Virus record (IMG/VR): IMGVR_UViG_2778261463_000007
Coordinates: 1 to 7,646 of that record
From: a virus
Taxonomy: Duplodnaviria; Heunggongvirae; Uroviricota; Caudoviricetes
DNA length: 7,646 nucleotides
Reading direction: 5' to 3' (one strand)
In this document: positions 1 to 7,646 of the stretch, piece by piece
Layout: each line of letters starts with the position of its first letter
How positions within the stretch are numbered: position 1 is the stretch's first letter
The notes under the pieces: model-generated
The model's input: the letters and a program-made list of their open reading frames with translations, nothing else
Database searches by the model: none
Told to the model about the DNA's origin: nothing
Position numbers and translations under genes: made by a program

Positions 1-43
1 ACCGGAATTGAAGTGGTGGCCTGATGGTTACAACTAAACTGTT

Positions 44-63
44 CTGCCGACTGAGGTAAGTCG
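44..63 (-). other. 7-bp perfect inverted repeat (GCCGACT / AGTCGGC) with 6-nt loop, immediately 3' of the tRNA-like element on the minus strand; function unknown
   Basis: Read directly: plus strand gccgact-gaggta-agtcggc. No U-tract follows on either strand, so not a canonical intrinsic terminator. Confidence 0.3.
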
Positions 64-67
64 GCGC

Positions 68-144
68 TGGACCGCCAGCGGGGAATCGAACCTAGCGCAC
101 TCAACTTAAAGGGTTGACGCTCTTTCCTGATGAGCTAGTAGCGG
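68..144 (-). tRNA. Atypical tRNA-like element (possible pseudo-tRNA); anticodon triplet by position is TTT, identity uncertain
   Basis: Minus-strand read CCGCTAC-TA-GCTC-ATCAGGAAA-GAGC-G-TCAAC-CCTTTAA-GTTGA-GTGCG-CTAGG-TTCGATT-CCCCG-CTGGCGG-T-CCA. Conserved U8, A14, G18G19, canonical T-loop TTCGATT, 5-bp anticodon stem and 6/7 acceptor pairs are present. Position 33 is C instead of the near-universal U, and the T-stem has two mismatches. Starts 1 nt after the CCA of the neighbouring tRNA. Confidence 0.45.
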
Positions 145-145
145 T

Positions 146-221
146 TGGTGGCCCTTGCTGAATTTGAACCAGCGCCCTTGCGATTATGAGTCGCTCGCTC
201 TCACCACTGAGCTAAAGGGCC
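146..221 (-). tRNA. tRNA with anticodon CAT, tRNA-Ile2-like (lysidine type; anticodon-based tools would label it Met); resembles E. coli ileX and the ileZ of Stx-type phages
   Basis: Reverse complement gives GGCCCTTTAGCTCAGTGGTGAGAGCGAGCGACTCATAATCGCAAGGGCGCTGGTTCAAATTCAGCAAGGGCCACCA: 7-bp acceptor stem, D-arm GCTC/GAGC, anticodon loop CTCATAA, T-arm GCTGG-TTCAAAT-TCAGC, encoded CCA. The anticodon arm CGACTCATAATCG matches my recollection of E. coli ileX rather than elongator or initiator tRNA-Met. Confidence 0.8.
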
Positions 222-353
222 TCGAGCAGCATAATAACGTTACGGGATTAATACCGCAAATCTCAGAGAAAGCCCGACAAACCCAACTAAGCGCACCTCT
301 TATCTGGTCCGCCAAAGAGCTTAATGTCCGGTGCAGATTTTCGATGTAAAAAA

Positions 354-371
354 CCGCCTGGCTGCGGGTTT
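354..371 (-). terminator. Weak candidate intrinsic terminator (4-bp GC stem CCGC/GCGG, 6-nt loop, followed by U6 on the minus-strand RNA)
   Basis: Plus strand aaaaaa-ccgc-ctggct-gcgg-gttt; on the minus strand the hairpin is followed by six T. The stem is short, so stability is marginal. Confidence 0.25.
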
Positions 372-694
372 AAGTTGTGTGGCGTAGGAACCACTCTTAC
401 CATGATATGCATACTTTTACGATCGTAAAGTGTTTGTTCATACCCTGCATGCTGCATGATTCACCCCACAGACAATCTCTGGATTGTTGCGACGTTTGGC
501 AAGATACAATTAAAGATTATGCATTCTTCTATGCACGTATTTTTCTTCAAAAGTAATGTCTTTATTAAGGTTATATAAATAACTCATAAACCCAAATAAT
601 TAAATATATTTAGCACTTCTAATAAAAAAGATTGATCTTAATTTTCTGAGTGAAAGATAGCCATCTATTTATTAGTTTGCATGACTTCTTATTT

Positions 695-710
695 TGTGAT
701 AGTGATCACA
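695..710. promoter_or_regulatory. Perfect match to both half-sites of the CRP consensus TGTGA-N6-TCACA, upstream of the porin gene
   Basis: Read directly: tgtga-tagtga-tcaca at 695-710, about 110 bp upstream of the porin ATG at 820. Confidence 0.4.
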
Positions 711-738
711 TATAAAGAATCGGACTCCTTAATTTTCC

Positions 739-767
739 TTGTATACATTATACACAGAAATTAAATT
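739..767 (+). promoter_or_regulatory. Candidate sigma70 promoter for the porin gene (-35 TTGTAT, 17-bp spacer, -10 TAAATT)
   Basis: Hexamers read by eye with canonical spacing; each is a 4/6 match to consensus. Shine-Dalgarno GAGGA at 809-813 lies 6 nt before the ATG. If the start site is near 775, the CRP site would be centred near -72.5. Confidence 0.3.
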
Positions 768-819
768 TTCATCCTGATAGCATTTTGTCGTCCAATTAAC
801 TCCCACCAGAGGATAAAAA

Positions 820-1926
820 ATGAAAAATTTAACAGTGGCACTTTCTGCTGTAGCAGCATCAGTATTTCTGGCAACGTCTTCAAATGCAGCAGAAATATAC
901 AATAAAGATGCAAACAAAGTGGATTTATACGGTAAAGCAGTTGGTTTACATTATTTTTCTTCTGATAAGGACCAAAACGGAGATCAGACTTACGCACGCC
1001 TTGGATTCAGAGGTGAAACCCAAATAAATAATTATATTACTGGTTTTGGTCAGTGGGAATATAATTTCCAGGGGAACAACCCTGAAGGGGATGGAGCTCA
1101 AACTGGAAACAAGACTCGCCTGGCATACGCTGGTCTGAAGCTTGCAGATGCTGGCTCTCTTGATTATGGTCGTAACTACGGCGTGGTGTACGACGCATTA
1201 AGCTACACTGACGTCTTCCCGGAGTTTGGACCTACCGCAGCGCAAAAGGATAACTTCTTCGTTGGTCGTGTAGGCGGTGTTGCCACATACCGCAACACTG
1301 ACTTTTTTGGACTGGTCGATGGGCTTAGCTTTGCAATTCAGTATCTGGGAAAAAATGAACGCAAGGATAAACCAGATACTTCAAACGGAGAGGGTGTAGG
1401 TGGCTCTGTCAGCTATGAATATGAAGGATTTGGTTTTGTCGCAGCATACGGCGCTGCTGATCGTACTAAAAATCAGAAAAAGGCTGAGCTTGGTAAAGGG
1501 AAAAAAGCTGAACAGTGGGCCACCGGGGTAAAATATGACGCAAATAATCTGTACCTGGCTGCCAGTTATGGTGAAACAAATAATACCCGTGCAATATCGT
1601 ATGGTGATAATATTTCAGGAGTGGCGAATAAAACCGAAGATTTCACTGTTGTGGCACAATACCAGTTCGACTTTGGATTACGCCCGTCTCTTGCTTATAC
1701 CCACTCTAAAGCAAAAAACCTTTCATCCAGTACTGATATTAGTAAAAAACATGATGACGGATATATTGAAAAATTCGTTGAAGTAGGGGCTTCTTATTAC
1801 TTCAACAAAAATATGTCTACATACATAGATTACAAAATCAATATGCTCGATAAAAATAAATTCACTGAAAGAACAGGAGTATCAACCGACGATATTGTCG
1901 CTGTTGGTCTGGTTTATCAGTTCTGA
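820..1926 (+). CDS. General porin of the OmpC/OmpF/NmpC family (prophage-borne, NmpC/Lc-like), 368 aa, with N-terminal signal peptide
   Basis: Signal peptide [23 protein letters not shown] followed by mature N-terminus [16 protein letters not shown] typical of enterobacterial porins; PEFG loop-3 motif; C-terminus [24 protein letters not shown]...[16 protein letters not shown] ending in Phe. Strong RBS. Gene is markedly more AT-rich than the flanking phage genes. Confidence 0.95.
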
Positions 1927-1971
1927 TTTATTCTGTAAGAATATGCCGGGGGAGTGAGAACTTTTCTGGCA

Positions 1972-2000
1972 TATAAAGTGGTGCCCTCATGCCACTGCAA
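1972..2000 (-). promoter_or_regulatory. Candidate late promoter (pR'-like) downstream of Q: -35 TTGCAG, 17-bp spacer, -10 TTTATA on the minus strand
   Basis: Position matches where lambdoid Q proteins act (promoter and qut site just downstream of the Q gene); hexamers read by eye only. Confidence 0.2.
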
Positions 2001-2070
2001 AACGTTGGACAGTACTTAACTTTTCCAACGAACTTTCTGTTATTTATTAACCTTTTTGGTTTTTATACTT

Positions 2071-2097
2071 GGGCGCTTTGCGCCCATTTTTTATTTT
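2071..2097 (+). terminator. Rho-independent terminator for the porin transcript (GGGCGC-TTT-GCGCCC then A-TTTTTTATTTT)
   Basis: Perfect 6-bp GC-rich stem, 3-nt loop and a T-rich tract on the plus strand. On the minus strand no U-tract follows, so it should not terminate Q-gene transcripts. Confidence 0.7.
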
Positions 2098-2104
2098 GTA
2101 CGCC

Positions 2105-2527
2105 TTATATCCCTGCCCTAGAGGACGCAGTTTTACGACGTATCGAATAATTTGTGCTCACATATCGATCCATCTCAAGGCGAACATCTAGCATCATCAA
2201 CATACCATCAACCACTCCTTCAGCTTTTTGCAAACGCTTTCCAATATGCGTATCCGAACATCCATGTTTCATTGCTAACTTCATGAACGTCATCCCATAT
2301 ACGTAGTAATCAACCAGCATGTCATGCATATCGGCGTTGTTCTTTTTCAGGCGAGCCATACAACCACATATAATCATCGCGTCATCATCGGAACACTGCG
2401 ATCGCGATTTTACTTTTGACGGTATCAGCCCCTTAAATCCGGCGGCAATGCCTGACCATTCCACGTCTTCATGATTATTTGCGACCCATGCCCCCCAACG
2501 TTCAAGAACCATTTGAATATCACGCAT
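2105..2527 (-). CDS. Q: Late-gene antitermination protein Q (QuuD-like family)
   Basis: Translation [62 protein letters not shown]... closely resembles my recollection of E. coli DLP12 QuuD. Start placed at the ATG preceded by GGAG 8 nt upstream; the ORF track extends to a TTG at 2542. Sits last before the late region, as Q does. Confidence 0.9.
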
Positions 2528-2544
2528 CAACTTTCTCCACAAAA

Positions 2545-3540
2545 TCAGGCCAGCACACCAGTTGCCAGCGCACGATCGATAAAACGAAATATCAGCTCCA
2601 GCTGGGAGCCATACTTCACTTCAAATGCCACGGTATCCGCATGCAGCTCGTCGTGATGCTTTCTGCACAAAGGCAACACAAAGAGGTCATGCGCTTTTGT
2701 ACCCATTCCCCCCTGACCGTGACCTATCAGGTGGTGGGGATCATCAGCAGGCTTTCCACAACATGCACACGGCTGTGTCTTAACCCAGCGCGTGTACTTT
2801 TCATTAACCCAGCGGCGACGTTTTGGGCGTAACATAAAAGACTCCGGCGACTCCGGATCCACTTTCAGCGCCAGCACCTTTTTCGCTTTATCCTGGATAA
2901 TGCTGGTGGCAGGAACCGAAGGAACAAGGTCACTCTCCCGGGTGACAGACGGCACAACAGGATTCGGTAATCTCAGTGCCTTACGGGCTGCACTTTCCGG
3001 TAAGGTATCCGCCAGGTCATTACGAACCAGCCACCAGCACAGTTCCGGCATTGTCACAACATGACTATCATCAAAACCGAGATCCCGACGCACGACAGAC
3101 AACACCCAGCGAGCACAGTTATCCGTTGCCATTGATTCCAGCCGTTCCGTGAACTGATCGCACAGCTGGTTATCGCAGTGCCAGCACAGACGGATTGCAC
3201 CCGGAGCGTGTCGCATTGTGGTCATGTTCTCGCTGTGCCAGTCGGAATGAGGCCACTGGCAGCCTTTTTCACGAAGTAACCAGCTTTCAAGACATTCCAC
3301 TCCACCAGCACGACGGATTACTGCCTCATTGCGGAACACGGCCCGAACGGCAGGATCATCCGCCAGCGGTTGTGATGCCGCCGGAACGGCACCGCTGGCG
3401 AAAGATGAATAACGTTCCGGCTCAGGCTCCAGCAGGACACGCCCCTGCATAAACAGGGGCATCAGCTCTGAACCTGGCCTGAACAATACGATCCCCATAC
3501 GCGGGGCAATTTCAGGGGTCAGTAGTGCTCTCACGGTCAC
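2545..3540 (-). CDS. Cys/His-rich nin-region protein, likely DUF968 family (YdfU-like), with a C-terminal HNH-nuclease-like motif
   Basis: 331-aa ORF immediately upstream of Q. C-terminal segment [43 protein letters not shown] fits an HNH-type zinc-binding pattern; a second Cys/His cluster (CQWPHSDWH...CWHCDNQLC) lies in the middle. GTG start at 3540 or the in-frame GTG at 3534, with GAGG upstream. Confidence 0.85.
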
Positions 3541-3585
3541 CTCAGCGAACGATATTGCATGAACACAGGAGAAAAAATTCAGCCA

Positions 3586-3843
3586 TCACGCAGTAAACTC
3601 CTTCACCAGAGTTTCAAACTGGCTTACCTTGCCTTCCAGTTCCGCCACGCAATCCACCAGCTCATCCACCGCCTTTTGTGTGCGGTGTTTTGCCTGCAGC
3701 AGATCACGAAGCGCCGGAGTAAGCTGCTTGCGGAGCGTATCCTTTGCCACGCTCATTTTTTCCATCTGTTCAGCACAACGAAGCATCTCCTGCGCCTGGC
3801 GACGAAGTTGTTCCGGTGAAACAGTGGCTGTTCTGTTATTCAA
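3586..3843 (-). CDS. Hypothetical 85-aa protein, predicted helical/coiled-coil, unknown function
   Basis: ORF with TTG start overlapping the DnaB-like stop (TTGA overlap) and GGAG upstream. Sequence is heptad-like and rich in charged residues and Leu. I recognise no family. Confidence 0.6.
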   Translation of the reverse strand: MNNRTATVSPEQLRRQAQEMLRCAEQMEKMSVAKDTLRKQLTPALRDLLQAKHRTQKAVDELVDCVAELEGKVSQFETLVKEFTA

Positions 3844-5240
3844 AATAAACGCTCCGCTTTACTGCCCGACATGCGGTTATTGCTGTATCTGCGCGGATTG
3901 CCCGGCGTCATGGGTGTGGAAAGAACCTGAGCGCTTTCCTGATCCACAGGCAGAAAATGCCCGTTATGAAAACGCCGGTAAATGGTCCCGAGAGTGCCAT
4001 TACGCTGTTTCGTGATGTTGATTTCTGCTATGCCTCTGGCCTGTGTATCCGGGTTATACACCTCATCCCTGTAAAGCATCAGAATGATGTCGGCATCCGC
4101 CTCTATTTCCCCGGAATTTTTCAGATCCGAGTTCATGGGGCGTTTATTGGGTCTGGATTCCACACCACGGGAGAGCTGACTCAGTGCAATCAGCGGGAAA
4201 CCGCCGGATTTTGCCAGACTTTTAAGTCCCTTTGAGATTTCCCCCACAGCAAGGTCGTGACGCCCCGTGCTGCGGGTTTTAATCAGACCGAGGTAATCAA
4301 CCACCACCAGCGCCGTTTCCGGATGCTTCATCCGGTGGTACCTCGTGGTTGCACATATCTCATCAATGGTCAGATTTGCCTGGTCCACCATCCAGATATT
4401 ACGCCCCGTCATTCGTCCCACACCCTGTGAGAAACGTGCCCAGTCTTCGTCTTCAAAACGGGCAGCAGACTTAAGACGGGATACCGGCATTCCACCGGCA
4501 GAAGACACCATACGTTCACCAATCTGGATGTTCGCCATCTCCATGGTGAACAGAAGCACGCCATGCCCCTGCTCAGTCACCTTGTCGATGATGTCCAGCG
4601 CCAGTTCGGTTTTCCCCATCGAAGGACGAGCCGCAATGAATACCAGGTCGCCTGGCTCCATACCCCCTGTTTTTGCGTCCAGTTCATCAATACCGGTCAT
4701 CAGCGTTCTGGATTTCTCCAGTCCCTGATTCCGGCATTCAACACGGCCCACCACTTCCGGAAGGACATCATCAATGTGAACCGGCTGAATGACGCCCTTT
4801 CCGGTCGACAGTGAGGCCATCATGTTCTGCGCATCCTTCAGGGCATCCTCGGCTGCTTCGCAGGTATGTGCATCCCGTAAATTCTGTAATGCTTCGGTCA
4901 GTGTTTTTTCTGCATCGCGCAGTACGGCATTTCGCCGCAGCGCTGCAACATAGTGTTCCAGTGAAGACTTCACCCAGGTTTTGCGCCCGGTGTCGGTAAT
5001 CACCGGGGCAAGTTCCGGCATCTCATTGCACAGCAGCACGGGGTCAATGACGCCGGATACGCGGGCCTGTCTGCAAATCCCCGCGTAAATATCCCGGTAC
5101 TGACGCACGAAAAATACATCCGCCGGAAGCGTGGCCAGAATATCCATCACTTCCGGATCTGCCCCACGCAGAAAAAACGCGCCAATCACCGCACCTTCCA
5201 GGTCATCGTTACGCCATGCCGGGGTGTTCTGGCTGGTCAT
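3840..5240 (-). CDS. dnaB: DnaB-family replicative DNA helicase (phage-encoded, P22 gene 12-like)
   Basis: 466 aa; Walker A ARPSMGKTELALD, Walker B-like LVVVDYLGL, DnaB motif IALSQLSRGVESRPNKRP, DnaB-like N-terminal domain. ATG overlaps the stop of the upstream gene (ATGA) and is preceded by GGAGGTG. Confidence 0.95.
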   Translation of the reverse strand: MTSQNTPAWRNDDLEGAVIGAFFLRGADPEVMDILATLPADVFFVRQYRDIYAGICRQARVSGVIDPVLLCNEMPELAPVITDTGRKTWVKSSLEHYVAALRRNAVLRDAEKTLTEALQNLRDAHTCEAAEDALKDAQNMMASLSTGKGVIQPVHIDDVLPEVVGRVECRNQGLEKSRTLMTGIDELDAKTGGMEPGDLVFIAARPSMGKTELALDIIDKVTEQGHGVLLFTMEMANIQIGERMVSSAGGMPVSRLKSAARFEDEDWARFSQGVGRMTGRNIWMVDQANLTIDEICATTRYHRMKHPETALVVVDYLGLIKTRSTGRHDLAVGEISKGLKSLAKSGGFPLIALSQLSRGVESRPNKRPMNSDLKNSGEIEADADIILMLYRDEVYNPDTQARGIAEINITKQRNGTLGTIYRRFHNGHFLPVDQESAQVLSTPMTPGNPRRYSNNRMSGSKAERLF

Positions 5241-6124
5241 GCGGCAACACCTCCGATACGAGAACGGTAGCTGGGCCAGTTAAACGACAACCAGTTGCGC
5301 CCGCCATCGGTGATCCTGTCGGCAATCCGGGGACTGATGAACGCCCACAATTCTTCCGGTGAAAGGTTGCTGATCAAGATAGTTGGCAAAATACCCTCAT
5401 ACCGGGCATTGATAATTTCCTGCAAAATGGCCATTTCAGCCGCACTGCCAAACTGAACGCCGACTTCGTCGATGATCAGCAAATCCAGTGACGCATAATG
5501 CTCAATGACGTCATCCGCTGTTTTTTCACTGTCATTCCGCCAGCAGTTTTTCACAGCACGGGTAAGGCGCATCACGTCGGTGATCTCCACACTGGCCAGA
5601 TAGTTACGGATGATGTGTTTTGCCATTGATACCGCCAGATGATTTTTCCCGGTACCGCAACTGCCGGTCATAACAAGACTGGTACCGTTCTCCAGCATAT
5701 CTGGCCAGTTCTCCGCATAGCGGCGACAGGCCGCAAGATTTCTGGCTGCGTCAGGATTAACCTCCAGATAATTATCAAACTCGCAGTCCCGAAAACGCAG
5801 AGCAATTCCGGCGTTATCAGTCAGTTCTTCCGCCTTGAGGGACGACAGCTCCATGGTCAAATCGTTGGCCTCAGCTATCAAGCAGTCAGGGCAGCATGAA
5901 ATTTTTTCTCTATCCTCGCCATTACGATCGCTCCACACCAGAATATGTGTGTGGTATTCGCCATGTTTTTCGCAACACCCGCGCCCTTCACGCATCCAGC
6001 AGGATCGATAAGGCCATGGCTTTTCGCCATTCTGAGCAAATGCAATCTCTGCCCGTAACTCATCCATCCGCGCCTGTAGTCTTGTTTGTTGTTCACGCAG
6101 GTTAAGTGTCATCATCGCTGTCAC
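5237..6124 (-). CDS. dnaC: DnaC/IstB-like AAA+ helicase loader with an unusual N-terminal Cys-rich region
   Basis: Walker A GSCGTGKNHLA and Walker B LLIIDEVG in the C-terminal ~190 aa. The ORF track start at 6124 is GTG; a more likely start is the ATG at 6115 with GAGG 8 nt upstream. N-terminal ~90 aa contains CWMREGRGCCEKHGEYHTH...SCCPDC. Confidence 0.9.
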   Translation of the reverse strand: MTAMMTLNLREQQTRLQARMDELRAEIAFAQNGEKPWPYRSCWMREGRGCCEKHGEYHTHILVWSDRNGEDREKISCCPDCLIAEANDLTMELSSLKAEELTDNAGIALRFRDCEFDNYLEVNPDAARNLAACRRYAENWPDMLENGTSLVMTGSCGTGKNHLAVSMAKHIIRNYLASVEITDVMRLTRAVKNCWRNDSEKTADDVIEHYASLDLLIIDEVGVQFGSAAEMAILQEIINARYEGILPTILISNLSPEELWAFISPRIADRITDGGRNWLSFNWPSYRSRIGGVAA

Positions 6125-6125
6125 C

Positions 6126-7118
6126 TCAGAATGTCAATTTGTCACTGGATTTACCGAATTTGTCAGACATGGCTCCCAGGCCAGCCAGGACATCGACCTG
6201 TCGCTGTCGCCCACCTCCGGGAGCGGCTGGCTGTTGCCAGGATTCGTCAAAGTGCCGATCGGGGCCAAAGAACGTCGACGCCTGCTTCACGAACTGTGTG
6301 CCGGTATTTCCTGTAGCACGTACCCAGGCGGCATAACGTCTCACACCATCAAGCATGGTCTCCGGTTTTATTCCCTCCCTGAGACGGGCTTTCCAGGCTT
6401 TGAAGGCTGCTGACTTGGAATTGCCACCAGCACGTTTGGGATATTCCTGCCAGACCTGTTCAAATTCCGGTGAATATTCCTGTCGGGCGGAACGCGCTGG
6501 TGCAGACGCGTCAGCGGATGCGCCAATAGTGTTTTTAGTCTCCGTTGTAATCTCTGTAGTAATCTCTGTATTTGTATCAACATTCGGCGTATCCCCTGTT
6601 CCGTTATGACGTTGGGGGGTGTTCCGTTTTAACGTAATAGCTGTGTCGCTGATTGCGTTATTGCTGTTACTTTCTGGCGAAACAGAAGAAGGTGTGGTAA
6701 TGGCAGCAACTGCCTGTGGGTTGATCCCGACAAACAAAATATTGCTGCATTTCACACCATCGAGCATTTCTACGGTGCGTAAATCCAGAGTAATAAACCC
6801 TGCATCGCGAAGACGCTTCAGCGCATCTGCGGTTTCCCTTTTCCCGAAGCCAAATTGCTCAGCAAACGCCTGATAGCTTCTTTGCAGTTTGTCACCCTGA
6901 AAACGCTTGCGATATCCCAGCAAAGCCCCGGTATGCTCATCCCGGAGTTCTGTCGGGCGGTACCAGTAAACAATTTCTGAAAGCAAGGCGATAGCAGTCG
7001 CATCCGGACGACCACTGGGTAGCCGAATATGTTTCCACCAGTTCGCGGGGGTGACATTGCCGGAAATATTAATTTGACCAATAGCCATAACTTCCGGTGT
7101 AGGTGCGTAACGACTCAC
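6126..7118 (-). CDS. O: Replication initiator, lambda O-like (replisome organiser)
   Basis: 330 aa; N-terminal domain resembles initiator/replisome-organiser proteins of lambdoid phages; low-complexity linker with TEITTEITTE repeats; conserved-looking C-terminal domain. GTG start preceded by GGGAGGTG, overlapping the upstream stop. Position immediately before the helicase loader and helicase. Confidence 0.9.
   Translation of the reverse strand: MSRYAPTPEVMAIGQINISGNVTPANWWKHIRLPSGRPDATAIALLSEIVYWYRPTELRDEHTGALLGYRKRFQGDKLQRSYQAFAEQFGFGKRETADALKRLRDAGFITLDLRTVEMLDGVKCSNILFVGINPQAVAAITTPSSVSPESNSNNAISDTAITLKRNTPQRHNGTGDTPNVDTNTEITTEITTETKNTIGASADASAPARSARQEYSPEFEQVWQEYPKRAGGNSKSAAFKAWKARLREGIKPETMLDGVRRYAAWVRATGNTGTQFVKQASTFFGPDRHFDESWQQPAAPGGGRQRQVDVLAGLGAMSDKFGKSSDKLTF
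6541..6660. repeat. Direct repeats inside the O-like gene: candidate iteron-type replication origin
   Basis: Tandem GTAATCTCTGTA x2 at 6547-6570; TGTTCCGTTATGACG at 6597-6611 and TGTTCCGTTTTAACG at 6620-6634 (13/15 identical, 23 bp apart); further TTGCGTTA/TTGCTGTTA-like repeats to about 6680. Confidence 0.45.
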
Positions 7119-7339
7119 ACGGCACCTCCCAGGCGTTTAAACATTTTTCCGGACTGAAACACTGCCAGTGGATAACTCAGGGTATGAGTACGTCCCTGAA
7201 CCTGGCAGACAACCTTCTGGCTTTCTGTATTGACCAGGCAAACCCGCAGAACGTGGCCGTTGCTGGTGGTGAACCACTGCCCCACACGGGGGCAATGGTT
7301 GTATCGGTGATACCGGAAATTAACGATGTGGCGGATCAT
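7115..7339 (-). CDS. Hypothetical 74-aa protein with three Cys, immediately upstream of the O-like gene
   Basis: ATG preceded by strong GGAGGTG at correct spacing; stop overlaps the GTG start of the O-like gene. I recognise no family. Confidence 0.6.
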   Translation of the reverse strand: MIRHIVNFRYHRYNHCPRVGQWFTTSNGHVLRVCLVNTESQKVVCQVQGRTHTLSYPLAVFQSGKMFKRLGGAV

Positions 7340-7527
7340 GGACGCACCTCCGCCGTAGTTACGTATTTAACCGGGCTACCTTTCATTGAGATGGTTTCAC
7401 ACATCTCTGCCGCTTTCAGTTCTGCCGTTTTTCTGGATTTATAGCGACGGTGCCAGACAGATACATCCGTGCTAACTGATACATCGTTCTGAGAGATCCC
7501 CTCATAATTTCCCCAAAGCGTAACCAT
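7336..7527 (-). CDS. Hypothetical 63-aa protein (uncertain gene call)
   Basis: ORF whose stop overlaps the start of the 74-aa gene (ATGA), but no convincing Shine-Dalgarno precedes its ATG, and an alternative frame is open to the window edge. Confidence 0.35.
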   Translation of the reverse strand: MVTLWGNYEGISQNDVSVSTDVSVWHRRYKSRKTAELKAAEMCETISMKGSPVKYVTTAEVRP

Positions 7528-7646
7528 GTGTGAATAAATTTTGAGCTAGTAGGGTTGCAGCCACGAGTAAGTCTTCCCTTGTTATTGTGTAGCCAGAATG
7601 CCGCAAAACTTCCATGCCTAAGCGAACTGTTGAGAGTACGTTTCGA

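Follow-up and report, generated by a model that had tools for sequence, protein, structure and literature searches.

What is the gene at positions 68 to 144 of this viral DNA: a broken tRNA, a tRNA put to a new use, or another kind of RNA in the shape of one? The window, by which we mean the whole stretch of 7,646 nucleotides analysed, opens in a cluster of tRNA genes, and there the initial annotation had marked an element with many tRNA hallmarks, C at position 33, UUU in the anticodon and an imperfect T-stem, suggesting that it may be a decayed or repurposed tRNA or a tRNA-like regulatory RNA. The features referred to below are these:

144..68, minus strand: tRNA-Lys(UUU) gene with C33 and an encoded CCA (ARAGORN, Rfam, RefSeq annotation of identical copies, family alignment)
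145..145, minus strand: single base separating the tRNA-Ile2 CCA from the first nucleotide of the UUU tRNA (ARAGORN coordinates)
146..221, minus strand: tRNA of the Ile2 type (CAU), first gene of the array (ARAGORN; Rfam, 67.8 bits; RefSeq tRNA-Ile)
1..65, minus strand: decayed tRNA-Thr(UGU) in the third slot, from which the window edge removes 8 nt (alignment with intact tRNA-Thr)
78..124, minus strand: 47-nt tRNA core, about positions 20a to 66, holding all differences from the ECCNB12-2 prophage (base-by-base comparison, alignment)
402..429, minus strand: match to a sigma-70-like promoter (TTTACG-16-TATCAT), lying some 180 nt upstream of the tRNAs (consensus scan)

At 68-144 an E. coli prophage carries a genuine tRNA gene, on the minus strand, a point that the initial annotation had left unsaid. 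ARAGORN calls a tRNA-Lys(ttt) of 77 nt at 68..144, and the covariance-model check that had been proposed for it came out in favour of a tRNA by a narrow margin: Rfam RF00005 matches 144..71 at 31.2 bits (E=0.0018), the gathering score of 29 bits being our threshold for a tRNA. A chance match can be dismissed, since identical copies are annotated as tRNA-Lys in three RefSeq genomes and homologues run to hundreds; the gene is thus already annotated as tRNA-Lys in RefSeq. Read 5' to 3', the RNA is CCGCUAC UA GCUC AUCAGGAAA GAGC G UCAAC CCUUUAA GUUGA GUGCG CUAGG UUCGAUU CCCCG CUGGCGG U CCA. Its anticodon loop runs C32(112) C33(111) U34(110) U35(109) U36(108) A37(107) A38(106), so that both the UUU anticodon and C33 can be read directly, at 110-108 and 111; the discriminator is U73 (window 71), and the CCA is encoded at 70-68.

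Most of what makes a tRNA is present: U8, A14, G18G19, the T-loop motif GGTTCGA.TCC, a 7-nt anticodon loop and a purine at 37. The base that departs from the rule is 33, where the near-universal U of the U-turn is replaced by C. The acceptor and T stems are not fully paired: the two T-stem mismatches reported earlier are there, U50.C64 (94/80) and A51.C63 (93/81), and a third mismatch, C7.C66 in the acceptor stem (138/78), had been missed. Nothing in the evidence points to a tRNA-like regulatory RNA. We also considered a shifted anticodon, either a UUA suppressor or a quadruplet, and rejected it because every member of the family described below has a 7-nt loop and a 5-bp stem.

The gene sits in the late region of a lambdoid prophage. 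A prophage of E. coli LH50-c matches the window at 99.9% identity over 7.5 kb, and its order on the minus strand is replication genes, a DUF968 protein, the Q antiterminator, a porin in the opposite orientation, tRNA-Ile, tRNA-Lys, and then lysis and terminase genes. This is the late-region position at which Stx phages carry ileZ-argN-argO, and the earlier remark that Stx-type phages have Arg tRNAs here is borne out, argN occupying the same slot. The adjoining Ile tRNA was also described correctly, with tRNA(CAU) at 146..221, tRNA-Ile in RefSeq, and a 1-nt spacer at 145. The promoter consensus scan returned fewer sites than shuffled sequence did, and the match at 402..429 is a weak candidate for a late or array promoter, by consensus and not by function; neither the promoter and terminator scans nor folding of the 180 nt upstream yielded anything above chance.

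On its other side the gene is followed by a tRNA-Thr remnant that aligns over the full length of the intact tRNA-Thr of PhiR47_1, YD786 and ETEC1749. Of its stems only the acceptor is intact, those of the D, anticodon and T arms being broken, and it has no CCA; the complete remnant (L003:9356-9428) scores 19.8 bits against the Rfam tRNA model, below threshold, and draws no ARAGORN call. It starts 2 nt after the UUU tRNA, occurs also in the GF4 and ECCNB12-2 prophages, and differs from intact prophage tRNA-Thr at about 30% of positions between near-identical flanks. We had considered the hairpin at window 65-40 as an internally deleted tRNA-Thr, and rejected this because intact arrays show the gene to be full-length and heavily diverged.

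Is C33 then a sign that this one gene is decaying, as its description as atypical had implied? It is not. The family consensus, carried for example by strain GF4 and phage PhiR47_1, is found by BLAST in 798 of 5,426 complete E. coli genomes, at 853 loci, and the family also appears in 15 isolated or annotated phage records and in viral and metagenome contigs; PhiR47_1, the PPompW prophages and others have the same CCUUUAA loop on better stems. The usual array is Ile2-Lys-Thr(UGU)-Gly, with Lys in the second slot of the lambdoid late region. We ran three pattern scans in which the anticodon loop was left free in whole or in part. A scan on the anticodon stem with 33-36 free gave C33 in all 37 UUU matches, the other matches being mostly Arg or Gly tRNAs with U33; a scan on the 3' half only gave UUU in 122 of 124 matches, every one with C33, and Arg(UCU) with U33 in the remaining two; and a metagenome scan with the whole loop free gave C33 together with UUU in 34/34. 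The combination of U33 with UUU did not occur among the roughly 190 copies from these loop-free scans. Position 32 is variable, U or A in a few copies. We conclude that C33 is a fixed trait of a widespread family, present in every UUU copy of the three scans, and not a mark of decay in a single gene.

Constancy of this kind cannot be taken as proof of selection. Lys-type diversity is low, about 20 distinct sequences, and about 29% of the columns of the family alignment vary, so that the six specified loop columns (33-38) would be invariant by chance with a probability of roughly 0.13 on a rough estimate. We therefore rejected C33/UUU invariance as such a proof: because the family is so little diversified the invariance of 33-38 is not statistically compelling, and it may largely reflect shared ancestry, while being compatible with selection. 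Nor do we claim that C33 recurs convergently in unrelated phage tRNA-Lys(UUU). A few such cases exist (L014, L061/L382, L370); the rate in other phage tRNA-Lys, 2 of 115, matches the background of about 2% at which C33 occurs in a sample of predicted viral tRNAs outside the family.

These limits bear on a rival explanation, that the whole UUU/C33 lineage is a functionless relic, a disabled argN-type tRNA-Arg in which C33 is one disabling hit and which hitch-hikes in a recombining module; it would have persisted only through its place between genes that are of use, tRNA-Ile2 and those for lysis. The non-significance of the loop conservation at this family diversity suits a relic, as does the need for the near-universal U33 in the U-turn. 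So do the covariance scores, which are low throughout: the best, that of the consensus, which itself has the A51.C63 mismatch, is 44.4 bits against 57-74 for the array neighbours, and many variants fall below 29, among them PPompW prophage alleles with a 1-nt D-arm deletion. Decay has moreover struck repeatedly, in that D-arm deletion, in a multi-hit decaying allele in ETEC1749 and in an Stx2c-phage remnant whose anticodon arm is deleted; many copies are unannotated in RefSeq, and the neighbouring tRNA-Thr in the window has decayed as well. Against this, hundreds of genomes have the dominant allele in intact form, behind several different Q and late-region backbones, the family retains its encoded CCA and the motifs G18G19 and GGTTCGA, and the loop-free scans turned up no U33 revertant and no change of anticodon in their roughly 190 copies. 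The stems tell the same story: among 25 distinct aligned family members 95.2% of pair cells hold standard pairs, compensatory change is seen at three of the pairs, and what remains of the stem changes consists mostly of C-to-U steps to G.U. Lys-type changes nearly all preserve pairing, and a variant (L101) has a fully paired T-stem. On balance we consider a relic rather unlikely.

Some copies stand apart. The Stx2c remnant (L389:1507-1575, phage PV98-693, with 14 similar records) is unannotated and lies between tRNA-Ile2 and tRNA-Arg(UCU). RefSeq treats the family inconsistently: the consensus and 98.7% variants are tRNA-Lys, and the 76-nt D-arm-deletion allele of O157/O111/O145 strains goes unannotated, as does the CCGTCACCAGTTC allele, which ARAGORN nevertheless calls.

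The window copy has to be judged separately from its family. The 420-nt stretch around it is found identically in only three complete E. coli genomes, those of LH50-c, Ch1 and GF60, all from chicken sources, and RefSeq calls the gene tRNA-Lys in all three. A51.C63 is typical of the family, being present in 18 of 19 distinct Lys-type members; U50.C64 and C7.C66 are peculiar to this allele, which among the 25 distinct aligned members is the sole one breaking 50-64 and one of two breaking 7-66. Four further changes that are unique to it (T47C, G50T, G59T, G66C) cluster within 20 nt. Its own T-arm, CTAGGTTCGATTCCCCGCTGGCGG, shows a resemblance to the T-arm of the array tRNA-Gly that is only suggestive, and a search of viral contigs for a donor gave no hits. 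MFE folding was uninformative, in that even the family consensus does not fold into a cloverleaf as its MFE structure, and we therefore compared energies of the imposed cloverleaf:

Window allele: imposed cloverleaf -13.4 kcal/mol; Rfam tRNA 31.2 bits
Family consensus: imposed cloverleaf -22.3 kcal/mol; Rfam tRNA 44.4 bits
ECCNB12-2, closest Arg relative: imposed cloverleaf -29.2 kcal/mol; Rfam tRNA 54.5 bits
argN-type Arg: imposed cloverleaf -26.2 kcal/mol; Rfam tRNA not scored

The window cloverleaf is thus about 9 kcal/mol weaker than that of the family consensus, and its score 13 bits lower. It keeps an intact anticodon arm, D-arm, T-loop and CCA, and strain Ch1 has both the window allele and, at another genomic site, an intact copy of the consensus. 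The family's principal allele seems to be maintained; the copy in the window is most likely a weakened or decaying version, whose function in particular is not to be assumed. The alternative posed at the outset, decayed or repurposed, thus divides between two subjects: decay probably describes the window allele, with its two extra stem breaks and 13 bits lost, and repurposing describes the family, in which an Arg(UCU) scaffold now bears UUU.

Where that scaffold comes from is clear from alignment with argN, a comparison which the initial annotation had suggested. The two are homologous: family consensus and prophage tRNA-Arg(UCU) are 86-88% identical, and the window copy is 79-84% identical. 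Identity to E. coli lysT is only about 59-60% (about 59% for the consensus), whereas that to prophage tRNA-Arg(UCU) is 84-88% in the same comparison, and descent from a cellular tRNA-Lys is not what these identities show. An argN-type scaffold so far from lysT points to an anticodon switch from Arg to Lys. The resemblance to the argN type of ileZ-argN-argO is close (79-88% identity over a shared scaffold, in the same slot after tRNA-Ile2(CAU)) and extends to an unusual C1-G72 start, a ATCNGGANA D-loop with A20, and the encoded CCA; the family differs in having UUU instead of UCU, C33 instead of U33, usually A51.C63, and U73 where the Stx-phage argN type has G73. In a search covering one genome per species, the pattern of the scaffold (D-arm plus anticodon stem) is that of a cellular tRNA-Arg(UCU) found in many Proteobacteria and in spirochaetes, whereas its CUUU version occurs only in E. 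coli and Shigella. The family arose from the argN-type tRNA-Arg(UCU) of the same array slot: position 35 went from C to U and position 33 from U to C, and the anticodon stem acquired a compensating change.

In the slot after Ile2 we found Ile2-Lys-Thr-Gly in 120 contexts and Ile2-Arg-Thr-Gly in 17. The ECCNB12-2 prophage (L004), which has a perfect tRNA-Arg(UCU) with U33 and a canonical CUUCUAA loop in this slot, differs from the window at 12 positions in 78-124 and at none in 1-77 or 125-470. The segment 78-124 looks like a short exchanged patch by which paralogous prophage tRNAs would switch between Arg and Lys types. Recruitment of a tRNA gene in this manner has been reported: Saks, Sampson and Abelson are said in 1998 to have turned E. 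coli tRNA-Arg(UCU) into a working tRNA-Thr(UGU) by an anticodon mutation. The likeness lies in an Arg(UCU) scaffold given a new decoding identity, here through the middle anticodon base; that case was a single change under laboratory selection, whereas the prophage tRNA is a natural lineage with U33C in addition and a charging that is predicted.

With which amino acid would it be charged? Lysine identity in E. coli is set by the anticodon UUU and A73, and arginine identity by A20, C35 and U or G at 36 (PMC9976931). The prophage tRNA has UUU, U73, A20 and U35, a mixture in which the major LysRS determinant is present, the UCU/C35 of the Arg class is gone, the main ArgRS determinant A20 is retained, and U stands where LysRS prefers A73. 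Charging with lysine is most likely; the retained A20 and the U73 make the predicted identity uncertain. Suppressor tRNAs with U35 are known to insert lysine, and a tRNA that is given a UUU anticodon takes on lysine identity, as shown for human LysRS. Both findings speak against a non-canonical role, in which ArgRS would charge the tRNA so that Arg was placed at Lys codons, or in which the RNA would stay uncharged as a decoy or regulator titrating a nuclease or another tRNA-binding protein. The case for such a role lies in the retention of A20 and U36, the missing A73, and the suggestion in the AriB study that overexpressed viral tRNAs might act as inhibitors. C35, however, a major ArgRS determinant, is lost, the features needed for translation are all kept (7-nt loop, U36-A37-A38, T-loop, CCA), and the sequence offers no evidence for another partner. 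We think it very unlikely.

If the family is read as a lysine tRNA, what would a phage gain from one? Codon supply does not explain it. Per 1000 codons the prophage uses 34 AAA, 17 AAG, 7.6 AGA, 3.8 AGG and 7.2 AUA; AAA is host-like and AAG somewhat above the host's 10 or so, and AGA, AGG and AUA are several-fold higher than in E. coli, rare codons that do explain the Arg and Ile2 tRNAs. This tells against an ordinary supplementary tRNA-Lys for late expression, in which C33 would be neutral and unconnected with any defence nuclease. Such a tRNA would be in fitting company, since Ile2 reads AUA and Arg(UCU) reads AGA and AGG, codons commoner in the prophage genes than in E. coli; the AAG usage points the same way. 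A highly expressed host-type tRNA can, in addition, rescue phages (PMC11555353). Yet AAA and AAG are common codons served, as is well established, by a multi-copy host tRNA, and capture of the host lysT would have been simpler, as happened with Thr, Tyr and Gly, than converting an Arg tRNA and fixing C33. We judge plain supplementation unlikely.

The reading that we prefer, at about even chances, is that the family is an Arg-derived lysine tRNA which would evade anticodon nucleases during late translation, the window copy being a weakened member of it. The 1-nt spacer and the encoded CCA imply, from what is established about tRNA processing and as the initial annotation had reasonably supposed, a polycistronic precursor: the array would be transcribed as one RNA, from which RNase P and 3' exonucleases would release the 77-nt tRNA. 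With its UUU anticodon this would be a lysine acceptor reading AAA and AAG, and with its Arg-like body and C33 it would offer defence nucleases none of the features that identify host tRNA-Lys, so that phage late translation could continue while the host tRNA-Lys is being cut.

UUU, the anticodon of this late-region tRNA, is the one targeted by PrrC and by the AriB nuclease of PARIS. AriB cuts E. coli tRNA-Lys between 40 and 41, and U39A alone abolishes cleavage (PMC11464382, PMC12409363); the site, U36-A-A-U39-C40|A41 in the host, is U36-A-A-G39-U40-U41 in the prophage tRNA. PrrC, which reads the anticodon stem-loop, cuts on the 3' side of U33 (PMC2610378, PMC1950546), and C33 flanks, at the level of sequence, the 33|34 bond that it cuts. 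The T5 tRNA-Lys neutralises PARIS (PMC11464382, PMC12409363), and a phage tRNA-Lys rescues infection from PrrC170, with E. coli tRNA-Lys giving low restoration only (PMC11555353). Two observations temper the argument. U33C is without effect on the yeast gamma-toxin, another anticodon nuclease, so that C33 need not block cleavage; and the AriB site persists in the tRNA-Thr(UGU) of the same array, which is thus not proof against AriB throughout. Some anticodon nucleases, HepS and RemAIN among them, are themselves products of lambdoid prophages, which makes conflict of prophage against prophage a plausible setting.

C33 has a further predicted consequence. U33C abolishes formation of t6A37 by E. 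coli TsaBCDE in vitro (PMC8887486), and the prophage tRNA is accordingly predicted to be without t6A37. A natural, functional tRNA with C33 is known in the cytoplasmic initiator tRNA-Met of multicellular eukaryotes, where C33 is an anti-determinant towards the t6A37 enzymes of yeast and E. coli (PMC8887486); this molecule serves in initiation and not in elongation, belongs to another domain of life and is unrelated by descent. A more ambitious form of the nuclease reading is possible, if on the doubtful side: that a counter-defence tRNA borne by temperate phages is present in about 15% of E. coli genomes, in which the fixed C33 would act against nucleases of the PrrC and RloC type, cutting at or beside position 33, and the Arg-like stem against AriB, and which would be flipped between Arg and Lys by exchange of the patch. 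It would also be independent of t6A37, since with C33 in place the cross-loop U33-A37 pair, which t6A normally keeps from forming, is lost.

A functional parallel is the tRNA-Lys(UUU) of T5, likewise phage-encoded and likewise differing from host tRNA-Lys at the AriB site, by A39 and C41 where the prophage tRNA has G39, U40 and U41. The T5 molecule is a host tRNA-Lys variant with changes close to the anticodon stem, and its resistance and rescue are proven (PMC11464382, PMC12409363), whereas the prophage tRNA is Arg-derived, borne by temperate phages and marked by C33, and its evasion is predicted from sequence only. The anticodon-loop mutation hypothesis of van den Berg et al. (eLife 2023, PMC10264068) similarly has the anticodon kept and a loop base altered by the nuclease cut site; a term search of that paper found no discussion of position 33 or of prophage tRNA-Lys, and for coliphage tRNA-Lys it is T4-type repair ligases, not loop mutation, that are invoked.

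In the open-access literature we found no description of the fixed C33 of this tRNA, of its Arg-to-Lys origin or of its spread through temperate phages, and none of C33 in PrrC substrates. Most demonstrations of counter-defence tRNAs to date come from virulent phages, T5 for instance. If our reading is true, the idea would extend to conflict between prophages within E. coli, relatives of the Stx phages included; the family would also offer a case from nature in which a tRNA has changed its amino-acid identity, and a rare natural test case for the need of a bacterial elongator tRNA for U33 and t6A37. In practical terms, genome annotation is uneven across the family, some variants being called tRNA-Lys and others left unannotated.

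Some further observations concern the neighbourhood and the wider distribution of such loops. Between Q and the tRNA array, in the opposite orientation (window 820-1926, plus strand), lies a moron-like porin gene of 368 aa, which the LH50-c annotation gives as a pseudogene having an internal stop; ECCNB12-2 has an intact porin, and there an IS5-family ISKpn26 has entered between it and the array. Downstream of the array, at L003:9639-9711, about 220 nt past the window start, is a sub-threshold match (16 bits, E=0.63) to isrK, an Hfq-binding sRNA of Salmonella prophages, which is probably due to chance. Predicted C33 tRNAs occur in a number of unrelated contigs (L066, L104, L026, L014, L061, L370, L382); viral contig L066 has three, Gly(ACC), Ser(UGA) and Asn(GUU), and a few canonical tRNA-Lys(UUU) scaffolds among unrelated viral contigs have the CCUUUAA loop. 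Metagenome contigs L401 and L406 have arrays reading Ile2-Lys-Thr-Tyr(-Gly), a distal order that mirrors the host thrU-tyrU-glyT; the prophage Thr and Gly genes match thrU and glyT of the host in sequence, and the two likenesses suggest that the distal array was captured from the host chromosome. Contig L101 holds a Lys-C33 copy with a fully paired T-stem and G73. Beside that copy, at L101:3480-3555, a single observation, the tRNA-Thr(UGU) slot has UUU in a normal U33 loop, CUUUUAA, which is, as far as its sequence can tell, a second and independent switch to a lysine anticodon.

Follow-up and report, generated by a model that had tools for sequence, protein, structure and literature searches.

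A probable prophage tRNA-Ile2 gene of the ileZ family at the head of a decaying tRNA array

Described tRNA arrays and the prophage setting

Transfer RNA genes occur downstream of the antiterminator gene Q in lambdoid phages, where the rationale put forward is the supply of tRNAs for codons that the phage overuses, and the same source already documents an ileX-like tRNA gene beside stx2, citing Schmidt et al. 1997 (PMC3636060). A prophage ileZ-type tRNA-Ile2 gene is an already known kind of element. In the Stx2a phage F723 an array of ileZ, argN and argO lies between Q and stx2, the three names resting on the GenBank annotation of AP012533.1. A second type of array, with the order Ile2-Lys-Thr-Gly, is present in Escherichia phage PhiR47_1, in Escherichia coli AVS0947 and ECMA0423, and in Shigella flexneri SFBU1023. 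[quoted passage not shown] A layout of Q followed by an antisense porin gene, as found here, is known from quuD-nmpC of DLP12, and a prophage of strain CE10 has the order Q, porin, tRNA-Ile, tRNA-Arg.

The stretch of DNA analysed here (the window, 7,646 nucleotides in full) represents, on its minus strand, the rightward early-to-late junction of a lambdoid prophage (Table 1). As stated by the initial annotation, the CAT tRNA gene is downstream of Q, which lies on the same strand at a distance of 1.9 kb with the antisense porin gene in between; the lysis genes are outside the window. Across 98% of its length the window shares 99.9% identity with a prophage in E. coli LH50-c (NZ_CP100500.1, about 2,340,600-2,387,900) that is integrated at yecE, with yecE on the integrase side, and that has the gene order Q, antisense porin, tRNA-Ile, tRNA-Lys, lysozyme, Rz, terminase, and head and tail genes. 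No stx gene was found in the LH50-c prophage. Its major capsid gene is frameshifted, a hypothetical-protein pseudogene, incomplete (truncated), lies immediately 5' of the lysozyme gene, and the right border, opposite the yecE side, carries a truncated ompW. This prophage looks rearranged or hybrid and is probably defective.

Table 1 Features of the window and the evidence for each
Feature	Coordinates	Strand	Evidence
tRNA-Thr(UGU) pseudogene, 5' 65 nt, running past the left window edge	1..65	-	Rfam, thrU alignment
'Lys' tRNA gene, anticodon TTT, argN-derived, eroded	68..144	-	ARAGORN; Rfam 31.2 bits
tRNA-Ile2 gene (ileZ family), anticodon CAT, CCA encoded	146..221	-	ARAGORN, Rfam, ileZ homology
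Putative sigma-70 promoter of the tRNA array	231..259	-	Conservation in 12 arrays
OmpC/NmpC-type porin, 368 aa, complete, prophage cargo	820..1926	+	Pfam Porin_1, 419 bits
Q-family late-gene antiterminator	2105..2542	-	Pfam PF06530 Phage_antitermQ, 178 bits; PGAP 'antiterminator Q family protein'
DUF968/HNH-like gene	3540..2545	-	
DnaB helicase gene	5240..3840	-	
DnaC-like ATPase gene	6124..5237	-	
O-like gene	7118..6126	-	

Several further observations were made on the surroundings of the array. The porin gene is intact in the window, and its annotation in LH50-c, the complete genome nearest to the window, is that of a pseudogene interrupted by an internal stop; the window therefore comes from a strain other than LH50-c. 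The last 155 nt of the window (7492..7646) have no match in LH50-c and mark a mosaic junction in the early region, and an A+T-rich region (about 480..820) lies upstream of the porin gene. The porin 3' UTR (1922..2096, plus strand) matches the full length of the GcvB sRNA model at a sub-threshold score (36.2 bits, E about 1e-6; gathering score 42), ends in a strong terminator at 2070..2096, and contains blocks homologous to the sequence 3' of nmpC in DLP12. The sRNA IpeX was described at that position in DLP12, and the porin 3' UTR may, judging from these sequence matches, encode an IpeX-like 3'-UTR sRNA.

Isotype of the CAT tRNA

Two tRNA genes were called in the window by ARAGORN, both on the minus strand: the 76-nt tRNA studied here, with its CAT anticodon at position 34, and its TTT neighbour. 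With the Rfam tRNA model, 149..221 gives a match of 67.8 bits (E 1.5e-13; gathering score 29) that spans the whole model, and the cloverleaf is canonical, the sole non-standard pair being 27-43. A tRNA gene at this position is far above chance expectation. The borders given for it by the initial annotation agree exactly with those obtained with ARAGORN and Rfam, to which we add the strand. An Rfam hit to 'Plastid-ycf2' on the opposite strand, scoring 29 bits where the gathering score is 65.7, was discarded as an artefact of tRNA-like sequence. Unconstrained minimum free energy folding was uninformative for tRNA function, returning non-cloverleaf structures even for canonical ileZ and intact thrU, and the stabilities reported below were computed as constrained cloverleaf energies.

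The closest annotated relative of the CAT tRNA is ileZ of the Stx2a phage F723 (AP012533.1), to which it is identical at 73 of 76 positions (96.1%), and the CAT tRNAs of PhiR47_1 and AVS0947 are likewise identical to it at 73/76. Identity is 68/76 (89.5%) to K-12 ileY and 66/76 (86.8%) to K-12 ileX, versus 50/77 (64.9%) to the elongator genes metT/metU and 45/77 (58.4%) to the initiator gene metV. The positions read by the relevant enzymes follow the same division. In E. coli, TilS recognises C4-G69 and C5-G68 as positive determinants, and the U4-A69 and A5-U68 pairs of tRNA-Met serve both as MetRS determinants and as negative determinants for TilS (PMC2500205, PMC12514573, PMC9976931); the CAT tRNA has both of the positive pairs, C4-G69 and C5-G68, in the place of the two methionine pairs. 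The bacterial IleRS identity set (A73, C4-G69, U12-A23, C29-G41, A35, U36, A37 and A38; PMC9976931 Table 1) is complete, the anticodon loop being CUCAUAA. The D loop reads AGUGGUGA, compared with AGUGGUUA in ileX, and the IleRS D-loop elements G16, U20 and U21, being defined on tRNA-Ile1, have no clean mapping onto this tRNA. TmcA, which acetylates tRNA-Met, requires C27-G43, C30-G40 and G44 (PMC2500205), and these determinants were not found in the CAT tRNA, which has A27·A43, G30-C40 and A44 instead. PGAP runs tRNAscan-SE 2.0 with dedicated covariance models for Ile2, Met and fMet (PMC8450103). Four genomes contain exactly this 76-nt sequence, and in each of them PGAP gives it as tRNA-Ile, so the isotype call, seen through these PGAP labels, is isoleucine and not Met.

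Two other identities have been considered for this gene. An elongator tRNA-Met would agree with the CAT anticodon and with the name printed by ARAGORN; several deposited phage records also give the ileZ homologue as tRNA-Met, as does published work (PMC7946995). These labels derive from the anticodon alone, which is the only feature that ARAGORN uses in naming, and the low identity to metT, the two acceptor-stem pairs, the missing TmcA determinants and the PGAP label all speak against them, leaving this reading very improbable and effectively refuted. Alternatively, since tRNA genes are the integration sites of many prophages, the CAT gene could belong to the host chromosome or be what is left of a tRNA attachment site at the prophage border, and in related arrays Thr and Gly are indeed clearly host copies. 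The CAT gene is, however, inside the prophage, with Q on one side and the lysis genes on the other; the left border, about 16 kb distant, is at yecE and adjoins the integrase gene; the chromosome has ileX and ileY elsewhere, each with a different sequence; and the same gene is found in packaged Stx phage genomes. The annotated context thus refutes a host gene or attachment-site remnant, to which we give practically no credence. No evidence contradicts the Ile2 identity of the tRNA, which is settled by the sequence determinants, and the proposal of the initial annotation that it is a lysidine-type tRNA-Ile2 and not a tRNA-Met is upheld by its homology to ileZ, ileY and ileX, by the TilS and IleRS determinants, and by the lack of Met and TmcA determinants.

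A rare allele, its decaying neighbours and a conserved promoter

Compared with canonical ileZ, the CAT tRNA carries the three substitutions C43A, U47G and C61U. The first replaces an A·C mismatch at 27-43 with an A·A mismatch, the second is a change in the variable loop, and the third converts the near-universal G53-C61 pair to G53·U61, at a loss of ~2.4 kcal/mol in computed cloverleaf stability. E. coli tRNA-Ile2 bears acp3U at position 47. In a pattern scan of species-representative genomes, which allowed either base at positions 43, 47 and 61, all seven matches (E. coli, E. albertii, S. flexneri, an Escherichia sp. and two metagenome bins) had the canonical ileZ sequence. An ileZ-type gene is present in 3,029 of 5,426 complete E. 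coli genomes, that is, in about half of them, and an extra AUA decoder is accordingly a very common prophage accessory. The canonical sequence predominates among about 2,775 E. coli records, and the exact A43/G47/U61 allele occurs in only four of the 5,426 genomes, all of them from chickens or chicken meat. The Rfam score is 72.5 bits for relatives and 67.8 bits for the present allele. The gene is a rare derived allele whose array is degenerating and whose prophage is partly defective, and because of this the tRNA may perform worse than canonical ileZ.

The neighbouring genes have fared less well. With 77.9% identity to argN(UCG) and 63.6% to K-12 lysT, the 'Lys' gene is closer to the former and is best regarded as an argN-family tRNA with an altered anticodon. 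It has C33 for the near-universal U33, U73 where lysine identity uses A73, a C7·C66 mismatch, and the T-stem mismatches U50·C64 and A51·C63; its position 20 is A. The C33 is common to the copies of PhiR47_1, AVS0947, ECMA0423 and S. flexneri, and the acceptor- and T-stem mismatches are extra defects of the window lineage, in which the Rfam score is 31.2 bits compared with 40.4 in PhiR47_1 and 53.2 in strain 8178. This argN-remodelled Lys(UUU) gene is more unusual than the Ile2 gene and may be of separate interest given current work on tRNA-cleaving defence. Next to it, the tRNA-Thr pseudogene was called by neither ARAGORN nor PGAP. Its full copy in the LH50-c prophage (L001 19428-19503) scores 19.8 bits with Rfam, below threshold, compared with 73.8 bits for the intact gene of PhiR47_1. 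It is 80.3% identical to K-12 thrU, with 15 substitutions, a broken D stem and a 3' end of CTA, not CCA. A tRNA-Gly gene, scoring 64.9 bits in intact relatives, is absent from the window lineage. In PhiR47_1 the Thr and Gly tRNAs are 100% identical to K-12 thrU and glyT, so these members of the related arrays were captured from the host chromosome. There is an erosion gradient across the array, with Ile2 near-intact, Lys damaged, Thr dead and Gly gone, which suggests that Ile2 is the array member retained longest. The locus can be viewed as a snapshot of a tRNA array in mid-decay, and adds little biologically.

Downstream of the tRNA arrays in related prophages (L005 3329-4444, L002 4194-4453) the sRNA STnc100 is repeated in tandem, in one to four copies (77-208 bits), and the Stx2a phage additionally carries the anti-stx2 sRNA AsxR; neither STnc100 nor AsxR was found within the window.

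Upstream of the tRNA-Ile2 gene lies a putative promoter with a -35 element TTGCGG (259..254), a 17-nt spacer and a -10 element TATTAT (236..231), separated from tRNA position 1 by a 9-nt G+C-rich stretch. When related arrays were aligned, TTGC-N19-TATTAT was invariant in 12 of 12, and the spacer and the sequence farther upstream were variable. From this conservation we infer that the site is a sigma-70 promoter belonging to the array. The site was missed by a consensus promoter scanner, its -35 element matching only three of six positions. A promoter of its own would permit expression of the array in the lysogen independently of Q. Neither pR' nor tR' was located. A short G+C hairpin followed by T6, noted by eye at about 372..345 (minus strand) on the upstream side of the promoter, was rejected as tR' on account of its only four G-C pairs and its failure in the terminator scan. 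A candidate for pR' at 429..402 (minus strand) was likewise rejected, with just 9/12 consensus positions matched in a region poorer in such matches than shuffled sequence.

Codon supply, other roles and comparison with known systems

The gene is, with high probability, a prophage-borne minor-isoleucine tRNA-Ile2 gene of the ileZ family, heading a small array between Q and the lysis genes. From its sequence and position we infer a course of events in which the array would be transcribed from its own TTGCGG-17-TATTAT promoter, 9 nt before the mature 5' end, with upstream read-through probably adding to this transcription. RNase P and 3' processing would liberate the 76-nt tRNA with its CAU anticodon, and host TilS, reading C4-G69 and C5-G68, would convert C34 to lysidine. 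With lysidine at this position the tRNA would be charged by IleRS instead of MetRS and would read AUA instead of AUG, and the extra gene copy could boost a scarce tRNA for ATA-rich prophage and cargo genes.

Codons were counted over the genes annotated in the LH50-c prophage, which is nearly identical to that of the window. The flanking host genes contain 1.7 ATA per 1000 codons (3% of Ile codons), compared with 8.4 (14%) in the early genes, 7.4 (16%) in the late genes, and 20.6 (37%) in the cargo genes (porin, YadA-like adhesin, sigma-like and DinI). The E. coli genome-wide value is 4.9 per 1000 codons (PMC12514573), so that late genes are at ~1.5 times the genome mean, and prophage and cargo genes range from 1.5 to 4 times. 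The initial annotation had expected late genes or downstream cargo rich in ATA codons; these LH50-c counts agree in direction, and strongly so for the cargo, but the excess is modest in late genes and not specific to them. The codons ACA, GGA and AGA/AGG are likewise enriched in the LH50-c prophage, in agreement with the isoacceptors of related arrays. The lysine codon AAA is not enriched in late genes (29.4 versus 30.5 per 1000 in flanking host genes), and reaches 37.6 in early and 44.9 in cargo genes.

Two further explanations concern the usefulness of the gene and not its identity. The gene could be an ileZ descendant that is no longer useful, an early-stage pseudogene under relaxed selection in a defective prophage, like both of its neighbours. 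It does have three private substitutions in an otherwise invariant sequence, a T stem weakened by G53·U61 and an Rfam score reduced from 72.5 to 67.8 bits, and it stands beside genes in which the score has fallen from 40-53 to 31 bits (Lys) and from 73.8 to 19.8 bits (Thr) or which are missing (Gly), in a prophage that, in LH50-c, contains further pseudogenes. Yet no known determinant for TilS or IleRS has been lost and the CCA end is still encoded, A43 exchanges one mismatch for another, position 47 is in the variable loop and a G·U pair is tolerated, 67.8 bits is still a good score for a tRNA, the -10 element and the promoter spacing are preserved, and divergence is lower in the tRNA (3.9%) than in the sequence on either side of it (about 12-15%). 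Early decay of the gene is unlikely, though it deserves more weight than any other alternative considered here. A more distant prospect is that the main role of the gene is counter-defence, with the phage replacing a host tRNA cut by an immune nuclease, in place of codon supply. Phage tRNAs neutralise PARIS (Lys UUU, Thr UGU and Asn GUU), and P2-OLD is neutralised by Thr UGU, including the tRNA of the lambdoid phage 21 (PMC12409363, PMC12445682). Related arrays have the composition Ile2-Lys(UUU)-Thr(UGU)-Gly, their Lys(UUU) and Thr(UGU) members matching the main targets of the PARIS AriB and P2-OLD nucleases. The 'Lys' gene of the window departs from host lysT at positions 39-41, having G-U-U where host tRNA-Lys has U-C-A, and the site cut by AriB falls within these three positions. 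The anticodon stem of phage ileZ has 4 bp, compared with five pairs in host ileX and ileY. We know of no nuclease that targets tRNA-Ile2, however, and the Thr and Gly tRNAs of the related arrays, being 100% identical to host thrU and glyT, are without escape changes. Codon supply, moreover, already accounts for an Ile2 gene in ATA-enriched DNA, and counter-defence is improbable as the main role.

In such arrays the Lys and Thr tRNAs may have a second, anti-nuclease role. Extended to ileZ-led arrays downstream of Q in general, the proposal that these would be counter-defence cassettes, instead of or besides supplying codons, is a long shot. Were it true, the fact that Ile2 heads every one of these arrays would point to an undiscovered immune nuclease that attacks host tRNA-Ile2, and the erosion of the array in the window would reflect selective pressure lost in a domesticated prophage.

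With codon supply retained as the preferred role of the tRNA-Ile2 gene, its main value is one of annotation, phage CAT tRNAs being often mislabelled tRNA-Met by ARAGORN, in several GenBank records and in at least one paper. Its likeness to the host genes ileX and ileY covers length, the TilS determinants of the acceptor stem, the anticodon loop and the T-loop family, together with C29-G41, U12-A23 and A73. It differs from them in having an A·A in place of a G·U at 27-43, in G20a, G47 and G53·U61, and in being borne on a mobile element with a putative promoter of its own.

The initial annotation had likened the locus to the Stx-type ileZ-argN-argO array, and this comparison holds in part. That array is real, lying between Q and stx2 in F723, and its ileZ, besides the 73 of 76 identical nucleotides, has the same TTGC-N19-TATTAT upstream architecture as the window gene; in Stx2 phages as in the prophage of the window, the gene is downstream of Q, before the lysis and late genes, and first in its array. 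A43, G47 and U61, on the other hand, are private to the window allele, and the partners differ, with an argN-derived UUU tRNA and a dead tRNA-Thr in the window as opposed to argN(UCG) and argO(UCU) in the Stx array. The prophage of the window is without an stx operon and, unlike the Stx array, has an antisense porin gene inserted between Q and the tRNA genes. As argN(UCG), argO and stx were not found after tRNA-Ile2 in the window and the LH50-c prophage, the gene belongs to the ileZ family and not to the Stx-type three-gene array. The Ile2-Lys-Thr-Gly arrays agree with the window in their first two genes and in the order and spacing of these, and their Lys genes are 90.9% identical to that of the window, the unusual C33 included; they differ in that Thr and Gly are intact and 100% identical to thrU and glyT, compared with a dead Thr (15 substitutions) and no Gly in the window. 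The only additions of this locus to the known ileZ-type elements are a rare, slightly damaged allele at the head of a decaying array and a conserved, putative promoter upstream of it.

Follow-up and report, generated by a model that had tools for sequence, protein, structure and literature searches.

What a complete outer-membrane porin gene is doing between the antiterminator gene and the tRNA genes of a lambdoid E. coli prophage, and where it came from, is the question raised by the stretch of DNA analysed here (the window: 7,646 nucleotides, positions 1 to 7,646 of the IMG/VR record IMGVR_UViG_2778261463_000007). The locus is probably a catabolite-controlled lysogenic-conversion cassette of the Lc/NmpC type, placed between a QuuD-type Q and PR' and acting in porin replacement. 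The kind of cassette is already known; the OmpF-like channel and the new surface loops are what is new here.

A complete, AT-rich porin gene

~436-2104: porin cassette, between Q and PR'
820..1926, + strand: porin gene, with the signal peptide in codons 1-23 (820-888) and a mature protein of 345 aa

The porin ORF starts with ATG, encodes 368 aa and is complete, as the sequence-only reading had it. Specifically, the protein matches Pfam Porin_1 (PF00267) over model positions 1-337 of 337 (E 1.8e-125, 419 bits against a cut-off of 23.7), its signal-peptide junction joins SNA to AEIYNK, with the same junction of A-x-A and AEIYNK in OmpF, OmpC, and Lc, and its C-terminus ends in ...YQF with the terminal Phe intact. 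Moreover, L3 carries PEFGP, a PEFGG-type motif, the pore residues K16, R42, R82, R132, D113, and E117 are conserved, and an AF2 model (pLDDT 70) has 16 strands and a TM of 0.92 to OmpF in a fold search. The full-length family match, the signal peptide, the modelled 16-strand barrel, and the C-terminal aromatic residue together predict a general bacterial porin.

The suspected AT-richness relative to the phage backbone holds, with a GC content of 0.389 in the block 350-2100 against 0.521 for 2105-7646; the upstream part (350-819) stands at 0.332 and the porin CDS at 0.416, with a GC3 of 0.336 in the CDS versus 0.45-0.59 in phage genes. The Lc/NmpC cassettes are likewise AT-rich relative to their backbones. 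The gene contains rare codons (4 ATA, 2 AGA) that are found in none of ompF, ompC, and lc, which argues against very high expression.

Location between Q and PR'

2105..2527, - strand: antiterminator Q of the QuuD type (PF06530), 140 aa from the ATG at 2527, or 145 aa from an upstream TTG at 2542
345..429, - strand: PR'-like late promoter module, with -35 TTTACG (429-424), a 16-nt spacer and -10 TATCAT (407-402)
~372-345, - strand: tR'-like element within the PR'-like module, a hairpin followed by a T-run
146-221, - strand: tRNA(CAU), for which ARAGORN gives Met and PGAP, in identical prophages, Ile
68-144, - strand: tRNA(UUU), a copy of the Stx-phage tRNA-Arg(UCU) that has diverged

The porin lies between Q and the tRNA genes and on the strand opposite to both, as first noticed; the two tRNA genes, downstream of PR', are context and stand outside the cassette. 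The initial description of the gene as antisense to the late transcription unit has to be given up: PR' and its hairpin (429-345) lie beyond the porin, which thus lies on the upstream side of the late unit, transcribed divergently from PR' and head-on towards Q, and only early transcription reading through past Q would be antisense to it. The PR' assignment has a precedent in Ss-VASD, where the same hexamers are annotated as 'putative late promoter PR''. The module is also the left boundary of a Q-porin-PR' mosaic module, and the homology with TUM1886 begins at 348.

The promoter module of the PR'-proximal short RNA resembles that of StxS, an RNA made from a 258-nt PR'-tR' transcript of Sakai phages; the short RNA was considered as a StxS homologue and set aside. 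An Rfam scan of the whole window returned the two tRNAs only, with no family for the PR' RNA or for the porin 3'UTR.

The slot is shared with Lc of PA-2 and NmpC of DLP12, and also with the porins of mEp332, Perceval, the PhiR phages, and 434, all in the opposite-strand orientation at the Q-PR'/lysis junction. The full order of QuuD-type Q, opposite-strand porin, PR', and lysis genes is common to DLP12, PA-2, mEp332, Perceval, and PhiR30_1, and the same location in the window points to an Lc/NmpC cassette. The proposed match to the NmpC and Lc type is therefore upheld for slot, orientation, and homologous flanks. Q itself is 80% identical to DLP12 QuuD and 48% identical to its counterpart in the Stx2 yecE phages, whose identity is otherwise 94.5%, and the QuuD-type Q travels with the porin: the two genes adjoin in 8 of 8 displayed places (24 contigs read), next to at least three different replication modules. 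The porin is absent from the Stx2 yecE phages and from PhiR49_2, in which the PR' segment directly follows Q. The cassette has the marks of a moron in its absence from these related phages, a composition that differs from the backbone (GC 0.39 versus 0.52), and its own terminator (2070-2096, see below).

An old mosaic with an OmpF-like barrel

codons 1-23: Lc/NmpC-like signal peptide
~aa 24-290: OmpF-like barrel
aa 295-318: L7 loop, unique and with 7 inserted aa
~aa 331-368: Lc/NmpC-like C-terminus with L8

The assignment to an OmpC/NmpC family stands only for the two ends of the protein. The mature barrel is ~72-74% identical to E. coli OmpF (72% over the mature protein) and ~60-63% identical to Lc and NmpC; the protein is at most ~70% identical to chromosomal porins. 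Over residues 24-290, every bootstrap resample (100%) puts OmpF closest, with dS saturated; this bootstrap of closest-group distances replaced an NJ tree that gave no bootstrap value for the clade of the porin and OmpF. Comparison with the PDB gives 505 bits for OmpF versus ~400 for OmpC, and the NCBIfam scores rank OmpF (NF007446) at 540.4 bits against a cut-off of 583, OmpC at 461 against 484, and PhoE at 418 against 599, so that the protein falls short of an OmpF equivalog although OmpF is its best-scoring model. Conversely, 86% of bootstraps put the C-terminus (331-368) nearest to NmpC/Lc, and the signal-peptide DNA (codons 1-30) is 83% identical to lc with a dS of 0.26. The mature porin is thus not an ortholog of NmpC/Lc, and the gene is an old mosaic, in which an OmpF-like barrel is joined to a signal peptide, last ~40 codons, and 3'UTR of the Lc/NmpC type.

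OmpF (2OMF/1OPF) is both the closest solved structure and the closest chromosomal homologue, and it shares the basic ladder K16/R42/R82/R132 and D113/E117 of L3. The differences are gathered at the surface, where the suspected divergence of the loops is confirmed: identity to OmpF is 57% in the exposed loops and 83% in the rest. Relative to OmpF, L1 is 5 residues shorter, L7 is 7 longer, and L8 is 3 longer, while L3 has the changes G120P and D121T and L4 R167D and R168T; relative to Lc, L5 is without the Lc insertion and L7 has the 7-residue insertion.

The same comparisons bear on a further explanation, namely that the gene is a recent recombination product, or an assembly artefact, of a prophage nmpC and the host ompF, with no distinct lineage. 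Such hybrids are known: P0008 and P0046 are 100% Lc to ~aa 120 or 170 and then 100% OmpF, and they are located at the junction of prophage lysis genes and aspC. The OmpF-like part of the window porin, in contrast, has a best non-family match of only 70.5% DNA identity, to ompF, across all 5426 complete E. coli genomes; the best match to this part among species-representative genomes is 66-67% (E. coli, E. albertii), and the next best after the two alleles in a set of 5.8 billion proteins is 66-69%. None of these three collections contained a donor of the OmpF-like core, and a recent recombination with the host is rejected on this ground. Moreover, the same sequence is present at ≥99.3% in four complete genomes that are independent of one another and come from four countries, which leaves this explanation with a very small probability, and the protein is, as anticipated, far from near-identical to any host chromosomal porin.

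Within phages, 42 collection porins found by tblastn are all 55-60% identical to the window porin and of the NmpC/Lc/OmpD type, and none of 50,697 phage records was matched when 350-2100 was compared with them by megablast. The sister porin P0003 lies outside any prophage Q slot.

Upstream region and predicted CRP control

436..819, + strand: regulatory region upstream of the porin gene, AT-rich (~31% GC); the GF60 allele matches it at 97.4% identity
695..710, no strand assigned: predicted CRP-binding site with the perfect consensus TGTGATAGTGATCACA (TGTGA-N6-TCACA), centred 117.5 nt before the ATG
730-735, + strand: candidate -10 element TAATTT, which would place CRP at about -40
762-767, + strand: candidate -10 element TAAATT, paired with TTGTAT (739-744), which would place CRP at -71.5; weak elements

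The flanks with the PR' module, the signal peptide, the C-terminus with L8, and the 3'UTR with its terminator are homologous to those of lc/nmpC, whereas the central promoter region is not. Specifically, the ~380-bp upstream region has no detectable similarity to the upstreams of ompF, ompC, phoE, lc, DLP12 nmpC, or P7 nmpC, so that the promoter cannot be assigned to either parent. OmpF is also set apart by its signal peptide, its 5'UTR, and its chromosomal locus (aspC-ompF-asnS), with an OmpR/MicF-regulated 5' region next to aspC; the window porin has a prophage location and an unrelated upstream region, and the predicted pairing of MicF with its start region (E -11.3, p ~0.12) does not rise above shuffles.

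A perfect CRP consensus is expected ~0.007 times in the window from base composition. The PA-2 lc record has an annotated CRP site centred 119 nt before the ATG, at the same distance as the site predicted here, and the GF60 allele keeps both half-sites despite two changes in the spacer. A scan for consensus sigma-70 promoters on the + strand upstream of the porin found none, and H-NS, for example, may silence this AT-rich region. Of the promoter and terminator with which the gene had been credited, the terminator is present (2070-2086 plus T-run), and the promoter rests on the AT-rich region with its CRP site.

Another explanation sees in the gene a passenger that is silent or decaying, a relic retained only by lying in the Q-PR' recombination module, expressed below any useful level, and on its way to a pseudogene like the K-12 nmpC::IS5. 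The gene is indeed dispensable, since a near-identical copy in LH50-c has a stop at codon 25 and another in ECCNB12-2 carries an IS5-family element inserted 20 bp ahead of the CRP site; nmpC is interrupted by IS5 in K-12 and in phage 434, and the rare codons and the zero consensus promoters point in the same direction. Against decay, comparison with the intact, 80%-identical GF60 allele reveals purifying selection (dN/dS of 0.13 for the barrel and of 0.25 for the loops, over a dS of ~0.7-1.0), the pore-lining residues, signal peptide, and C-terminal Phe are intact, the exact porin protein is indexed in 895 blocks of an assembly collection, and the CRP half-sites are preserved across a changed spacer. 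A mere passenger is thus quite improbable.

A structured 3'UTR of the IpeX type

1927..2096, + strand: structured 3'UTR, homologous to the DLP12 nmpC-quuD intergenic (IpeX sRNA) region
1941-1974 and 1976-1997, + strand: 3'UTR hairpins, followed by a weaker one at ~2001-2024 and then the terminator
2031..2052, + strand: conserved unpaired block AACTTTCTGTTATTTATTAACC, with predicted pairing to the initiation regions of host ompF (-20..+12) and ompC (-15..+9)
2070..2096, + strand: intrinsic terminator of the porin/3'UTR transcript, TGGGCGC-TTT-GCGCCCA (2070-2086) followed by TTTTTTATTT; no T-run on the - strand

Beyond DLP12, the 3'UTR is homologous to the porin 3'UTRs of PA-2, mEp332, Perceval, PhiR30_1, P7, and phi456. 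Its structure is backed by 92.8% of cells being paired versus 43-47% in slid controls and by 9 pairs with compensatory changes, and both sequence and secondary structure are conserved with the DLP12 IpeX region. With IpeX of DLP12/PA-2 it shares the covariation-supported hairpins, an invariant CCCTCA loop, the block ...TTCTGTTAT.TATTA.CC, and the terminator, and it differs in a sequence identity of ~65%, in stems rebuilt with other base pairs, and in one extra A in the block. NmpC of the P1-like phages P7 and phi456 is likewise a porin carried by phages, with a 3'UTR of related structure and the conserved block, albeit in another phage type, in a slot between odaA/hxr and ssb, and with 55% protein identity.

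Thermodynamic prediction, computed on isolated 34-nt and 51-nt pieces with MicF and ompF as the positive control, pairs the block with ompF at E -20.4 kcal/mol (p ~0.002 against shuffles) and with ompC at -19.6 (p ~0.01); the test was limited to the conserved block, as folding of the whole UTR against 90-nt targets gave uninformative giant duplexes. The blocks of DLP12, P7, and GF60 are predicted to pair likewise, that of GF60 more weakly (p ~0.04 and 0.02), and the extra A of the window block is relative to the perfect anti-ompF match of GF60 and P7. No pairing of the block is predicted with phoE, with lc, or with the mRNA of the cassette itself.

IpeX is reported in reviews, which concern DLP12/PA-2 only, as a product of the phage porin transcript that represses OmpC and OmpF (PMC12197685, PMC5069750, PMC8065619). 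According to one of them, its action is not reliant on complementarity alone (PMC12197685); according to another review, base pairing is not involved (PMC3617542). This disagreement lends some weight to a different function, that of an accessory nutrient and permeability channel, a fitness moron that would add an OmpF-like pore under carbon limitation, with the 3'UTR as a mere terminator and with neither silencing of host porins nor exclusion of phages or colicins; the OmpF-like constriction residues and a CRP site that suggests induction under carbon scarcity fit it as well. Conversely, the 3'UTR has been kept with compensatory changes in three diverged cassette lineages, P1-like phages included, together with an invariant unpaired block complementary to ompF and ompC, and this conservation exceeds the need of a terminator. 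As the concentration of divergence in the exposed loops also speaks against it, we hold this function to be unlikely.

Proposed function of the cassette

In the reading that we consider probable, that of an Lc/NmpC-type porin-replacement cassette under catabolite control, we infer that the cassette would form a transcription unit of its own in the lysogen, directed away from PR' and driven by a cAMP-CRP-dependent promoter within the AT-rich region, and that the transcript would end at its own terminator beside the end of Q. The mRNA would encode a general-diffusion porin with an OmpF-like barrel and constriction zone, an export signal, C-terminus, and L8 resembling those of Lc/NmpC, and exposed loops (L1, L4-L8) that differ from both OmpF and Lc/NmpC. 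In the IpeX-type 3'UTR, the single-stranded block would base-pair with the ribosome-binding regions of the host's ompF and ompC mRNAs and spare its own mRNA. On balance, a phage porin of similar permeability but with another surface would partly take the place of host OmpF/OmpC. This may alter the use of porins as receptors by phages and colicins and may bring the porin supply under catabolite instead of OmpR/MicF control.

A more tentative proposal, possible but rated below an even chance, is a self-contained device for swapping porins, in which an IpeX-like 3'UTR with a MicF-like seed would silence OmpF/OmpC and the same transcript would supply an OmpF-like channel that escapes this silencing and has re-modelled loops. 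The lysogen would gain OmpF-type permeability under cAMP-CRP plus resistance to porin-dependent phages and colicins, and recombination with chromosomal ompF genes would refresh the barrel in the course of evolution, a process that the NmpC::OmpF hybrids may display in action.

Implications

Lysogenic conversion by Lc/NmpC-type prophage porins has long been known but little studied, and the window adds that such a cassette is modular, with promoter, export signal, barrel, loops, and regulatory 3'UTR of different histories, and that it can carry an OmpF-like channel. For annotation, the porin is not a late gene, and no co-induction with the lysis genes is expected, unlike stx. A source is recorded for four of the five complete genomes with the cassette, and in all four it is chicken or chicken meat. 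Expression of the cassette would equip E. coli lysogens with an OmpF-type pore outside the ordinary OmpR/MicF regulation, and such a pore would matter for the uptake of antibiotics, for sensitivity to bile, and for how susceptible the cells are to phages and colicins that depend on porins.

Gene layout and base composition

The window is part of a lambdoid prophage whose phage genes run from right to left on the - strand, with a porin gene on the opposite strand:

7118-6126 (-), O-like protein
6124-5237 (-), DnaC-like loader
5240-3840 (-), DnaB helicase
between the DnaB helicase and DUF968/HNH genes (-), small ORF
3540-2545 (-), DUF968/HNH protein
2527/2542-2105 (-), antiterminator Q, Pfam PF06530
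820-1926 (+), porin ORF of 368 codons, between Q and the tRNA genes; Pfam Porin_1 end to end, E 1.8e-125
221-146 and 144-68 (-), two tRNA genes, left of Q

The porin that a sequence-only reading had placed at 350-2100 is real, since the Porin_1 match covers the whole ORF far beyond chance, and the AT-richness ascribed to this block is borne out by a GC content of 0.389 against 0.521 in the phage backbone (2105-7646). Specifically, GC is 0.332 upstream (350-819) and 0.416 in the coding sequence, with 0.336 at third positions; third-position GC across 2105-7646 is 0.45-0.59. Along the porin gene the composition is uneven: codons 1-100 have a GC content of 0.34-0.41, codons 85-158 one of 0.53-0.55, and the final 65 codons one of 0.28-0.36.

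The probable start codon of Q is the ATG at 2527, giving 140 aa as in RefSeq copies, and not the TTG further upstream that the ORF finder lists. Compared with QuuD, the Q of the cryptic prophage DLP12, the protein extends about 14 residues further at the C-terminus; 9 bp separate the Q stop codon from the end of the T-run of the porin terminator. The tRNA gene at 68-144 (-), 'tRNA-Lys(UUU)', is a copy of the Stx-phage tRNA-Arg(UCU) that has diverged: 12 positions differ from the tRNA-Arg that strain ECCNB12-2 has in this place, and the switch of the anticodon from UCU to UUU is among these changes. Its T-stem contains non-canonical pairs and its Rfam score of 31 bits is marginal against a threshold of 29; it may be an anticodon-shifted or decaying tRNA. 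The CAU-anticodon tRNA (146-221, -) is called Met by ARAGORN and tRNA-Ile by PGAP in identical prophages (AUA-reading Ile2 type). The porin gene contains rare codons (four ATA, two AGA) that number zero in ompF, ompC and lc, the porin gene of phage PA-2, and a link between the phage tRNAs and this moron's codon usage is possible.

Placement relative to the late promoter

In the porin's upstream flank, the - strand promoter scan returns a sole site, TTTACG-16 nt-TATCAT at 429-402, the other - strand match (1059-1031) being inside the porin ORF. The surrounding 90-bp segment (348-439) is conserved across hundreds of lambdoid phages, Stx phages among them, where it coincides with the end of Q or comes just after it, and exactly the same hexamers are annotated as 'putative late promoter PR'' in Shigella phage Ss-VASD. 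Promoter, conserved initially transcribed stretch and hairpin/T-run (window 372-345) align as one set common to the window, E. coli GF60 (which carries a diverged second allele of the porin), Ss-VASD, a Stx2 yecE phage, mEp332, DLP12 and PA-2. In porin-less phages this PR' module directly follows Q, whereas in porin-bearing phages it is flanked by the upstream region of the porin on one side and by the holin or tRNA genes on the other. The location of PR', together with the lack of any promoter-like site in the scan of the - strand between Q and the porin stop, points to insertion of the cassette (about 436-2104) between Q and PR'. The earlier description of the porin as antisense to the late unit therefore holds for its strand, which is opposite to that of the phage genes, but not for its position, because PR' at 429-402 lies beyond the porin. 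As judged from this arrangement, the porin is divergent from PR', convergent with Q and outside the late operon, and the only antisense transcription possible for it is by early transcripts running past Q.

In TUM1886, a strain with a near-identical copy, homology to the window starts exactly at 348, a boundary that defines tR'/PR', porin cassette and Q as the mobile unit. The window Q is 80% identical to QuuD, which adjoins nmpC in DLP12. A hairpin and T-run lie within about 50 nt of the PR'-like promoter (345-429, -), from which a short constitutive RNA would be made in the lysogen; the PR'-tR' by-product of Stx phages is the regulatory sRNA StxS (PMC7547250).

An OmpF-like core in a mosaic porin

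The initial assignment to the OmpC/NmpC family is not upheld, as model scores, PDB search and structure match favour OmpF. NCBIfam models give 540 bits for OmpF (cut-off 583), 461 for OmpC (484) and 418 for PhoE (599), and the PDB sequence search gives 505, about 400 and 366 bits, respectively. The AlphaFold model (pLDDT 70) is a 16-strand barrel with OmpF as best structural match (TM 0.92), and the 42 porins of the phage collection (Lc, NmpC and 'OmpD' types) are only 55-60% identical.

Segment-wise comparison of the sequences argues that the gene is a mosaic. The 23-residue signal peptide is like that of Lc/NmpC (MKKLTVAISAVAASVLMAMSAQA) and unlike that of OmpF, its DNA being 83% identical to lc (dS 0.26). 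Of 500 bootstrap resamples, 100% put residues 24-290 nearest to the OmpF group, and 86% of resamples put residues 331-368 nearest to NmpC/Lc. In the non-loop mature part, dN is 0.11 to OmpF versus 0.23 to Lc, and dS to ompF is saturated. The GF60 porin is Lc-like at residues 24-110 (96% of resamples) and OmpF-like at 111-270 (100%), and its codons 150-240 reach 83-87% DNA identity to K-12 ompF. Among all complete E. coli genomes, species-representative genomes and a large protein set, no donor of the OmpF-like core is closer than about 67-70%, which indicates that the core of the window allele is old. The absence of a close donor likewise rules out recent host capture or an artefact as its origin.

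Other porins document exchange of this kind. P0008 and P0046 (L109 3501-4574, L111 3501-4577) are natural NmpC::OmpF hybrids, 100% Lc/NmpC to about residue 120 or 170 and then 100% OmpF, so recombination of a prophage porin with ompF does happen. Both stand on long contigs at the junction of prophage lysis genes with aspC, the neighbour of ompF (in L109 the porin has holin, lysozyme, Rz1 and Bor to one side and aspC-ycbL to the other), which implies chromosomal rearrangement by such recombination. P0004-P0007 and P0017 combine OmpF/OmpC or NmpC/OmpC ends in one porin, and some may be assembly chimeras. P0003 (383 aa, L012 6001-7152) groups in one clade with the porins of the window and GF60, at 100% bootstrap over residues 24-290, and its signal peptide resembles theirs; its gene, outside any Q-lysis context, adjoins SlipAM- and TbpB-like genes and a PAPS-reductase/DUF3440 gene. 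P0012 (246 aa) is a truncated third allele with a GF60-like L3 region (PEFGPGSVNGD) and a counterpart of residues 271-368 that is 100% identical to the window porin, a pattern that would indicate further recombination among alleles of this lineage.

Surface loops, pore and selection

The suspected divergence of the loops is confirmed by mapping the porin onto OmpF, with loop limits of the OmpF structure that agree with the model strands: identity is 83% at non-loop and 57% at loop positions, and nearly all indels fall in loops. L1 is 5 residues shorter than in OmpF, as in OmpC and Lc, L7 carries a 7-residue insertion common to the GF60 allele only, and L8 is longer, of Lc/OmpC type. The basic ladder (K16, R42, R82, R132) and the acidic D113 and E117 of L3 are kept, whereas L3 reads PEFGPTA instead of the PEFGGDT of OmpF (G120P, D121T), and the pore-mouth R167 and R168 of OmpF are replaced by D and T. 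Comparison of the window allele with that of GF60 gives a dN/dS of 0.13 for the barrel and 0.25 for exposed loops (dS 0.7-1.0), indicating purifying selection on the gene. The few amino-acid differences among alleles more than 99% identical are all in L1, L3 or L4.

Upstream region and CRP site

The 384 bp from PR' to the porin ATG have 31% GC and no detectable similarity to the upstream regions of ompF, ompC, phoE, lc or nmpC; in GF60 they are 97.4% identical, versus only 80.5% for the coding region. They contain one perfect CRP consensus, TGTGATAGTGATCACA, at 695-710 (about 0.007 expected in the window from base composition), and no other occurs in the window with one mismatch allowed. GF60 has two spacer substitutions in the site and unchanged half-sites. 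The consensus is centred 117.5 nt before the porin ATG, and the CRP site annotated in the PA-2 GenBank record has its centre 119 nt upstream of the lc ATG. Lc ('protein 2') synthesis is reportedly catabolite-repressed. No porin promoter scores above the scan threshold in the upstream region, and at weak candidates CRP would sit at about -40 or -71.5.

The 3'UTR and a putative IpeX-type RNA

The 178 bp that separate the stop codons of the porin and Q align with the DLP12 intergenic region between nmpC and quuD, and with counterparts in PA-2, mEp332, Perceval, PhiR30_1 and the P1-like phages P7 and phi456. The predicted consensus structure comprises three hairpins and the terminator; paired cells amount to 92.8%, against 43-47% with partners slid, 9 of the 33 pairs show compensatory changes, and none of 500 shuffles reaches the covariation score. 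The DLP12 counterpart is the site of the 167-nt IpeX RNA, which reviews describe as made from the phage porin promoter within the porin transcript and then processed, and as repressing OmpC and OmpF (PMC12197685, PMC5069750, PMC8065619, PMC3617542). The reviews disagree on how far it depends on pairing.

An unpaired block at 2031-2052, AACTTTCTGTTATTTATTAACC, is nearly invariant across all lineages and contains a sequence like the MicF seed (MicF: AACTTTATTTATTACC). In duplex predictions confined to this block, with p from shuffles, it pairs with the start regions of ompF (-20.4 kcal/mol, p about 0.002, target -20..+12) and ompC (-19.6 kcal/mol, p about 0.01, target -15..+9); the MicF-ompF control gives -27.4 kcal/mol, and pairing with phoE, its own start region or lc has p > 0.2. 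The DLP12 and P7 blocks show the same predicted pairing, and that of GF60 is weaker (p about 0.04 and 0.02).

Occurrence and inactivation

No phage record matches block 350-2100 by megablast. It is found in 5 of 5426 complete E. coli genomes, four at at least 99.3% identity and GF60 at 86.5%, always in a lambdoid prophage with the porin adjoining Q. Four come from chicken or chicken meat (Switzerland, two; Russia; China) and the fifth, from Japan, has no recorded source. The exact protein occurs in 895 indexed blocks of the assembly collection; in all eight places displayed, from 24 contigs read, a 140-141-aa Q (PF06530) stands beside the porin, and these places comprise two kinds of lysis region and no fewer than three different replication modules. 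The window backbone is 94.5% identical to Stx2 phages integrating at yecE, whose Q is different (48% identity) and which lack the porin.

In LH50-c (L001 15471-16577), whose prophage is otherwise 99.9% identical, porin codon 25 has changed from GAA to TAA, a stop at the second residue of the mature protein that makes the porin a pseudogene in that strain. In ECCNB12-2 (L097), the IS5-family element ISKpn26 is inserted in the upstream region at window 672-675 (TTAG target), 20 bp short of the CRP site. Insertion of IS5 can either switch off a nearby promoter or activate it, and both cases recall nmpC::IS5 of K-12 and of phage 434.

Proposed function

Most likely, this is an Lc/NmpC-type cassette for porin replacement. 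It would be driven by its own catabolite-sensitive promoter and encode an OmpF-like channel with altered surface loops, while an RNA derived from its 3'UTR would lower host OmpF and OmpC and spare the phage porin. The rare codons, the lack of a consensus promoter and the inactivating or nearby mutations in relatives speak against strong or constant expression. Prophage porins that occupy the Q-PR' slot and have an IpeX-type 3'UTR are already known; what is new is a lineage that combines an OmpF-like barrel with a distinctive L7 and a promoter region of unrelated sequence, which has no member in the phage collection and is labelled just 'porin' in RefSeq. Most valuable here are the revised position relative to phage transcription, the ancestry worked out segment by segment, and the proposal, open to test, that the start regions of ompF and ompC are targets of the conserved block in the 3'UTR. 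For the lysogen, the expected outcome would be a change in the receptors available to porin-dependent phages and colicins, together with an OmpF-type pore that escapes control by OmpR/MicF.

Follow-up and report, generated by a model that had tools for sequence, protein, structure and literature searches.

Control of porin genes by CRP is already documented for the prophage gene nmpC, for chromosomal ompD of Salmonella and for ompF, and the idea of a CRP-controlled porin promoter is therefore not new. Among lambdoid phages, the lysogenic-conversion porin lc (protein 2) of PA-2 was reportedly found to be catabolite-repressed in the 1970s-80s by Schnaitman and colleagues; lc belongs to the nmpC sequence type, unlike the porin described below. 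Crp acts on the nmpC promoter as an activator through two operators, OmpR, IHF and MprA act as repressors, and the transcription start was located by 5' RACE at a G (PMC11677980). In the RegulonDB list given in the supplement of Shimada et al. 2011, nmpC is a CRP activator target with two sites, one at -73.5 and the other, CTTGAAATAATCACAT, at -31. In the same work, genomic SELEX also yielded the nmpC<>essD spacer together with the -73.5 site, and several exact-core sites of K-12 intergenic regions stand in the SELEX table (Shimada et al. 2011). A site at -73.5 puts the nmpC start at the G 8 nt past the hexamer GAATAT, in agreement with the 5' RACE result. In nmpC-type promoters the site reads AGAGATCTAC(T/G)TCACA and is centred 118.5-119.5 bp before the ATG, and of 80 nmpC-type viral loci, 73 keep this site, at a distance of about -118 to -120 relative to the ATG.

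The locus compared here with these systems lies in a 7646-bp stretch of DNA, called the window when the whole stretch that was analysed is meant, which shares 99.9% identity with a prophage carried by E. coli LH50-c, a strain from chicken. The original prediction of a prophage-borne porin was confirmed, since the window encodes a Porin_1 protein within a lambdoid prophage. The features that define this setting are as follows.

68-144, minus strand: tRNA-Lys (TTT), a phage tRNA gene
146-221, minus strand: tRNA gene with anticodon CAT, called tRNA-Ile by PGAP
348-429, minus strand: late-promoter-like block, TTTACG-16-TATCAT (429 to 402) with a weak hairpin and T run (373 to 348), from promoter scan, fold and alignment
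820-1926, plus strand: porin gene, 368 aa, OmpF-like, Porin_1 family (Pfam PF00267; OmpF best in NCBIfam)
2070-2086, plus strand: intrinsic terminator of the porin gene, GGGCGC-TTT-GCGCCC then a T run (fold z-score -3.0)
2105-2542, minus strand: Q antiterminator gene (PF06530, E = 6e-53)

The best NCBIfam match of the porin is OmpF at 540 bits, under the cutoff of 583, and its closest relatives outside its own two clusters are OmpF proteins, at 66-69% identity. Its identity to nmpC-type phage porins is ~61% at the protein and 66% at the nucleotide level, and with this distance, an unalignable promoter and OmpF as best family, gene and promoter fall outside the nmpC/lc/OmpD clade. To the right of the porin gene, the minus strand carries Q, a DUF968 gene, and DnaB-like and DnaC-like replication genes. 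The 82-bp block at 348-429 has counterparts of 77% identity in DLP12 and the CE10 prophage and is probably a Q-dependent late promoter followed by a terminator; it points away from the porin promoter and stands just 5' of the tRNA genes, to the left of which lysis, head and tail genes follow in the matching E. coli prophages (L001 and L002 included). If the block is indeed the late promoter, the porin cassette has Q on one side and the late promoter on the other. The gene lies on the opposite strand between Q and the lysis genes and has its own promoter and its own terminator, and is therefore a self-contained cassette. Such an oppositely oriented cassette in a lambdoid E. coli prophage would be a moron, the term for accessory genes that bring along a promoter and a terminator of their own. 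CE10-type sister prophages have the same flanks with an nmpC-type porin in that slot. The tRNA genes, positions 348-429 and everything rightward from the porin ATG can be aligned between these prophages, whereas the porin regulatory region at 430-818 cannot. An Rfam search of the window returned the two tRNA genes and nothing else; the slot of tRNA-Lys (TTT) holds tRNA-Arg in the sister prophages of CE10 and ECCNB12-2.

The exact porin protein occurs in 895 blocks of a public assembly collection, E. coli is the source of every named member of its cluster, and the locus is present in 5 of 5,426 complete genomes. The porin coding region exists in two versions, P0001 and P0002, with 79% protein identity (window versus L002 and L166-L168), yet the 390 bp upstream of them differ at no more than 10 positions, and LH50-c has both versions, in two prophages. 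This pattern is suggestive of a mosaic cassette or of a porin under diversifying selection.

The 22-bp CRP consensus is AAATGTGATCTAGATCACATTT, whose twelve core-hexamer positions are covered by TGTGAT/ATCACA. At 695-710 the window reads TGTGATAGTGATCACA, a palindrome centred at 702.5 which is intergenic and whose centre lies 117.5 bp 5' of the porin ATG. A perfect CRP consensus had been claimed for this position, and both half-sites are exact; when both strands of the 7646-bp window were scanned, TGTGA-N6-TCACA matched exactly at this single place. The match extends to 6+6 positions (TGTGAT-AGTG-ATCACA). By chance, an exact core is expected at a mean of 0.01 per window, and only 2 of 200 dinucleotide-preserving shuffles contained any match. 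With up to two mismatches allowed, four sites were found in the window against 3.87 expected; near-matches are therefore not enriched, and only the exact site at 695-710 stands out. In 1.19 Mb of enterobacterial and phage loci, nine exact cores were found, eight of them belonging to this porin promoter or to its relative on contig L169 (see below), so that unrelated exact cores occur at ~1 per Mb in those loci. The CRP-type reading of the palindrome likewise agrees with its sequence, as the exact half-sites are of the GTGA/TCAC type and not of the FNR type TTGAT/ATCAA. Two other readings of the palindrome were rejected: an FNR site, which would have the form TTGAT-N4-ATCAA, and a terminator, as the stem is of 6 bp and no T run follows.

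The protein P0003, encoded on contig L169, is a porin 66% identical to that of the window. L169 is the sole truly divergent comparator, and upstream of its porin gene it carries the exact core with a different spacer, TGTGAACTTAATCACA, centred at -117.5 from the ATG as in the window. Between L169 and the window all ten core bases are identical (p about 8e-4), whereas five of the six spacer bases differ and the rest of the 175-bp module outside the core shows 49% identity. In a gapless comparison the similarity is confined to ~170 bp before the ATG, within which several islands besides the core are kept, namely TTGTAT, TAAATT, CAATTAA, GAGGAT and the box at 653-675. These elements are given below with the predicted site and start.

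653-675, plus strand: upstream box AAAGATAGCCATCTATTTATTAG, kept in L169 as AAAGGTAGCCTGCTATCAGTTAG, with a short inverted repeat ATAG..CTAT
692-713, unstranded: predicted 22-bp CRP site TTTTGTGATAGTGATCACATAT with its 16-bp core at 695-710; exact core, half-sites invariant in 15 alleles and L169
739-744, plus strand: candidate -35 TTGTAT, 3/6 consensus, 28 bp 3' of the CRP 16-mer; kept in L169; the nmpC -35, TTGAAA, has this offset too
762-767, plus strand: candidate -10 TAAATT, 4/6 consensus, after a 17-bp spacer; kept in L169 (18-bp spacer), counterpart of the nmpC -10 GAATAT
774-777, plus strand: predicted transcription start, from the -10 position and the nmpC geometry
793-799, plus strand: CAATTAA in the 5' UTR, by window/L169 conservation
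809-814, plus strand: Shine-Dalgarno GAGGAT, by window/L169 conservation

The upstream box, AAAG(A/G)TAGCC..CTAT...TTAG, lies 40 bp 5' of the CRP centre and marks the distal limit of the regulatory module common with L169, beyond which the similarity is random. At the level of sequence, the footprint of conservation between the window and L169 is that to be expected from a CRP site plus a sigma-70 core promoter. Characters expected of a CRP site are seen at 695-710, namely a two-fold symmetric TGTGA-N6-TCACA core, an occurrence in a promoter region beyond chance, and half-sites that are kept while the spacer varies freely.

The setting of L169 is plasmid-like, with a PAPS-reductase gene 5' of the porin gene that resembles those of conjugative enterobacterial plasmids, and no phage genes were recognised on the contig. 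A search of complete E. coli genomes gave no match to L169, and in protein searches its porin was a singleton without a close relative on plasmids. The L169 porin gene is followed on its 3' side by a gene for Slam (PF04575, a surface lipoprotein assembly modifier) and one for a TbpB-like lipoprotein (L169 4364-6709); a Slam-dependent surface lipoprotein module beside a mobile porin is unusual in an enterobacterial element.

A consensus promoter scan found no plus-strand promoter, strong sigma-70 or otherwise, 5' of the porin gene, and the lack of a strong plus-strand sigma-70 promoter would be expected of a promoter that depends on an activator. The core promoter is weak, as a class I promoter is expected to be, with TTGTAT agreeing with the consensus at 3/6 and TAAATT at 4/6 positions. 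A rough hexamer-weight scan ranks TTGTAT-17-TAAATT fifth in the window and eighth in L169 and thus singles out no promoter, so that the assignment rests on conservation and on the nmpC analogy. Other weak hexamer pairs exist in the window and none of them is conserved in L169; TTGTAT with TAAATT is the only promoter-like pair that is. The -10 proposed from the initial inspection, at 762-767, is present as TAAATT and was independently picked out by conservation in L169.

When the promoters are anchored on the 16-mer, the distance to the -35 is 28 bp in all three types, TTGTAT in the window, TTGTAT in L169 and TTGAAA in nmpC, and the -10s TAAATT, TAAATT and GAATAT, respectively, follow after a spacer of 17-18 bp. 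If the nmpC geometry is carried over, the start in the window would lie at about 774-777, which would give a 5' UTR of ~45 nt and a CRP centre at -71.5 to -74.5; a start 7-8 nt past the -10 (774-775) would put the centre at -71.5 to -72.5. The -35 and the -10 are 17 bp apart in the window and 18 bp apart in L169 and nmpC, and the exact CRP position is therefore shifted by 1 bp between the window and the other two. Class I sites have their centre near -61.5, -71.5/-72.5, -82.5 or -92.5 from the start of transcription. The suggestion of a class I position near -72.5, counted from the predicted start, is supported by this comparison, in which the conserved -35/-10 pair matches the nmpC promoter, with its site at -73.5, position for position. 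A second CRP site like that of nmpC was not found between 430 and 830 of the window.

Polymorphism within the E. coli locus was surveyed in 15 sampled upstream regions, including those before the 79%-identical P0002. These close alleles are at least 97% identical upstream and carry little information; they form seven haplotypes, which differ at 13 positions within 390 bp, and none of the ten core bases varies. The CRP-like site is polymorphic at two spacer positions only, 701 A/G and 705 A/G. A at 705, which completes ATCACA, is found in 5 of the 15 alleles and G in the other 10, while 701G occurs solely with the P0002 variant; the allele of the window, with A705 and thus ATCACA, is nearest to the consensus. 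These A/G variants may tune CRP affinity. In ECCNB12-2, also a chicken isolate (L416 733-1936), the IS5-family element ISKpn26 has TTAG (window 672-675) as its insertion point, on the border of the conserved box and 20 bp 5' of the CRP site, with the CRP site and the core promoter intact. This case recalls the IS5 in K-12 nmpC and promoter-activating IS5 insertions elsewhere.

Taken as a whole, the model that 695-710 is the core of a cAMP-CRP class I activator site near -72.5 (between -71.5 and -74.5) of the cassette porin promoter is probably correct. Under this model, host cAMP-CRP would bind 692-713, a predicted high-affinity site, at the high cAMP levels of cells that lack glucose or are limited for carbon. 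The CRP dimer would be placed on one DNA face upstream of the promoter, centred near -72.5 in a class I position, and would recruit RNA polymerase through the alpha-subunit C-terminal domain to the weak TTGTAT-17 bp-TAAATT promoter. A lysogen would thus make the phage porin under catabolite-derepressed conditions, and synthesis would rise without glucose. Binding would presumably lead to activation rather than to repression, and it may interplay with the upstream box or with the silencing of AT-rich DNA.

Several other explanations of the site were weighed against this model. CRP may bind without acting as a simple class I activator, by repressing, by counteracting the silencing of AT-rich DNA or by serving another start. 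The region at 500-800 has a GC content of only 23-30%, typical of horizontally acquired DNA that is presumably silenced, a conserved box lies 40 bp 5' of the site, the start is a predicted one in a window with other weak hexamer pairs, and nmpC is additionally under OmpR, IHF and MprA; however, the distance from the site to the conserved -35/-10 pair is a canonical one for activation, L169 does not keep the alternative hexamer pairs, and the equivalent nmpC site is listed as an activator site, so that we consider this explanation unlikely. That the palindrome is an operator of another dimeric protein, either a phage regulator or another factor of the CRP/FNR family, appears highly improbable. 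Although a dimeric helix-turn-helix protein could recognise any inverted repeat of the 6+6 form and the prophage encodes several uncharacterised proteins of this kind, both half-sites are the exact CRP core, FNR's TTGAT-N4-ATCAA is not matched, only the bases contacted by CRP are conserved in L169 while five of six spacer bases differ, and the site follows the porin gene to L169, which is plasmid-like, non-phage and without phage regulators.

A palindrome that arose by chance and has no function could be imagined in a region that is AT-rich and of low complexity, the more so as sites with two mismatches are not enriched in the window. Against this stand the chance expectation of 0.01 exact matches per window, the lack of core substitutions among the 15 alleles and the independent exact core at the same offset in L169 despite flanks of 49% identity, which together leave very little probability to this explanation. 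The site also has the porin gene on one side and the late-operon end of the spacer on the other, just as the SELEX table places the nmpC site in the divergent nmpC<>essD spacer, and it might therefore control a divergent late promoter with the tRNA and lysis genes rather than the porin. The late-promoter-like element (429 to 402), however, is ~300 bp off, too far for class I or class II activation, and in L169 the site stands beside a porin gene with no late operon near; of the explanations considered, this one is given the least weight. A class I activator site of the porin promoter remains the preferred reading.

Further members of the promoter family were searched for in metagenome and viral contigs. 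The pattern CTTGTATA-N14-17-TTAAATTTT gave 238 matches that were examined, none of them beside a porin gene, and proved too unspecific, and two more specific promoter patterns returned nothing beyond the same viral contig. Five porins were considered as candidates and rejected. The promoters of P0004 and P0006 proved to be of the nmpC type, P0007 is a chromosomal porin adjoining an ApbE-family gene, and P0008 and P0046 have nmpC-type promoters on OmpF-like coding regions at the chromosomal ompF locus. The last two, on L412 and L415 from E. coli drafts, adjoin an aminotransferase gene that is aspC by position; L412 has an exact nmpC-type CRP site and phage lysis genes 5' of the porin, and L415 has a one-base variant of the nmpC-type site. 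P0008 and P0046 appear to be recombinants of a prophage porin gene and chromosomal ompF. Chromosomal ompF orthologues themselves have a conserved CRP-like site ~232 bp before the ATG, which is the ompF site at -121.5, and T(T/A)TGA-N6-TTCACA is seen ~218-234 bp before the ATG in many genera (chromosomal ompF-like loci L005-L084).

If the model is right, a phage-borne outer-membrane channel would be switched on by the carbon-starvation signal of the host, and the permeability of lysogens to nutrients and antibiotics, as well as their phage-receptor landscape, would be altered under certain growth conditions only. As the porin protein is found in so many assembly blocks, such an effect would be widespread. 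The locus offers a clean and very strong natural CRP-like site and a second promoter lineage of the same geometry, and is thereby useful for comparisons of the ways in which mobile genes become wired into the global regulation of the host.

Judged from its sequence, the site is most likely a credible but ordinary further case, unusually perfect, of a CRP-activated prophage porin promoter. What is modestly new, as read from the promoter sequences, is that mobile porin cassettes whose promoters cannot be aligned keep one CRP-to-promoter geometry, in which the CRP site precedes a weak -35 by 28 bp, the predicted start by ~72-74 bp and the ATG by ~118 bp. We tentatively put forward, as a possibility that we regard as somewhat doubtful, that at least three mobile porin lineages (nmpC/lc, OmpF-like prophage and plasmid-like L169) share one regulatory chassis, that catabolite control has been selected and is general for transferred porins, and that natural variants such as 705 A/G and the IS5-family insertion tune its strength. 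The likeness to nmpC could also stem from distant common ancestry and not from independent selection.

Among the known systems, E. coli ompF is the closest protein family (66-69% identity) and has CRP activator sites in the RegulonDB list, but these are listed at -52.5, -92.5 and -121.5, in a long upstream region controlled by OmpR. Salmonella ompD, an nmpC-like major porin, is likewise a general porin whose transcription is activated by cAMP-CRP, a finding attributed to Santiviago et al. 2003, but it is chromosomal and has a 5' UTR of 69 nt. From nmpC the window differs in that its porin, ~61% identical to the nmpC type, is OmpF-like and not nmpC/OmpD-like, in that its 430-818 region cannot be aligned with nmpC promoter DNA, and in that it has no counterpart of the second site at -31; the nmpC site is weak, AGAGATCTACTTCACA, with two core mismatches, whereas that of the window is perfect. 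In arrangement the two agree, as DLP12 (quuD-nmpC-essD) and lambdoid nmpC-type phages have a porin gene at this place, with Q and the lysis genes on the other strand, and a CRP site ~118 bp before the ATG and 28 bp from the 16-mer to the -35, as the window does.

Follow-up and report, generated by a model that had tools for sequence, protein, structure and literature searches.

The question raised by this locus is whether the long structured tail behind a prophage porin gene is only the end of an mRNA or also a small RNA directed against the porins of the host. The window, by which we mean the whole stretch of 7,646 nucleotides analysed here, comes from a lambdoid prophage and covers its early-right/late junction, and its porin gene ends in the ORF list with the stop codon TGA at 1924-1926. 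The porin gene is the coding part of a transcription unit, and the element under study is the 3' UTR of that unit. The original prediction held that this tail could be a small RNA like IpeX, which it described as an RNA at the 3' end of nmpC in DLP12 that represses host porins. That description is borne out by the literature, and the reading of the tail as an IpeX-like RNA is now supported by covariance-model homology, by its position in the locus and by matching architecture. The window element is a divergent and rare IpeX subtype, belonging to a known family and not to a new kind of element. The best explanation is a joint one, and in our judgement it is probably correct: 1927-2097 (+) is a divergent IpeX-family RNA that forms the 3' UTR of a porin gene in a lambdoid prophage, and it would repress in trans by pairing. 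The homology, the structure, the linkage to the porin gene and the complementarity on which this explanation draws are all grounded in our own analysis.

Table 1. Features of the window and of the porin 3' UTR, with their positions, strands and basis.
Feature	Position	Strand	Basis or remark
Two tRNA genes, adjacent	68-144, 146-221	-	Rfam gathering thresholds; ARAGORN
Prophage porin gene, 368 aa	820-1926	+	ORF; Pfam Porin_1, 419 bits
AU-rich unpaired leader UUUAUUCUGUAAGA	1927-1940	+	Mean P(unpaired) 0.61
SL1, 15 contiguous pairs (1941-1955/1960-1974), loop GAGA	1941-1974	+	Folding
SL2, 6-bp hairpin AGUGGU/GCCACU, loop GCCCUCAU	1977-1996	+	Loop P(unpaired) 0.91
SL3, hairpin CGUUGGA/UCCAACG with a small inner helix	2003-2030	+	Folding
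Conserved, mostly unpaired stretch (~39 nt), predicted seed	2031-2069	+	P(unpaired) 0.55-0.63
Intrinsic terminator, stem UGGGCGC/GCGCCCA, loop UUU, then UUUUUUAUUUU	2070-2097	+	Terminator scan
Q antiterminator gene	2105-2542	-	Pfam Phage_antitermQ, 178 bits; converges on the element
DUF968, DnaB-like and DnaC-like genes and more replication-region ORFs	Beyond Q	-	Pfam/ORF list

As shown in Table 1, the element lies between two convergent genes, both of which have relatives in PA-2 or DLP12. The window porin shares 60% identity with Lc of PA-2, and the window Q protein is 80% identical to QuuD of DLP12. The layout in DLP12 of E. coli K-12 is alike, with quuD converging on nmpC. Directly upstream of Q, a slot whose usual occupants are NinG/Rus-type genes, the window encodes a 331-aa protein (2545-3540, minus strand) with a C-terminal DUF968/HNH-like domain. 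On the other side of the porin gene, the tRNA pair is directed away from the porin, towards the lysis genes. ARAGORN gives the two tRNAs as Lys(UUU) and Met(CAU), and their homologues are annotated in RefSeq as Arg or Lys together with Ile. The first tRNA scores 31.2 bits in Rfam (threshold 29) and has broken pairs in its acceptor and T stems, and it may be degenerate. Between the tRNAs and the region upstream of the porin, the minus strand has a promoter-like site at 429-402 (TTTACG, 16-nt spacer, TATCAT) that is directed towards the tRNAs and may be the Q-dependent late promoter. In that case, the porin-IpeX cassette would have been inserted between Q and Q's promoter.

We examined the 3' UTR itself by folding and by direct reading of the sequence. 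The 7-bp inverted repeat named in the original prediction, ATATGCC at 1941-1947 and GGCATAT at 1968-1974, is present as described, and the terminator that it had placed about 145 nt beyond the stop codon has a stem that begins 144 nt after it. The repeat is the base of a hairpin of 15 bp, longer than the repeat alone, in which four of the 15 pairs are G-U. Another two hairpins, at 1977-1996 and at 2003-2030, together with the conserved stretch at 2031-2069, go beyond what had been noticed before. The loop of the first of these, SL2, holds the motif CCCUCA, which is invariant in the family and complementary to the GAGGG Shine-Dalgarno (SD) sequence of ompC and ompF. The conserved stretch consists of a first block, AACUUUCUGUUAUUUAUUA, and a second block, ACCUUUUUGGUUUUUAUACU, and its core, C(C/U)UUCUGUU(A/G)U(A/U)UAUU, is kept in all subtypes. 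The terminator stem (2070-2086) has seven pairs, six of them G-C, and is followed by TTTTTTATTTT up to 2097. This terminator would serve as the 3' end of the porin mRNA and of the small RNA alike. By analogy with the published processing of IpeX, the leader at 1927-1940 is a candidate cut site at which the small RNA could be freed from the porin mRNA. A conserved promoter belonging to the small RNA was not found, either by eye or by promoter scan.

The fold is considerably more stable than expected from composition. On the plus strand, 1924-2097 has a minimum free energy of -57.2 kcal/mol, compared with -34.7 ± 4.0 kcal/mol for 200 dinucleotide shuffles (z -5.6), and none of the 200 shuffles was as good. 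The minus strand folds far worse (-40.4 kcal/mol, z -3.0), and it has no U-tract after the terminator stem. The element is thus strand-specific because of its G-U pairs.

Similarity to DLP12, the check on which the IpeX reading had been made to depend, gave a divided answer: it was absent by blastn and present by a model of sequence plus structure. With a word size of 11, blastn of 1900-2110 found no DLP12/PA-2 match, either in 5426 genomes of E. coli or in 50,697 phage records. It returned five near-identical E. coli loci and, in strain E7-1N7, a 69% match adjacent to a porin; the phage records gave no match at all. Judged by blastn alone, the IpeX reading would have been rejected in error. 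We built a covariance model, R1, from 14 ipeX sequences of the DLP12/PA-2 type, leaving the window type out; note that the DLP12 ipeX sequence is 100% identical to the PA-2 region downstream of lc. R1 matched the window at 1924-2092 (+) over its full length (model positions 1-164 of 164) with 50.1 bits and an E-value of 1.8e-10. The second-best score within the window was 6.7 bits with filters off, and unrelated E. coli loci scored 10 bits or less. In the model alignment, the window element and DLP12 ipeX are about 60% identical. When the two 3' UTRs were compared side by side, the order of modules was the same: a long hairpin closed by AUAUG...CAUAU, a second hairpin, AAGUGGnnCCCUCAnGCCACU, that is nearly the same in both, a third one whose sequences are unrelated, a block C(C/U)UUCUGUUAU(A/U)UAUUA and a G+C-rich terminator.

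The same structure is supported by base-pair changes across the family. MAFFT failed to bring the helices into register, and a model-guided alignment was used instead for the pair counts. In 26 distinct sequences, 96.5% of the cells were paired, compared with 42-49% when the partners were slid, although this alignment had been fitted to R1 and inflates the paired fraction. Changes on both sides were seen in 14 of 39 pairs, against 1-6 with slid partners and 5.7 after shuffling, and none of 500 shuffles was as high. Such changes included those in SL1 (6 of 15 pairs, 97.9% of cells paired), SL3 (5 of 9 pairs) and the terminator helix (helix 4; two pairs, 99.5% paired). For example, in the SL1 of the GF60 variant, U in place of C1946 is paired with A in place of G1969. 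Since the alignment had been fitted to the model, each subtype was also folded separately, and the same four modules were obtained every time. The Rfam 15 models gave no match to DLP12 ipeX; as even this sequence is without a match, a curated family is apparently absent.

We then determined how widely the element occurs and how closely it is tied to porin genes. The SL2 motif AGTGGNNCCCTCANGCCAC, which is present in all five subtypes, retrieved 119 IMG/VR stretches, giving 123 located copies together with the window and three reference loci. All 123 copies lie in an ipeX context, and 118 of them directly follow a porin stop codon. Among the other copies, three are truncated by a contig end and one, in locus L109, has a different upstream sequence. 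This L109 copy, at about position 3798 of the reverse complement, is an IpeX copy without an upstream porin gene, and unrelated DNA, with a G+C hairpin (GAACCCCCAGCCTAGCTGGGGGTTTT) at its end, takes the place of the sequence before SL1. IpeX can therefore persist without its porin. Conversely, every one of the 79 IMG/VR loci that encode a relative of the window porin has exactly one R1 match. In 78 of these the match begins at the base after the porin stop, and in the remaining one (L182) it lies about 700 nt further downstream. The single match in 79 of 79 porin loci indicates that the element is part of the phage porin cassette. Downstream of the host genes ompC and ompF, R1 found nothing; with nothing comparable there, the element is not a general porin 3' UTR.

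The window type is rare. It was found in 5 of 5426 complete E. coli genomes, mainly from poultry E. coli, whereas the DLP12 type was found in 2502 of the same 5426. Strains carrying the window type include ECCNB12-2 (NZ_CP033635), LH50-c, Ch1 and TUM1886. When one genome from each of 185,579 species was searched by pattern, E. coli was the sole species with the element, apart from one short contaminant-like contig and one chance match. The fifth subtype is carried by E. coli E7-1N7 (L001, 1428-2690), where it follows a porin annotated as 'OmpC' that is 61% identical to the window porin. That locus lies between IS3 and IS21 remnants, beside a pseudogene of the ProQ/FinO family, and has no obvious Q-lysis context. 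Insertion sequences were also seen at other porin cassettes. In ECCNB12-2 (L134, 9645-10816), ISKpn26 lies just upstream of the same porin, in a prophage that carries iss, and in K-12 (L003, 2592-3786) IS5 lies within nmpC, so that IS5-family elements are recurrent at porin cassettes. Both insertions would change expression of the porin-IpeX transcript.

Previous studies provide the functional background. IpeX has been described as a discrete RNA of about 167 nt, for which transcription starts at the porin promoter and the porin transcript is then processed (PMC12197685). The family is known for post-transcriptional repression of OmpC and OmpF, and not of OmpA. In the accessible literature, the mechanism of this repression is given as unclear or as not simply based on complementarity, and statements on Hfq dependence disagree. 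The 2006 abstract on IpeX reportedly stated that ipeX and ompC have no complementarity and that the effect on ompC is Hfq-independent.

A clue to pairing came from R1 itself, whose weak best match at K-12 ompC was antisense to the ompC leader. Folding full-length sRNA-mRNA duplexes gave meaningless end-to-end duplexes and was replaced by a seed-only analysis with backgrounds. Specifically, duplexes were predicted between the unpaired stretch of each subtype and positions -81 to +30 of each mRNA. For the window seed and ompF, the predicted energy was -25.5 kcal/mol (like all duplex energies here, omitting the costs of unfolding target and sRNA), across the Shine-Dalgarno sequence and the start codon: 2038-2048 with -8 to +3, 2050-2055 with the SD at -14 to -9, and 2057-2064 with -23 to -16. 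The window seed and ompC gave -22.5 kcal/mol, with 12 pairs between 2045-2056 and -14 to -3, and further pairs between 2031-2037 and +3 to +9. The order of preference was the opposite for the DLP12 seed, with -26.7 kcal/mol for ompC and -18.8 kcal/mol for ompF. In this DLP12-ompC duplex, AACCUUCUGUUAUAU forms 15 contiguous pairs with -21 to -7 over the SD, and CCUUUAUUU pairs with -31 to -23, the stretch of ompC used by MicC.

These energies were compared with 400 random 111-nt windows and with 246 SD-containing start regions, the latter taken from phages and not from the E. coli transcriptome. Duplexes as good or better were found in none of the 400 random windows and one of the 246 start regions for the DLP12 seed with ompC; the counts were the same (0/400 and 1/246) for the window seed with ompF, and were 1/400 and 3/246 for the window seed with ompC. 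Over six representatives of the five subtypes, the energies ranged from -19.6 to -26.7 with ompC, from -15.0 to -25.5 with ompF and from -10.8 to -14.5 with ompA. The window-ompA duplex gave -10.8, where the background averaged -13 to -14. Start regions of the phage porins themselves (-10 to -13) lay at background, as did ompA. A similar difference was seen for the SL2 loop, whose duplexes with the SD were -16.8 for ompF and -14.7 for ompC versus -6.7 for the porin of the phage itself. Of the 5426 E. coli genomes, 5365 have an ompC start region with 99% identity or more, and this near-invariance means that the RNA meets the same target in any host. Within the 15-bp DLP12-ompC helix, two variable positions keep pairing and one breaks it, which is weak support. 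Note that a U-rich sequence resembling an anti-SD can pair with many ribosome-binding sites. In locus L038 (minus strand, start codon at position 9368 of the reverse complement), a cI-like repressor has a start region (...GGGUAAAUAACAGAGGUGGCUUAUG) that equals ompC in complementarity, with -26.9 for the DLP12 seed and -28.1 for the window seed. This region has AUAACAGAGG in common with the ompC leader, and is either a chance match or a second target.

Together with the ipeX literature, the predicted duplexes allow a mechanism to be proposed. In a lysogen, the element would be transcribed from the porin promoter, ending at the terminator at 2097. The RNA would act in trans, either within the porin mRNA or after cutting near 1927-1940, and synthesis of OmpC and OmpF would be lowered while the phage porin is made. 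Repression would proceed by direct antisense pairing, with 2031-2069 predicted to cover the SD and AUG of both targets, so that ribosome loading on ompF and ompC would be blocked as it is by MicF and MicC. The phage porin mRNA, with its different leader, would escape. The pairing predictions thus suggest MicF/MicC-like occlusion of host porin ribosome-binding sites as the best-supported mechanism; that the window copy is expressed and that pairing is its mechanism are what we infer. This pairing model is at odds with published accounts, or at least absent from them. A wider form of it is that IpeX RNAs are classical antisense regulators acting through the unpaired stretch, perhaps together with the CCCUCA loop, and that porin cassettes carry differently tuned seeds, the DLP12/PA-2 type fitting ompC best at the MicC site and the window type fitting ompF best in a MicF-like manner. 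We regard this wider form as having an even chance of being right. If it is true, the mechanism of IpeX would be settled, and phage morons would be evolving target preference among host porins.

Four other readings of the element were weighed. The 3' UTR could act purely in cis, protecting the mRNA from exonucleases and ending transcription before Q, with no trans-acting RNA. Stable hairpins and a strong terminator are what such a role calls for, and their conservation could reflect mRNA stability. However, the best-conserved parts are the CCCUCA loop and the unpaired stretch rather than the stems, a pattern that a stability role leaves unexplained. Furthermore, the DLP12/PA-2 homologue acts in trans on OmpC and OmpF according to the literature, and the complementarity of the unpaired stretch is specific to ompC and ompF, as opposed to ompA or the phage porin. 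We consider a function restricted to cis unlikely.

A function of the opposite strand, as a late promoter or Q-utilisation site or as a leader RNA downstream of Q, is very unlikely. The usual place of lambdoid late promoters is just downstream of Q, and the Q gene ends only 8 nt from the element; with a Q protein from the family of QuuD (80% identity), the window might in principle have kept a Q site common to both. The promoter scan, however, gave no minus-strand site in 1927-2104, while a promoter-like site facing the tRNAs lies elsewhere, at 429-402. In addition, the G-U pairs of the helices become C-A mismatches on the minus strand (-40.4 versus -57.2 kcal/mol), and the element keeps its place at the porin stop codon and varies together with the porin type.

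The Rfam model of GcvB, a regulator of amino-acid transport, aligned at its full length to 1922-2094 (+) with 36.2 bits (E 1.3e-6 in a 351-nt search), and its conserved R2 stretch was aligned to ACUUUCUGU, so that the element might be a homologue, mimic or sponge of GcvB. This score is below the Rfam gathering threshold of 42 for RF00022; the G/U-rich R1 seed of GcvB is absent, with 46 model positions replaced by 27 unrelated bases; and no gcvA lies nearby. The match is also missing from DLP12 ipeX and is not reciprocal, the IpeX model giving E. coli K-12 gcvB 4.5 bits. Being sub-threshold, not in DLP12 ipeX and not reciprocal, kinship with GcvB is largely refuted and highly improbable, and the match is a likeness of architecture and composition. 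The Rfam scan of the window at gathering thresholds returned the two tRNAs as its sole matches, and MicF (RF00033) and MicC gave no Rfam match at E-values up to 10. Finally, a small protein from the 53-codon ORF at 1989-2150 (+) has a negligible probability, for the ORF exists but has no Pfam match and crosses the terminator into the convergent Q gene, and the variation in the stems is compensatory and not codon-like.

The reading as an IpeX-family RNA of a porin cassette has several consequences. Through their porin cassettes, prophages alter the outer membrane of a lysogen, affecting phage receptors (superinfection exclusion), antibiotic permeability and interactions with serum and the host. 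IpeX is not limited to the DLP12/PA-2 sequence but comprises at least five subtypes that BLAST does not link, and it is an obligate companion of the phage porin genes examined (79/79 loci). A covariance model for the annotation of IpeX, of which Rfam apparently has none, now exists. The predictions also provide a concrete pairing model for the repression of OmpC and OmpF, in which subtypes may be tuned specifically to ompC or to ompF. The window-type prophage of poultry E. coli also carries iss.

The closest known system is IpeX of DLP12 and PA-2. Like the window element, it extends from the porin stop codon to an intrinsic terminator and faces a convergent Q of the QuuD type, and it has four hairpins, the invariant SL2 (AAGUGG..CCCUCA.GCCAC) and the unpaired core CUUCUGUUAU. 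The arms of SL1, SL3 and the terminator differ in sequence between the two, although SL3 has the same position. Moreover, the window has about 9 extra bases (the UUGGUUUUUAUAC region) before the terminator, and its predicted seed is shifted towards ompF (-25.5 versus -18.8) and away from the 15-bp ompC helix of DLP12.

With MicF, the window RNA is predicted to share the covered segment, i.e. the SD and AUG of ompF, and the MicF seed and the window have UUAUUUAUUA in common (10 nt). In the GF60 relative (L002, 4130-4160), which is 88-91% identical to the window element, the likeness to the MicF seed (K-12 micF, L129, 2085-2177) extends to 14 contiguous bases, UUAUUUAUUACCGU, a level of identity reached in 2 of 500 shuffles. 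This shared seed may stem from a common origin, or the two RNAs may have converged on the ribosome-binding site of ompF. The architecture is other than that of MicF, as the window RNA is derived from a 3' UTR and is not a stand-alone gene, and its seed is internal instead of 5'-terminal. Thus, the window RNA may work like MicF and MicC without being a member of either family. As for MicC, its 5' end, GUUAUAUGCCUUUAUU, is complementary to a segment of ompC, and DLP12 IpeX is predicted to pair with ompC at -31 to -7, overlapping this segment. The window RNA uses a different register on ompC (-14 to -3 and +3 to +9), and the similarity to MicC is not significant. InvR (from SPI-1, repressing OmpD), DicF, CpxQ and SroC have no sequence or structural kinship with the window RNA but follow a like logic, in which an RNA from a mobile element or an mRNA 3' end, with its terminator, is directed against core-genome mRNAs, and InvR and IpeX are cited together in the literature.

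Follow-up and report, generated by a model that had tools for sequence, protein, structure and literature searches.

A YdfU-family (DUF968) gene next to Q in an Escherichia coli lambdoid prophage encodes a predicted HNH nuclease related to P1 Ref and PhiNM1 Gp16

The window analyzed here (7,646 nucleotides, positions 1–7,646 of IMG/VR virus record IMGVR_UViG_2778261463_000007) is part of a lambdoid prophage of Escherichia coli, and strain LH50-c matches it at 99.8% identity over 2 kb. The early-right operon lies on the minus strand and consists, in order, of two small phage ORFs, an O-like initiator gene (6126–7118), a DnaC-like loader gene (5237–6124), a DnaB-type replicative helicase gene (3840–5240), a gene for an 85-aa coiled-coil protein (3586–3843), a YdfU-family (DUF968) gene (2545–3534, stop codon included), and the gene for the late antiterminator Q (PF06530; 2105–2527, alternative end 2542), whose annotated ATG (2527) is 17 nt past the DUF968 stop. 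The initiator matched phrog_270 only, and a Pfam scan of it returned nothing. A preliminary description, made from the sequence alone, had counted just two genes between the replication genes and Q, and this is what we find: the 85-aa ORF and a 331-codon ORF (2545–3540 from its first GTG) occupy the helicase-to-Q interval with no others, and neither Pfam nor the annotation places RusA, NinG, or NinB there. Both ORFs are genes, far beyond chance. A search for sigma-70-like sites over 1900–4000 found none, leaving the DUF968 gene with no promoter of its own, and terminator-like hairpins within its ORF are few, no more than shuffled sequence yields.

Several other features flank these genes. To the left of Q lie a porin gene on the plus strand (820–1926) and two tRNA genes. 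The porin gene is intact (368 aa; Porin_1, E 2e-125), and G+C is low at its 5′ end and in the region ahead of it (0.30–0.33 over 401–1000); the LH50-c copy is otherwise near-identical but is a pseudogene with an internal stop. In closely related prophage modules this position is taken by a porin gene, by a pair of Kiwa defence genes (KwaA/KwaB), or by a cluster of three genes that includes DUF4325 (L006, L009, and L010, about 5822–6925; L008, 5627–7035; L007, 5637–7503), and the stretch between Q and the lysis genes looks like a hotspot for cargo and defence genes. Between the convergent porin and Q genes there is a strong hairpin, rich in G+C and with a T-run behind it (2070–2086; TGGGCGCTTTGCGCCCA TTTTTTATTT), which is probably the porin terminator. 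The adjacent phage-borne tRNA genes (68–144 and 146–221, both on the minus strand) are called tRNA-Lys(TTT) and tRNA-Met(CAT) by ARAGORN; in a near-identical genome RefSeq annotates the second as tRNA-Ile, an assignment under which its CAT anticodon would carry lysidine. Inside the initiator gene there are a 12-nt tandem repeat of 2.7 copies (6539–6570), encoding TEITTEITTE, and two 16-nt direct repeats 23 nt apart (6597–6612 and 6620–6635). These repeats are candidate origin iterons; the lambda ori sits within the O gene.

The larger of the two genes most probably starts at the GTG at 3534, with GAGG 5 nt upstream, and stops at the TGA at 2545–2547. This start (MRALL..., two codons after the first GTG) is the one used by RefSeq and by all homologues, so that the protein has 329 rather than 331 residues; residue numbers below refer to the 329-aa protein, and 2 is added for the 331-codon ORF. 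It matches the Pfam family DUF968 (PF06147), as had been predicted, at E 4e-80 and 268.3 bits (cut-off 27.8) over profile positions 2–171 of 171, and it matches phrog_96 (“HNH endonuclease”) along its entire length at E 7e-175; the RefSeq label is “DUF968 domain-containing protein.” E. coli K-12 YdfU, from the Qin prophage, is 57% identical to it end to end (E 2e-144; 329 and 349 aa). The large protein is thus a full-length YdfU orthologue and a member of the YdfU/DUF968 family. The two share a three-part architecture and a position immediately upstream of a prophage Q; YdfU differs in a linker insertion of ~20 residues, and in Qin the Q downstream belongs to another family (ydfT, 250 aa) and the gene upstream is rem.

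The YdfU-family gene is very common and already catalogued, and it represents no new kind of system; because the family is so common and already classified, the novelty of the gene itself is low. The preliminary description had expected a family conserved in prophages rather than a unique one, and indeed matches occur in 3,715 of 5,426 complete E. coli genomes (68%), with coverage of at least 80% in 2,363 of these and up to six copies per genome. The full-length gene was found in 80 species-level loci across Enterobacterales, and 2,979 related clusters were recovered when 1.84 billion cluster representatives were searched exhaustively, with full-length members of ~330 aa down to 26% identity. 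Stx2a- and Stx2d-converting phages carry the gene, annotated there as ydfU. In a genome-wide association study of Irish STEC, a ydfU allele was among 26 accessory genes associated with HUS (OR 4.3), together with a Q allele (ybcQ) and stx2B (PMC11950266), an association whose simplest explanation is that these genes travel together in particular Stx2 phages. The gene is also mosaic: in three E. coli alleles (P0030, P0043, and P0074) the first ~115 residues (corresponding to window ~3180–3534) are K-12 YdfU-like and much more divergent, and the remainder is nearly identical to the window protein, a pattern implying a putative recombination breakpoint within the gene near the first zinc cluster.

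The C-terminal part of the protein (residues 244–329; 2548–2805, minus strand) is a predicted zinc-stabilized His-Me finger (HNH) nuclease domain. The HNH-like pattern that had been read from the letters (C-x-CC, HH, and C-x2-HH-x3-H) is present as C256-A-C258-C259, H267-H268, and C290-x2-H293-H294-x3-H298, and it is conserved across the homologue alignments. In 23 close homologues (67%–98% identity), C256, C258, C259, H267, H268, H282, D283, C290, H294, and H298 are invariant, as are, in the N-terminal part, the residues of the second Cys/His cluster pointed out in the preliminary description (C92, H96, H100, C117, H119, and C120). Among 30 full-length homologues at 25%–60% identity, C92, C117, C256, and D283 are still invariant and C290, H267, H268, H294, and H298 are kept in at least 90%; at positions 120 and 293 either Cys or His is found, an exchange consistent with metal-ligand behavior. 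Zinc is predicted to be bound by C256, C259, C290, and H293 (a Cys in some relatives), and the predicted active site consists of H268 (or H267), D283, H294, and H298. The predicted domain has the features by which a His-Me finger is recognized: a beta-beta-alpha-metal fold, a catalytic His ending strand 1 with metal-binding residues in strand 2 and the helix, and a structural zinc site of the CxxC...CxxC/H type (C256-x2-C259, C290-x2-H293). The structure model of the full-length protein is of moderate confidence only (pLDDT 67.6). An HNH-type Pfam match had also been anticipated. It appears for the isolated C-terminal domain, which scores 29.3 bits against HNHc_6 (PF16784; cut-off 26.6), but the full-length protein falls just below at 25.8 bits; the match is confined to profile positions 123–177/204, that is, to the HNH part, and the Orf-like part of the profile is not covered. 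Against RecA_dep_nuc (PF16786) the isolated domain scores 17.7 bits, below the cut-off of 26.9.

Catalysis is not universal in the family, since the three most divergent full-length relatives (P0313, P0315, and P0373; 25%–30% identity) keep most of the C-terminal zinc cysteines and no longer have the HH dyad or the histidines of the helix; they probably represent a catalytically dead sub-branch. Members of this kind are what would be expected if DUF968 proteins were non-catalytic zinc-finger factors that bind DNA or RNA and act as partners of Q in the late-transcription switch. That reading is very unlikely for the window protein, which, like nearly all members, keeps the catalytic His/Asp set; the evidence from gene order is taken up below.

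The family has been classified before. Jablonska et al. (2017, PMC5714182) placed DUF968, including YdfU, in His-Me finger “group 7” together with DUF1364/YbcO and hypothesized a recombination-related nuclease; YbcO has in turn been linked to P1 Ref and HNHc_6 (PMC4999995). Gram-positive “DUF968” proteins were proposed to be Orf(NinB)-HNH fusions (Curtis et al. 2014, PMC4118853) and are now assigned to Pfam HNHc_6. A direct comparison with YbcO itself (DLP12; PDB 3G27), a single-domain protein of 96 aa, gave no significant match to the window protein (phmmer E 0.91), and the latter has no DUF1364 match in Pfam. Judged from profile alignments and aligned residues, the closest characterized enzymes to the YdfU HNH domain are two RecA-linked phage nucleases. 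The first is P1 Ref (PDB 3PLW; RecA_dep_nuc), a RecA-dependent HNH endonuclease of 186 aa, whose residues 87–147 align with the YdfU profile through PCxxC...HH...LPLCRxHH (probability 72%, E 3e-5). Ref differs in that it lacks a folded N-terminal domain and has a disordered basic tail of 76 residues, and also in its gene context, beside cre in P1.

The second is Gp16 of the Staphylococcus aureus phage PhiNM1 (HNHc_6), reported in January 2026 to bind dsDNA, nick plasmid DNA, bind RecA and be stimulated by it, and raise phage yield (PMC12817073). We located Gp16 in the PhiNM1 genome, where its motifs CVIC145–148 and CREH181–184 agree with the published description. It scores 389 bits against HNHc_6 and also passes the DUF968 threshold (29.1 bits; threshold 27.8), and the YdfU profile aligns with it at an hhalign probability of 95% (E 3e-8). 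The HNH domains of Gp16 and the window protein are homologous, and each passes the Pfam threshold of the other's family. C145, C148, H157, C181, H184, H185, and H189 of Gp16 correspond to C256, C259, H268, C290, H293, H294, and H298 of the window protein, so that all seven residues are identical; the Gp16 study names these positions as the zinc site and nuclease center, and mutated all except C145 (PMC12817073). This explicit residue-level link of YdfU to Ref and to the newly characterized Gp16 is one addition of the present analysis, beside the evidence that the enterobacterial type is no Orf fusion, the confident model of the N-terminal domain, and the gene-order census; together with the profile alignments it supports the HNH/zinc reading well. 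Like the window gene, gp16 is early and close to replication genes; its operon also encodes RusA, a few kb off. The N-terminal domain of Gp16 is NinB/Orf-like; that of the window protein is not.

The rest of the window protein is less familiar. The Pfam match spans residues ~160–326 (162–328 in ORF numbering), and no Pfam family covers residues 1–160. The N-terminal domain (residues 1–190; 2965–3534, minus strand) is predicted to consist of short beta strands followed by a helical bundle round a beta-hairpin and helix; residues 1–198, re-predicted confidently with a 53-sequence alignment (pLDDT 88.5, pTM 0.70), show in order short strands, helices, a beta-hairpin (104–109, 112–117), a helix (118–124), and a long helical bundle. 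The Cys/His cluster of this half, the first along the chain (C92...C120; 3175–3261, minus strand), lies on the hairpin-helix, where C92, H100 (Cys 99 in relatives), C117, and C120 (C or H) could together bind zinc as four ligands; a conserved catalytic His is absent from the cluster. A profile hmmsearch of the YdfU family against PDB sequences gave no matches. The N-terminal half is a conserved, putatively zinc-binding domain in its own right, and no relative of it has a solved structure. A NinB-like N-terminal domain was considered and rejected, as Pfam and hhalign (probability 0.09 against NinB) find this domain unrelated to NinB; at the level of sequence comparison, the enterobacterial DUF968 type is demonstrably not an Orf fusion. 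We also compared the N-terminal cluster with the C-terminal HNH for internal duplication; the two align in register at a non-significant level (E 0.06, probability 0.9%), and duplication is a possibility only. One could go on to picture YdfU as the enterobacterial counterpart of Ref and Gp16 built on a different N-terminal zinc module, perhaps a degenerate, dead His-Me finger in a “dead plus live” tandem HNH, a speculation that we consider unlikely.

Between the two domains is a linker (residues 191–243; 2806–2964, minus strand) of low confidence, probably disordered, with pLDDT <50 at ORF residues 196–207 and 218–245. It ends, directly before the nuclease core, in a strongly conserved acidic-then-basic segment that includes RPKRRRW. 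The linker recalls the basic disordered tail of Ref, which is required for DNA binding (PMC4330346), but it is far shorter, is partly acidic, and stands behind a folded domain.

The 85-aa protein fits the earlier wording of “coiled coil”: its hydrophobic power at period 3.5 is 99.9, a value that none of 2,000 shuffles reaches (mean 14.6, sd 10.9), so that the description is a fair one. The TTG start shares 4 nt with the stop of dnaB (TTGA) and is preceded by GGAG 8 nt upstream, an arrangement that we read as translational coupling of this small protein to the phage DnaB helicase. Its length is maintained across 174 protein clusters, of which nearly all come from Escherichia, and the gene adjoins the helicase in phiP27 and in Stx1a, Stx2a, and Stx2d phages. 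An allele of 72% identity occurs on >1,000 contigs; in all five contexts that were read it overlaps dnaB and is followed directly by Q, with the DUF968 gene absent. The upstream neighbors of DUF968, for their part, are many different genes. The 85-aa and DUF968 genes are therefore independent, and the 85-aa gene belongs to the replication module; presenting the two as a cargo pair, as the preliminary description did while getting DUF968 and HNH right, was not correct, either as to pair or as to cargo.

Distant relatives of the 85-aa protein occur elsewhere as well. One forms the C-terminal 82 residues of a 237-aa protein (L091, 3036–3749) in Shigella phage 75/02 Stx, a protein that in 933W-like Stx phages belongs to the leftward early operon, and a free copy is found in Hafnia phage yong2 (L092, 3477–3734), several genes upstream of DUF968 and ahead of the order Dam-RusA-DUF968-Q. 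Among PHROG families the protein matches only the C-terminal parts of two, because the module also ends longer proteins such as that of 75/02 Stx, and it appears to be a mobile helical module. Its lone PADLOC match, at 18 bits, is of the coiled-coil type. The K-12 Rem protein (83 aa), encoded upstream of ydfU, was tried as a homologue and is unrelated (BLASTP E 36).

We took a census of gene neighborhoods at 78 DUF968 loci from different species, scanning the immediate downstream and upstream ORFs against Pfam. Downstream, Q antiterminators of family PF06530 were found at 49 of the 78 loci, PF03589 at 19, and PF06323 at four, with DUF1133 at 14 and RusA at two; these counts leave DUF1134-type overlaps aside, and the DUF1133 matches may overlap the Q families. 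Upstream, ANT/pRha antirepressor-type genes (~21 of 78), RusA (19), and KilA-N (11) were followed by methylases and others at the remaining loci. DUF968 is hence the last gene before Q, whatever Q family is present. Its almost invariable adjacency to three unrelated antiterminator families might seem to favor the proposed partnership with Q, but a conserved gene order at a module boundary explains adjacency to unrelated Qs better, and the Q-containing modules L006–L010 do without a DUF968 gene.

The census also bears on whether the DUF968 protein replaces RusA or Rap/NinG as a resolvase of Holliday junctions or branched DNA, clearing branches before packaging. In other lambdoid phages the slot before Q is held by RusA or NinG-NinH-NinI, enzymes missing from this interval of the present prophage, and Rap and T4 endonuclease VII are likewise His-Me finger enzymes (PMC5714182). 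The window gene shares with lambda NinG/Rap and NinB/Orf both the region between replication and Q and the theme of recombination accessories. RusA, however, is often beside DUF968 in the counts above, and also co-occurs with it in Citrobacter (L005) and in Hafnia phage yong2, which argues against DUF968 as a resolvase substitute: RusA is accompanied, not replaced. Nor is a likeness to NinG detectable, the hhalign probability against PF05766 being 4.8 over 13 Cys-knuckle columns only, with no Pfam match; there is likewise no profile match to RusA (PF05866). The preliminary description had named a clear match to NinB, NinG/Rap, or RusA as evidence against its reading, and with NinB at 0.09 no clear match to any of them exists. 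A resolvase role is in our view rather improbable.

Gene position also weighs on a role in packaging, in which the protein would assist terminase at cos, as HK97 gp74 does; cos-phage terminases are commonly helped by HNH proteins (cited in PMC12817073). Related prophages encode a second, unrelated HNH protein (PF01844, 116 aa), its gene directly ahead of that for the small terminase subunit (L004, 10836–11186; L005, 10951–11301; L007, 9880–10230), and the DUF968 gene is in the early operon, several kb away from the terminase genes. HNH proteins of the PF01844 type beside terminase are the usual packaging-associated HNH of HK97-like cos phages. With a separate gene at that site, a packaging role for DUF968 is hardly to be expected.

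A nuclease aimed at the host or at competitors is another unlikely explanation. The protein would then shut off host replication as a toxin, counter defences, or exclude superinfecting phages, and would not be a recombination enzyme. Over-expressed Gp16 arrests host growth, in recA+ cells only, and condenses the nucleoid (PMC12817073), and upstream of ydfU in K-12 Qin there is a Rho-dependent terminator, among the strongest measured, which the authors of that study read as silencing toxic prophage genes (PMC9160355). Against this, the DUF968 protein has no match in the PADLOC defence library, and the gene stands inside the early operon, with neither a promoter of its own nor an adjacent immunity or antidote gene. 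Since Gp16 does both, this alternative overlaps our main explanation, which we hold with moderate confidence, namely that YdfU is a phage nuclease of the Ref/Gp16 clade serving replication and recombination.

On that explanation, the YdfU-family protein would be encoded on the delayed-early rightward transcript, directly ahead of the late activator Q. Its C-terminal ~85 residues would act as a zinc-stabilized His-Me (HNH) nuclease of the clade of P1 Ref and PhiNM1 Gp16, most likely nicking or cutting DNA in a divalent-metal-dependent and sequence-non-specific manner, and binding of DNA or of a partner would probably fall to the RPKRRRW segment and the zinc-binding N-terminal domain. If Ref and Gp16 are a guide, the probable targets would be recombination or replication intermediates, with stimulation by RecA a possibility; the effect would be to favor phage DNA replication and recombination, the gene being accessory rather than essential. 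Confidence varies along this chain. Nuclease activity is quite likely, and a role in phage recombination or replication, argued from the analogy, seems somewhat favored. The link to RecA is the weakest step, and a tentative one, since the three proteins are unlike in their N-terminal parts and RecA binding by Gp16 needs both its termini (PMC12817073).

The YdfU family is among the commonest of E. coli prophage genes, includes a K-12 “y-ome” gene, and adjoins Q in Shiga-toxin phages. The comparisons made here sharpen the hypothesis for its function to a catalytic domain of the Ref/Gp16 type with all key residues intact, encoded by a gene that accompanies RusA. On the unlikely reading of YdfU as the enterobacterial counterpart of the RecA-coupled nucleases, a RecA-stimulated nickase upstream of Q could couple the SOS/RecA state of the cell to phage replication and late (toxin) output.

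Follow-up and report, generated by a model that had tools for sequence, protein, structure and literature searches.

A conserved Cys3His module of predicted treble-clef type in the N-terminal domain of a DnaC-type helicase loader from phiP27/Stx-type lambdoid prophages

Introduction

The N-terminal region is the helicase-binding part of DnaC-type helicase loaders. Models of helicase loading rest on E. coli DnaC, with its zinc-free N-terminal 'lasso', on lambda P, and on B. subtilis DnaI, which has a zinc fold of its own. In DnaC, the lasso enters the DH-LH interface between neighboring DnaB subunits (PMC12661323). The zinc-binding N-terminal domain of DnaI binds the helicase at its C-terminal domain and supplies the larger contact area (PMC2673437, PMC3791466). 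Its zinc ligands are C67, C70, H84, and C101 (PMC2673437), and in B. subtilis the DnaI N-terminal domain controls whether a cryptic DNA-binding site is accessible (PMC1636449).

The window analyzed here is a stretch of 7,646 nucleotides (positions 1 to 7,646 of the IMG/VR record IMGVR_UViG_2778261463_000007) that encodes a DnaC-type loader. A first-pass annotation, made from the sequence alone, described a Cys/His cluster ahead of the AAA+ part of this loader, likened it to a zinc ribbon, and suggested that the protein may be dedicated to a helicase encoded by the same phage. Here, the N-terminal domain is characterized by residue conservation, structure prediction, profile comparison with described loaders, and gene context.

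Results

Gene context and start of the loader gene

The window covers part of a lambdoid prophage of E. coli that belongs to the phiP27/Stx-converting type. Its loader gene shares an identity of 99.2% with genes of Stx2-converting phages and 93.8% with that of phiP27. Among 5,426 complete genomes of E. coli, 283 carry the gene, in every case chromosomally. The genes on the minus strand run in the order of initiator, loader, DnaB-like helicase, small ORF, DUF968/HNH protein, and Q antiterminator (Table 1). The same order is found in a 99.9%-identical E. coli genome, where repressor/Cro-like genes flank the set on one side, while the opposite side bears a porin gene, tRNAs, and lysis genes. The succession of initiator, loader, and DnaB-like helicase recurs in related prophages. 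The initiator matches PHROG 270 ('replication initiation protein') at 7.6e-79 and PHROG 1701 ('DnaD-like helicase loader') at 1.7e-39. The stop codon of the loader overlaps the start codon of the helicase in an ATGA at 5240-5237. This gene set, a DnaD-like initiator or co-loader, a zinc-bearing loader, and a DnaB-family helicase, resembles that of Firmicutes.

Table 1. Features of the replication module and of the loader protein, in window coordinates.
Feature	Coordinates	Strand	Basis or remark
DnaB-like replicative helicase, cognate phage gene	3840..5240	minus	Pfam DnaB_C 2.7e-74
DnaC-type AAA+ helicase loader gene	5237..6115	minus	292 aa; ORF as called 6124..5237
AAA+ ATPase module, residues 107-292	5237..5797	minus	Walker A GTGKNH, Walker B LLIIDE
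N-terminal domain, residues 1-106	5798..6115	minus	AlphaFold2 model; no Pfam family; PHROG 22964
Putative zinc-binding beta module, treble-clef type, residues 40-78	5882..5998	minus	Model and hhalign
Second ligand pair C75-P-D-C78 (putative), N-terminus of helix a2	5882..5893	minus	142/142 and 75/75 invariant
Zinc knuckle C48-E-K-H51 (putative; codons TGC...CAT), turn between strands b1 and b2	5963..5974	minus	142/142 invariant
Replication initiator, DnaD-like C-terminal part	6126..7118	minus	Directly upstream of the loader

The start of the loader is ATG 6115 rather than GTG 6124, three codons later than in the ORF call. This start is preferred because both the homologues and the PGAP annotation of the 99.9%-identical E. 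coli genome begin there; the first three residues of the ORF are absent in 115 of 116 aligned homologues. A Shine-Dalgarno sequence, GAGGTG (6127-6122), is located 6 nt upstream of ATG 6115, which itself lies 10 nt past the stop codon of the initiator. Residues are numbered below on the 292-aa protein, that is, the residue number of the first-pass annotation minus three.

The DnaC/IstB-type assignment of the AAA+ portion made at first pass is borne out by matches to Pfam IstB_IS21 (PF01695; 2.9e-14) and PHROG 50 ('DnaC-like helicase loader'; 1e-88). The protein has an AAA+ fold, in which the Walker A motif follows GxxGxGK[TN] and the Walker B motif hhhhDE, and is nearest to the initiator/loader clade, and its gene adjoins a replication initiator and a DnaB-family helicase within a replication module. 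By analogy with its class, the loader is predicted to bind a DnaB-family helicase and load it in an ATP-dependent manner.

Conservation of the Cys/His cluster

The cluster in the first ~90 residues reads exactly as first described: C42, C50, C51, H54, H58, H60, C77, C78, and C81 in ORF numbering, or C39, C47, C48, H51, H55, H57, C74, C75, and C78 in the 292-aa protein (the interval 5850-6124 corresponds to ORF residues 1-92). The first 100 residues hold six Cys and three His, all between residues 36 and 80, out of 10 Cys and six His in the whole loader. A C-x2-H-x12-45-C-x2-C arrangement within the first 120 residues appeared in 158 of 100,000 shuffles of the protein (0.16%). At the sequence level, the cluster is thus beyond chance, and chance is effectively excluded.

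Conservation divides the nine residues into two groups. Among 117 full-length homologues, mostly ~57% identical, only C48, H51, C75, and C78 are invariant, and the same four are retained in 142 of 142 sequences of an alignment that reaches down to 34% identity. A profile built from distant members retrieved a further 121, more distant proteins of ~280 aa, all of which carry C-x2-H-x20-27-C-x2-C. A species-level scan with one genome per species yielded 80 loci from Gamma- and Betaproteobacteria, Desulfobacterota, and one planctomycete, and the four ligand positions are kept in each of the 75 intact genes among them: C48, C75, and C78 are present in 75/75 and H51 in 74/75, the exception being a Cys. 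The only variants among these intact relatives are this His-to-Cys exchange (locus L069) and a C-x5-H knuckle (locus L047), which, judged from sequence, are the kind of variant expected of metal ligands. The lone His-to-Asn change was found in a frameshifted pseudogene of an endosymbiont (locus L052). Across residues 1-106, the columns conserved at 95% or more in the 75 intact relatives are restricted to the four ligands and the Gly that follows the His, and the mean pairwise identity of these proteins is 24% in the N-terminal domain vs 50% in the AAA+ part.

The other five Cys/His residues vary. In the 117 homologues, the position of C39 is usually W, that of C47 is T, S, or A, and those of H55, H57, and C74 are variable. 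Even within the clade sharing more than 82% identity, C47 is replaced by Y or R, H55 by R or N, and C74 by H or R in proteins 82-99% identical, among them the largest cluster (P0018, 504 members); none of the 13 close variants examined has lost C39 or H57. The nine-residue pattern is, as far as sequence comparison can tell, a conserved four-ligand core with lineage-specific decoration. The proposal of a functional cluster accordingly stands for the core C-x2-H...C-x2-C, whereas the longer pattern was over-read. The first-pass annotation had named a lack of Cys conservation as evidence against its proposal, and the core residues show the opposite.

Predicted fold and domain relatives of the N-terminal domain

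AlphaFold2 was run with the 142-sequence alignment; a single-sequence run reached a pLDDT of only 42 and was set aside. The resulting model has a mean pLDDT of 89.8 and a pTM of 0.83, and 10-residue blocks over residues 11-110 score 90-97. The N-terminal region is thus predicted to be folded with pLDDT above 90, not disordered, which was the other outcome named at first pass as counting against a metal site. The predicted layout comprises helix a1 (residues 4-29), strands at 40-48, 52-62, and 68-72, and helix a2 (76-100). According to the DSSP string of the model, C48 ends the first strand and H51 precedes the second, so the two residues flank a tight b1-b2 turn, and C75 and C78 lie where helix a2 begins, at its N-terminal cap and in its first turn.

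This arrangement of a knuckle, a hairpin, and a further ligand pair at a helix N-terminus points to a treble clef at the level of predicted secondary structure. A zinc ribbon, the fold first suggested, has both ligand pairs on beta-hairpin knuckles of a three-stranded sheet and is excluded in the model, where the second pair, C75/C78, lies at the start of a helix of 25 residues. The pattern of conservation, the exchange of His for Cys, and the topology lead us to infer that the four residues very probably bind zinc.

The N-terminal domain has no Pfam match even at E-values up to 10 and matches PHROG 22964, a family of 'unknown function', at 1e-50. A word-index search with this domain alone returned 17 matches, which were truncated fragments only, and the full-length search was used instead. 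When 1.84 billion representatives were searched exhaustively by HMMER with the domain profile, just 35 matches emerged: fragments, a small number of distant loaders that share this architecture, and four proteins built of multiple repeats. The repeat proteins were retrieved at E-values of 1e-5 to 6e-4, and their repeats belong to Pfam DUF4379 ('probable treble clef zinc finger', PF14311) and DUF723 (PF05265). In hhalign, the loader domain aligned with the DUF4379-type repeats at a probability of 96.6% (E 5.6e-10), the 38 aligned columns taking in all four ligands, while the Pfam DUF4379 HMM itself does not match the loader domain at E-values up to 10. Together, the predicted topology and this profile match point to a treble clef. 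No match to the profile was found among PDB sequences at E-values up to 10.

The repeats and the loader domain have in common the signature C-x2-H-G-x-Y...G-C-P-x-C. The DUF4379/DUF723 proteins, nuclease-like proteins of phages and giant viruses, carry two to four tandem copies upstream of a nuclease-like C-terminal region; one of them (P0154) has a weak REase_MTES_1575 match. In contrast to these tandem repeats, the loader has one copy, placed between two long helices and fused to the AAA+ module.

Comparison with described loaders

E. coli DnaC, its zinc-less prophage relatives Rac YdaV and the DnaC of Salmonella phage SPN3UB (NCBIfam PRK07952/PRK12377), and the loader of this study lie downstream of a phage or host initiator and share the role of loading a DnaB-family helicase. 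Residues 45-242 of DnaC align with loader residues 87-289, and helix a2 leads into the aligned region. The end of this helix and the following ...GI..RF..C.F.NY segment correspond to DnaC residues 45-75 (DnaC from PDB 6QEL/6QEM). The first-pass statement that E. coli DnaC lacks the cluster is correct; DnaC aligns only from its residue 45. DnaC, Rac YdaV, and the DnaC of Salmonella phage SPN3UB have short N-termini of ~45-60 residues without a Cys/His site. The loader has 86 residues ahead of the aligned part, of which ~40 form the zinc-beta module, vs 44 residues in DnaC, and the difference in length is about the size of that module.

The loader was rejected as a DnaC orthologue. It scores 126.2 bits against the DnaC equivalog NF005931, whose cut-off is 357 bits, with residues 88-292 covering profile positions 43-243, and the N-termini are unrelated by hhalign, which gave 0.5-2.7% for the loader domain against the DnaC N-terminal region and nothing beyond the last 20 residues. 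When residues 31-75 were deleted in silico and the remainder was compared with the N-termini of DnaC, YdaV, and SPN3UB, the probability was 2.7%, again with no support beyond the last 20 residues. On the grounds of length arithmetic (86 - 40 ~ 44) and position, the zinc module may represent an insertion into a DnaC-like helical hairpin.

Homology with the zinc domain of DnaI was also rejected, as hhalign gave 0.6% and aligned only a CxxC (the DnaI sequence was checked against PDB 2K7R and 4M4W). The DnaI ligands follow the order C67-x2-C70...H84...C101 after four helices, whereas those of the loader form C-x2-H-x23-C-x2-C between two helices. The DnaI domain consists of four helices and two strands, and that of the loader is predicted as a helix, three strands, and a helix. 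From the sequences, the two domains are analogous solutions without detectable homology.

The zinc motif was confirmed in loaders of four cultured phages, namely gp47 of E. coli phage mEpX1, gp21 of Burkholderia phage BcepIL02, Pseudomonas phage vB_Pae_U2, and a Latilactobacillus phage. In all four, C-x2-H...C-[PS]-x-C stands directly N-terminal to the AAA+ module, as in the loader of this study, although spacer length and the N-terminal helix differ between clades. The Latilactobacillus protein was deposited as 'zinc finger protein'. Alignments with NCBIfam PRK08116, a subfamily of DnaC/IstB-like ATP-binding proteins, start shortly ahead of the first ligand, at profile positions 8-15, for the loader, mEpX1 gp47, BcepIL02 gp21, and vB_Pae_U2; they start at position 40 for the Latilactobacillus protein and at position 51 for the zinc-less YdaV, a true member of PRK12377. 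The PRK08116 cut-off of 189 bits is reached neither by the loader nor by the zinc-bearing loaders of cultured phages (109-142 bits), and for that reason the loader, whose family has no curated naming model, bears the generic PGAP/RefSeq name 'ATP-binding protein'. In a full-protein tblastn search of 50,697 phage records, 325 records matched, and in 136 of these the match covered at least 80% of the query, typically starting at residue 47-48, the position of the first ligand.

Loader and helicase partner

As noted at first pass, the phage encodes its own DnaB-like helicase (Table 1). A DnaB-like gene lies directly downstream of the loader in 16 of 16 genome loci with at least 47% identity and in nearly all IMG/VR contigs with at least 43% identity. 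The suggestion of a loader reserved for the phage helicase fits this clade. It does not explain the zinc module, as no DnaB-like gene occurs within 5 kb at 64 of the 80 species-level loci that carry the same module. The modules of Pasteurella, Erwinia, mEpX1, and BcepIL02 comprise an initiator and a loader only, and a helicase is again present in Pseudomonas phage vB_Pae_U2, whose loader is only ~33% identical. Because the same module occurs in loaders without a phage helicase, it characterizes the family in general, irrespective of the helicase that serves as partner, and is not a specific adaptation to a phage-encoded one.

Discussion

The conservation and the predicted fold suggest the following role for the N-terminal domain. 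C48 and H51 in the turn of a beta-hairpin, together with C75 and C78 in the opening turn of helix a2, would constitute one structural Cys3His zinc site of treble-clef type, which would hold a small three-stranded beta module between the two long N-terminal helices. The domain may dock onto the C-terminal (RecA) tier of a DnaB-family helicase, as in loaders of the DnaC/DnaI type, with the zinc module fixing the position of helix a2 and adding docking surface. Through this surface the loader could grip the phage DnaB-like helicase, the gene of which is translationally coupled downstream, and the AAA+ module would then load the helicase in an ATP-dependent manner at an origin marked by the upstream-encoded initiator. 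The helicase partner is one we infer from gene context and from the class of the protein. The zinc module likely orients helix a2 and docks the helicase because the helix capped by C-P-x-C continues into the segment homologous to DnaC. DnaI offers a precedent for a helicase-docking N-terminal domain that bears zinc, although as an analogy, since the two domains are not homologous. We estimate a probability of about 60% that the four residues form a structural zinc site that rigidifies the beta module, orients helix a2, and contributes part of the helicase-docking surface.

As the main alternative, the zinc module might instead bind DNA, either single-stranded or at the origin, or the initiator encoded upstream, and so tether the loader-helicase complex to the origin. 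Treble-clef fingers often bind nucleic acid, the DUF4379 repeats that precede a nuclease-like region being one example, and the module persists with either partner, phage helicase or host DnaB, with an initiator gene always located upstream. In lambda, the loader P binds the initiator O. For DnaI of B. subtilis, a regulatory effect of the N-terminal domain on a cryptic DNA-binding site has been described (PMC1636449). However, in every characterized loader of the DnaC/DnaI type the N-terminal domain binds the helicase and DNA binding resides in the AAA+ module, and the neighboring initiators belong to different families (DnaD-like, Phage_rep_O, and unclassified) while the zinc module is unchanged, which makes a tether to DNA or initiator unlikely.

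A different proposal concerns the residues outside the core. In the phiP27/Stx clade, with nine Cys/His in 40 residues against four elsewhere, the additional C39, C47, H55, H57, and C74 might provide a second metal site or a redox switch for lineage-specific regulation of loading; C47 and C74 directly flank core ligands, and C39 and H57 are the pair retained in every close variant examined. Yet C47, H55, and C74 are exchanged (to Y/R, R/N, and H/R, respectively) in proteins that are still 82-96% identical, including the large P0018 cluster, so that no set of four additional ligands is conserved even inside this clade, and the rest of the family has W, T, S, or A, variable residues, or Q/R at these positions. 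A second site or switch is accordingly improbable. The same variability of five of the nine residues, and the want of any Pfam model covering the region, would also suit a chance metal-free patch rich in Cys and His or an artefact of a wrong frame or strand. This is highly improbable given that the four core residues are invariant over hundreds of homologues in several phyla while their surroundings are at 24% identity, that the fold of the domain is confidently predicted, and that the frame runs on into a well-supported AAA+ domain and receives the same annotation from PGAP; the ORFs on the plus strand over the cluster region are short and spurious. A structural zinc site that serves helicase docking is the reading we consider most likely.

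A zinc-dependent N-terminal domain of a loader is already known from DnaI, and the family has been annotated as DnaC-like, so the loader does not represent a new kind of system. Nothing relevant was found in the searchable literature on a zinc site in DnaC-type loaders from Proteobacteria or phages, on DUF4379, or on phiP27 replication, and the Eru papers on the replication regions of Stx phages mention neither the loader nor zinc. The treble-clef Cys3His module of proteobacterial and phage DnaC-type loaders is undescribed in the searchable literature and has no curated domain model. In the absence of a Pfam or NCBIfam family model, genomes label the loader as 'ATP-binding protein', 'DNA helicase', or even 'transcriptional regulator'.

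Beside DnaC, lambda P, and DnaI, the predicted treble-clef Cys3His module between two helices would add a third N-terminal design of helicase loaders. It is possible, if on the whole doubtful, that the module is an ancestral helicase-docking element of phage DnaC-type loaders, from phages of Firmicutes to those of Gamma- and Betaproteobacteria, and that the zinc-less N-terminus of DnaC, YdaV, and SPN3UB arose by reduction, through loss of ~40 residues from the tip of a helical hairpin. On the Firmicute side, the proteins concerned are PRK08116-like proteins and that of the Latilactobacillus phage. If this were true, the module would set helicase-partner specificity, with the loaders taking over DnaB in DciA-using hosts or serving a phage helicase.

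The gene is also carried by Stx1- and Stx2-converting phages, and relatives occur in phages of Klebsiella, Salmonella, Pasteurellaceae, Pseudomonas, Burkholderia, and Vibrio. The family is a natural comparison set for the choice of loaders between host and phage helicases. If the module is a helicase-docking element, four point mutations would offer a handle on the replication of Stx phages, and hence on the amplification of the toxin gene, through loader-helicase recognition.

Translation start of the loader and its junction with the helicase

The longest open reading frame of the loader begins at GTG 6124 (window 6110–6128, minus strand), and the first-pass annotation numbered the N-terminal Cys/His cluster from this codon. 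Since homologues and PGAP agree on ATG 6115, the latter is almost certainly the true start, and the residue numbers given for that cluster are therefore shifted by +3. The sequence GAGGTG lies 6 nt upstream of ATG 6115, and the TGA of the replication initiator is nearby, at 6128–6126 on the minus strand. At the other end of the gene, the loader stop overlaps the start of the DnaB-like helicase as ATGA (window 5237–5240), which suggests that the two genes are translationally coupled.

Replication initiator and candidate origin

The initiator gene had no match in Pfam or NCBIfam. It contains a low-complexity linker (..TNTEITTEITTETKNT..) coded by short tandem DNA repeats (region 6540–6640), adjoined by two copies of TGTTCCGTT[AT]T[GA]ACGT spaced 23 nt apart (6597–6635). 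These paired copies may represent iterons of an origin embedded in the initiator's own coding sequence, as is the case in lambda O.

Other genes in the window

The porin gene lies in a stretch of low GC content (29–39%), flanked by the Q antiterminator on one side and the tRNAs on the other. It is intact here; at the 99.9%-identical locus in strain LH50-c, the annotation treats this gene as a pseudogene because of an internal stop. The tRNA with the CAU anticodon was assigned to Met by ARAGORN, while the equivalent gene is annotated as tRNA-Ile in RefSeq, presumably as a lysidine-modified tRNA. The DUF968 protein is likely an HNH-type nuclease with a metal site because of its C-terminal composition and weak domain match.

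Features of the window outside the loader
Feature	Position	Strand	Remarks
Prophage tRNA genes (n = 2)	68–221	minus	tRNA-Lys(UUU); CAU anticodon
OmpC/NmpC-type porin gene, intact	820–1926	plus	Porin_1, 1.8e-125
DUF968 protein	2545–3540	minus	Own Cys/His-rich C-terminus; weak HNHc_6 match
Replication initiator	6126–7118	minus	DnaD-like C-terminal part by PHROGs

Relatives, labels and decay of the loader

The only non-loader relatives of the putative zinc module found by HMMER were four multi-repeat proteins (P0154, P0158, P0159, and P0163; 190–617 aa). They contain two to four copies of the tandem repeat C-x2-H-G-x-Y...G-C-P-x-C (DUF4379/DUF723), and a conserved helix, EWFI..L...EDK, precedes every copy. 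Three of the proteins are full-length, and in these the repeats are followed by a nuclease-like C-terminal region, with a weak REase_MTES_1575 match in P0154.

The loader is mislabelled in Stx-phage records in GenBank (LC567818–LC567842, ON416862; hits H1–H10, H29–H38). The LC5678xx records name it "DNA helicase" and the true helicase "replication protein", and in phage ASU11 the loader is a "putative transcriptional regulator".

Loader genes decaying through frameshifts and truncations were found in insect endosymbiont genomes (loci L052, L046, and L042), and in L052, from Candidatus Pantoea bathycoeliae, Asn takes the place of the zinc-ligand His. This decay, together with the His-to-Asn substitution, is consistent with relaxed selection on the loader after prophage death.

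Follow-up and report, generated by a model that had tools for sequence, protein, structure and literature searches.

The initiator gene and the repeats in its linker

The window analyzed in this work, namely the whole stretch of 7,646 nucleotides, carries an initiator gene on its minus strand, directly followed by genes for a DnaC-like helicase loader and a DnaB-family replicative helicase (Table 1). The initiator matches the PHROG family phrog_270, 'replication initiation protein', over its full length (7.6e-79, residues 2-329), and its C-terminal part also matches phrog_1701, 'DnaD-like helicase loader'; the RefSeq labels are 'hypothetical protein' or 'replication protein'. No family was assigned by Pfam (E<=0.01) or NCBIfam, the sole Pfam match at E<=1 being a weak one to HTH_36 (residues 81-109, E 0.052), and a sequence search of the PDB with the initiator returned nothing. 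This initiator type is found in ~9% of complete E. coli genomes (480/5426, with the full gene in 220), and relatives occur in Stx-converting phages and in phages of Acinetobacter, Staphylococcus, Bacillus and others.

The N-terminal domain, which has 23 invariant columns across homologs of 41-70% identity, models confidently as a winged helix in AlphaFold2 (pLDDT 89.2, pTM 0.83). Its best Foldseek matches in the PDB (TFE/TFIIE, MarR/ArsR, CodY and the DnaD N-domain 2v79) are all winged-helix proteins with E>1e-3, that is, generic winged helices and no close structural relative. The match to 2v79 (E=0.074) stands among those to many other winged helices, and Pfam DnaD_N does not match the window protein but does match a type C relative (3.6e-5). 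The C-terminal domain probably recruits the helicase loader and the helicase, and an alternative C-terminal tail is present where the DnaC and DnaB genes are absent downstream.

Table 1. Coordinates of the genes, domains and repeat units in the window
Feature	Position	Strand	Description
Initiator gene	6126..7118	-	330 aa, GTG start; N-terminal winged helix, candidate-origin linker, C-terminal DnaD-like/partner-recruiting domain
N-terminal domain	6699..7118	-	residues 1 to ~140; predicted iteron-binding winged helix-turn-helix
C-terminal domain	6126..6527	-	residues ~198-330; common to two other N-domain types in E. coli prophages
Iteron unit 0 (degenerate)	6636..6658	-	coding strand ACGCAATCAGCGACACAGCTATT; in register, 23 nt upstream of unit 1
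Iteron unit 1	6613..6635	-	ACGTTAAAACGGAACACCCCCCA; core TTACGTT-AA-AACGGAA, imperfect palindrome
Iteron unit 2	6590..6612	-	ACGTCATAACGGAACAGGGGATA; 23-nt shift puts it in another reading frame
Iteron unit 3 (degenerate)	6567..6589	-	CGCCGAATGTTGATACAAATACA; abuts the 12-mers; in register at 23 nt
12-mer array	6534..6572	-	AAT ACAGAGATTACT ACAGAGATTACA ACGGAGACTAAA; conserved element ATACARAGAnTACTACARAGAnTAC
DnaC-like helicase loader gene	5237..6124	-	directly downstream; Pfam IstB_IS21 2.9e-14; phrog_50 'DnaC-like helicase loader' 1.2e-88
DnaB-family replicative helicase gene	3840..5240	-	Pfam DnaB_C 2.7e-74 and DnaB N-domain; RefSeq 'replicative DNA helicase'

Two kinds of repeats lie within codons ~155-195 of the initiator gene, which encode ...AITLKRNTPQRHNGTGDTPNVDTNTEITTEITTETKNT.... 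Read on the plus strand, two 16-nt copies, TGTTCCGTTATGACGT at 6597-6612 and TGTTCCGTTTTAACGT at 6620-6635, are identical at 14/16 positions with a start-to-start spacing of 23 nt, and the corresponding degenerate pattern matches the window twice against 0.01 expected from 200 dinucleotide-preserving shuffles. The second is a 12-bp period at 6539-6570, reported by Tandem Repeats Finder with 2.7 copies, 90% matches and a score of 50. Both had been noticed in the initial annotation, which placed them in the linker, where an origin is expected from lambda, and the present results agree with it in each of these respects, the linker being the segment that joins the DNA-binding N-domain to the C-domain. 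It had, however, called both of them iteron-like, which holds for the 16-nt copies, whereas the 12-bp tandem repeat is a conserved motif of its own in the position of the AT-rich region of lambda. The whole element is now placed at 6534-6658 (125 bp), essentially all of which is covered by the earlier coordinates of 6541-6680.

Alignment to relatives resolved four units of 23 nt each, of which units 1 and 2 are the strong copies and units 0 and 3 are degenerate. Unit 1 aligns to the TACGTTGAAACGKAAC units and unit 3 to ACGTTGAAACGTGAGACGTATACA of relatives, and unit 0 aligns, as a weak assignment, with the unit that opens the arrays of Serratia and Yersinia; only 2 of the 4 units match the Yersinia/Serratia palindromic consensus well, the 12-mer-proximal unit being degenerate. 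The 12-mer is polymorphic in copy number, different alleles having between 1 and 4 full copies. Of all 40-mers in the gene, that at 6545-6584 is the least stable (-44.5 kcal/mol, which is 2.9 sd below the gene mean of -56.2, sd 4.0), and the GC content at 6520-6579 is 0.37. The DnaA box TTWTNCACA occurs in the window only at 748, 5547 and 7529 and not within 6126-7118, and no IHF consensus was found in the initiator gene. Scans of 6100-7646 detected no promoter-like site and a single terminator-like site, at 6802-6816, which is outside the element and is no more than expected by chance. No second iteron or 12-mer match was found in the 19-kb early region of the prophage.

Constraint on the linker DNA and its conservation among relatives

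The two strong copies are translated differently, as TLKRNT and QRHNGT, owing to their different reading frames. With a 23-nt period and copies in different frames, therefore, neither selection on the peptide nor simple in-frame duplication explains the repeats. Among 50 distinct E. coli alleles, only 1 of the 38 third-codon positions of residues 160-197 (6528-6641) is polymorphic, against 155/292 elsewhere in the gene (Fisher 1.9e-10) and 64/140 in the N-domain alone (8e-8), and unit 1 has no third-position polymorphism at all, although recombination spreading one version of the segment among prophages could partly inflate this zero synonymous diversity. These alleles came from a viral-contig scan with the single sequence, which retrieved only relatives of 96-100% identity and was used for allele diversity and not for deep comparison. 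In five relatives the linker DNA, with 73-78% identity, is more conserved than that of the folded domain (58-70%); its alignment has 55 invariant columns, and the match of the segment to the genes of Serratia, Yersinia, Xenorhabdus and an Acinetobacter phage holds column by column.

The same constraint is visible in codon usage at the 12-mers. At sites chosen by the peptide T-E-x-T alone, as choosing by DNA match would be circular, Thr is encoded by ACA in 82/89 cases (39% elsewhere) and Glu by GAG in 79/89 (43% elsewhere), and T is the last base of the x codon in 79/89. Amino-acid-changing positions vary (E/K, I/T/N, Q/R) while the third-codon positions are frozen. In terms of these alignments and codon comparisons, the repeats are shown to be constrained as DNA and not as protein repeats. 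The frame shift between copies, the frozen synonymous sites and the column-by-column alignment thereby answer the check proposed in the initial annotation, namely whether it is the DNA or the protein that is conserved in the repeats, in favor of the DNA.

Distant relatives were obtained through a profile scan of genomes and comprise 81 loci, namely 80 genome loci (L094-L173, N-domain 40-69% identical) and the Acinetobacter phage L011, with hosts in the Enterobacterales, Acinetobacter, Thiotrichales, Rickettsiales, Chloroflexota, Cyanobacteria and many Firmicutes. In 51 of these loci, which are distinct and bear the element, the stretch of 130 nt that precedes the 12-mers matches itself only at shifts of 22/23 and 44/45 nt, and control segments in the N- and C-domains of these loci have no such periodicity. 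The iterons of relatives comprise 3-5 units, which are short palindromes of lineage-specific sequence (for example, the core TTACGTT-GA-AACGTAA). Directly following the last iteron is the 12-mer element, nearly invariant and with frozen synonymous positions. Within every 3.4-kb locus the 25-mer conserved element (Table 1) gives the best match, which is without exception on the coding strand, follows the N-domain at 100-300 nt and, in nearly all loci, keeps the same reading frame; it scores >=19/23 in 52/81 distant type-A loci, against a background of 13-17, and is conserved in frame in these and in 59/60 type-B linkers. In every relative, the array is inside the initiator gene itself and adjoins an easily melted segment.

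The GC content of the 12-mer segment in the 51 loci is 0.31 +/- 0.04 regardless of gene GC. In low-GC hosts the 12-mer is not unusually AT-rich, so that easy melting cannot fully account for its conservation. The 12-mer occurs with three N-domain types or clusters and at least nine C-domain types or clusters, and in named phages including Staphylococcus X2, Bacillus BtCS33, Pseudomonas AF, Burkholderia BcepIL02 and Stx phages. The N-domain types share a '(S/Q)Q(I/L)xYW' helix, and types A and B are related (hhalign E=4e-5), while the type C initiators, with the same C-domain, lack the 12-mer and have their own repeats, GAACCAGTCAAW. Comparison across these loci shows that the same two-part architecture tracks homologous N-domains across phyla, with iterons changing by lineage and the 12-mer remaining constant.

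In E. coli, three N-domain types share one C-domain, each with its own iterons at the same place. The mosaic joints map to query positions 403-405 and 444 (window ~6530 and ~6569), and those between N-domain types fall exactly at the 12-mers (~6569) or just past them (~6530). By this sequence comparison, the iterons travel with the N-domain, that is, as a lambda-type module of a DNA-binding domain and its cognate origin. A covariation test of iteron sequence against N-domain identity was dropped, because shared ancestry alone gives the same correlation.

A candidate replication origin and its alternatives

Based on these findings, we propose that the 6534-6658 element is probably, as judged from sequence comparison, the replication origin of an E. 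coli lambdoid prophage, located within the linker-coding part of its own initiator gene. Three attributes of a lambda-type origin are present: direct repeats with internal dyad symmetry at approximately two-turn spacing; an easily melted A+T-rich segment that transcription reaches right after the last iteron; and a position in the linker that joins a DNA-binding N-domain, with which the iterons travel, to a C-domain that recruits partners. By analogy with lambda O/ori-lambda and SPP1 G38P/oriL, from which binding, unwinding, helicase loading and origin activity are inferred, dimers of the winged-helix N-domain would bind the iterons, which are imperfect palindromes (two of them strong, the other two degenerate) and which the 23-bp spacing of about two helical turns would place on one face of the DNA. 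The nucleoprotein complex would then destabilize the adjoining A-rich 12-mer array (TACAGAGAnTAC, 2.7 copies), the least stable DNA of the gene and the candidate DNA-unwinding or helicase-entry segment, and the C-terminal domain would bring the phage's own DnaC-like loader and DnaB-like helicase onto the opened strands. Since no relationship of the initiator to lambda O or G38P is detectable in sequence, this mechanism rests on architectural analogy.

Among the alternatives, the element could be functional DNA other than an origin, either an operator for autoregulation of the initiator or a homology patch for recombination of initiator modules. 'Linker sequences' are a classical idea for lambdoid mosaicism, and the coincidence of the mosaic joints with the 12-mers or the position just after them, together with the association of one 12-mer with so many N- and C-domain clusters, would fit a recombination patch. 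However, such a patch leaves unexplained why lineage-specific palindromic repeats with two-turn spacing lie beside a DNA-binding domain, and why the 12-mer is conserved across Firmicutes, Proteobacteria, Chloroflexota and Cyanobacteria, among which phage exchange is infrequent; recombination at the 12-mer may be a consequence and not a cause of its conservation, and for an operator the region offers no promoter-like site to regulate. We therefore regard the non-origin function as unlikely. Even less probable is that another part of the prophage holds the true origin, the arrays being secondary initiator-binding sites like SPP1 oriR that pause forks or titrate the initiator: SPP1 G38P does have two binding regions (PMC3485210), and the prophage DNA examined spans only 19 kb, but this region holds no other iteron or 12-mer match, and the array of every relative occupies the position of the primary origin in lambda and SPP1, in the initiator gene beside an easily melted segment. 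The least probable reading is that the repeats are a functionless by-product of a low-complexity, slippage-prone linker (TEITTEITTE), for although the segment encodes a Thr/Glu-rich, probably disordered linker and the 12-mer copy number varies among alleles as slippage predicts, a period of 22/23 nt, not being divisible by three, places copies in different frames, third-codon positions are frozen while amino-acid-changing ones vary, and the linker DNA is better conserved than that of the folded domain.

The tandem 12-mer TACAGAGAnTAC might further be more than an AT-rich spacer, namely a sequence-specific origin-core element of a large superfamily of phage winged-helix initiators, a tentative proposal that we hold at slightly less than even chances. 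Its frozen synonymous sites, its abutment on the last iteron, the free divergence of the iterons and its absence from type C initiators would point to recognition by either a conserved surface of the N-domain oligomer or a universal component of the host replisome. Possibly, the N-domain oligomer recognizes the 12-mer as single-stranded DNA; recognition of single-stranded DNA has been reported for lambda O and plasmid Rep proteins.

The candidate origin provides a concrete 125-bp target for replication assays, for prophage-derived replicons and for the interpretation of mosaic joints. The 25-mer together with the 22/23-nt periodicity, which found the initiator gene in 80/80 contigs examined, could serve as a simple and specific signature for automatic origin annotation. 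If unwinding or helicase entry proved to depend on the specific sequence of the 12-mer, an origin-core motif would be seen to be conserved between bacterial phyla, of which few cases are known, and the old question of how O-type initiators open iteron-adjacent DNA would become testable.

Comparison with known origins

In the searchable literature on the phrog_270 family, no mapped origin and no mention of iterons or the 12-mer was found, although an earlier description is possible; the 15-/18-mer versions of the motif occur in open-access papers only in one unrelated primer, and the paper on the Eru replication units of Stx phages does not discuss iterons or origins. Ori-lambda consists of four 18-bp iterons and a 38-bp AT-rich stretch inside O (PMC3349717), and two iterons with the AT-rich region are enough for unwinding (PMC7466680). 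In lambda J02459, we found at 39034-39118 four direct repeats with 20-24-bp spacing and internal dyad symmetry. The repeat organization, which the initial annotation had taken to differ from that of lambda, is therefore closer than claimed, with four units at a 23-bp period in the window. Lambda, and also the Stx phages 933W and P27, have their origin, like the candidate one of the window, midway through the initiator gene, where a linker joins the DNA-binding N-domain to the C-domain that recruits partners; lambda further shares four repeats that give way, as transcription proceeds, to an A-rich and easily melted stretch, and iterons that travel with the N-domain as a specificity module. However, the lambda iterons TCCCTCAAAACGAGGGA are unrelated to ACGTT..AACGG of the window, and the melted segment is an AT-rich tract in lambda but a tandem 12-mer of conserved sequence here. 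The replication partners are P and host DnaB in lambda but a phage DnaC-like loader and a phage DnaB-like helicase here, and the AT-rich-proximal iterons matter in lambda, whereas the 12-mer-proximal unit of the window is degenerate. The AT-rich stretch of lambda (ACAAAAGACACTATTACAAAAGA...) loosely resembles the Rickettsiales form of the 12-mer (ACAAAGACTACTACAAAGA) and may be a degenerate copy of it, the likeness being a resemblance only. As for the protein, the initiator was rejected as a member of Phage_rep_O (PF04492), with no Pfam match and an hhalign probability of 0.1% for its family profile against lambda O, and its PHROG matches to 'O-like' families are weak (phrog_391, 1.3e-6; phrog_678, 1.2e-4). 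Thus, the earlier label 'O-like' is appropriate for the architecture but not for the protein family.

The oriL of SPP1, with AB boxes and an AT-rich DUE, is likewise embedded in gene 38 (PMC5737612). As in the window, the iterons precede the melting segment within the initiator gene, and a loader (G39P) and a DnaB-type helicase (G40P) of its own are encoded directly downstream; the SPP1 boxes (GAAACGACAC...) give way in the sequence to short A-rich repeats in tandem (AACAATGATAAC...), both differing in sequence from those of the window. A G38P-type replisome organizer was rejected for the window protein (BLASTP E=1.5), which lacks the Phg_2220_C domain present in G38P (2e-20); one contig with the TACAGAGA 12-mer carries a G38P-like C-domain.

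The iteron plasmid origins (RK2 oriV/TrfA, pPS10 and F) also combine a winged-helix initiator and ~22-bp iterons with an adjoining DUE of tandem 13-mers, and in RK2 one strand of the DUE is bound sequence-specifically by the Rep protein, which by analogy is a possible model for the sequence conservation of the 12-mer. However, the candidate origin of the window lies inside a coding sequence and its initiator is not a RepA/TrfA homolog, and a plasmid-type iteron origin was rejected, as no DnaA box lies in or beside the element. Among the 'DnaD-like' phage initiators, ORF20 of staphylococcal 80-alpha has been proposed to carry its own origin (PMC5499656). It is already a current idea that the gene of such a replisome organizer harbors the origin.

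The initiator gene and its surroundings

The chromosome of E. coli LH50-c contains a lambdoid prophage with 100% identity to the window. The early-right operon of the window lies on the minus strand and ends with the Q antiterminator gene. The 330-aa protein, for which no family was found in Pfam or NCBIfam, is a full-length member of the PHROG family phrog_270 'replication initiation protein' (7.6e-79), and its C-terminal third matches the PHROGs 'DnaD-like helicase loader' and 'replication protein'; because of its position and family, it is the phage initiator. The AlphaFold2 model of its N-domain is confident (pLDDT 89, pTM 0.83) and comprises a helix, a beta-hairpin insertion and a winged helix-turn-helix, with the winged-helix domains of TFE/TFIIE, MarR/ArsR, CodY and DnaD-N as the top PDB matches, none of them close.

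Features of the window, operon genes in operon order
Feature	Position	Strand	Remark
Small ORF	7336-7527	-	First in operon
Small ORF	7115-7339	-	Second in operon
330-aa initiator gene	6126-7118	-	phrog_270 match
Candidate origin	6534-6658		In linker-coding part of initiator gene
Iteron units 0, 1, 2, 3	6636-6658, 6613-6635, 6590-6612, 6567-6589		
12-mer array	6534-6572		
DnaC-like loader gene	5237-6124	-	After initiator gene
DnaB-family helicase gene	3840-5240	-	After DnaC-like loader gene
Small ORF		-	After helicase gene
DUF968/HNH protein gene	2545-3540	-	Pfam DUF968, 4e-80
Q antiterminator gene		-	Operon end
Porin gene	820-1926	+	Beyond operon; Pfam Porin_1, 1.8e-125
Two tRNA genes	68-144, 146-221	-	Beyond operon

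The slot between the helicase gene and Q usually holds Nin-region genes, and here contains the DUF968 protein with its HNH-like C-terminus. The porin ORF is intact (368 aa) and lies between Q and the lysis genes, where the DNA is very rich in AT (about 500-2100). In RefSeq the LH50-c copy of this gene is listed as a pseudogene, interrupted by an internal stop that is absent from the window sequence. The phage-borne tRNA genes encode tRNA-Lys(ttt) and a CAT-anticodon tRNA, assigned to Met by ARAGORN and to Ile by RefSeq.

Repeats and constraint in the linker-coding segment

The initial annotation had described a 12-bp tandem repeat and two copies of a motif 23 nt apart, and both are present: the former at 6539-6570 in 2.7 copies, the latter as the 16-nt repeat TGTTCCGTT(A/T)T(G/A)ACGT starting at 6597 and 6620, a degenerate pattern that matches 2 times where chance would give 0.01. 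The coding strand of the segment reads ...ATT ACGTTAAAACGGAAC ACCCCCCA ACGTCATAACGGAAC AGGGGATACGCCGAATGTTGATACA AAT ACAGAGATTACT ACAGAGATTACA ACGGAGACTAAA... and encodes the linker peptide AITLKRNTPQRHNGTGDTPNVDTNTEITTEITTETKNT. The count of two motif copies has to be corrected, as alignment with enterobacterial arrays gives four units repeating every 23 nt, of which 1 and 2 are strong and 0 and 3 degenerate. The least stable 40-mer of the initiator gene is 6545-6584 (-44.5 kcal/mol vs a mean of -56.2, sd 4.0), and all less stable 40-mers of the whole window lie within the AT-rich porin block. No DnaA box, IHF consensus or promoter-like site was found in the initiator gene, nor any further iteron or 12-mer site within 19 kb of prophage.

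Three independent lines of evidence argue that these are DNA repeats and not protein repeats. First, the 23-nt offset places the copies in different reading frames (TLKRNT vs QRHNGT). Second, among 50 distinct full-length initiator-gene alleles from E. coli prophages, third-codon-position diversity is 0.04-0.20 in the N-domain, 0.2-0.35 in the C-domain and 0.000 at about 6632-6543; polymorphic third positions number 1/38 in residues 160-197 vs 155/292 elsewhere (Fisher 1.9e-10) or 64/140 in the N-domain alone (8e-8), and the few changes within the segment are amino-acid-altering (Q/R, H/R, P/L). Third, an alignment of the origin segment with its counterparts in five relatives (Serratia, Yersinia, Rosenbergiella, Xenorhabdus and an Acinetobacter phage) matches column by column and has 55 invariant columns; this 'linker' DNA is 73-78% identical to theirs, whereas identity drops to 58-70% in the DNA of the folded N-domain. 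In the E. coli alleles L014-L093, the 12-mer varies in number from 1 to 4 full copies plus a partial one, each copy being invariant in sequence.

Codon choice in the distant loci described below points the same way. At T-E-x-T sites picked by peptide alone, ACA encodes the first Thr in 82/89 (39% in the rest of these genes), GAG encodes Glu in 79/89 (43% in the rest), and T is the last base of the third codon in 79/89. Where the 12-mer varies, it does so at the first or second base of a codon (E/K, I/T/N); this is the opposite of what protein-level selection produces.

Conserved architecture and exchangeable modules

An N-domain profile search of a collection with one genome per species yielded 80 distant loci (40-69% identity), whose hosts include Enterobacterales, Acinetobacter, Thiotrichales, Rickettsiales, Chloroflexota, Cyanobacteria, Atribacterota and many Firmicutes, and in all of them the DNA downstream of the N-domain has the same two-part structure. 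The first part consists of 3-5 short palindromic units in an array; averaged over 51 loci, the 130 nt preceding the 12-mers match themselves only when shifted by 22/23 and 44/45 nt, and equal-length control segments from the N- and C-domain coding regions show no such signal. The unit itself is lineage-specific, being TTACGTTnnAACGTAA in Enterobacterales, CCCCAGTTAAAA in Acinetobacter populi, TTCCYTnAAAGGAAA in a Thiotrichales genome and TTCCCCACAGGGAAC in a Rickettsiaceae genome. The second part, immediately adjoining the last unit, is the nearly invariant [A/T]ATACARAGAnTACTACARAGAnTAC. With both strands searched, this element is the top 25-mer match of each 3.4-kb locus. It never falls on the non-coding strand, it keeps to a single reading frame in nearly all loci, and it scores at least 19/23 in 52/81 loci against a background of 13-17. 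In Morganella morganii (L098, about 1878-1980) and a Finniella MAG (L145) the initiator gene is broken within the origin segment, in one of them by a stop that follows the first iteron and in the other by a frameshift; these are probably decaying prophages or assembly errors.

An exact 25-mer scan of IMG/VR matched at least 119 contigs. Of these, 80 were examined, and all 80 carry the element in frame within an ORF that measures 129-396 codons from stop to stop, in most cases 220-396; ORFs at the short end have little sequence upstream of it. Repeats precede the element in these ORFs, with the best self-match at 22-24 nt or 42-47 nt. Their N-terminal parts form three BLAST clusters, namely type A, which includes the window protein, type B and a third with 'LQQVHYWL', and their C-terminal parts at least nine, one resembling SPP1 G38P. 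The type A and type B N-domains are remote homologs (hhalign E=4.3e-5, probability 69%), and the element occurs in 59/60 distinct type B linkers, an unbiased sample picked by protein similarity (54-100%). BLAST also placed it inside the initiator genes of the following cultured phages: Staphylococcus X2 and IME1318_01, Bacillus BtCS33, phiCM3, BceA1 and phIS3501, Geobacillus PT9.1, Pseudomonas AF, Burkholderia BcepIL02, several Acinetobacter and Klebsiella phages and Stx phages. The GC content of the segment is 0.31 +/- 0.04 regardless of that of the gene (0.30-0.63); therefore, it is an AT-rich island in GC-rich hosts and not in AT-rich ones.

In E. coli, the window C-domain, from ...TIGASADAS on, recurs at >90% DNA identity in initiators with unrelated N-domains: type B, found in Stx1/Stx2 phages and annotated as 'replication protein O', and type C, with an HTH_36/DnaD_N-like N-domain. 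Homology to type B ends at 6569, within the 12-mers common to both, and homology to type C about 6530, just past them. Every type carries its own repeats behind its N-domain, and therefore the DNA-binding domain and its repeats are exchanged together as a single module, just as lambdoid O genes do. In type B the repeats are lambda-like TCCC..GGGA palindromes, while type C (L007 1201-2025, L010 1099-1917) has 4-5 copies of the iteron TTCACCAGGNGGTAGTGCA followed by 3 copies of its own 12-bp tandem repeat GAACCAGTCAAW, so that the rule of iterons followed by a 12-mer tandem repeat holds even with a different sequence. The TACAGAGA 12-mer goes with the superfamily of type A, type B and third-cluster N-domains, and not with the C-domain.

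The last ~35 residues differ (...EVPAVSAVRREDPYFKASYDNVDYSQIPAGFRG) in type-A initiators of other E. coli prophages (window 6126-6236 vs L004 502-1497 and L005 499-1467), which are followed by PerC/yfdN and N6-adenine methyltransferase genes in place of the DnaC-like/DnaB-like genes. The C-terminal tail probably sets the choice between phage and host helicase-loading proteins.

The candidate origin and known phage origins

Both the constraint at the DNA level and the conserved architecture, established by sequence comparison, support the proposal of an origin inside this initiator gene. We consider 6534-6658 likely to be the prophage replication origin, and it has all the properties of a lambda-type origin that can be seen in sequence. 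By analogy, N-domain dimers would bind the palindromic iterons on one helix face, the iteron-bound complex would melt the neighbouring 12-mers, and the C-domain could then recruit the phage DnaC-like/DnaB-like pair. The iteron reading of the repeats fits the 23-nt-spaced copies, whereas the 12-mers are not iterons and correspond to the AT-rich region.

The principle that an initiator gene can contain the origin is textbook knowledge. In ori-lambda, a 38-bp AT-rich stretch is joined to four 18-bp iterons within gene O (PMC3349717), two iterons and the AT-rich region are enough for unwinding, and lambda O binds the AT-rich DNA in single-stranded form (PMC7466680). SPP1 oriL, within gene 38, consists of an AB-box array and a DUE (PMC5737612), and staphylococcal 80-alpha ORF20 has been proposed to be organised in this way too (PMC5499656). 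What appears to be new is the placement of the origin for a widespread, unannotated initiator family, and the finding that the element on the presumed unwinding side is a specific tandem 12-mer whose nucleotide sequence is conserved across phyla and initiator types; no description of this motif was found in the searchable literature.

In SPP1 gene 38 (L175 279-1049), the AB boxes GAAACGACAC / GAAAAAGACAC of the experimentally defined oriL are followed by the short A-rich tandem repeats AACAATGATAAC AATGAAAAC AATGATAAC, a layout the same as that of the window, although the sequences are unrelated. The lambda AT-rich origin segment (39118-39160; L295 519-560) is GACACAAAAGACACTATTACAAAAGAAAAAAGAAAAGATTATT, encoding DTKDTITKEKRKDY, and bears a loose likeness to the ACAAAGAnTACT form of the 12-mer and to the T-[EK]-x-T-T peptide of the family; its stretch ACAAAAGACACTATTACAAAAGA loosely resembles the K-form ACAAAGACTACTACAAAGA, a lead and not a result, and the segment may be a degenerate relative of the 12-mer. 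The label 'O-like' fits the gene in its architecture but not in family membership: the window system would work like ori-lambda/O and oriL/G38P, while its protein lies by sequence outside both the lambda O and the G38P families.
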